Part shown: positions 1-64,000 of the stretch, piece after piece
How the letters are laid out: each line of letters starts with the position of its first letter
Position numbering within the stretch: the first letter of the stretch is position 1
Source: Piromyces finnis finn
Lineage: Eukaryota > Fungi > Neocallimastigomycota
Length of the DNA: 64,000 nt
Assembly: GCA_002104945.1 (NCBI GenBank)
Contig: MCFH01000033.1
Span: 124,001-188,000 of the forward strand
Direction of reading: 5' to 3'
Position numbers and translations under genes: made by a program
The notes under the pieces: model-generated
Seen by the model: only the letters and a program-made list of their open reading frames with translations
The model's database searches: none
What the model was told of the DNA's origin: nothing

Positions 1-3000
1 TCTAATAATACTACTCTCTCTTCCTTTAAATTACTCTTCTTTAAATTATCGTATCCTTGTTGGAATACTTTTCTTGCATTTCCAACGGAATCAATGTCTT
101 CATCGTCAATAGATGCTTCAAAGTTAGCATAACTAATCCAAACCTTTTTTTTTTTTTTGAATAATTATATAATAATAATAATAATAGTAATAATAATAAC
201 AATTAAGTTGTTAGAATAACTTTGATATAAAAAATTATATATAATAATACTTTTTTTTTTTTTTTTTTTTTAGATATAATAATAAAAAATAATATAAAAT
301 AAAATATAATGTGTATCTTTTATCTTTTATATATAATAAAATTCACTTTACCTTAACATGATCAGTTCTACTGAGGAGTCTTTTATATAATTCTCTTGCT
401 TTATCCCATTCTCTTTCATTAACTTCAAAATCAATATAGGCTTTCCATAATACTTCTGGCATATCAAGTACTGGCTGATTAACAGCAATTTCAAATATAC
501 CTTCAGCTAATTCATTATCACCCAACATAATTTCTAATTCACCATATTTAATCCAAGCATAACAATTTCCAGGATTCCATTCTAAATATTTTTGATAAAG
601 TTTACGAGCATTATCAAATTCTCTTAATTTTAATTCAATTTCAATATATCCTTTAAATAATTTTTCTTTTGGACAGAGACCAATAGCTCTTCCTAATAAT
701 TTTCTCATTTTTCCAACCTCGAATCGTCGTATTAAAAATTTGGCATATAATAACCATATTTTTGCAAATGTAAATGTTTTATGTGGTATAATTGATAAAC
801 ATTTTTCATAAATTTGTTCAGCTCTTTCAATGTCTTTTGTTTCTTGTTCTTCCCAAATAGCATAAAATATCCATAAATATATATATCTTTGCCATAATCT
901 TTTTTCATTAACCGGTGGTGTTTGACCAACAGCTCTTTCATAAACTTCACGAATTTTTTCTTTATCATTCGTGGTTTCTTCTAATTTTATATAATCTATC
1001 CAACTATCATAATTATTTGGATTATTTTCAACTTCCTAATAATACATACGATGTATATGAGAAATGAGAAATATTTATTTATTATCATATTATTATATAT
1101 ACAAATAAAAAAAAAAAAAGTTAATAAATATGTATGTGTATATAATTACTATAACAATAATGTCATCTATCTATTCTTATCGTACTGTTTAAAAAAAATT
1201 ACCTCTTCGTATTTTATTCTTCTTTTTTGAAGTATAACATCTTCTATACCATCCTTTTGACCAAATTGTTTTTCAAATTGAGTATATTCTTTATATAAAT
1301 TCTTTGTTTTATCTTTTGGAAGGTGATCCAAAGCATATTTATATATTACTCTTGCTCTATCATATTCTTTTAATCTAGTTTCAAACTTGGCGAATGATAT
1401 ATATAAATGTTGATCTATATCTTCTTCATCAAGCGTTGCTAAACATTGTTCATAAATTGCTCTAGCACGTTCTTTTACAATTTAAATTAAAAATATAATA
1501 CCATGTAGTTAAGATTATTTAACAAATTATATAACAATAAAGTTTAAATAGCAAAATAATGAAATAATAAAATATATAAAAAGTAAATATTTATATTATA
1601 ATTAATTAATTTTGTTTTAAAAGCTTTATTTCTATTTACCAATTTCATGATTTTGTTCTTCAAATTTAGAATATTTAATCCAATTTTTTGAATGTTGATT
1701 TAAACTAATAAATCTTTCGTAAATACTTCTAACTCTATCATTTTCATGATATCTGTTATTATAAAATTTATAATATTTTTTATTAAAATTATTATGTATT
1801 TTTACATATATATATATTTTTTAATGTTTACATAATATTTATGTCCATAATAAAAATAATAAATTATTAAAATAAAAATTACCTTTTTTCAAATTTTATG
1901 TAAGCTAACCAAGCGTCTTCTGTTGGTTCCCAATCCATCCATCTTTCAAATACTTGACGTGCTCCTGCAACATTTCCTAACATTTCTTCCATATAAGTAT
2001 ATTTATACCAAAACTGATCAATTCTTGGTAAAATAGCTACAGCTCTATCATATATATTTCTGGCATGATTAATATTTTTATGTCTAATTTCCATTTCAGC
2101 ATACTTGGTCCATAATGAAGTATTTCTGTGTTCTATATCTAATGCACGTTCATATACAGATCTTGCTCTTTAATGTTGAATTTCATCATTTATATATGAA
2201 AAACAATAAAATAATATCATATAGATTATAAAAGTTTTTTTTTTTTTTAGTAATTTTGTACTTATTGTAAAAGATCATTGTTCCATCTATCAATTTTCTT
2301 TTTTACTTTATATTATTAAAATTTTATCAAAGCTTGGATTGACTATTATTTTACATTATTACTTTAAAGTTTAAATATATAAATATTAAAACAATAAATA
2401 AAGAAATACCTTTCCATTTCATTTTGACTTTCTTCCCAACTAGCATATTGTAACCATTTGTTAATTGCACCTTTATTTCTTCTAATGACATCTTCAAATG
2501 TTTTTCTTTTCTTTAATCGATAATCATCTAATTCTTCTTTATCTGTAATTTTTTGTTTTGGAACTTTTGGAACTTGTTCTTGTCTTTCTTTTGCTTCAAG
2601 CAAAATTTGTTCAGCAGTAATTTGAATTGGTGCTGGATTTTTATTTTTAACCTTTTTTTTTTTTTATATTATTTTTAATATTATATATATAATATAATTA
2701 ATTAGTAAGGTAAAAATTATTAATACCATAATGTACATTTCATTATAACATGAATATTTAAATATATATATATTATGAATAATATAAATAAAATTTAATA
2801 AAATGATATTATTTAGATATTGTATAAATTAATTAAAATTTGATAATAGATTTCAACAAATAATTCTAATAAAAATAATAATTATTATTATTATTATTTT
2901 TTTTTTTATATTTTCACATTTTAATATTATTTATTCAAATATATATTTTATTTATTATAACTTCTAAATGGTTATAAATTTGAATCATACTTTAGAAGGT

Positions 3001-3017
3001 CTTGACTGTCTATCCAT
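1..3017 (-). CDS. CLF1: Crooked-neck/CLF1 (Syf3) HAT-repeat pre-mRNA splicing factor; multi-exon, 3' end lies beyond the window start
   Basis: ATG at 3017. Exon 1 MDRQSRPSK (3017-2991, donor gtatga) joins [28 protein letters not shown] repeats in ORFs 1879-2094 and 343-708 ([44 protein letters not shown]). The frame is still open at position 1. Confidence 0.97.
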
Positions 3018-3295
3018 TTTTAATTTTACTTGAAATTTGTAAAAAAATCAATATAGAAAAAAAATATTATTATTTATAAATTTACAAAAAGGTTAATAAT
3101 AATTTTTAGATTAAAATTTTTTTCTAACTGATTGGATAAATTCATTAATAAATCCTACATTAATGTTAATAATAAATTTTGTTATGAAATAAAATTATAT
3201 TAAATTAGATTGTTTAACTTTTGAAATTACAATTAAATTTCTAATTTTAAAAAATAATTTCAAAAATTAAATATTATTATTATAAATAAAGCATA
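3018..3295. promoter_or_regulatory. Compact divergent intergenic region between CLF1 and DONSON, with a CCAAT box (ATTGG at 3131-3135)
   Basis: Head-to-head start codons are 278 bp apart, with ctgATTGGa near the middle. Function is inferred. Confidence 0.5.
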
Positions 3296-7263
<3,968 letters not shown>

Positions 7264-7547
7264 GAAAAAAAAAAAAATTATAAGAAAATAAATAAATAAA
7301 TAAATAAATAAAAAAAGAAATATATTAAAAATTATAAACACATCTATTTAATAGTTAATAAATTTTATTTTATTTTATTTTATTTTATTTAATTTTGCTG
7401 TTATTATTATTAATTTTCTTTTATTTTATTTATTTTTTTTTTTTTTATTTTTTTATTTTTTTATGTGTAACTTATTTTTTATATGTAAACCAAAATATCT
7501 AATTTCTATTTTTATTTTTGCTTTAGTAATAGTTTGTATTAAGCAAC

Positions 7548-9472
7548 CTATTCACTCTTTTTACCCATTGAATCTTGAGTCTTTCTAATATGTTCAATAC
7601 GTTCTAAAAGTGGTGGGTGAGAATAATTCCAAGCACTGTATAATGGATCAACAATTAAATTGGATAAGTTTTCAGTGTGAATTTTAATTAAACCAGTAAG
7701 TAAATCATCACCACGCTTTAAGTTACGAGTAGCAAATTCATCAGCTTGTCTTTCAAGCTTTCTGGTAATGATGTTTGTGGTGAAATCAATTAATGAATCA
7801 ATTGGACTGAAAATGAAAGAGAATAAGATAAAACCGATTAAAATTGGTTGAACATTAAATCCAAATGATTGGTAAAGTGGAGTGTAATTAATAACGCATG
7901 AGAAAATGTAGAATAAAATAAAGGCTTGAACTTCACTAACGATAAGAAGTTTAATGTTGTGAGAGTGATACCAGTGACCAAGTTCATGACCTATAATGGT
8001 TGAAATTAAATTAATTATTTTAATTATAATGTTATTTTAGTAAGCAAATACTATTAATATAATAACAAATATATATTTTTATACTATATATATTTATATA
8101 TTTTACCTAATATACTGCAAATTTCTTCATTGTTAACTTGCTTAAGTAAAGTATCGTAAAGAACAATTCTCTTATTTTTACCCAATCTTTTGAAAATTAC
8201 ATAATTATAAAATCATAATAATTGCATATTAATTTTTGTATAAGAAGGTGTAATGCAATTACATTTAATATTTTTAATTTTTAATTAATAAATATTCTTA
8301 CCCAAATAAATAGGCATTACTATGACCAGATCTCTTACTGTTATCAACAACAAATAATTTCTTTAATGGATAGTTAACATCAGCAGCAATTTTTTCAATT
8401 TTTGTTTTTAATTCACCTTCTTCTAATGGAGTAAATTTATTGAATAATGGTTGAATAAAGTTTGGATAGATAATTAACATCAATAATTGAACAACAGCCC
8501 TTTAAATATAAAATAATATAATTATTTTTAATAAAAGGAGTTTTTTTTATCAAAATATAATTTCTCATTATATAATATCAAAAATAATGATAAATAATAG
8601 TAATAATAAAATATTTACATAAATATCCAAACATAGAAATAGAAATTATCACCAGTCCATTGAATGATTTTTAAGAATAAAGAAATGAGTGGTCCACCAA
8701 ATGCAATTAAAAGTAAATTAGTTTTAATTTCATCAATAATATATAATTTTAATGTGGTGTTGTTAAAACCATGTCTTGCTTCAATAACAAAAGTATGATA
8801 TAAATCTTGTGGAAGATTTATTATGTCATTTATTATTTTAAATAAACCAATAAAAACTAAACTTTGAAGTATCTTTAATAATGAAAATTTAAAAGATTTT
8901 TTAATAAAAGTATTAATTTTATTTGGAAAATTAAAAAATTTAAAGATTTTTAATTATATTAATAGTTACTTCATATTCTGAGTTATATCCAAACTTTAAT
9001 AAAACTGTTCCTGCTACATCCCATAAATAAGGGAGTAAATTGTACCTATTTTTTTTATATATGGAAAGTTCAATTTTAGTTGAAAAATTTCATTTTAATA
9101 TAATTTTCAATAAACAAATAAATACATACTTAATCATTAAGACGGTTTCAATAAGGTCTAAAGCATCAGTAATGAAAGAGAAAACATGATTATCTTTTTG
9201 ATAAGCTTTTGTTTTCTCTAATTTTTCTTCATCAACATATTTTTCTAATTGTTTTGGAATTTTTGAGTTACATACTTTCTTATATTGTCTTACTCTATTT
9301 ATATTAATTTTTAATTGAAAATATAATTTAATCATTTGTTCATTTTAATTTTGGAGTATAATAGAATAGAATAACATTATTATTTTTACTTTATATAAGT
9401 TTCCCAAGTATAAATAATAGCTATAAAAGCTATAACATCATTTTTCCATGATCCAGTTAATGGTAAAAACAT
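7548..9472 (-). CDS. STE24: CAAX prenyl protease 1 (M48 zinc metalloprotease); multi-exon
   Basis: Starts MFLPLTGSWKNDVIAFIAIIYTWETY. Contains IYPNFIQPLFNKFTPL, VDNSKRSGHSNAYLFG, the zinc motif GHELGHW, ERQADEF and C-terminal WNYSHPPLLERI...KSE*. Confidence 0.96.
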
Positions 9473-11539
9473 TTTTCTTTTTATCTAAAATAAAATTATT
9501 AAATTATCTTTTAATTAAAACTTATGCTATATAATATATCATAGTTTCCCTTTTATTAATTAATACCAATTGATACCTGTATTATTTTTTTCTTTATTTA
9601 TTTTTTTTTCTTTTTCTTTTTTTCTTTCTTTCTTTTTTTTTTTTATTTTACTATTATTATTACTATTATTATTAAAATTGTTAAAAATATTTAAGAGAAA
9701 AACCAAAATTTATTATTTTAATATTAAAAACTTTATAAATTAAAAAAAAAAACATTTAATTAAATCTATAAAATTGATTTAATAATAATATGTGACATGA
9801 CATACTATTATTAGGTGATTTTTATGAATATTATATTTATAATGTAAAGGAATGTAACGTAAATATAATGAAAATTCAAGAACATGTAATGTAAAAGTAA
9901 TAATATTATACAAATATTTGAATTAATAATTAAATATAAATATAAACAATCTAGAAGATATTTAATATTAAAGAGATTTCTTGGTTTAGTAAATTTTAGA
10001 TAATATAGGGCTAATATACGATGACAATATTAAACGTTTTCTTGTCAATTTTATGAAGATATTGGGGATTGAAAGATATATCTTTTTTGATTTTTTTGCT
10101 TTGTGAACAAAAATCTTATTAATATATTTATATGGTAAGGCTGAAATTTGAATATAAATTATTAAAGTTTAATATATTTACTTACATTTATTTTTTAAGG
10201 TTATTTAAGGGTTGGTAACTATATCAATTCTTGAATATTTATTAGATTATAGAGCTTCCGGCAGCTATTAAAAAAAATATAACTAATCTAACCCATTATT
10301 TAGTTAAAAATTTTCAAATATAACAATATTCATATTCATATAATAATTATATAAGTGGAATTAATAACTAAGAAAGGATTCTTATAAGAAAGCTTTCACC
10401 TTGATAAACCTAATATTAAATTGTTACAAAAAATATTAATTACCAAAATCATGGAAACTATTTTTTTTCAAACAATAAAAAAACAAAAATAGAATGTTAT
10501 TTTCAATAAAGTTGAAAATTCCTAATTCTTTTTTTATATTTATATGAACATGTAATATAAAAGTGTTATTAAATAGTTTCTATAATCCTCATTATTACTT
10601 AATTCACTATGGTACATGGAGTATTAATGATTTATTTAAAAATATAATTAAAAACAAAGCTTTTATTTTGTCGTTATTATTATATCATAAATAGTGCTTT
10701 ATATTGTATTATTTTATTATCAAAACAATTTTATTATCGTAATTACAAAAAAACACCATAGTTGATATTTAATTTTGCTTATTAAATGAATTATATTTTT
10801 ATTATATACATCGTATCAGATTAATTTTATATACTTTAAACTGCAATTATTAATTTTCATTACAATATTATTATAAAATATTGTAATCAATATTTTAGAG
10901 TTTTAATAACTTTAAGTATCTTTTAAATTAAAACATTATTTATAGTTCTATATTTTATATTGTATTCCAAGTATGAGATCATTAATAATAGATAGCAGAT
11001 CTTAATAAACATAGAGCACTGACACTAAGATAAATGTATAAATTTATCTTATTTTGTCTTATTGAAAATAAGGTGCGAAAAGTTATTCTAAAGTTATCAT
11101 CAAAAACCTTGTATACTTTTTCTACAAAAATTCTATAACAAATAATATATAATGTAAAGAATAAAGCGTAAAAACTAACAACATTTTTAAAGGTGTATAA
11201 ATAGTTTATTATCTATTATATAAAGTTGTTAGAAAAAAAGAATAAATTAAATTAGTATATTTTTATTAATATTAGAAATCATAATATTATTTATTAACCT
11301 GTGATTTATTATTAATAGTATTACTTGCAACCGAAAATAACCAAAATTTTTTACTTTTAGAGTAACTAGATATATAGTTAAATTATTGAAAATAAAAAAT
11401 TAGTAACTTTAATTGTTTTTATTACAAACTAATTCTATTATTTATTACTAGTATCCTTGAAGTTGGGAAGAAATATAAAATACACAATGGACAACTGTAT
11501 TTAAGAATTTTGTTTTCATTTGATGCTTAAGACCAACGA

Positions 11540-12045
11540 TTTTACTAGATTCTTCTTTCTTTATTATTAATTCACGAAGTTTATATTTAGAATCTAATTT
11601 ATACATTTTATAACTAAATATTCCATGTAAGAATTAGTATATATATTATATATAAATATAAATATTATTAATTTACCTTTCTATTATTTTATTTAATCCA
11701 TATAATAATATTGAAACTCCAATAAGATCTTCGTAACTTACACTAATATTTATTTTTATTTAAACAATATAAATTATTGATAATTTAGTTTTTTTTTTTA
11801 ATATATTTTTTTAAATTAAAAAACAATTATTAATAATATATTAGTATTTATACAAGCATTTTGAGAGAGCTAAAAGAAAGATAAAAAATTGTTGGTTTGA
11901 AATTTTTCCATATTTATATCTTAATCTTTCCCAGGCTTCATTAACCTTCTCATTATCTTCACCTTTATCTTTTAAAGATTGAACTTTACTTTCATATTCA
12001 GAATTATAATTATCATTTCTATAACATAATAAATCTGTTAGTAGA
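11540..12045 (-). mobile_element. Possible degenerate LTR-retrotransposon gag remnant (Copia/UBN2-like)
   Basis: Minus-strand fragment LLTDLLCYRNDNYNSEYESKVQSLKDKGEDNEKVNEAWERLRYKYGKISNQQFFIFLLAL resembles the gag 'AWExLxxKY' helix. Broken pieces follow (ISVSYEDLIGVSILL; KYKLRELIIKKEE). It has stops and frameshifts, and no RT, integrase or LTR was seen. Confidence 0.3.
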
Positions 12046-13061
12046 GATTTAAAAATTTAAAATAAAAATTTTTAAAATGTTTATAAGAAAAATACATTTT
12101 TCTTTGAATATAACTAAAATAAAGACAAAATATTCCAATTACAAGAGGAATAAAAAAATAGATATCTCCCATATTGAATTTATATTATTACTTTTTAGAA
12201 GGTAAAAAAAAAAAAAGGAATAGAATATATAAAATTATAAATATTTTGATTTTTATAAAATATATTTATTATTTTAATATTTATTATTTATTACTTATTA
12301 CTTACTTTTATATTTTTAATTTGTTTCTTTTTTCTTTTTATTATTTACTTTTATTGAATCTTTTTTTATTTATTTATTTATTATATATATTTTTTATTTT
12401 TAAATTTAAGGATTTATTTATACTTTTTTAATTTTCATTTTTTAGTAATACAAAATAATTTATTATCAAAAAATAAAACTTTTTTTCAAGCTGTTAAAAT
12501 TTTTCAAATTTTTTGTGTGGGTGGTACAGTGGGTGTGTATGTGAATTTTAAAATTATTTTTTATTATGTAATGTAAATTATAATATTTTTTGATTTATAC
12601 ATATATATAATATATAATTATGTATGAATATATTAAATAATATTTAAAATAACTTTATTATACAAAAATATAATAAAATAAAATTAAAAAAATTTTTATT
12701 ATTCATTATTATTATCAATTAATTTTTCTTTTTCTTTTTCTTTTTTATTCAAGGAAGAATAGAATAATTAATAATACATTAAAATTAGTTAATCAAAAGT
12801 ATATTTTAAATATTTATTAGTTTTGAAATAGAGGTATAACTATTTATTTTTAATATAAAATAAAAGGAACCATTTCATTTGAAAATTTAAGATTTTTATT
12901 ATTTCCATGAAATCTTTTTTTTTCTTTCTCTTTACTTTACTATTCTTTTCTTTTAAAAAATGAGAATGCTTCTAGAAATATCATAATATAAAATAGTAAA
13001 ATTAATAATAATATTAATAATAAAATATGTATTAAAAATAATTAATAGATAATTATTCAAG

Positions 13062-15860
13062 ATGGAACATCGTATGGGTAGATTTAAGAATAGAGGCGAC
13101 CTAAAGACAGATGAATTACGTCGCAGAAGAGAAGATGCTGCAGTTGAAATCAGAAAACAAAAACGTGAAGAAAATTTCGCAAAACGTAGAAATTTACAAT
13201 TTAGCGCAATTGATAGTGATGATGAATATGATGAAAAATTCAATGTTGAGGTATAATGAACATATAATATTTATTAATAATTATAAAAGAATAGTTTATA
13301 AAATGTAATAAATACTCTATTGAAAATACTTATTTTAAAATTTATCCATTTATTTATTTATTAAAAAAACAAACAAACAAACAATTTTTATAAATGAAAT
13401 ATTAATATTATGAAAATTATTATTAGGTTGTCAATCAAATTGAATCTATTAAAGGAGATCTTTATGGAGATGATGTTCAAAAAATGATTAATACAACAAC
13501 CATTATTAGAAAATTACTTTCTGAAGGTACTATTGCATTTCTTTTTTTATTAAATAAATGTAATCGCCATTATTTATTTATTATTAAATAATTAAAAATC
13601 GCAAAAACAGAAAGCAATCCTCCAATTGATGAAGTTATTAATTCAGGAGTTGTTCCAAGATTAATTGAATTTTTAATGTCAAGTAACACTCAACTTCAAG
13701 TAAGTTGTATAGATCATTTTTTTTTTCTTATTCATCTCCTTAACTTTTTTATGAAATGATATATATAATATAATAAATAAAGGAATATATAAATTAAATT
13801 ATCTCTTCACTTTTATGATTAATAACTATTATTTTAATTTTATATAAAATATAAAATAATTAAAATAAACATTTTTTATAATTATATTAACAAAAATAAA
13901 AAAAAAAGTTTGAAGCTGCTTGGGCTTTAACTAACATTGCCTCAGGAAATTCATCTCAAACTCAAGTCATTATTGATAATAATGCAATTCCAATTTTTGT
14001 TCAATTATTACAATCACCTTTTGCTGATGTTAAGGAACAAGTAATTGAATAACATTTAATTATTTTATTCACATTTATGTAAAATATAATATTAAATTAT
14101 GATAATATATATATATTAAAATAATTATAATTATACGAAATATTAGGCTGTATGGGCCTTAGGTAATATTGCTGGTGATAGTCCAGAAAATCGTGATAAA
14201 GTTTTAAGTCATAATGCTCTTCCATCAATCCTTATGATCCTTGAAGATCCATCAAATAAATTATCAATGCTTAGAAATGCTACCTGGACTCTTTCTAACT
14301 TCTGTAGAGGAAAAAAACCAAAACCAGATTGGAGTATAGTATGTTAATATATAGAAAATATTGCATTTTGATTCAATAATTATATATAGAATTACCAAGG
14401 ATCTAAATATTTATATTTTAATTTATTTCATATTATTACAAATATATAATAATATTTAATTATAAAAGATTTCACAATCTATTCCAATTTTAGTTAAATT
14501 ATTACACTCTGATGACAGTGAAATAATTGCAGATGCATGCTGGGCCATCTCTTACTTATCTGATGGATCTAATGACAAAATTCAAGCAATTGTTGATTCT
14601 GGAGTTATACCAAGACTTATTCAACTTTTAGGGTATGTCATATTTTATTATTTAAATGCTTTATATATATGAAAAAGTTTATGTAATTTTTTTTATAGAG
14701 TCAAATAGATTTATGTAAATTAACAATTAATAACAATATATTTCATTTATTATTAAATAATAAAACAATCATTAAAAGAAATGAATTCAATAATATTCAA
14801 ACACCATCACTCCGTTCAATTGGTAACATTGTCACAGGAAATGACGTTCAAACTCAAGTAATTTTAATAAATAAATATTTATTAAGTTTAAATAAGTAAA
14901 AAAAAAAAAAAAAAAGGCAGTACTAATTATAATACACATTGTTAATTATTTCATAAACAAAATCATGTCATCATTATAGGAAGTTTTAAATAATAATGTT
15001 CTTCCATCTTTATTAGGATTATTATATAGTCCTAAGGAATCAAACTGTAAAGAAGCTTGCTGGACTATTTCAAATATTACTGCAGGAAACACTGAACAAA
15101 TTCAAGTAAATTATCTATTATGTATTAGCTTTTTTTAACTTATTTAATGTTGAATTTATGCTATATTATAAAAAGTTAATATTAATTAACATATATAAAT
15201 TTATATATAATATAAAAGGCTGTTATCGATGCTAATATAATACCAAAATTAATCGATATATTACAAAATGCAGATTTCAAAGTTAAGAAAGAAGCTGCTT
15301 GGGCTATCTCAAACGCTACTCTTTCTGGTATAAAGGAACCAAACCAAATCAGGTATAATTACTGTGAAAAAATAAAATAAATACAAGTTAAAATATAAAA
15401 AAATAAAACTTTCTATTTTTATATTAAATCTTTTAAATTTATATATTAATATAATATAATAAAAAATAATAAAAAACAATATAGATATTTAGTTGAACAA
15501 GGATGTATTAAGCCATTATGTGATTTATTAACTTGTGGTGATAACAATATAATTAATATTTCTCTTGATGCTCTTGATAATATATTAAAGGTTGGTGAAT
15601 TAGATGCTAGAGATAATCCAGATAATCAAAACTTAATGGCTCTTCAAATTGAAGAATGTGGTGGTATTGAAAAAATTAATGATTTACAAGCTCACCAAAA
15701 TGATGAAATATATAAAAAGGCCTATAATATAATTGATCTTTACTTTAGTGAAGGTGATGAAGAAGTTTCCAACTTAATGCCATCTATTAACCAAACTGGT
15801 GAATATGATTTCCCAATGAGTACTGATCAATTTGCCCATCATCCAAACTTTCAATTTTAA
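13062..15860 (+). CDS. SRP1: Importin alpha (karyopherin alpha); multi-exon
   Basis: IBB domain ([28 protein letters not shown]) followed by ARM repeats [60 protein letters not shown] and [13 protein letters not shown]-terminus [31 protein letters not shown]. Confidence 0.98.
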
Positions 15861-16092
15861 TTTTAAATAAAAAAAAAAAATTCAAGGAAAAACATATATA
15901 TATATAATATATTGTTAAAATCTGGAATAATATTTTTAAAAAAATAAGTTAATAAAATAAATAAAAGAGAGAATATATATGTTTTTTCCTTCTCTTTACC
16001 ATATTTATTTTAAATTTCATTATTATATATTAAATGACATTAATTCATTTAACCGCCGATTTAGTTATTAAATTGTTAATGATGAATTAATT

Positions 16093-16126
<34 letters not shown>

Positions 16127-16689
16127 TATCACAATTTAATTAATAATAATTAATAAAAACAAATAAAATACATATAAATATAAATAAATATAATAAAAAT
16201 AAACCTCTTTTTTTTTAAAGTTTTTTTTTTTTTTTTATATTATGTTTTAAAGTTTAATTGATTGTATATATAATATCAAAAGCATAAAAAGGAAGACTAT
16301 CATCTTTTTTTTTTTTTTTTTTTTAAATATTTTTAGTAAAAATTTTAAATATTTGTGGAGACAAGACATAATTATAATGATTGTCAATTATAGAATTTTC
16401 TTTTCATCTTTTTATTAAGAAAAGAAAACACACACACAGGATGATTACTATGTAATATTTCAGTTGTTTTACCAACTAAACTATCGAGAGAATTTATAAA
16501 ATAATTGTGTTGAAGCGATATAAATCATACTTTGATTAGTAAAACTTAAAAAAAAGGATACTTTATAGTTTTATATCTTATAAACCATTCTATTATTATA
16601 ACAATATTATATTATAGTTAGAGAGCAATAGGTAGAATATTTTTTATCATCAAACTTGAAAATAATGATAATAAAAAAAAAGTGATTCT

Positions 16690-17250
16690 AAAAACATTTA
16701 AATTGTGAATATTACAAAATAAGTTTAAAATCTGGATTAATAAAAAATCTAAAAGATATTAAAAATACTAAAATGAAATTTATGATGAATCTAATCTGGA
16801 CTACAAATTAATAAAATATACATTAAAACGCCATTATTTTAGTAATAATAATAATAATGTATCTAGAAATAATGATGAATTATTAAAATGATTCATATAT
16901 TATTAATGAGGTAAACATTTATAAGAAAATAATGCCTTAATGATTTTTAGTAAAGCTAACAAACGAGAAAGTTAAAATATTACCTAATCAAGATAATAAA
17001 GGAAATATATCATTTTATTATGCTGCCGAAATTAAAGCTTATACTATTGTAAAACAATTAGTAGACAAGAGTGTAGATATTAACCTAAAAAATAAGAAGG
17101 TATATATATCCCTATTGGATTATTGGGTTATGTACTTGAAATTGCTAAGGGTGAATATGATATATATAATGTTTCAATTCATCAACTTAAATTTAGAAGA
17201 AACGAAATATTTAATAAGTTAATGAAAATTATAAAGTTCTAATTTATAAT
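16690..17250 (+). pseudogene. Degenerate, internally deleted tandem paralog of the downstream ankyrin gene
   Basis: About 16785-16850 aligns by eye to 18060-18125. About 16950-17170 aligns to about 19130-19360, e.g. tatactattgtaaaacaattagtagacaaga-tg-agatattaacctaaaaaataagaa is nearly identical. It carries frameshifts and stops, and about 1 kb of the middle is missing. Confidence 0.75.
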
Positions 17251-17885
17251 ATTCCAAATTAGAACTTTATAAGGCCTATGCCAAATACATAAACAGCATT
17301 CCTTAATTTAAGTGTAAAGGGCAGTTGACACGTGATTAAATTGAAGATATGAATAAGCAATTTTCAGAATTCTTTTTGTATAAATTTATTATAACAGAAT
17401 ATTTATAATATGTGTAATATATAAATAGAATATAATAATAAACGAATGAAATATAATATAAAATATTATTTAAATTCATATTAGGAATTTTATAATATTT
17501 TTTAAATGTTAATTAAGGATATTAAAAAAATAATGGAAATATTAAAATTTACTATTAATAATACACAGTTGTCATGTTTCATTTTTACTTAATATTATTA
17601 TTAAACAACATAGTGAGAACATTATATTTCGTGTTTCTGAAAAAAATTATATTATAGAAGATCTATTATAAATAAATTAAAATATTTAAAATTAAGAAAA
17701 GGGATGTAATTTTAATTAAAAAAAAAAAAAATAAATATAAGAAGAATTATTTAAAATTAAAAATTAAGACTATCTATATAATAAAATATAGCAGTAAAAC
17801 AATAATATAAATAATTATAATGAAATAAAACAAAACAAAACCAAGAATATACTATTAATATATATTTTAAAGAAATAAAGCAAAA

Positions 17886-19586
17886 ATGGATTATGAAAAA
17901 TTTCAATTGGAATTATTGAATCAATTAAGTTCAGAAAATAATGAATGCATAGAATTTATAGAAAAAAATAAAGAAACAATTATTAAAAACTTTGGTGAAA
18001 AAGCAGATATTAAAAAAATTTATAATTTTACAAATAAAATTAATGATATTATTGTTAGTGATAAACTTAACTTGAACTACGAATTAATAGAAGATGTACT
18101 AAAACACCCTTATTTTAATAATGTATTAAAAATATTTCGAAATAGTGATGTTTTGGTAAGAGCTTGTAGAGTCAAAAATGAAAGAGCTGGTAAATGGCTT
18201 ATAGGAATGAATATCAATCCCTATATACAAGATGAAAACGGTGTTACTGCTTTAATGTATGCTACTCAAAATTGTATTTTATCTATATTAAATCAATATT
18301 CTAATGATAATAAATGTTTGACTCTTGTCGATAAAAATGGTGAAAATGCTTTATTTTATTTTGTTCGTTCTCCAGTTTTTTACGGAGAGGAACGTCAAAA
18401 TCAATGGCTTCTTAATCCTATAATTGATATCAATCATAAAAATAATAATGGAGAAACACTTTTAATATATTGTGCCAAAAATGATATATTAAAACCTATT
18501 AATAAATATATACTAAAAAATCCTTCAATAGATGTTAATATTGTTGATAATGAAGGAAAAACAGCTATCATGTATTTAACAGAACGTGGAAGACATTTAG
18601 AGATTTTTAATTTACGTAATAAAAATTGTAATTATGATTATAAAAATTCAAAAAATCAATCTGCTTTATCTATTCTTATTAAAAAAATGTATTCCGAGCC
18701 AGATGATCTGTATAAGGATAACTATTATAATTATGTTCAGATTATGGCTGATTTTATTAGATATCAATGTGATTTCAATTGTTCTGTTGATATTAACGAT
18801 AATACCCCGTTTATGATTTTACTATTAGCAAATGATATGCAAACAGCAGAATTTTGTATTAGAAGAATAGGAAAATTAGATCTTTCTGTGAAGAATAAAT
18901 ATGAAGAAAATGCTACTTCTTTATTCTGTAAATTAAATCTTTTTTCTGATTTATCTAATTTAATAAATAATATTACTTTTGATTATTATTACCGAGACCC
19001 TGTGAATCAGAACACCTTATTAACGATTTCAGCTATTCATAGGTCATCTTTATTGAATAATTTATTACAAAATGATCCAAATATTATCAATGATGTAAAT
19101 ATATATAATGAAAATGCTTTAATCATTGCTAGCAAAGCTAATCAAGACATAAATGTTGAAACATTACTAAAGTACGGTATTCATATTAATCATCAAGATA
19201 ATGAAGGAAATACAGCGCTTCATTATGCTGTTGAAATTGGAGCATATACTATTGTAAAACAATTAGTAGACAAGAATGCAGATATTAACCTAAAAAATAA
19301 GAAAGGCATATCTCCATTGGATTATGCATTTGAAATTGATAAGGGTAAAAATGATTTATATAAAATGTTAACTCAGCAGCTTGATTCAGGAAAAATGAAA
19401 AAAATAATGAAAGGAAAAATGAATAATAAAGAAAATAATACTAAATATATAGGGAACATTGAAAGTTATACCGTACCAAACGGTAATGAGAATTATCAGT
19501 ATGTTAAATTAAGAAACTATATAAATGTCATTAAAAGTAGAATATATAATGGTGAAAACATGGATTTTGATTTTAAAAATTATTAG
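17886..19586 (+). CDS. Intronless ankyrin-repeat protein (566 aa)
   Basis: Single ORF with ankyrin motifs DENGVTALMYA, NNNGETLLIYCA, DNEGKTAIMYL, ENALIIAS and DNEGNTALHYAVEIGAYTIVKQLVDKNADIN. Confidence 0.93.
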   Translation: MDYEKFQLELLNQLSSENNECIEFIEKNKETIIKNFGEKADIKKIYNFTNKINDIIVSDKLNLNYELIEDVLKHPYFNNVLKIFRNSDVLVRACRVKNERAGKWLIGMNINPYIQDENGVTALMYATQNCILSILNQYSNDNKCLTLVDKNGENALFYFVRSPVFYGEERQNQWLLNPIIDINHKNNNGETLLIYCAKNDILKPINKYILKNPSIDVNIVDNEGKTAIMYLTERGRHLEIFNLRNKNCNYDYKNSKNQSALSILIKKMYSEPDDLYKDNYYNYVQIMADFIRYQCDFNCSVDINDNTPFMILLLANDMQTAEFCIRRIGKLDLSVKNKYEENATSLFCKLNLFSDLSNLINNITFDYYYRDPVNQNTLLTISAIHRSSLLNNLLQNDPNIINDVNIYNENALIIASKANQDINVETLLKYGIHINHQDNEGNTALHYAVEIGAYTIVKQLVDKNADINLKNKKGISPLDYAFEIDKGKNDLYKMLTQQLDSGKMKKIMKGKMNNKENNTKYIGNIESYTVPNGNENYQYVKLRNYINVIKSRIYNGENMDFDFKNY

Positions 19587-20527
19587 GTAAATCTTTTAAA
19601 AATTTTGATCTTTTTAAATTTTTATGTAGACAAAGTATTTATTGGTGAATACTAAAATAAAATATTATTATATAAAATTTTAAATTTAAATAAATTATAC
19701 TTTCTATAATTAATAAAATAGTAAGTTTTAAAGTGTTAAAATGAAAATTTTAAAAAATAAAATAATTCAATGTATTACAATGGATATTTTACTTTAATTT
19801 ATTATTAAAAAAGGAAAAATTCAATAAATAAAGTTTTAATAACCATCGCTAATAATATATTACATTTAATCAATCTTTTAAAGTGTCAATATACAATTTT
19901 ATAATCTAATACTTTTTTTTTTATAATAATAAAATTTATAAAGGATCATAAAAAAAAAAAAAAAACGTTATTTATAGTTTTTTTCCCTATAGACTTTTAT
20001 GACATATATTTTTTTTTAAGTTTTTTAATTGTTAAATATAAAAAAAAAAAGTTCATATTATATAAAACCTTTTCTTTAATTATTATAATTAAAATTAAAT
20101 TGACCATTAGAATTGAATTATTTTTTATATAATTTTGATTTTGGATAAATGATATGAAACTTTTGGTTAAGGAATCAAAATTTTAATTATAATTAATAAT
20201 ACCATAAGTCATACTTTTTCATTAAAAATTATATACAGAATGAAATAATAATAAAAACATGTTATAAAAATTTTTATAATAATAAGTGTATTAAAACCTT
20301 TTTTTTTTTTTTTTTAATTTTCAATTCCTTTTAAAATAGAGGATGTTTAAATAATAATATAGAAATTTTTGTTATTTTTGTTATTTTTAATTAAATATAT
20401 AAATTAATATAAATTAATAATTAAATATTTTTAAATATATATTTTTTTTTTATCCATTTTTAAAAATTATTATTTTAATCCAGTTAAAACCTTTTTTTTT
20501 TTCATTCATATAGATTAGAAAAAAAAA

Positions 20528-23500
20528 ATGGAGGGTTTAAATTCAGTAGATATATTAAATGAAAATCATATTGATAATATTAATCAAAACGCAGTTACTG
20601 CTTTAAAAAATAAGGTAATAAATAATGATATAGAGAAAAAAGCCGAAATTTTAGCGACAGCACAATATAATCCAGTAGAAGAAGAAATTGAAGTATTAAA
20701 AATAGAATCAGAAGAAGAAGAAAATAAAACCGTTGAAAATAAAGATGAATTAAATGAATTAGAAGAAGAAAATAAAACTGTTGAAAATAAAGATGAATTA
20801 AATGAATTAGAAGAAGATAATAATAATGGCAATGATGTTGATAATGATAAAAATGGTGGTAATGATAAAGAGTTAGAACGTCAAAAGAAAGAAGAAGAAG
20901 AAGAGGAACAAAATACATTAAAGGAATCATATTCAAATTCATCAAAAGAGGAATGTCATCAAAAGAATAGTATTGGTGGTAGTGAAAGCAATTTAGTTAA
21001 TAAATTAATTAGTAATATTCAAGAAGAAAGCTATAGAATGGGATCAATGGACAGTATTTCCAGAAAAAAGTTACAAATGAATAAAAAGTTCCAGGAATTG
21101 AGGGATTCTCAAGCTAATCTTAATAGGGCAATGTCTACAGAAGATCATTTTGTAAAGAAAAATGAAAAAGGATTAAGTGATGATGCAATTAATATAATAA
21201 ATAAAGAAAAGGGAACAACCTATAAAGACGAATGTGATGCTAGTAGTGATGAAGAAACACAAAGTGTAAATGAGGAAACATTTGATGTTGATGTAATTCG
21301 TAAATTTGAAAAAAGAAATACGATTCATGTTCCATTACATAAGAGTAATTATGAAGATATCAATTCTTCTTGTTTAGGACCTGTATTTGCAAATATTAAC
21401 ATGGATAATGGGGTTAAAAATATTATTAATGAACTTTTTGAAGTAATTGAAAATAATGTTAAACCTATTGCAAATGCTGAAGATATATCAAAAGTACTTT
21501 TAAGGAATAATGGTAAAGCTACAGAAGAAAATAATGAATTTAATATTACTACTATTAGTAATGAAGTTGGTGATTTATTTATGAACCAAAGATATGAAGA
21601 TGCTTATAATTTAATTGTACTCAAAGTTAATAGTAATTACCGTGTTCAAATGTGTGAAGAAATTTTGACTACCGTTAATTCCATTATAGTCTTATTCTGT
21701 TTAAATGAAAAGATTCAAGATAGATTTAGATCCTTCTACACCGAGAAACATTCAAAATTAGATAGAAATTCATTATTAGAAGTTATGAATTCTGTAGATA
21801 TTATTTCACCACCAGAAAAAATTATTTTGGGTTATTGTCTTTACTATCTTATTCATTCTAAAAATAAGAAATTAGCACCAGAAACCTATAAAGAATTATC
21901 GGCTGCCTTGGCTAAAAATCAAGATTATAATTATGCATTAAGTCTCTTAAAGGATATGGGTAGACAGTATTGGGATAAGAAGACCTATCAAATTGCCCTC
22001 GATTTATGTATTAAGATGAAACCACAAAAATTAGAATATGCTGAAAGTCTTCTCAATGACTATGGTCAACCTTACATTGTAGAAAAGAATGAAAACAGTT
22101 TAGTTCCTATTATTATTTCTACTCCATTAATGATTGGAGTTACCAAACATGAAATTAAGGAAATGCGTAATTACTATAAAGAATTATTAAGAGTATTTAA
22201 GTGGAAAATGGCTCTTGATAATTTTGAAACAGCAAAAGATGCTATTTATACTAAGAAGGAAATGTTACAACTAAAGAATGCAATGTTAGAATTATGTGTC
22301 ACTTATAAAGAATTCCAACATGGTTGGTCAATTTTCCAAGCCATGACTGAATGTAATAAAAACACCGCTCAAGTTGCTATAACTCTTTGTCGTGAAGCCA
22401 TTAATTTTAACAATGAAGCTGATGAACAACTTACCTATCGTATTGGATGGGTTAATAGAGCTTGGGATATTGTTTTATCCTTAAAAGAATGGGCATCTTA
22501 TAATATGCCAAATTTAGTTGGTAAGAAGAATCAATCAACCATTAAAAAGAACAAGCGTAATATTATTATTATCCCAGAATGTATTAAAAATAAACTCAAG
22601 GATTACAAGGTTGATTCCCAAGAAAAAACTAAAGAAGTTAATAATGGCAAGGAAAGCATTGCTGATGTAAGTAAAAGAAAGAAATCCATATTCAAAAATT
22701 CAAAACCAGTTGAATTACCAAAGCATCTTGCTCATTCTAATTTCAATTTGATGAATATTGATAAAAATAGTATGATTTCAATTTTAGCCTTTGTTTTTCA
22801 CGAAATGTTATGTATTTTTGAAACTGTTCCAAATATGGAAGTATTTTTACTTCACCTTATTGAAATTTACAATTTCTTATATGAAAATAATATCAATGAA
22901 ATTCTTTGTGATGAATATTTAATACGTCCTATCATCCGTTTCTGTTTAAAGTGCAGATTAGGAGAAAAATATAAGAAGTTTAACTTTAATAATATGGAAA
23001 AAGATGAATCTTTTATGAAAGATAGAAATGTTAAATTTTCTTCTCCTTCTAGTGAGATAAGTGAGGATGAAGCCAACTTAAGAATGAATAGAAGAGGAAG
23101 AGGCATGTCAATTAATAAAAATCAACAAATAAATGATATTTTATATGAACATATTAAAAATAACATGAATAAGATAGAAGAAACAGAAACTCCAGCAGAT
23201 CCTGAATTTGAAAAAGAAAAGAATAAAATATGTACAAGAATTGCATTAGATTGTTATTACAATATATGTGGAGGAAATACAGAAATGGAGGTTAAGAAAT
23301 GTCATTCTAATACTTATGCCATGATTCTTCATTTTGCAATCTTGGAAAAAAACGCTAAACTTTTTGAAGATATTTGTAATGATTTATGGTATGCTAGAAT
23401 TCAATTAGATGAAGAAGTAGTTATGGCATTACAATACTTCCATGATAATAATATTGAGGCCTGTTGTTCTTCCTGCAGTGAAAAAGACCACTTCTTCTCT

Positions 23501-23710
23501 GCAGCAGTTTCTGTACAACCATATAAATATGAAAAACAAAAATTCATTGTTCTTAATGGTATTCGTATGCGTACTCCATTAGATTTATCTTTCTTGAAGA
23601 AAATCGGTACCATTAATGGTAGACCATACAGCCAAGAAGAAGCACGTAAATTCTTAAATCATTGTATAAATCAATGCAATCCTAAGAGAAGACTTTCAAT
23701 GTCCGTTTAA
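20528..23710 (+). CDS. Intronless 1060-aa hypothetical protein: acidic/low-complexity N-terminus plus a helical PPR/TPR-like region
   Basis: A 3.2-kb open frame in very AT-rich DNA is clearly coding. PPR-like segments are TYKELSAALAKNQDYNYALSLLKDM, LKNAMLELCVTYKEFQHGWSIFQAM and SNTYAMILHFAILEKNAKLFEDICNDLWYARIQLD. The family call is tentative. Confidence 0.8.
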   Translation: MEGLNSVDILNENHIDNINQNAVTALKNKVINNDIEKKAEILATAQYNPVEEEIEVLKIESEEEENKTVENKDELNELEEENKTVENKDELNELEEDNNNGNDVDNDKNGGNDKELERQKKEEEEEEQNTLKESYSNSSKEECHQKNSIGGSESNLVNKLISNIQEESYRMGSMDSISRKKLQMNKKFQELRDSQANLNRAMSTEDHFVKKNEKGLSDDAINIINKEKGTTYKDECDASSDEETQSVNEETFDVDVIRKFEKRNTIHVPLHKSNYEDINSSCLGPVFANINMDNGVKNIINELFEVIENNVKPIANAEDISKVLLRNNGKATEENNEFNITTISNEVGDLFMNQRYEDAYNLIVLKVNSNYRVQMCEEILTTVNSIIVLFCLNEKIQDRFRSFYTEKHSKLDRNSLLEVMNSVDIISPPEKIILGYCLYYLIHSKNKKLAPETYKELSAALAKNQDYNYALSLLKDMGRQYWDKKTYQIALDLCIKMKPQKLEYAESLLNDYGQPYIVEKNENSLVPIIISTPLMIGVTKHEIKEMRNYYKELLRVFKWKMALDNFETAKDAIYTKKEMLQLKNAMLELCVTYKEFQHGWSIFQAMTECNKNTAQVAITLCREAINFNNEADEQLTYRIGWVNRAWDIVLSLKEWASYNMPNLVGKKNQSTIKKNKRNIIIIPECIKNKLKDYKVDSQEKTKEVNNGKESIADVSKRKKSIFKNSKPVELPKHLAHSNFNLMNIDKNSMISILAFVFHEMLCIFETVPNMEVFLLHLIEIYNFLYENNINEILCDEYLIRPIIRFCLKCRLGEKYKKFNFNNMEKDESFMKDRNVKFSSPSSEISEDEANLRMNRRGRGMSINKNQQINDILYEHIKNNMNKIEETETPADPEFEKEKNKICTRIALDCYYNICGGNTEMEVKKCHSNTYAMILHFAILEKNAKLFEDICNDLWYARIQLDEEVVMALQYFHDNNIEACCSSCSEKDHFFSAAVSVQPYKYEKQKFIVLNGIRMRTPLDLSFLKKIGTINGRPYSQEEARKFLNHCINQCNPKRRLSMSV
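20714..20815 (+). repeat. In-frame 48-bp tandem duplication (EEENKTVENKDELNEL x2)
   Basis: Two near-identical 48-nt units at 20714-20761 and 20762-20809, differing by one synonymous change (acc/act). Confidence 0.95.
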
Positions 23711-23989
23711 TTTAGATAATATTTTTTATTTATAAATTACTTTTTATTATGAATGTTTATTTTTTTTATTTTATTAAATAAAAACATTTATAGATATTAT
23801 TATTTTAAAAACTATTTAATTTATATATGTAGTTAAAATACAATTATTATTTAATTAGATTAAATAATATTTAGTATTCATTAAAAAAAAAAATAAATTT
23901 TTAATAAAAGAAAAATTATATAGAAAAATAAAGATATTTGAATATATTATTAATATTTTGATGAAAATTGGAATGTATTATTATTATTC

Positions 23990-24136
<147 letters not shown>

Positions 24137-26852
24137 TGAATTATTATTATACTAAAATATTTAATCTTAATAAATTAGAATGTAAAGGAAAGACTGTGAA
24201 AATGATGATAATGATAATAGAATAATAAAAAAATTGTTTTTAGATAAAACTAAGTAGAATTAAAAAAAAGACAAAATGTGTAATTATTTTAAAAGATAAA
24301 AATGATTTTAAAGAATATAGAAATTATGTTAAAAATAATTTTAATAGTTTAGCTAATGAGTAGTACCAATTTTATGAAAATTATTATATAAAATTAGTTA
24401 TATTTTTAAATCTAGAAAGACACAAATATATAAAAGTATTAATTACTTTCTATATATTAGTTTAAAGTTTACTTTTTTAATAATAAAAAACTAAAGAAAT
24501 AAAATTTATAATAAAGTTTTCTTTTTGTACTTTTTTTTTATTTTATTTAATACATAAAATACATTATATAAAGGTTAAGACATTAAATATTTCTATAGTG
24601 CATATAGTGTATGTATAAATTACTTATATTATATTATACTATATACTATATTATACTATATTTTGAATCCTTTAAAAAAAACCATTTATTATCGCTTCAT
24701 TTCATAATATTTTTAAAAAAATATGAACTATAGTAATACTAAATAATGATGGTATAATATATATTATAACATTTTAATAATTAAATTCATGAATGACCTC
24801 CTTCATGACCGTTGAATGAGTGACGTGGTGAAGTGCCTGGTTTATTTTTTTGTTTATTGTTAATTATTAACTAAATTTATATAAATTAATTTTTTTAATT
24901 ATATATATAATTTTATGAAATTTTATTTAAAAAAACACTCAACACACTTTTTTTAATATAAATTCTATCAGGTGGGATATTTCATATATTAATTTTATTC
25001 TAATATATTTAATAGAGATATCATATATAGAATTGAATATATTTTAATATACCATCTCAATATATTTTCAAATAAATCAAAAATAATAAAATTTAAATAA
25101 TTGGAAAATAAATGGATGATATATGTTTTTATATATTAATAATATATTTTATTAAACTATATTCATTATATAATAAAATTTAATTAAAGCATCTATTTTA
25201 ATATAAAAAATGTTTACTTAACAATAAATAATAATGGTATATACAATTATATTTAATAAATAAAGTGTAAAGGAATATTTATATATATAATTGATTTCTT
25301 TTTATTTATATTTATTATCAATCTATAGAAAAATAATATTTTTTTTTTCATTTTTATTTATACTTTCTATCTTAACAAAAAGGATGAATGTTCTCTCTTC
25401 CCATTTATTCTCGTTACCACATTTTTTTAAAAAAAAAAGATATTTTTTAATATATTAAAAATTTTGTAAATAATTTATTTTCAAACTTTAATTATTATTA
25501 AAATGAAATTAAATTATTTAATTTATTTTTTGATCATGCTATTGGTTTTTTAATAAAAAATAGTAAAATTAATTTTTTTGAGTTTGATAGAAAAATAAAA
25601 AGCAGTTTATCTTTTTTTAAAAAAAAAAAAATTTAAATTAGTGTTTTTATAGCTTTTTTTAATAGTTTTAAATTAATGTTAGAATCACCTCAAGAAACTC
25701 TTTTCATGGTAATAAAACAAAAAGAGTTTGTATAGTGAAGAAAAATAATCTAATCTAATATTAAAACAAATAAAAGCAATAAAAATGTATTTTATATAAA
25801 AATAAGAATAACTGTAATAAATTTATTAAAGCTTTCAAGTATAAAATTTATTATATACCATTTTTTAAAGGAATCTAATTAAAAAAGGAGAAAAACAATA
25901 ATAGCAAAAAAAAGAATATTTTATATTTATAAATATATACTCATATATTTTTTAATATATATAAAAAGGTAATTAAAAACTGGAGTAGTATAAACTATAA
26001 AATAAAGAATAGTAAATTTATATATATATATATATATATATACTAATATTCTATATATATATTTTAAAGGACAATATTCTATATCAAATTATACTTGTTC
26101 TTTCAATAATTATTTATTTTTACTATGTATATTTTGAGTGTTAAATAAAAGATTTAAAAAATGCTTAAAAGTATGACAAAATAAAAGAAAAAATTCTAAA
26201 GTGATTAATTATTTTAAATAATTACACATAAGCAAACATTATTTCTCTTAATGAAATTGTTTAATATTTTATGAAGTTAATATTAAAAATTATATTTATA
26301 AAGTTAATATATAAATATAATTCAATAATTAATACACTTGTATCAACATTGGTTTAATTTTACTATTATATTCACATCTTTGTATAATATACCAAAATAG
26401 AAATATATTTTGTAAATATTATAATAAAAAAGCAATAAAGTATCATTAAATTGGTAATATTAATTCAAAAAGAAAGAATAAAACATAAAAATAAAAAAAG
26501 AAGAAAAAATAGTAATATTATTAAAGAAGAAAAAGTTGTAATATAAAGTGTATAAAAATAAAATATAAATTCTTTGAAAATTTCAAAAGCAAAGCAACAA
26601 AAACCAACTTTTATTAAATAATGTAAATTAAAAAAAAAAAAAGCGAAAAAACAAAAATTAAACATAAATATTATATTGTGTAATAAAGATATTTATTTTT
26701 TTTAAAGTAATTACAAATAAAGTAAATTACTTTATATTTGTATATATTATATATAATAATAATAATATAATAATAACAATTGTAAATATAATTAAACATA
26801 ATTAATAATAATCATTTTTGAAAAAGTAAAAAATAATAATAATAAAAAAAAC

Positions 26853-27920
26853 ATGGATAATTTTGAAAAAAATTATACTATTTTACCAGTGGAGATTACA
26901 TTAAGAATATTTAGTTTTCTTGATTTAACAGAACTTGTTGAATTAAGTAAAATTAATTCTTATTATAAAAACCTTACTAAAATAGCGTATATAGAAAGAG
27001 TAATTAATAGTAGACTTATTATGGAAATACATTTAGGTACAGAACAACCTATTAACATAAGATATGAATGTTCAAAATTCAATAGGAATACTGAACAAAC
27101 CACATGGAAGCCAACTGCTATAATTGGTTCTAAAAATAGAAGATCAGTCAACACAAAAGAAAAAATAATATTGAAAAGAATATATTTTGAAAATGAACCC
27201 AAGATGACTGGTAAGTATTAATAATTAATAATTATTAACTTCAATAAATTGTTACTAATTATCTTTACTATTATTATATTTTAACAAACTAAAATAGAAA
27301 AAGATAATTACAATTTAATCCATTTAGTTAAAGGTGGAATGGATATTAAAGATTCTGGTATAGAGTGCATTAAAGGAGAAGAAAAATTAGTTGAATTACA
27401 TAAAAAGTTAAAGAAAAATTTAAAAAATAAAAGAAAGTTAAACTTGTTTAAGATAAAAAATAAAAGCTATAAAAGCGAAAAAAATAATTTTTTATCAAAA
27501 AAAAGTTTTAATAAAGAAGAGAAAATCAATACGGAATTTTATTCAGATGTTCCAATAATACCCAATGGATCTGTAAAAAGTGTAGATAGTATATCCTCAT
27601 ATTTAACAAAACATTGTGATGATGGATATATGATAAATAATCAATGTTTATACTTTTTTGATTGTGATGAACTTATTAGAGACACTATAAAATGGAGTTT
27701 TGAATATAAAGTTGAGTCAGTTTCAAAAGGTGAAGGTGAAACTTTGCAAAAACTACAGCCTTCAAAACTAAGATTACCTATAAACATATTTTTCCAGAAT
27801 AAGCAGGATATAGTATCAAATAGTAAAAATCATAATTACTCTAAATATAAAGCTATCGTAAAAAAGAATATGTTAAGCATTCTAGTAAGATTTAGCGCAT
27901 CTGCTATTAACCCTATTTAA
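26853..27920 (+). CDS. F-box domain protein; 2 exons (26853-27210, 27298-27920)
   Basis: N-terminal F-box motif ILPVEITLRIFSFLDLTELVELSKINSYYKNL. The intron 27211-27297 (gtaagt...tag) joins the two ORFs in frame (MT-E-KDNYNLIHLVKGGMDIK). Confidence 0.85.
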
Positions 27921-28855
27921 ATTCAAATTTCTTATTCTTATTTTAATTCCTTTATATAGTTTAAAAATTCTTATTCCAATATAAATCATTATTATACATT
28001 CATTCTACTAAAAACATTTATTTATTTTTTTTTTTAAAATAAAAAAATAAAACTTAATAAAATATAAATAATAACAATTGTTTATAAATAAGACTATTGT
28101 TTCATAATCATCATTATTATGTTTTAAGTAATGCTTATTTTTATAATTATTATTTTGTTTTAATATAAAGTAAAAAATATGGGTATAATAGATTTTAAAA
28201 TTAATATTCTTTTTTTTTTTTTTTTTTATTCATTGTCGTTGTACAAAAAAAATAAAGAATAGGAATAGTTTTTTTTATTAATTTTAAAAAAAAATATATA
28301 TAAATAGGTTTTTTTTTCTTCATATTATTATTAATAATTATACTTTCATAATTAAATTAACTATATTTAGAAAAATTAAAACTTTGAAAAATTGATTTTT
28401 ATAATTTTAAAAAAAAAGAATATTATGGCTATTTAACTTTGATGCTTTATACATGTTAATATAATTATAAATAAATGTATTTATAATATTTTTTATTTAT
28501 TTTCTATTCTTTTTATTCATTTATTCATTCATTGCTTGATGCTTGATGTGTTTATAAAATATAAATAAAATCATCGTGGGAGTAAAAAAAAATATATTAA
28601 TTATAGCTAAAGAAAAATAATCATTTAATTATTAACTTTATTTATATGAAAATAACTTATTTCTAAATTAAATTTATTTTTATAATAATGCATTATGTTG
28701 GTAATTACAAGATATGACAAATATATATTTTAAAAAAAAGTTCGTTATCATCATTAAATTTATTTTTTATAATATATATTATATTGTAATACTAATAATA
28801 ATAATAGTAAAAAAGGAAATGTAATTGATTTTCCCCCTTTATTAATTTTATAAAA

Positions 28856-28886
<31 letters not shown>

Positions 28887-29002
28887 CAATATTTTTTTAA
28901 AAATCAATTACCAAAGAAAACCATATATATATAATATATCTATATAAAAATACTATTATTTTATTTAAAAATCAATAAAAATAATATCCCCAATATATAA
29001 AA

Positions 29003-30343
29003 ATGAATTCAAAGCAACCAACACAACATAAAGTACCGAATCTAAAATATTTATTTCCAACACCAGATGTATTAAAAATAACATGGACAAATGATGCTCA
29101 AGGTTTTGTATATCAATTAACTAAATATATCATTACAAATACAAATTCATTAAAAATTGAAAATGAAGACGATTTTGTATTGGTATATGAAGGGGATAAA
29201 CAATTTGTTACCATCAATAATATATTTCCTGGTTCATATTGTTTTAGATTAAGAGTTAAAAAACCAAAAGATCGTCATTGGAGTATGGATTATAAAGAAA
29301 CATTTATTCAAATAGGTAAATAATGATTTACATTATATATATATTAATTAGCTATTAGGTTATATTAGTTAAACATCTTCAAGAATAAAATGGAACAATA
29401 ATATTATATTGAATTTTATATATACTATATTGTTATAAAAAACTTTTTTTTTATTAATATATTTTTATTATTAAATGTTATAATAATAAAAAAAGATTAC
29501 TCATGTATGTCTGAAAAGATGATAAATTCTGAGATAGATCAAATTATAAAATCAAATGATTATAAAAAATTAGAATCCTTTTTGTCAAGATATAGATCAC
29601 AAATTAATGTTGATCGAACCAATGAATATGGGAAAACAATGCTTATGGAAGCAGCTCAAAATGGAAGCGCTGATGTTGTTAGTATACTATTAAAATATGG
29701 AGCAAATGTTAATACATCGACAAAAAGTGGTAAAACCGCATTACTTTTCGCAATTAATGCTTTGAATGTTAATTGTGTTAAAAATTTATTAAAATGCAAA
29801 TATATTGATGTTGATGCTAAAGATTCAAGTGGTACCAATGCTTTAATGCATTGTGCTGAAACAAGTAATAATGCATATGCCTATGAAATTGCAAAATTAT
29901 TAATCGATCATGGTGCAGATATTAAGGCTTCGGATTCCGATGGAATGAATGCTCTTGATCATTTAGCATTAAGTGTTAAAGGTGGTAATGTAGAAGTCGC
30001 AAAATTATTTGTTCAACATGGATTAAAGCCATACGAATCACCAAGTAATACAAAAGAAAATACTGCTAGTTTATCAAAATCCAAAACAAATTTGTCGTCA
30101 AAAAAAGGAAAATCTACTTTACTTTCAGCAGCTTTAAATGGTCACACCAAATTTTGTCAATTTTTAATTAGTGAATGTCACTGTGATCCATATCAAACTA
30201 GTTCAAGTGGCTATAATGGAAAAGATTTTGCCACTTTTTCAGGATATGATGAAACAGCTCGTCTATTTCAATCTATTTATGATAAAAAATATTTACTAGA
30301 AAATGGTAATATGAAGGATCCTTCTAGATTAAAACCAATTTAA
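29003..30343 (+). CDS. FANK1: Fibronectin type III plus ankyrin-repeat protein (FANK1-like); 2 exons (29003-29315, 29496-30343)
   Basis: Exon 1 is FN3-like (LKITW...LVYEGDKQFVTINNIFPGSYCFRLRV). The intron 29316-29495 splices in frame (QI-D-YSCMSEK). Exon 2 has about 6 ankyrin repeats (GKTMLMEAA, GKTALLFA, GTNALMHCA, GMNALDHLA, STLLSAALNGH). Orthology rests on domain architecture only. Confidence 0.72.
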
Positions 30344-30743
30344 GTTTTTTTTTTTTTTTGTATAATATTTATATATATTATATATATAATAGATAAATAG
30401 AAAAAAGTAATTAAAATATAAAAAATATATATTAATTGTTCAAATAATACTTTATATAAACTTTTATAAATATAATACTTTTTTTTTTATTTTTATTTTT
30501 TTTTTGTTTATTATCTATCAATATATAATAGAAATATATTATATAAAAAATTTTTTTACTAAAGTATTTTTACTTTTTATTAACAAAATTATTTAATTAA
30601 TATTTCATATATAAATTAAATTACTTTTACCATAAAAAGAAGTTCATTTTCAAATTATTATTATTTTTTTTTTAAAATTTTATTTTATAAAAAAGTTTAA
30701 AAAGTAATATATAAAATGATTTAATTTTATAAAAAAAAAAAAA

Positions 30744-39250
<8,507 letters not shown>

Positions 39251-39637
39251 AGAAGAATAAACCATTCTTATTATAATAATAATTGAATATAAATTAAAAT
39301 AATATTTTTTAAGTTAAAAACTTGCCTTAAAAAATAATTGCTTGATTGAAATAAAATACTATCAAAAATTTTTTATAGATATTAAAGTTTTTAAGATTTT
39401 TTTCTGTATTAAAAAATTTTTTTTTCTTAATAAAATAAACAGATATTAATCTGAAAATATAGAATACTTAAAAAATTGATTTATCTGTTAATAAATAATA
39501 TAAATTTATTTTTTGAACTTTATTGCATTTTTTTGAATAAAATTAAATAGTAGAGAGAAAGAAGTTTATTATAATAAAAATATTAACTGTTTTAATTAAT
39601 ATTACCTTATTATTAAAATAATAAAGAATATATTAAT

Positions 39638-42600
39638 ATGATAATAAAAAATATTTCAATTAATATACTGTTAATAGGTATATTACTTGTACTAAAATGT
39701 TTTTCCATTAAGCAAAATTATATGTATGTTGGAAAGGGATTATATTATTCAACAATTGAAGATTCTTTGCAAGAATGTATAGATAATTTTGCTGGTTTAC
39801 AAAATATACAAACATCAATATTTATTAAGTCGGGAACATACATTCCAAAAAAAACTTTAAGAAGTTCAATTTTTGGTGAAACATCTTCTATATCTTTTAT
39901 TGGAGAGGGAATAGATAAAACAATTATTGAATGTCAAAATTTAAATAGGTTAATTTCTTTACAAATGAGTAATAGTTATACAGATCATGTTTGGAAGTTT
40001 AAAAATATGACAATTAATGCTTGTAACAATATCGAAACTATTAAAGTATATAAAATAAAAATCATAATCTATTAAAAATTAGTTCTATGATGTGTAATCT
40101 ATTATTAATATTTAATAATTAAATGTATTAAAAAGGTAATTTCAGGAAATATTCAATTTGAAGATGTTAAATTTACTGGAAATAAATATGGCGATTTTGT
40201 TAGTTTAACTGGAACAACAAATGCTTTAATAATTAACTCAATTTTTACAGATAATTTTGCAGGTAATTTCAGTTTTTTTTTATTCATTTTTATTATAAAA
40301 ATATTTATGAACTTTATTTATATATATGTTTTTAAATGTAAAAAAAAAATAGGTCCAAACATTTACCTTAGTACTAATGGAGATGTCAAAATATACAAGT
40401 AAATTATTAAAAATAATTTAAAAGAATACTTATTTATTTGAATATTATAATAATAATTGCTAAAATGTACATATTTATAGTACAAAACTTCTTGGTTTTC
40501 CAGCATGTTTTAATGATAACATAAAATGTGGTGATAATTTAATAAATCTTATTTCAATAGATAGAGTTCATTTAATGATTAATGATACATTATTTTCAAA
40601 TTCTTATCATCCTAACAGTTATGAAGATGATAAATTTAACGATTATAGAACAAGGTTATTAATATTAATACATTCTACATTTTTTATTATTTTAACTAAT
40701 TATTATTAATAATAATTAATATTATCTTCTTTAGTCTTGGCGCTTTTAATTTTAAAACAATAGAAATATCAGATTCTATATTTGAAAATACTTATGCATA
40801 TAATTCTGGAGGTAAGTATAATAAGTATATTTATCATTACAGTTTTTTGTTTTTAGAAAATTTATAAAATTAATAATTATAAATATTATTTAATTCAAAA
40901 TAGCTTTATCAGTTTCTCAATGGGAAAAATTTGATAGTACACTTTCAATTACAAATACAACATTTAAAAATAATTTTAGTGAATATGCAGCTGTAATTCG
41001 AACTGCAGGAAAAGTTGTTGTAACAATTGAAGATTCACTATTTTATAACAACACATCAATTAATAAAGGAATTATATATAATGCTGGGGATTTAACAATA
41101 GAAGATAATATATATGAAACTTATATATCATGTAATAAATGCTATTTTGAAAATCCATATATAAATGATTATGAAGTAAGATTCTTCAAAAAATATATTA
41201 TAGTTAATGAATTGAGTAACTAACTAATTTATAAAATAAAAAATTATTTTGAAAATTATTTCATTATTTAATAATACTAATTAGGAAAATGTTGAAGGAA
41301 GATTAATAACATCATCCGGTTATGGAGATACAGATATTATTAATTCTGTAATAAATAATTTTCAAAATGGAAACTTATTTAACACAGAGCATTCAAAAAT
41401 AAATATTTTAAATACTACTTTTTCAAATATGAGTTTAAACAATTCATTAATTAATTTATTAAATGAAAATGGTAGAAATATATAGAATAATATAAAACTA
41501 TCTTGTAATAATATATAAATAAAGCATTATACTAAACTATTTTATAATATAATCATAAGAAATTTACGAGTTTAATGGATGTAGTTTTAATAATATTACT
41601 ATTAAACATGAAGAGGTATAACGTATTAATATAATCAAATTTAAAATTTTATTAGAAAAACTATTTTATTTATGTGATTTTTATCTAAATTTAATTATAG
41701 TATGGGTTAATTTATACAAAAAAAAATTCAGGTAATTATTTTGAAAGTAATATTTAAAATTTAAAATTTCATATGCTAATATATATTTTTTATATATTCT
41801 TCCCAAATATTAGGAAATTTAAGGATTTCAAATTCTAGATTTTCAAATATATTCTCATATAATGCAGCCATTATTTTAAGTGAAATTAATTTTGGTAACA
41901 ACATAGATTTTTTTAAAAATAAATTCGAGGTAAAAATATATAATTGATTATTATAGTTTAATACTTATAATAACTTTAGCATTAAAATATAAAATATAAC
42001 AATAGAATATTTATTCAAGAAACGGAATTATTGTTATTAAAAATGAAGACATTGGTGTTGAACAATTTAATGGTATTATATTATAATAAAATAAAAGAAT
42101 TCTTGAATATTTTTTTATTTAAATATTTTCTTTTTATTATTTAATAGGAATTACAATCGAAAATTGTGAATTTAATAATTGTTCTAGTGGAAAATCATGT
42201 AATTTTATATTATTATAATAATATTATATAATTATCGAAATAAATAATATAATTATTTTAATCATTTAAATATATCTGAATAATAAAAAGCTATTATATC
42301 AATTGACTATGGTTCATTTTGCGATATTAAGGAAAGCACTTTTACAAATTGTGGCTATGGAGGTCAAAATTACAATAATAATTTATATAAAAATCTCTCA
42401 GGAAGTATTCTTAAAATATCTGGAAATTCATATGTAAATTTTGAGAACAATAACGTAAATGACTGTTACTGTGCTGAATCTGGTATATAAAACAATTTAT
42501 TATTATTATTATTATATATAAATAATACATAAAAGTAACATTTATTTACATATAATTATAATATTTTAAAAGGTGGTGCAATAAACTTATCATTAAATTC

Positions 42601-45215
42601 AACATTAAAAATTAATAATTCAGTTATTGAGAATTGTAAATCAGGAAAAAATGGTGGCGTATTATATTTTAACAATTGGAAAGGAAATTTGAATATTAAA
42701 CAATCTGAATTTAAGAATAATAAGGCGTCTAATAATGGTGGTATTTTTAATATTGATGGTAACAATGTTTTAGAAAATGCAAACATTTCAATAGATGATT
42801 CAAAATTTATTAATAATAGTGCAAATTTAGGAGGTTAGTAATAATATTATTAATAATATTGTATTAAAAATATAAAAATTAATATAAAAATTTATATTTT
42901 TTTTATTAAACGAAATTATTACAGGAATAATATACATTGGAACTGTTACAAGTAATTTCGATGTTACCAATAACTTAAAAATTACAAATTCTCATTATGA
43001 AAATAATAAAGCTAAATCAGGAGAAATATTTTTCATTTCTCATGCGGATCAAGCCAAGAAAATACTTGATTCTTCTGATTATGATTTTGACAAGGTTGAC
43101 TCACATCCATGTGATCTTTCATGGAATAATTCAAATCTTGTTACACATATGAATGATACAAAAAAAATTATGTCTGGTGATAATATTCCTAATGGTTTAA
43201 AAGCTTATATATTGTCTGATACAAATCGTTTATATAATATCATCGATGAATCAACAATTGATTCATTATCTAATGTTATGTTTGTAAATGCTACCATTTT
43301 GGATAAAGATGGAAACCCATCAAATGATGCTATTATTATGGGTGATAGAGAAACATTCTGTTGGTCTGGAGTTTGTTCCTTAAATTCAGTAAAAGTATAT
43401 GGAAAGACTGGTGATTATATATTGCAAATTTACATGATTTCAAATGGTGGATTTATTTCAATGAATTCAAAAAAAATTACTGTTGATGTTACAATTGAAG
43501 AGTGTGATAGAACATTTAGTAAAGATTATTTGAATATTGGTTATGATATATGCTATGATCCAGGTAATAAAAATAGTTATTTATAAATATTTAAATTCAT
43601 AATTGTAATCTAATTATTATATAAATCTACATATAGTATGTTCAAAATGTGTTCATGGTAAATGTACCGATAATCAAAATTGTGAATGTGATGATGAATG
43701 GGATGGCATTTCTTGTGATAAAAGATTTAAATACAAATATTCTCTTGCATTAAGAATTATATTTGAAATTATTTGTGCAATTTCAGCATTATTTTCAATT
43801 TTCTTAATATATGGAATTTGGGCAAATAAAAATGAATCAATTATTAAAAAATCCAATCCAACATTCTTAATAATTACAGTTGGTAAGTCTTTAATATAAT
43901 AATTATGTTAAAATAGCACATAAAATTAATATATAAATTATGATAATATTAATATATTACATAATTTAAATGATAATCCCTTTTTTAATATATTCATAAT
44001 ATAGTTGGAAGTCTAATTAATTATAGTACAGTTATATTTTACCATGGATATAGAACTAATGTATTATGTTCTACTGTATTATGGGTTAAATTTATTGGAT
44101 TTTCAGTATTATATGGGTGTAAATATTTATAGTATTTATATATATCATATATTTTATATAATATTAAATAAAATATTTTATTATTTCATATAAATAGCTA
44201 TTTTGATAAGAATTATGAGAGTTTGGAAAATGTAAATAATAAATATTAATTTTCATTATTATATGAAATTTAAAAATTATTCTTACTTAAAATTAAAATA
44301 ATATAATAATCATTATTAGTGTATCATCATCTAAACAAAAATTCAAGACATCTGTAATGAATAGGACTAAGATGTTTACATATTTATTTGGACTTATATT
44401 AATTTATATTATTATATTAGTTATATGTACATTAATTCAAAAAATAACAATTGATGAAAAATATAGTTCAAATAAAGCATTTAATAGATGTACAATTTCA
44501 AAAACAACCATTTCACTGTATGAATAATATATATATATTAAATACATAATTAATTTTATTTAATTAATTTCATTAAATTTCATTAAATTATAGTTATGGA
44601 TTAACAATAGCAATATTAATATGGGGTGTTTATTTAGCCTTGGAAACAAGCAATTTACCAGAACAATTTAATGAAGGTAGGTAAATATCTGTTTAATGAT
44701 ATCGAATAAATAAATAATAATATTAAAATTTAATATATAATTTTTATTTACTTCTAAATTATCAGCTAAATCTATTGGAATTTCTACATGTATGTATTGC
44801 TTATATATGCATTATATAACAATATTTAAATATTAATAATTGAAAATTTTTTATTTTTAATATTCTAAATTTATTATAATTTTATTAATATTTCTGATGT
44901 TATTATATAGATATATATGCATTTGCAATGATTGTAACTGAAGTTATTGATAATATCACAGATTTGAATCCGGATTATTACTTTTTATTAATGATATTCT
45001 CAATGTTAATTTATACATGGACTAGTATATTTACAATTGTTGTTCCAAAGGTATATTCTGTATATTCCGAATGGTTTGTTGTTTTTGATATTCTCAAAAG
45101 AAATGTTAATGGAACAGAAAATATGGTTAGTACTGGACAACAAATATCAAATGGCAATTTTATGGATAATATGGATGTTAATAAAGTTGGTGGACTATCT
45201 GTAATTGGAAAATAA
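39638..45215 (+). CDS. Class-C-like (7tm_3) GPCR with a signal peptide, pectin-lyase-like beta-helix ectodomain and EGF-like module; many exons
   Basis: Hydrophobic leader, then YSTIEDSL...IFIKSGTY...ISFIGEGIDKTII (pectinesterase/beta-helix-type start). PMP-like repeats GGAINLS...F.NN.A.N.GG. EGF-like CSKCVHGKCTDNQNCECDDEWDGISCD. The 7TM has IIKKSNPTFLII, LCSTVLWVKFIGFSVLYG, RIMRVWKI, NLPEQFNE-KSIG and IVVPK. Confidence 0.85.
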
Positions 45216-45536
45216 AAAATAAAAAACTTTTGTTTTTCAAATAAATTTTAATCTGAAATATATAAAAAATTATTAATGCCAATTATAAAAAGGAATATTT
45301 TTTACATTCACTCATTCGTTTTAATTTATTTTATTTTATTTGTTTATGTAAAAAATATTATGTACACATAATAAATACGATTAAAACTATTATTTTTAAT
45401 AATTAACACTCATTTTAAATTATATATAATTAAATTATGATTATTTTTAATTCTATATATATAAAATTAGTTCCAATTTTTATAATTTGTTTCTTTAATT
45501 TTAATATAATATAAATAATAATGAACAGATAATTAA

Positions 45537-48500
45537 TTATGATGAATAGTTATATGAACCTATTGTATACTCAATTTTCTTTTCCATAAGTTCTTTCCAG
45601 CATTCTTTATTCTTTTGAACTCCGTCAAGATAAGGTTGCGCTTTAGGTAAAAATTTAACTAATGCTAAAGCTGCAGGTTCAATAACATTGTTGAAAAATT
45701 CATATTGAACTTTTGGTATTTCTTTTTCAGTGGATGCACGGTCTACTAATGCACTTGTAAATTGTAAACCTAATTCCTTTTCTTTTTTGCCTTGTTCAAA
45801 AGATTCAATTAGCACATCTTCTGCAATTTGTTTAGTGTCTTCAAATGGTTTAATCATTGAACCTAAATCACATGATGTCATAATTATACCATGTAAAAGC
45901 TCTAAATTTCTTTTATTATTTTCTAAATCTAAATCTTCTCCATTCATAAACCTATCTCCTAATTCATTTATATGCTTTAAATTTTTGAAATATATTGATA
46001 AATCTGTTGAAATAATACAACTTTCCATAATATTTAGTGCACGCTTGTAATCTTCTTTTGATAAATTCTTAAATATATTATGATCTGGAAGGGATAAAAT
46101 ATTTATAGTATGATTGAAATGGTGTCTTTCCATTGTTGAATCAGAGGATTCAATTGATAGCATTGTTTTTGCTGATACTTGAAATTGATTATTAGTACCA
46201 CGATGATCAATATCATGACAAATGCAAGAAACTAACATTACAAGAATATCAAATTGATCATTAATTAATTCTTGTAAACCTCCATATTTTAAAAGAAGAT
46301 ATAAAGTATGTGTCACTGCAGATGCATGAGAAAAGTTATGATATTTAACATTAGTTCTATAATTCTTATGAACAGTCATTAAAAATTGAATCAACAATTT
46401 TTCTGGAATTTGGAAAGTTTCTGTAAATTTAAATTCTTGGAATATAGAATATATAGTTAATATTAACTCTTCATTTTGATCTTTTATTTTATGTGTATCA
46501 AATAACCAATTTTGATATACTTCTGGATTAATAATATTACTTTCTGGAGAACTTAAATATTTATTATAAAATATTTCAACATCTTCTGGTAATGTAGTCA
46601 TATGGTAAGCAATCATTTCAACATTAACATCCATTAACATTTTTTGTTTTTGATTCCTTTCTAATAAAATTGCCCTTTCCAAACTTAATGCACAATAAAC
46701 AGCAAAAGATTGAATAACAACTACATCAAAATCACTAAAATCAATAACTTCTCCATCTTCACCAAGTTTATTTACTAATTTTAATACACTAATAACTTTT
46801 TTAGTTGAATTTTGATTTTCCGACATATCTGGAATATAAAAGCCTCCATTATAATTTGAAAAGAAATTACTCTCACTTGAGCCATCAACAATTTGGGATG
46901 ATCTAAATATTGGTACGACCATAACACTCTTTGTTCTGTATTTATTTTCCTTATCGATTGTTCCATTATAATTCTTATCTAAATATGCATCAGCAATATT
47001 TAATAATTCACCAGTTTGAGCAACATAACCAATCAAACCACCGTTATTAATTGAAATATCTTCAAATTTGTTTTCTTCTTTGGAATCAAAATTTACATAT
47101 TTTAAAGTATCATTGTCTTGTACCATATATAAACTTGCTTGGTCAGAACCAACTAATTCTTGCGCTGATACTACTACTTTTCTAAGTAAAGTATAATAAT
47201 CTAATTCACCAAATAATGATTGAAGGATATTAACAAGTTGAATTATAACTGTATGTCTACTAACTTGATCTGTTAATATATTGTTTTTATCTGATATTTC
47301 TTTTATTTTCTCAACTAGTTCTTTTTGAATTTCCCGATAATATAAATTTTCTTTTTTCAATTGAATTAATTTTTGTTCAATTTCATTTTTTAGGATTGAA
47401 GAAGTAATATTATTCTGTGTTTTCTGTATTAGATGTTCAATTGAATCATCCTTCATAATAACTCTCCCTTCATCATTTTTAAATGCTTTATTTACAATAT
47501 TAAGAACTTGTTTTTCACATTTTTCATTACTTTCACATGTTTTTTGTGTTTCTTTCTTAATGCTTTCTATTAAAGAATCTATATTACTATCATCCTTAAC
47601 TTCATTTTCAATTTCTTTCTCAGATAGGATAAATTTCTGATAACGTTCATCAATATCAGTTTTGTATGTATAATATGTTGAATATAAATAATTATTTTGT
47701 ATTATTGAACCCATAATTTTCAAGTATTTTTTAAGCTTTTCATAGTCACCATTAGTAAATTCTTTTACTGATTCATCATCATTTTTAGATAAAGTATTAT
47801 TATCATTATCTATACTATTAATTGAATTGAAAATATCTTTCATATTACTAAAAGAATTTTTACACTCGCTTGATGAACAAGAATTATTGTCGTTTACTGA
47901 AGTATGCTTATTATATAAGCAAATAACTCCTATAACATTATTATTATAACATTTATCATTCATCCATGGAACGAGTTTTCTATCAGCACAACAACTAACA
48001 GGTATACCAATGAAATTTTTAATATTTGTTTCATTGACTGACTCCACATCTCTTAGATTATTGAATGAATATTCACTTTTATATGAAAATCTTTTCTTTA
48101 TAGTTATTTCTGGATCTTTTGAAAATATTTCTTCATCATTTAAATTATCTATTGAGTATCCACTTTTAAATAATGAATTTTTATCATCCTGATAATTACT
48201 GTTACTTTCAAAATTACTAAATAAATTTATGGTACTTATATAACTTTGATTTGTAGCCTCAACTGATCTTGTATTTCCATTAATATCAAGCCATGATCTT
48301 TGATTAATTATATCTGGATTATTTTCAATAATAACTTTATTACGTTGAGCCACCTATAATTATGTTATTAATATTCATTAATATCTCAATGATATAATTT
48401 CAAGTAGTTCCCTTAAAGATAATATAAAATAATAGTTTATTAATATAAAATCCAATATAATATAAAATACCTCACAACAAAAGTATTGTATTTCCGAAAG

Positions 48501-49109
48501 ATTAATACTTAAATTCTTCTCAATTTTTTTAACTTTAACATTCTTATAAGTTTTATATGCTTTATTTTCACTTTTAAGTACCTCATTTTTATTATTTTCA
48601 TTGCGAGTTATAAATGTTGTTAGTTCGAGTTTATATGTATTTTTATTTAATAATAAGTTATCATTTTTATCATTATATAAATTACTGCCTAAAGAAGAAT
48701 TAGATATACTGAAATTATTTGACCTAGTTAATTTTGCATTATTATTATTGCTCGGTTGATTATCTTTATTATTATTTTGATTTGAGTTTGGTATAGGTTT
48801 AATTAAACTAAATGAAGCTGCTTCAGCATTAACAGAATTTAACATCTTACTTAAAAGACGCTCAAAACTTGTATTAATTTGTGTATATGAATCGTTTAAA
48901 ATGCTAAAGAACTCATCTTCTCCATTTATTATAAAATCACATCTTCTATTTTGATTATATCTTTCTGCTGAACGATTAAAAGACAAATTAGGACTAGAAT
49001 ATACTTTTCCTTCAAATTCCTTTAAGTCATAATTTATTGGATAATGTCTTTTCTTCAAACTTATACTATCAAGTCTATTTTTCTTTTTTAATAATACATG
49101 TGAAGCCAT
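45537..49109 (-). CDS. GAF-domain class I cyclic-nucleotide phosphodiesterase (PDE11/PDE5/PDE10-like); 2 exons (49109-48471, 48353-45537), about 1150 aa
   Basis: The intron 48470-48354 (gtattt...tag) joins FCCE|VAQR. GAF: GLIGYVAQTGELLNIADAYLDKNYNGTIDKENKYRTKSVMVVPI...LVNK...FSDFD. Catalytic domain: YHNFSHA, CHDIDHRGTNNQFQ, MERHHFNH, STDL, TSCDL and EIPKVQ. Confidence 0.93.
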
Positions 49110-50945
49110 TATTCATTCACTTACATGAAATAAAAATATATATGATATAATAATATTGGTTATTTTATTTCTTATACAAGTAAATATAAAATATTAGTAA
49201 TTTTATTAGTTTGAAAAATGTATATAATTGAAATAAGAATTCTTTATTTATGAAATTAGTATTAAAATTATATATAAAATAATATATAATAAATTTTATT
49301 TTTATATAATTTTATTTTTATTATATTTTTATATTTTTCATTCACACTTTATTTTATAATATATTATTATATTCTATTCTTATACATAAATATTTGTATT
49401 AAATTAAATTGAAGTAGATACCAACATTATAAACTTTATATTAAAAAATAAAAATAAAAAGTACGGTCATTAATATGTGCTTAAGCAATTTATAATTATG
49501 ATTATAATTATAAAAATAAACATTTCATATTCTTTAAATATATATATTTTATATTTTATTATTTATTAAAAATAAAACATAAAACTTAGTTACATATTGG
49601 TTGTTAAAATTATCAAAAATTCTTCTTATATATTTAAATAATAAATAGTAAATGATTTAATTATTATTATATATTATAATATTGAAAAGTATCTTTATCA
49701 ATACTTTTTGATATTATAATTAAGAATAAAACAATATTTAGATTAATGTTTACTGTATTGATTATTAAAATAATATTTTTATTTTGTTAGAGCAACATCT
49801 TAACTGTTATTCATTATTATTATGTTAAAACAATTACATAAATATTATTTTTTATATTATCAACCATTTTTTTACATATTAAACAACATTAAATATTCAT
49901 ATAAATAATTATATATAAAACAAAAATGTGTAAAAAGATGAAGTTTATTAATTATATTTTAAATTTTTACCGATTTTAACCCTTCATTTTAATAAATAAA
50001 GCTGTTCTTCGTAGTAAAAAAGAAAGATCATAATTAATATTCAATTTATTGTATTTTTTTAATTAATTTAAATTATATAGAATTTATTATAATTTAAATT
50101 TTTTGATTTAATTTTTAATTAAATTAAAACAATTTTTATTGTTATATTCATCAATTAAAATATTTTTTTTATCTTTTATTATTTTGTATTTTTGAAATAT
50201 CAATAGGAAAAGAAGTATATTTCAAAAATAAATCATTAAAATAAATAAATTAAAGAAAAAAAAAAAAAAAAAGAAAGAAAAAGAAAAGTAAAAAAAAAAA
50301 AGAAAATATAATAAAAAAAGTATAATAAATTAAAATAATATTTATTTTATAGCTTTATAATTAAAATAAATTTTAATAATCATAGATAAAGAAATAAATC
50401 TATAGAATAGTTGTATGTATGTAAAACCTTTTTTTTTTCTAAAATAATAAAAAAAAAAAAAAGTTTATTATTAATAGTTAATTATTTCAACTTAATAATT
50501 GATTATTTTTTAAAAAAGAAAAATAGATGATAATTTAATAAATTGAATATATTTACCATGTTTAAATAAATAGATATATAATTGAAAGTAATTATTGATG
50601 GATAAACAATTAAAAAAAATATACATGTTTATTTATTAACAACAACAACAACAATAATAATAATAAAAAGATATTTATAGATATATATTTTATCATAATA
50701 CAATATAATAATAAATTTAATTTTATTAATTGTATAATATCATTTAATGTAATGTTTTATAATTTTAATTTTTACATGTATTAACTAATATTTTATATAT
50801 TATATACATTCATATTATAATAGAGAATAAGAATTATTTTAATAAAAAGAAAGAAAGAAAGAAAAATATAAATTTAAAAAATATATTTATTTTTTAAGAA
50901 AATTCAGATTTTATTATATAAAAGTAATATAATATTAATAGCAAA

Positions 50946-52477
50946 ATGAAAATTATAAATTCACTTAAATACTTCATACCGTTATTTTCATTATTCTGTT
51001 GGAATGTTTTTGCACTTTCTAAAAAAGAAAAATCAGAAAAAATAGAAGAATTACTAGCTAAATCAAGTGATAATTTTATTAATTTAAATGAAAAGTATTA
51101 TGATTTACTTATAAATACACCAAGAGATTATCATACTATACTTCTTGCTACAGCTACAAATCCACAATTTAAATGTGAACCTTGCCGGTAATTAACATTT
51201 TAAGCAATAATATTTTATTAATAATAAATTAATAATAATGTAACTAATTTTTATTTTATTTTTTTTTTTTGTTTAAAAAAATAGTGAATTATTACCAGAA
51301 TTTCTTAATGTCGCTAATTCCTGGGATCCAAATGACAAAAGAGTATACTTTGCCATTCTTGATTATCAAAATGGTAAAAATGTTTTTAAACAAGTATGCA
51401 TACAAATCTTGTTATCATATATATAAATTTTATAAAAATAAGTTAATTAATATAACTCTTTATTTCAGTTAAAAATTCAAAATGTACCAAATATTCTTCA
51501 CTTCAGACCAAGTGATGGTGTTGTTAAACCAGACTTTTATGACTTACCAAGAAAGTAGGTTTAATTCATTAATTTATTTAATAATATAATTCATTTAATA
51601 CTTAAAAAATAAAATATATAAAATATGATTTATTTATCATTGTAATTATATTTATTATTATTATAGTGGTTTGGGTGCTGAAGAACTTATTCAATTTGTT
51701 ATTAAAAAAACTGGAGTTGAAGTATTTACCCAAGAATTTAAAAAATTAAAATTTTTCTTAATAACACATTGTTAATTAATTTTAAAAATATTTATGTTAA
51801 AATAATTTATTAAACTTAAAAGTTTGAACTTCAAAGACCAACTGATTATACACAATACATTTATTACGGTTTTATAGTTGTTGCTTTAATAATTTCAATT
51901 AAAATAGTTATTCAATATTTCAAGGAAATCATTGTTAATAAAAGAAGCTGGATGATACTCACTGTGGTATGTAAAAAATAAGTATTTTTGTATTTATATT
52001 TTCTATGTTTCGATTAATTCTAATATATATTAATTAATTACATAGAGTATTATATTCTTAATGATTTCTGGATTTATGTGGGTACACATTCGTCATCCAC
52101 CAAACAGTGGTGTATCTCATGGAAATGTTGAATTCTTTATTTCTGGTTTCCAACAACAATATGCTGTCGAAAGTCAAATTATATTAATTATTTGTATCCT
52201 TTTTTATCATATTATTTATGTTGATATACGAAAATTATATTTTAATAATACACAATATTATTATTCCTTAATACTATTATTTTTATTATCATAAATAGAT
52301 ATTTTAATTGCATTTTCATTCTTATATTTATCCGACAAGGTCCAAAAGGTTAAAAATGCACATCTTTTACGTATTACTGTATACGTTGTATTAGCTATAT
52401 TGCTCGTATGTTTCTCCCTCATATTAAGAATTTTCTTTATTAAAAGTCAAGCTTATCCATTCAAATTGTTATTCTAG
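50946..52477 (+). CDS. OST3: Oligosaccharyltransferase OST3/OST6 (MAGT1/TUSC3-family) subunit; multi-exon
   Basis: Signal peptide, PRDYHTILLATATNPQFKCEPC (CxxC), FAILDYQNGKNVF, MISGFMWVHIRHPP, ISGFQQQYAVESQI and C-terminal IKSQAYPFKLLF*. Confidence 0.93.
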
Positions 52478-52834
52478 TTTTTGTAAAACTAAACAACAAA
52501 ACAAAATAAGTATTAGGACTGTATGAAAATGAAATTAATAATAATAACAAAGAAAGAAAAAAGAAATTATTAAAATACAATAAGCATGTATAACAAAATA
52601 TAACAATTAAAAAATAAAATATACTTTTAACAAATTAAAATAAAAAATGCTCATGTTAATAATTAAGAGTTTTATTATTTTATTAAAAAAAAAAAACTAT
52701 AAAAACTTTAATTTTTAAATATATTTTAAATTTTATACTCTTATTTTATTACAAGTATATTATTATAAGCAGTAATGTATATTTATCAATATATTTTGAA
52801 ATTAAATGAGAAAGTAACAATAAATAAAAATTTA

Positions 52835-54358
52835 TCATTTTCTATTTTTTAATCTATTATTATAAAGATTTTGTTTTGGAATATTAATAGAAGAATCTGA
52901 TCGAATATTTAAGGCTTTTTTTGCTAACCTATCTGCTAAATCATTATATTTATTATCTGAATGAGCTTTAACTTTAATGAAATTCACTTTAAGATTTTTC
53001 TTTATTTGGTTATAATAGTTTTTATATTGAATCGTTCCTGGTTTAGTTGCTTTCCATATATTAGTGGCCCAATTTTCTATTCCTATATAATCATAATATA
53101 TATCTATTTCAGGAATTTTATTTTCTATGCAATATGACATTGCTCTTTTTGCACCTTCTATTTCACCAGCAACATTTCTCATTTTTCTCATTTCGGGATC
53201 ATTGAATTTTTTATAGAAATGATGACCTTGATTTTGGTAAAAGATAACAGCACCATATGAATACTCTTTTGTTTTTTTATTAAAACTTCCATCAACATAT
53301 GCTACTGCTTTGCTTTGGTTTCCATTATTTATATTATCATGCATTATTTTTGATTTTATATCTATATTTAATGAATTAGTTGTATTTTCTATAATATCTA
53401 TCTTTTTTTCAAGTTTAGTGCTTGTTGAGTTATCATTACTTTTTTCATCATCGTCGTCTATAATAATAATGTCTAAATCAGCATTTTCTGAAATTTCATT
53501 GACTTTAATATTTGTAGAATTATTGCTAATATTAGTATTTTCTGTAGCATTATTAGTATTTAAATTTTCTGTATTTTCATGTGTATTTATATTTTCTAAA
53601 TTACTAGTAATATTAGTATTTTCTTTAATATTATTAGTATTTGAATTTTCTGTATTTTCATGGGTATTTATATTTTCTGGTATTTCCATGACATTTTCCT
53701 CTCCAGTGTTATTAGAGTTAGCATCAACATCAATAATTTCCATATTTTCTTGTAGATCTTCTGAATTGTCTTTCTCTTTATCATTTCCTTGAAGGAAATC
53801 ACGGGCTTCTTTTAAAGTATAAAAACTTTTATAATATGGGTAACGAAAGCCATATACCTGTTTTTTACATTGTTCCCATGTAGTGAAAATTCCTGTATTA
53901 CGACCTCTTCTTACAGCATAAAATTTTCTATCAAAGGTTGTTTTCTTTTTTTCTTTTATTTTAACACCAGCTTCCATTTTTTCAGATAATTCATTTCCTT
54001 TTACAAAATCTTGAGCCTCTTCTAAAGTCAAGAAACTTTTATAAATTGAACCATTATATCCCATAACATAGTCTTTACATTCATCCCAAGTATCAAATAC
54101 TCCTGTTTTGTAACCTCTTTTTATTGCGTAATATTTTTTTATTGATTTTTTTGGTTTCGTCATATTTTTTTTAACACCATCTTCTAATTTAACGGAAACT
54201 TCCCTTCCATTTAAAAAATCTTCTGCTTCTTTTAATGTCATGAAACCCTTATATACTGAACCTTTATATCCAAGTACATGTCTCTTACATTCTTTCCATG
54301 ATTTAAATATACCTGTAGTATATCCTTTTTTTATTGCATAAAATTTCTTTACAACCAT
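52835..54358 (-). CDS. Intronless ribonuclease HI with three tandem N-terminal hybrid-binding (Cauli_VI/viroplasmin) domains and a bacterial-type catalytic domain
   Basis: HBDs start at aa 4, 74 and 144 (FYAIKKGYTTGIFKSWKEC, YYAIKRGYKTGVFDTWDEC, FYAVRRGRNTGIFTTWEQC). The catalytic D-E-D-D set is in YVDGS, RNVAGEIEG, YYDY and VKAHSDNKYNDLADRLAK. Confidence 0.95.
   Translation of the reverse strand: MVVKKFYAIKKGYTTGIFKSWKECKRHVLGYKGSVYKGFMTLKEAEDFLNGREVSVKLEDGVKKNMTKPKKSIKKYYAIKRGYKTGVFDTWDECKDYVMGYNGSIYKSFLTLEEAQDFVKGNELSEKMEAGVKIKEKKKTTFDRKFYAVRRGRNTGIFTTWEQCKKQVYGFRYPYYKSFYTLKEARDFLQGNDKEKDNSEDLQENMEIIDVDANSNNTGEENVMEIPENINTHENTENSNTNNIKENTNITSNLENINTHENTENLNTNNATENTNISNNSTNIKVNEISENADLDIIIIDDDDEKSNDNSTSTKLEKKIDIIENTTNSLNIDIKSKIMHDNINNGNQSKAVAYVDGSFNKKTKEYSYGAVIFYQNQGHHFYKKFNDPEMRKMRNVAGEIEGAKRAMSYCIENKIPEIDIYYDYIGIENWATNIWKATKPGTIQYKNYYNQIKKNLKVNFIKVKAHSDNKYNDLADRLAKKALNIRSDSSINIPKQNLYNNRLKNRK
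53527..53678 (-). repeat. In-frame 81-bp tandem duplication in the RNase H linker (ENINTHENTENxNTNNxxENTNIxxN x2)
   Basis: Two related copies at about 53527-53597 and 53608-53678. Confidence 0.9.
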
Positions 54359-55565
54359 TAATTTTATTTTTGAGAAACTCTTAGAGTATATAATAATTAA
54401 TTGTTATATGATAAAAGTTAAAAAAAAAAAATATCATTTTTGAATAATGTACAATAATCACGTATACAAATTTTTGAATTTATGTATTTTGTAGTATATA
54501 ATAATATAAGTATGAAAATTGTTTCACAAATAAGAACCAATAAAGCATATATTCAAAATAATTTTTTTTGTATTTTTCATAAACGTTTTATTAATGACTG
54601 TTTATTAAATGTTTGTTATAATGTATACAAACTTAAGATAATTTAAAATTAATAAGGATTTTTATTTATGTTTCACAACTAAAAAAAAAGTTTTAAAAAT
54701 GTTTTCATAAATAATATTAAAAGTAATTTTTAAAAACTATATATAAAATTATAAAAATAAAAGATAATGACAGAATAAAGAGAAAAAAAAAAAAAATTAT
54801 ATTCTACTTTAATCTACACCTCAAATTTATATATAGAGATAAAAAAGAATATAAGAAAAAAATAATAGTAAAAACTAAAGAATTTAATTTTCATTTTAAG
54901 GAAATTTATAAACATATTAAATATTAAACTATTAATTATAGATTTTTGTTTAAAAGTTATAAAATTTAAATATATTTTCTCAATATATCATTCAATAAAA
55001 ATAAATAACAATTGTATATAAATTTTATTTTTGTCATTATGATATTTTAAAAAAAATAAAATTTTAAATTTTTTTTAAAAAAACATAAAATAATTATATA
55101 ATGGAGGGGGTTAATTTATGTTCCCTTGAAGTTTATTATATCATTTAAAATAATAATAAAATTTATAAAAATAGGAATTTTTTTTTTTTTTTAAAATCAA
55201 TAAAATTTTATAATATTATTATTCGGAATTTAATGTTCATTTGTCAAATTTTCTTATTATGAATCCAAATACATTAAATTAATATAATATATATAGGCAA
55301 TTTTCTTAATTTTTGAAAGAATAGATACAAAGAAATACTGTTAAGAATTATAATCTTTAATTTTTTTTTTATTTGTAAAATTTTTAAATTTATTTCCAAT
55401 TCTATTATTTCAATCAGCAATAATTTAATCATTTGGTCTTGATAATTCATCTATAAAAATTATAAATTTTTATTAAAATTTATATTAATTCAAATTCGCA
55501 AATAAAACAAAGGAAATAATCAGAAGTATTTTATAACTTTAAATTGAGTTATTGTTATATAAAAA

Positions 55566-57245
55566 ATGGATTATTTTAATTCAGTAATTTCAAAATTTGT
55601 AATAACAAATAGGATTGGTTTTCCACCAAAGGATGAAATAAATGCATTTCAGTATTTATCTGATACTAAACAATCAAAACTCTGGAAATATACAAAACCA
55701 ACTAAAAACAAATGGATTGTTAAAGAAGATAATTCATATAGTCTTTTTAAAAAGACAGAAAAAGATAAATCAATTGATGAATATGAAGTTATAAAAGTAT
55801 TAGGTGTTGGTGCACATGGTGATGTTAAATTAGCTAAAAAAAAGAATGATGCTAAAAAGGTAAATTAAATCAAATATAATGGAATAAATATTTGTGTTTT
55901 AAAAGAATAAATTAGTAAAATTAAAATGCATATAAAATATTTATATAAATCTAAATAATACGAAAATATTTATTAACAATTAATTCATTAATCTATATTA
56001 CACTATTATCAATTAAAAATTTAATTACAAATATTTTATAACACGATAGAAACAATTTGCTATAAAAACAATTAATAAAGATAAAATATTGCCAGAATTG
56101 TTAATTGGTAATCAAAATAGACAAATTCCATTAGAAATTCATATTCTTGATTTTTTAAGTAGACATTTAGATCCATCGGGTGTAATTGTAGAAATGACTG
56201 ATTATTTCGAAGATGATGATAATTTCTACGTAGTAATGAAATATTTTGACAATGGAATAGGAATGGATTTGTTTGATTTTGTAAGCTTAAAATATTTAAT
56301 TATTAATAATATTTACTAAAATCTAACAATAATTTTAATAATTCAATATTTTTGCTATTATTATTAACATTTCATTAATTTTTTAAAAAAAAATTAAATA
56401 AATAAAAAAGATTGATAACCAAGTTGAATGGATTGAAGAAAGTCGTATAAAAAAAATATTTAAACAATTATGTCAAGGTATATCTCATTTACATTCGCTT
56501 GGTATTGTTCATCGTGATATAAAAGATGAAAATGTTATTATGGATGAAACTTGTACAAAAATCCAATTAGTGGATTTCGGTTCTAGTGGTTATTATAGAC
56601 CGGGTCTTCTTGATGATAAATTTTTTGGAACTGAAGGATATGCTGTAATTATCTATTATAAAAAAGACTTAAAAAATAATTCTTCAATATTAAAATTTAA
56701 CTAATAATATATATATATTTAGGCACCAGAAAGTAATAAAAAAATTTAAGAGAATAATACTAAAATAGAATCAAATAAACTAATATTTTTAATATATAAC
56801 CTATTAATCATACTCTTTCACTTTTTAAGTTGTTAATGGTGAAAAATACTCGGGTCCAGAACAAGGTATAATAAAAATAAGAAAAGATTTTTATAAAAAT
56901 TTACTATTTTATTAAATATTTCAATTATCTAAATTTAAATATATTCAAAATGTAAGATATATGGTCATTAGGTGTACTCTTATATACATTGATTTACCAA
57001 GAAAATCCATATTTACAAGAAGATTTTTATTCGAAACCATTACAAATACCTTTCATATTATCAGAAGGTAAAAGTTAAATTATCCAATTACTTTGAATAA
57101 TAGAACTATGGGATTAAGTATTCATAATTTTTTTATTACTATACTATTAGGTTCTTTAGACTTATTGCGCTGGATGTTAAATAAGGAGCCAAGTTGTAGA
57201 CCAACTATTAATGAAATATTAAATCATCCTTGGCTTAAAGATTAA
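55566..57245 (+). CDS. Ser/Thr protein kinase with a PAS-kinase (PASK/Psk)-type catalytic domain and no PAS region; multi-exon
   Basis: LGVGAHGDV, FAIK, IPLEIHIL, GMDLFDF, HRDIKDEN, DFGS, GTEGYA|APE|IVNGEKYSGPEQ|DIWSLGVLLYTLIYQENPY and ILNHPWLKD*. Confidence 0.9.
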
Positions 57246-57582
57246 GCCTCCATAAAAATTTAAAAAGAACGCTATTTTTGAAATTTTTATATACAAGCAC
57301 AAACTTATCGCATATTTTAATTCAACATATTTAATTTATATATGTTTTTAATTAAAAATAAATTATCTTTAAAAAGATTTGTATAATACATAAATAAAAC
57401 TTTTTTTTAAGCTGTGATGAAATAAAAGTACTATACTTTTTTCTAAATTTCTTCTGTAATTATATAAATATTTTTAAATAGATTAAAGATTTTTAAAATT
57501 ACAATTAATAAAAATAATAATAGAAAATTATATATATTATTTAATTATTTTTTCTGATAATTAAAAATTAATTTTCAAATAC

Positions 57583-57647
57583 ATTCTTTATATTTGAATA
57601 TTGTATTTCTTCATGATACAGAAATACAATATTCAAATATAAAGAAT
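57583..57647. repeat. Perfect 28-bp inverted repeat with a 9-nt spacer (hairpin/cruciform)
   Basis: attctttatatttgaatattgtatttct (57583-57610), tcatgatac, then agaaatacaatattcaaatataaagaat (57620-57647), which is the exact reverse complement. Confidence 0.95.
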
Positions 57648-58191
57648 ATCTCATAAATAATATTTTTAAACTTTTAAGTTTTTTTTTTTTTTAACATTTT
57701 CTTGTAGAACTCTTTACATATTTGGATTGAACGATATTTAATGAATTAATGAAATAGAAAGAGTTAAAAGGCATAAACTACATTATATTTAAAATAAATT
57801 TGTATTCTTTATAATATTTTTGAATTTAAAATTTTCAACAATTTAATTGAGGCTTAGATCATCACATGTTTGATCTATGAAAATAAAATTTTTTTTGTTA
57901 CATTTCCATTTACATTAATATATTATATGATGATGAAAATAGTAAGTATGGGGCTTTTATATATTATATCATATAAAAAAAAAAAATTTAATATTTAATA
58001 AATGTAATTTATGTGGCACATTATTTATATTTACCAAGTACAAAATTTAATTTTTTCTTCATTCAATTCGTCAATATTATTAATACATAATGTAAAAAGA
58101 ATAATTTATACTTTATATATAAAGAAGAAAAAAGAATAATTTTTTTTTTAATCATTTTTTTATATATATAAAATAAATAAATAAATATATA

Positions 58192-58580
58192 ATGGCTAGA
58201 GGAAAGCAGAAGGAACAATCTAGGTAATTATTTAAATAAATTTTAAATTTATATCAAAAAATGAGTTTTAATATTTAAATAATTATTTTTAATAATATAG
58301 AGAAAAGGCTCAAAAGGCTGCTGCTGCTAGAAAGGGTGGAAAGTCACAAATCCAATTCAGACAACAAGGACTTCAAAGTATTTGCCCAATTTGCAAGGTA
58401 TTAATATATTATTTATGAATTTATATTTATAATTAAAAATATTATAAAAATGCTAATATTAATTTTCCTAAAATATTAAATATGTATTATTAGACTCCAA
58501 ATCCAAACTACAAAACTATGGTTTTACATATGGAAGCCAAACATCCAGGAAAACCAATTCCACCAGAATCTACTGCTTAA
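58192..58580 (+). CDS. ZNF706: Small 4F5/SERF-C2H2 zinc-finger protein (ZNF706-like); 3 exons (58192-58223, 58301-58397, 58494-58580)
   Basis: Spliced product MARGKQKEQSREKAQKAAAARKGGKSQIQFRQQGLQSICPICKTPNPNYKTMVLHMEAKHPGKPIPPESTA*. It has the MARG-Q N-terminus and a CxxC...HxxxKHP finger. Not in the ORF track. Confidence 0.9.
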
Positions 58581-60237
58581 ATTATCTCTATAATATTTAA
58601 TAAAAATATATTTTATTATATATAATAATTGTTAATTAAAAAAATAATAACAATATTGTACATTTATATATTCTATAAAATTAAAAAAGTTTATGGGATA
58701 ATACAAATATAAAAGAATAAATGCAAATGAAAAGAAATAAATCTTTAAATAAATTTTCAAAGGAAAAAATTAATTATAAAAATTGTTATTATTAAAAGAA
58801 AATTCAATAATATTATAAATATTGTATTAGAAATTTTGTTGTAAACTATATAATAAAAGGAAATAAAACTTCACATAAAAAAAATATTTTAAGATTAATT
58901 TATTTTCTTTTTTTTAATCAATTATTTTAATATGTATACTTTTATAATAATTATAATAGAAGTATAAGGTTACTAATTAATTAAAAAATGAAAAAAAATA
59001 ATAATAATAATAACCATTCCATTCCTATTTTATAAAATTTAAAGAAATATGGCAATATGTTTTTTATTTAAAAAATATAACAATTAGTTCAGTTGTTAAA
59101 AATTAAGCTATATACTATATTATAAATAATTAGAATATAGTTTTACTTATTTTTTTTTTTATTTTTGTTTCATTTTAAATAGTTAAATTTGATAGAATTT
59201 AAATTTTACTGTAATATTATTAATTTTTTATTTTTAATCTTTGAATTAATGTAAATCTATATATATAAGTAATGTATAAAAATTACTCAACTAATACATA
59301 TATCATTTTGTTACATAAATAACGATATAAAAATAATAAGGAATTTAATATATTATATAAAATTATTTATTTTTACAATTTAAAAATGAAACATATATGT
59401 AAAATAAATGTAAGAATGTAAGATTATATAATGTAAATGTATGATCCCTATAGTTGTATTTATTATTAAAAAGGTTTCTTGTTTTAGTATAGTTTAGAAA
59501 ATGACTTCAATACTATAATATGAGTTTTGATATTTAGAGAAATAAGAAACATTAAAATATAATAAATATAAAAAGTAATAAAAATATTTATACCTTAATT
59601 TTTTTTTTTTTTGCTACATATCATATATAAATGAATAATAAGCCAACAATGAAGTATTGATTATCTTGAACAAACTTAATAATTATAGTTTAATGGTAAA
59701 TTTAACTATAATTAATAAAAGTATACTATAAATAATGATTAAGATTTAAAGATTTAATTAGTTCAATTTCAGAACATTAAATATTAAATATATTAAATGA
59801 TCATAACAAAACTTTCTTATACTTAACAAAATTATATTTTATTATTAATATGTTTTTATATTTACTAATTCTTAATTTATAATTATTGAAAACTTTCTTA
59901 ATTGTATTTAAAATAATGTTATTTAAAATATAAAACTTTATTAACAGTTGATTTAAATATTTATATCAAGTGTTAATTCAACTTTTTTGTAATTTTTATT
60001 AGAGAAATTAAATAATAATCTTAAATTGTAATAAAATTTAGATACGTACTTTAAATAAATTAAAAATAAATTAACGTAATAATTATGAAACATAAATTGA
60101 TTTTGTTAATTTAACTCGATAAAAAAAAATTGAAATGAAAATAAAAAGTAAATAATTAAATGACAACAATAATAAATAAATAAATAATATTCATTTTGAT
60201 AATAAAGATAAAGAAAGCAAGATTTTGAAAGATAAAT

Positions 60238-63200
60238 ATGAATATATTAAAAGATATTATCAATAATAATACTGAAAATGTAAAAAAAATATTCAAAAAT
60301 AATAAAAAAATAAATATATTAGAAAAGAATGAAGATGGATCAGGTTCTCTTTTGTGTGCTATCAAAAATAATAATCTTGAAATTACAAAATTAATAATAA
60401 ATTATGCAAATGCTGAAGGTATAATTTTAAATATTAATGAAAAGAATAATGAAAAATATTTCCCTCTTTTATGGGCAATTCGAAATAACAATGTCGAAAT
60501 TACAGAATTAATAATGGAATATGCTAATAGTAGAAATATAATTTTAGATATCAATGGAAAGGATAATAATGGAAAATATCCACTTTTATGGATAATTGAA
60601 AAAAACTATAAAGAAATTTCAAAATTATTAATAAAATATGCAAATGATAAAAATATAATGATAAATGTTAATGAAAAAGATAGATATGAATGGTATCCAG
60701 TCTCATTAGCAGCTAATAATAATAGTATTGAAAATATGGAATTATTAATTAATTATACTAAAGAAAAGAATATCATCTTAAATATTAACGAAAATAGTTT
60801 TGATGATGAAACTCCAATTTCAATATGTATTAATAAGAATTATTTTGATATAATAAAATTATTAATTCAGTATGCTAATGAAAAAAATATTATTTTGAAA
60901 AATTTAATGATTAAATATGAAAATGGAGAATATCCTATACAATGGGCTATTCGTAATGATAAAATGGAAATTACAAAATTATTGATTGCTTATTCTAATA
61001 TACGTAATAAACCCTTATATATAAATGAAAAAAATGAAAAAAACGAATACCCATTATATTGGGCAGTTCGCAATAATAATATTGAAATGATGGAATTATT
61101 AATTAAATATGCTAAAGATAACGATATTGAATTAAAATTAAATGAAAGAACAAAAGATGGATCTTTTCCTTTGTTATGGGCCATTCGTAATAACAACATT
61201 GAAATTTTGAAAAAATTAATAGACTCAATTGATAATAAGGATTTACTTTATATTAATGAAGGGGATGAAGATGGTTATCCGATTTATTGGGCTGTTCATA
61301 ATAATAATATTGAAATCGTAAAATTATTAGTAAAATTTGCTTTAGAAAGTAAAATAGATTTAAAAATTAATGAAAAAGGTAAAGGTGGATGGTATCCATT
61401 TTTAAGTGGTATTAAAAACAATAATCCTGAAATTTTAAAATTATTAATAAATTATGCAAAAGAATCTCATTTCAAACTTGAAATTGAAGAAATAAATGAA
61501 ATAAATAAAGGATGGTACCCATTGATATTAGCTATTGAAAATGGAAATATTGAAAATATAAAACTTATAATTAATTATGCTGATAATGCTAATAATTATT
61601 ATAATAAACCATTAAATATTGAAAGAAGAAATGAGAAAGGAGATTTCCCTCTTTTATTAGCAATTAAAAATAATAAATATGATATTATTGAATTACTAAT
61701 TGATTATGCTAAAACTTGGAAAATTGAATCAACAATTATTAATAAGAAATATAGTATAGATGATGAAAACAGTTATAATAATACATTCCCTCTTTTATAT
61801 TCAATTAAAAATAATAATACTAAAATCACAAAATTATTGATTGAACACACCAATACAGAATATATCAATGAAAAAAATAAAAATGGTGAATATCCCTTAT
61901 ATTGGGCAGTCCGTAATAATAATATTGAAATTATTGAAACCCTGATAAAACAAGCAACTCATGAAAATATTTCCTTAATTATAAATGAAAAAGACAAAGA
62001 TGAATGGTATCCACTTCTATGGGCTTTAGAAAATAATAATATTGAAATTACAAAATTATTAATGGATTATGCTAAAGAAAAAAATATTAAATTGCTAATA
62101 ACTGAAAAAAATAAAAAAAAATTGTTTCCACTTTTACTAGCTATTCATAATGATAATATGGAAATGATTAAATTATTGATTGATTATGCAGCTTCACAAA
62201 ATATTAGGTTATATATCAACCAAAATCAAATAAAGCAATGTAAAAATTCTAACACTGATGTCTTAGAAATGTTAAAACAAAATAAAATTACTAATGACTT
62301 TGAGTTAGATGTTAGTGTTGATGAAACTTTTAGTAGGGAAAATAACACCTTTTTACAAACTTTTAATAAAGTTATCAAAGATATAGAATTATATAAAAAA
62401 GATCCAGAAAATAAAAATATTGAATTAAATATTAATATAAAAAATCAAGATGGATGGTATCCATTACTTTTTGCTATTCGAAATAATAATGTTGGAAATG
62501 TCAAATCATTAATTGAGTATGCTAAGGATAATAATATGATTCTTGAATTTAATGAAAAAAACAAAGATGGATGGTATCCTCTTTTATTAGCTGTTCGAAA
62601 TAATAATATTGAAATTTTTGATTTATTAAAAGGTTATTCAGAGTATGTAAAAAAACCTTTAATTATAGATGAAAATAATAATAATAAGGATAAATGTTAT
62701 CCTCTGTTATTAGCAATTAAAAAAAATAACACTAAAATTGCAAAATTATTGATAGATTATTCCATTAAAAAAAAAATTATATTAAATATTAATGGTAAAG
62801 ATATTAAAGGGTTTTCCCCACTTTATCATGCAATAAAAAATAAAAATATTGAAATTACTGAACTATTAATTAATTATTCCAAAAAAAAAAGTATTCCACT
62901 AATAATAGATGAAGAAATTAAAATAGTTAAAAAAAAAGAAAATATAAAATCATATCCTCTATTTTTGGCAATAAATAAAAATTGTACTAGAATTGTAAAG
63001 CAATTAATTGACTATGCAAATTCTCAAAAAATTTTATTACCAATCAATGAAAAATTTGAAAGAATTAAAAGAAATAAAAAAATAAAATGGTACCCCCTTT
63101 ATGAAGCAATTACAAATAATAATATCGAAATTGTTAAAATGATAATAGAATATGCAAATAATAATAACATCCTATTAGAAATAAATGAAAATATTTGTAA

Positions 63201-64000
63201 TACATGCCCACTTTTAGAGGCTTGTAGTAACATGGAAGATAATAATGATAAAGATATTAAAAATAAAAAAAGAGAGATTGCAATAGAAATTATTAAATCA
63301 TTAATTTCCTATGCTGATTCTAAAAATATATATTTAGATATAAACGCAAAAAATGATAATTTATTTAATGCTATTGATTATGCATGTTATAAAAATAGTA
63401 TTGAAATATTAGAATTATTAAGTGACTATTCTGATAATAAAAGTATACTATTGGATGTTAATGCATATAATATGCATAAAAAATGTCCACTCATTTACTC
63501 TGTTACTGATGGTAACATTGAAATTGTAAAATTTTTAATGGCTTATGCCGATAGGAAAAATATAGAATTGAATATTAATATTAAAGATAATCAAAAAGCA
63601 TTGCCAATTCTCAATGCTATCTATTATAAGCATCCTAGTATTGCTGAATTACTAATTGATTATGCCAAGTCTAGAAATATAGTATTGAATATTAATGATA
63701 TCGATGAAGATGGACGTTATGCATTATATTATGCAATTTCATATAATTATTTTAAAATTACAAAATTATTAATGAATCATGCCAATGAAAAAGGAATAGT
63801 TCTAACTTTAAATGAAACAATAGAGATAGAGATAAATGGAAAAATAATAAATGATTATCCATTTTTAGCAGCAGTACGTTCAAACAATAATGGAATGGTA
63901 AATCAAATAATCAAATATGCTAAGGATAAAAATATAATATTAGATATTAACAATAAATCAAAAGATTCTCCTTCTCCACTTTTATTAGCTGTTTCTAATA
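60238..64000 (+). CDS. Very long intronless ankyrin-repeat protein (at least 1254 aa, truncated by the window end)
   Basis: Frame-1 ORF starting MNILKDIINNNTEN and open to 64000. About 30 repeats of consensus YPLLxAIxNNNxEIxKLLIxYAxxxNIxLxINEKNxxG. Missing from the ORF track because there is no stop codon in the window. Confidence 0.93.
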   Translation, partial: MNILKDIINNNTENVKKIFKNNKKINILEKNEDGSGSLLCAIKNNNLEITKLIINYANAEGIILNINEKNNEKYFPLLWAIRNNNVEITELIMEYANSRNIILDINGKDNNGKYPLLWIIEKNYKEISKLLIKYANDKNIMINVNEKDRYEWYPVSLAANNNSIENMELLINYTKEKNIILNINENSFDDETPISICINKNYFDIIKLLIQYANEKNIILKNLMIKYENGEYPIQWAIRNDKMEITKLLIAYSNIRNKPLYINEKNEKNEYPLYWAVRNNNIEMMELLIKYAKDNDIELKLNERTKDGSFPLLWAIRNNNIEILKKLIDSIDNKDLLYINEGDEDGYPIYWAVHNNNIEIVKLLVKFALESKIDLKINEKGKGGWYPFLSGIKNNNPEILKLLINYAKESHFKLEIEEINEINKGWYPLILAIENGNIENIKLIINYADNANNYYNKPLNIERRNEKGDFPLLLAIKNNKYDIIELLIDYAKTWKIESTIINKKYSIDDENSYNNTFPLLYSIKNNNTKITKLLIEHTNTEYINEKNKNGEYPLYWAVRNNNIEIIETLIKQATHENISLIINEKDKDEWYPLLWALENNNIEITKLLMDYAKEKNIKLLITEKNKKKLFPLLLAIHNDNMEMIKLLIDYAASQNIRLYINQNQIKQCKNSNTDVLEMLKQNKITNDFELDVSVDETFSRENNTFLQTFNKVIKDIELYKKDPENKNIELNINIKNQDGWYPLLFAIRNNNVGNVKSLIEYAKDNNMILEFNEKNKDGWYPLLLAVRNNNIEIFDLLKGYSEYVKKPLIIDENNNNKDKCYPLLLAIKKNNTKIAKLLIDYSIKKKIILNINGKDIKGFSPLYHAIKNKNIEITELLINYSKKKSIPLIIDEEIKIVKKKENIKSYPLFLAINKNCTRIVKQLIDYANSQKILLPINEKFERIKRNKKIKWYPLYEAITNNNIEIVKMIIEYANNNNILLEINENICNTCPLLEACSNMEDNNDKDIKNKKREIAIEIIKSLISYADSKNIYLDINAKNDNLFNAIDYACYKNSIEILELLSDYSDNKSILLDVNAYNMHKKCPLIYSVTDGNIEIVKFLMAYADRKNIELNINIKDNQKALPILNAIYYKHPSIAELLIDYAKSRNIVLNINDIDEDGRYALYYAISYNYFKITKLLMNHANEKGIVLTLNETIEIEINGKIINDYPFLAAVRSNNNGMVNQIIKYAKDKNIILDINNKSKDSPSPLLLAVSN

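Follow-up and report, generated by a model that had tools for sequence, protein, structure and literature searches.

What kind of enzyme is encoded by an intronless gene of the gut fungus Piromyces finnis that joins three RNA/DNA-hybrid-binding domains (HBDs) to a ribonuclease H domain, where did it come from, and what does it do in the fungus? The window, that is, the whole stretch of 64,000 nucleotides of contig MCFH01000033.1 that was analysed, carries this gene on the minus strand at positions 52835-54358, exactly the coordinates of the initial annotation. The ORF list and Pfam agree on a complete, single and uninterrupted open reading frame (ORF) of 507 aa plus stop, with the order three HBDs, spacer and RNase H domain. 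We consider it very probable that the product is a nuclear-encoded type-1 RNase H, obtained from Clostridia by horizontal gene transfer (HGT), whose HBD multiplied in the fungi and which acts as RNase H1. An in-frame stop codon lies 15 codons upstream of the ATG, the transcript-like contigs described below end 14-40 nt upstream of the ATG, and HBD1 starts at residue 4; therefore the protein has no presequence, in agreement with the initial annotation. To our knowledge, gut-fungus hydrogenosomes have no genome, and the lack of a presequence fits such an organism. The location of the protein is inferred to be nuclear.

The initial annotation described three HBDs at an exact 70-aa period with related linkers, an Asn/Glu-rich linker with its own 27-aa duplication and an intact catalytic domain, and each of these was recovered. 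The Pfam family PF01693 matched the protein in three stretches (hmmscan, E 4.3e-56 overall), with each HBD scoring 70-72 bits in a six-frame scan. A custom HMM placed HBD1 at aa 4-50 (54209-54349), HBD2 at aa 74-120 (53999-54139) and HBD3 at aa 144-190 (53789-53929), all on the minus strand, making the period exactly 70 aa. The HBD1 and HBD2 units agree over 70 aa at 54% of protein and 70% of DNA positions, and Tandem Repeats Finder (TRF) reported a 210-bp period with 1.9 copies and 76% matches at 53955-54351. HBD3 is the most diverged copy, with 37-40% aa identity and a G-F-R-Y-P variant loop. Together with the HBD tree, this sequence comparison supports an origin of the array by intragenic tandem duplication, as the initial annotation had supposed. 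The HBDs match the yeast HBD 1qhk (E 6e-11) and the human HBD 3bsu (E 2e-8). When aligned with the human HBD, each of the copies has retained the F/Y-Y-A, x-W and aromatic-Y-K-x-F positions, which presumably are the hybrid-contact positions equivalent to human Y29, W43, F58 and K59. The full-length AF2 model is poor (mean pLDDT 46) and was used only for the pattern of order and disorder; it shows an E-E-H-E-H pattern three times at the HBDs, where pLDDT reaches only 50-68 because the alignment is shallow.

The connecting segments are of two kinds. Linker 1 (aa 51-73, 54140-54208) and linker 2 (aa 121-143, 53930-53998) are Lys-rich, with K/R at 7/23 and 6/23 positions, respectively, and the two linker stretches cited initially have 8 of 13 residues in common. 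Linker 1 has pLDDT below 50 and is without secondary structure, and linker 2 is unusually conserved, being 83% identical to its ortholog. HBD3 is followed by an Asn/Glu-rich low-complexity spacer (aa 191-346, 53321-53788), which is predicted to be disordered (pLDDT about 24) and evolves fast, with 41% identity to the ortholog; the 160-residue stretch aa 191-350 contains 40 Asn and 20 Glu. Within the spacer lies a tandem 81-bp (27-aa) duplication, aa 228-254 and 255-281 (53516-53677), whose halves are identical at 21/27 protein and 71/81 DNA positions (TRF period 81 bp, 85% matches). An antisense ORF at 53310-53792 (plus strand, 160 aa, rich in Phe, Ser and Leu) is the reverse complement of this spacer and was rejected as a gene.

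The type-1 RNase H catalytic domain occupies aa 347-490 (52889-53320, minus strand), as placed by profile, alignment and structure model, and is followed by a short, basic and poorly conserved C-terminal tail (aa 491-507, 52838-52888). In the six-frame scan, 52910-53311 matched PF00075 at 50.5 bits (cut-off 25.8); hmmscan run on the full protein returned RVT_3 (24.3 bits, cut-off 21.6) and not PF00075. The AF2 model of this domain alone has a pLDDT of 93.3 and the type-1 RNase H fold, and in Foldseek many RNase HI structures matched it at probability 1.00, the highest TM values being 0.77-0.82. The DEDD residues D356 (53291-53293), E399 (53162-53164), D423 (53090-53092) and D476 (52931-52933) coincide in the alignments with the active-site residues of the human, Chlorobium and 2kq2 enzymes, and their columns are invariant across 30 relatives. 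The 507-aa protein is therefore predicted to be enzymatically active.

The initial annotation assigned this domain to the HBD-bearing RNase H type of Clostridia/Lachnospiraceae and not to the eukaryotic RNase H1 type, and four lines of evidence agree with it. First, single-HBD RNase H proteins about 200 aa long, named Clostridiales, Oscillospiraceae or Hominilimicola, share 60-69% identity with the domain. Second, among structures in the PDB it scores highest against 2kq2 (62.5 bits, E 4e-16), followed by Chlorobium (29.3), human RNase H1 (15.8) and E. coli (about 14). The entries 2kq2/2kw4, 'Ribonuclease H-related protein', are the solved representative of the Bacillota (Clostridia) HBD-RNase H subfamily. 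Third, the MRNVAGEI, YDYxGI and KVKxHS motifs are common to the domain and the bacterial family, and RNVAGEI stands where human RNase H1 has TNQRAEI. Fourth, in a careful phylogenetic tree the fungal sequences form a clade with low-GC bacterial sequences, with support of 100/98, nested within Clostridia; motifs and nesting together place the protein in the 2kq2-like subfamily. A genome-contig scan with the family alignment found the family in at least 578 species genomes, almost all Bacillota. The nearest bacterial sisters lie on dense bacterial contigs, and the UvrA adjoining one of them is 77% identical to the UvrA of a Clostridiales MAG. A bacterial origin of the gene is well supported. An AU test did not separate one from two transfers into the two fungal groups (p 0.41).

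Similar to the bacterial members, the gut-fungus protein has the DEDD residues and an N-terminal PF01693 HBD. However, typical members have one HBD and a linker of 10-15 aa, whereas the gut-fungus protein has three HBDs, Lys-rich linkers and a spacer of about 155 aa, and is encoded by a eukaryotic nuclear gene. NCBI names the bacterial members 'ribonuclease H family protein' or 'viroplasmin family protein'.

The gene has the properties of a fungal resident. It is present in a single copy inside a 594-kb contig, with OST3/OST6 and a protein kinase as neighbours. The same gene order, OST3/6 - RNase H - kinase, was found in a second gut fungus, and the syntenic ortholog locus is colinear with window positions 50735-58235 at 74-80% nucleotide identity. 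The initial annotation contrasted an intronless gene with intron-dense neighbours. The gene is indeed one uninterrupted ORF and both OST3/OST6 and the kinase are split into exons, but the contrast does not hold for the GAF-PDE gene at 45537-48353, which carries a single exon of 938 aa. GC3 is 13.8% in the RNase H gene and 13.1% in the neighbouring PDE gene, against 20-24% in the bacterial sisters, and the flanks have 13-18% GC. Transcript-sized contigs from four public runs of three studies are colinear with the gene and contain no joints. Those of 1603 nt (X1, 52770-54372) and 1521 nt (X2, 52878-54398) end just outside the ORF and together span 52770-54398 (minus strand assumed from the ORF), which is consistent with expression, with the reservation that runs X1-X4 were only guessed to be RNA and that AT-rich intergenic DNA could break DNA assemblies at the same places. 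The dN/dS values are 0.25 for HBD1, 0.14 for HBD2, 0.29 for HBD3, 0.19 for linker 2, 0.62 for the spacer and 0.14 for the catalytic domain, so all three HBDs are under purifying selection. Therefore, a genuine, ameliorated and apparently expressed resident gene of the fungal genome is supported.

To find out whether the genome also holds a canonical RNH1, six-frame scans of one assembly were made exon by exon. PF01693, PF00075 and NF001236 matched only this gene, and the RNase H2 catalytic subunit was found as a split exon; in such scans a heavily intron-split or unassembled gene could escape. With RNase H2 present and no other HBD or RNase HI gene found in that assembly, this gene is most likely the one that acts as RNase H1 in the fungus, and the scans suggest that the bacterial gene displaced the canonical eukaryotic RNH1. 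The gene might instead be mainly a non-housekeeping factor, engaged in defence against retroelements or viruses or acting as a hybrid sensor with secondary cleavage, while another, undetected enzyme provides the RNase H1 function. Such a role is suggested by bacterial fusions of this HBD-RNase H module with RnlA-type HEPN toxin domains, and by the dependence of E. coli RnlA-RnlB on RNase HI reported in PMC5308261. We consider this role unlikely, since the gene occurs once, lies in conserved synteny, evolves under purifying selection and encodes an intact active site, the six-frame scans found no other RNase HI candidate, and defence-type partner genes were not found nearby. The further proposals of the initial annotation, namely that R-loops are sensed in an AT-rich genome, that retroelements are controlled and that the linkers are NLS-like, are speculation.

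The number of HBDs varies among relatives. Orthologs were identified in N. californiae (ORY22547.1 / UniRef A0A1Y2AJZ2), N. lanati (KAG4096652.1) and N. sp. 'constans'. The orthologs of N. californiae and N. lanati and the metagenomic orthologs P0002 and P0005 share with the window gene one clade (99/92), a catalytic identity of 66-84%, Asn-rich spacers and multi-HBD arrays; P0002 is also syntenic with it. They differ in HBD number, which is three in the window gene, P0002 and P0005 but five in the Neocallimastix orthologs (e.g. ORY22547.1), and some of the duplications are lineage-specific. In the HBD tree, HBD1, HBD2 and HBD3 of the window gene pair with the same-number HBDs of P0002 (77% identity for HBD1, 74% for HBD2, SH-aLRT 96 for HBD3), and the triple HBD predates the split from the syntenic sister species. 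HBDs 1-3 of Neocallimastix group together, which indicates duplication after the transfer. With only 47 columns, the HBD tree is of poor resolution, so that one or several HBDs in the arriving ancestor are both possible. Among other relatives, several bacterial ones have two HBDs, P0008 has five, and the unassigned metagenomic protein P0006 has six. The initial annotation's picture of a transferred RNase H remodelled with a triple HBD thus stands for the bacterial origin but not for the triplication as a singular event; it would have lost ground if three-HBD proteins were common in bacteria or fungi, and these multi-HBD relatives go part of the way.

These arrays raise the possibility that the gene came directly from a phage or other mobile element with a multi-HBD RNase H and not from a bacterial chromosome, so that the HBD array was imported ready-made. 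P0008 is encoded on a phage-like contig that also carries NrdD, dUTPase, ThyA and an SPP1-type holin, the six-HBD relative P0006 exists, and one bacterial sister adjoins a group II intron reverse transcriptase. P0008 and P0006 resemble the gut-fungus proteins in having tandem HBDs before one RNase H domain and belong to the same broad family. However, they fall into a distant clade of the catalytic tree (38-39% identity), have short linkers and no low-complexity spacer, and their HBDs cluster among themselves, the arrays having expanded independently. In addition, the nearest sisters have one HBD each and lie amid chromosomal genes such as UvrA and a hydrogenase, and the grouping of Neocallimastix HBDs 1-3 points to duplication after transfer. 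A mobile-element donor is considered unlikely, and duplication within the fungi is preferred.

Vertical inheritance of a diverged fungal RNase H1, with the clostridial likeness due to convergence or a long-branch artefact, is still less probable. The overall layout is that of canonical eukaryotic RNase H1 (human RNASEH1 2qk9, 3bsu and 6vrd; S. cerevisiae Rnh1 HBD 1qhk), namely HBD(s), a flexible connection and a type-1 RNase H, and the HBDs are clearly homologous (E 2e-8 to 6e-11). Yeast Rnh1 also carries more than one HBD. In contrast, the catalytic domain is distant from the eukaryotic one (15.8 bits, against 62.5 for 2kq2), carries the three bacterial-family motifs, including RNVAGEI where human RNase H1 has TNQRAEI, and nests within bacteria on short branches; the protein also has three HBDs and no mitochondrial presequence, other N-terminal organellar targeting sequence or alternative start further upstream. 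As the tree took in no eukaryotic RNase H1 sequences, the exclusion of that family rests on the score ranking and the motifs, and with the high identity to clostridial proteins these bring vertical inheritance close to refuted. Bacterial contamination or a chimeric assembly, which the intronless, bacterial-like gene and the abundance of Clostridia in gut samples could suggest, is scarcely credible given the single copy between fungal OST3/6 and kinase genes in a 594-kb contig, the same order in a second fungus, a GC3 equal to that of the native neighbour and below that of the bacterial sisters, the low-GC flanks, an Asn-rich spacer typical of gut fungi, and colinear contigs from three independent studies.

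Based on these comparisons, we propose a history and mechanism for the clostridial-type enzyme. The catalytic domain, and probably the first HBD, would have been gained from a bacterium of the class Clostridia before the sampled gut-fungus lineages diverged. The gene would then have taken on the fungal base composition and gained the disordered Asn/Glu-rich spacer, and intragenic tandem duplication would have raised the number of its HBDs to three in this lineage and to five in Neocallimastix. The three HBDs, on flexible Lys-rich linkers, may each bind an RNA/DNA hybrid and so provide avidity and processivity. With the spacer of about 155 aa, the two-metal DEDD catalytic domain might be able to reach R-loops and primer hybrids and cleave their RNA strand, and the enzyme would most likely serve as RNase H1 in place of the canonical one. 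A broader generalization is offered only tentatively and is more doubtful than not: the gut-fungus lineage lost canonical RNase H1 and relies on the clostridial xenolog, with HBDs repeatedly expanded to 3-5, in parallel with the independent 5-6 of the phage-like-contig and metagenomic proteins; HBD number would then be an evolvable setting of avidity or processivity, and might be under selection where an extremely AT-rich genome makes RNA/DNA hybrids weak.

HGT into gut fungi is common, and more than one HBD was already known in yeast Rnh1. We found no paper that joins Neocallimastigomycota, HGT and ribonuclease H, and a search for 'anaerobic fungi' with 'RNase H' returned only irrelevant papers. 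In two large surveys of gut-fungus and early-fungal HGT (10.1101/487215, PMC11291939), RNase H, PF01693 and Cauli_VI are absent from the main text and from the part of the supplements consulted, which hints weakly that the gene is unreported. If the proposed replacement is true, a bacterial xenolog has taken the place of RNase H1, a core eukaryotic genome-maintenance enzyme, throughout a fungal lineage, and HGT into gut fungi reaches further than metabolism and carbohydrate-active enzymes. Proteins with 1, 2, 3, 5 and 6 HBDs on near-identical catalytic domains occur naturally and form a ready set for testing HBD valency against affinity and processivity, and multi-HBD modules could give R-loop probes of higher avidity than the single-HBD tools now used. 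Public databases already list the gut-fungus orthologs, under the names 'hypothetical protein' or 'Ribonuclease H'.

The RNase H gene corresponds exactly to a single ORF of 507 residues at window positions 52835-54358 on the minus strand. [quoted passage not shown] An HMM built for this analysis places HBD1, HBD2 and HBD3 at residues 4-50, 74-120 and 144-190, with a period of exactly 70 residues, followed by an Asn/Glu-rich spacer at residues 191-346. The HBD1 and HBD2 units share 54% identity in protein and 70% in DNA, and Tandem Repeats Finder detected a 210-bp period with 76% matches across the repeat. HBD3, 37-40% identical to the other units, is an older or faster-evolving copy. The two Lys-rich linkers behind the HBDs have 8 of 13 residues in common, and an 81-bp tandem duplication lies within the spacer (71 of 81 nucleotides and 21 of 27 residues identical). 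The initial annotation had described these coordinates, the three HBDs at this period, the related linkers, the 27-residue duplication and an intact catalytic domain, and all of them were recovered.

The four catalytic carboxylates (DEDD) D356, E399, D423 and D476 are kept, occupy invariant columns in the alignment of 30 relatives and line up with the active-site residues of enzymes of known structure. The predicted model of the catalytic domain, folded with the alignment of relatives, is confident (pLDDT 93.3) and matches RNase HI structures with a Foldseek probability of 1.00; the closest of them by TM-score (0.77-0.82) are compact enzymes from S. tokodaii, Halobacterium and M. tuberculosis (Rv2228c-N). 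A model of the whole protein has a mean pLDDT of only 46; at this low quality it shows three β-β-α-β-α units and the RNase H domain, and its linkers at residues 53-74, 122-145 and 192-347 lack structure and are of low confidence. In characterised HBD-containing RNase H1 enzymes, the HBD binds the RNA/DNA hybrid and tethers the catalytic domain, raising affinity and processivity. By analogy, each HBD here would bind the hybrid and tether the catalytic domain, the three constrained copies on flexible basic linkers would add avidity, and the DEDD domain, attached through a long disordered spacer, would be free to sample adjacent hybrid. Each sampled member of the bacterial family has at least one HBD or is itself a fragment, and the resemblance of the model to compact RNase HI enzymes would fit a protein that depends strongly on its HBDs to bind substrate.

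The catalytic domain is 60-69% identical to single-HBD proteins of about 200 residues from sources named Clostridiales, Oscillospiraceae, Hominilimicola or Sporosarcina. Scored against every solved structure, the domain reaches 62.5 bits for 2kq2 (a bacterial RNase H-related protein), 29.3 for Chlorobium RNase H, 15.8 for human RNase H1 and about 14 for E. coli RNase HI. The catalytic Glu lies within RNVAGEI in both the window protein and 2kq2, and within TNQRAEI in the human enzyme, in agreement with the bacterial-type signature proposed earlier. In a pattern scan covering one genome per prokaryotic species, the family occurs in at least 578 genomes, almost all Bacillota (Lachnospiraceae, other Clostridia, Oscillospiraceae and Bacillales) and many from rumen or gut MAGs. 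We then turned to the catalytic-domain phylogeny that the initial annotation had called for, using a quick tree of 144 rows and a careful tree of 52 rows, both built without eukaryotic RNase H1 sequences. The window protein falls in one clade in both trees (SH-aLRT 95 in the quick tree, 100/98 in the careful tree), and the entire clade is nested among Clostridia. It comprises fungal group A (the window protein, its metagenomic ortholog P0002, Neocallimastix P0003 and P0005; support 99/92), the AT-rich, fungus-like group B (P0004, P0007 and P0021; flanks 7-12% GC) and six single-HBD sequences on low-GC bacterial contigs. A single origin of groups A and B is not rejected by the AU test (p 0.41), so one or two transfers may have given rise to them. 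Contigs of the bacterial sisters are densely packed on the same strand, encoding hydrogenase, ankyrin-repeat proteins, UvrA and a group II intron reverse transcriptase; their UvrA shares 77% identity with the one from a Clostridiales MAG, and for Acetivibrio, Petroclostridium and Ruminiclostridium the figure is about 70%. The contigs of the nearest sisters P0124 and P0138 (L092, L094/L095) are clostridial, with 27-29% GC and many long ankyrin-repeat proteins, and on one of them the RNase H gene lies directly upstream of the reverse transcriptase.

With orthologs in named Neocallimastix species, the host is an anaerobic gut fungus. The gene is single-copy in the assembly (56,455,805 bases in 232 contigs) and lies, in a window of 19.5% GC, between OST3/OST6 and a protein-kinase gene. 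The three-HBD ortholog P0002 (61% identity by BLASTP, 66% in the codon alignment) is on a 10.8-kb contig colinear with window 50735-58235 at 74-80% nucleotide identity, with the same order of OST3/6, RNase H and kinase. The GC3 is 13.8%, compared with 13.1% for the neighbouring GAF-PDE gene and 20-24% for the nearest bacterial homologues. Four public runs from three studies contain 60-74% of sampled words, and the contigs assembled from them (1603 nt, 52770-54372; 1521 nt, 52878-54398) are colinear with the gene without joints. Bacterial contamination or a chimeric assembly was set aside given this synteny, the fungal-like GC3 and the joint-free contigs. Both run contigs end just beyond the ORF, consistent with unspliced mRNA; the RNA status of the runs is a guess, and a DNA assembly might equally break off at these points because of the AT-rich flanks. 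The neighbours had been called intron-dense, which does not hold for all of them, because the GAF and 3'5'-cyclic nucleotide phosphodiesterase gene (45537-48353, minus strand; PDEase_I E 1e-66) has a 938-residue single-exon ORF. At window 53804 a contig of one run (depth 12.6) has A and the window G, as do the other three runs, probably a strain or allele variation.

When the entire assembly was scanned in all six frames, PF01693, PF00075 and NCBIfam RNase HI matched this gene only; neither another HBD or RNase HI gene nor the canonical RNH1 that the initial annotation proposed to look for was found in this one assembly. The same method found the RNase H2 catalytic subunit on another contig, where 81 residues of a 97-residue open frame match profile positions 70-150 of 199; therefore, intron-split genes are detectable. 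On the evidence of one assembly, this points to a canonical RNH1 that was lost and replaced by the bacterial xenolog.

The 236 fetched relatives include 218 with one HBD, eight with two, three with three (the window protein, P0002 and P0005), two with five and one with six. A count across gut-fungus orthologs had been suggested; it gave three in these proteins and five in Neocallimastix orthologs, including N. californiae ORY22547.1 and N. lanati KAG4096652.1. Five tandem HBDs with RNase H also occur in P0008 (L006:6001-7467), and six in P0006 (L008:1089-2645). The 32.5-kb contig of P0008 is phage-like and also encodes NrdD, dUTPase, guanylate kinase, thymidylate synthase and an SPP1-type holin. 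The triple array is thus not a one-off remodelling of this gene. In an HBD tree of few columns and weak resolution, window HBD1, 2 and 3 pair with HBD1, 2 and 3 of P0002, respectively, so the triplication is older than the divergence of the window species and its sister. Neocallimastix HBD1-3 form one group and the HBDs of P0006 and P0008 cluster among themselves in this tree; further duplications are thus lineage-specific, and arrays grew independently in separate lineages. All three HBDs and the catalytic domain are under purifying selection (dN/dS 0.25, 0.14, 0.29 and 0.14), and the spacer is relaxed (0.62). Linker 2 (window 53930-53998, residues 121-143) is, unexpectedly, conserved like the folded domains (83% identity, dN/dS 0.19; linker 1 only 55%), a hint that it may have a particular function, for example as a nuclear localisation signal or in contacting nucleic acid.

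None of the papers searched describes this gene; orthologs are already in public databases under the names 'hypothetical protein' or 'Ribonuclease H'. Horizontal transfer into gut fungi and multi-HBD RNase H1, as in yeast, are both known phenomena. The most interesting reading would be a lineage-wide displacement of RNH1 with convergent expansion of HBD arrays, which we regard as tentative and rather doubtful.

Many Bacillota proteins of 470-585 residues join HBD and RNase H to RnlA-toxin DBD and RNase LS-like HEPN domains; examples within P0009-P0081 are P0020 (named Clostridium botulinum), P0077 (C. perfringens) and P0042 (Sporosarcina locus L018), and their RNase H domains are 55-66% identical to the window catalytic domain. 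In E. coli, RnlA-RnlB reportedly requires RNase HI (PMC5308261), and the fusion looks like a 'Rosetta stone' joining of two functionally interacting partners. Precomputed Pfam matches also place HBD and RNase HI in fusions (P0097, P0102, P0110, P0115; P0075; P0120) with RNase HII (PF01351), flavodoxin-like reductase (PF02525/PF03358) and thioredoxin-like domains. P0004/P0367 (L099:218-1741, L102:878-2401), on very AT-rich, fungus-like contigs with flanks of 7-12% GC, is a single ORF of 507 residues with two complete HBD and RNase H units in tandem. It represents either a tandem duplicate that has become fused or read-through of two genes.
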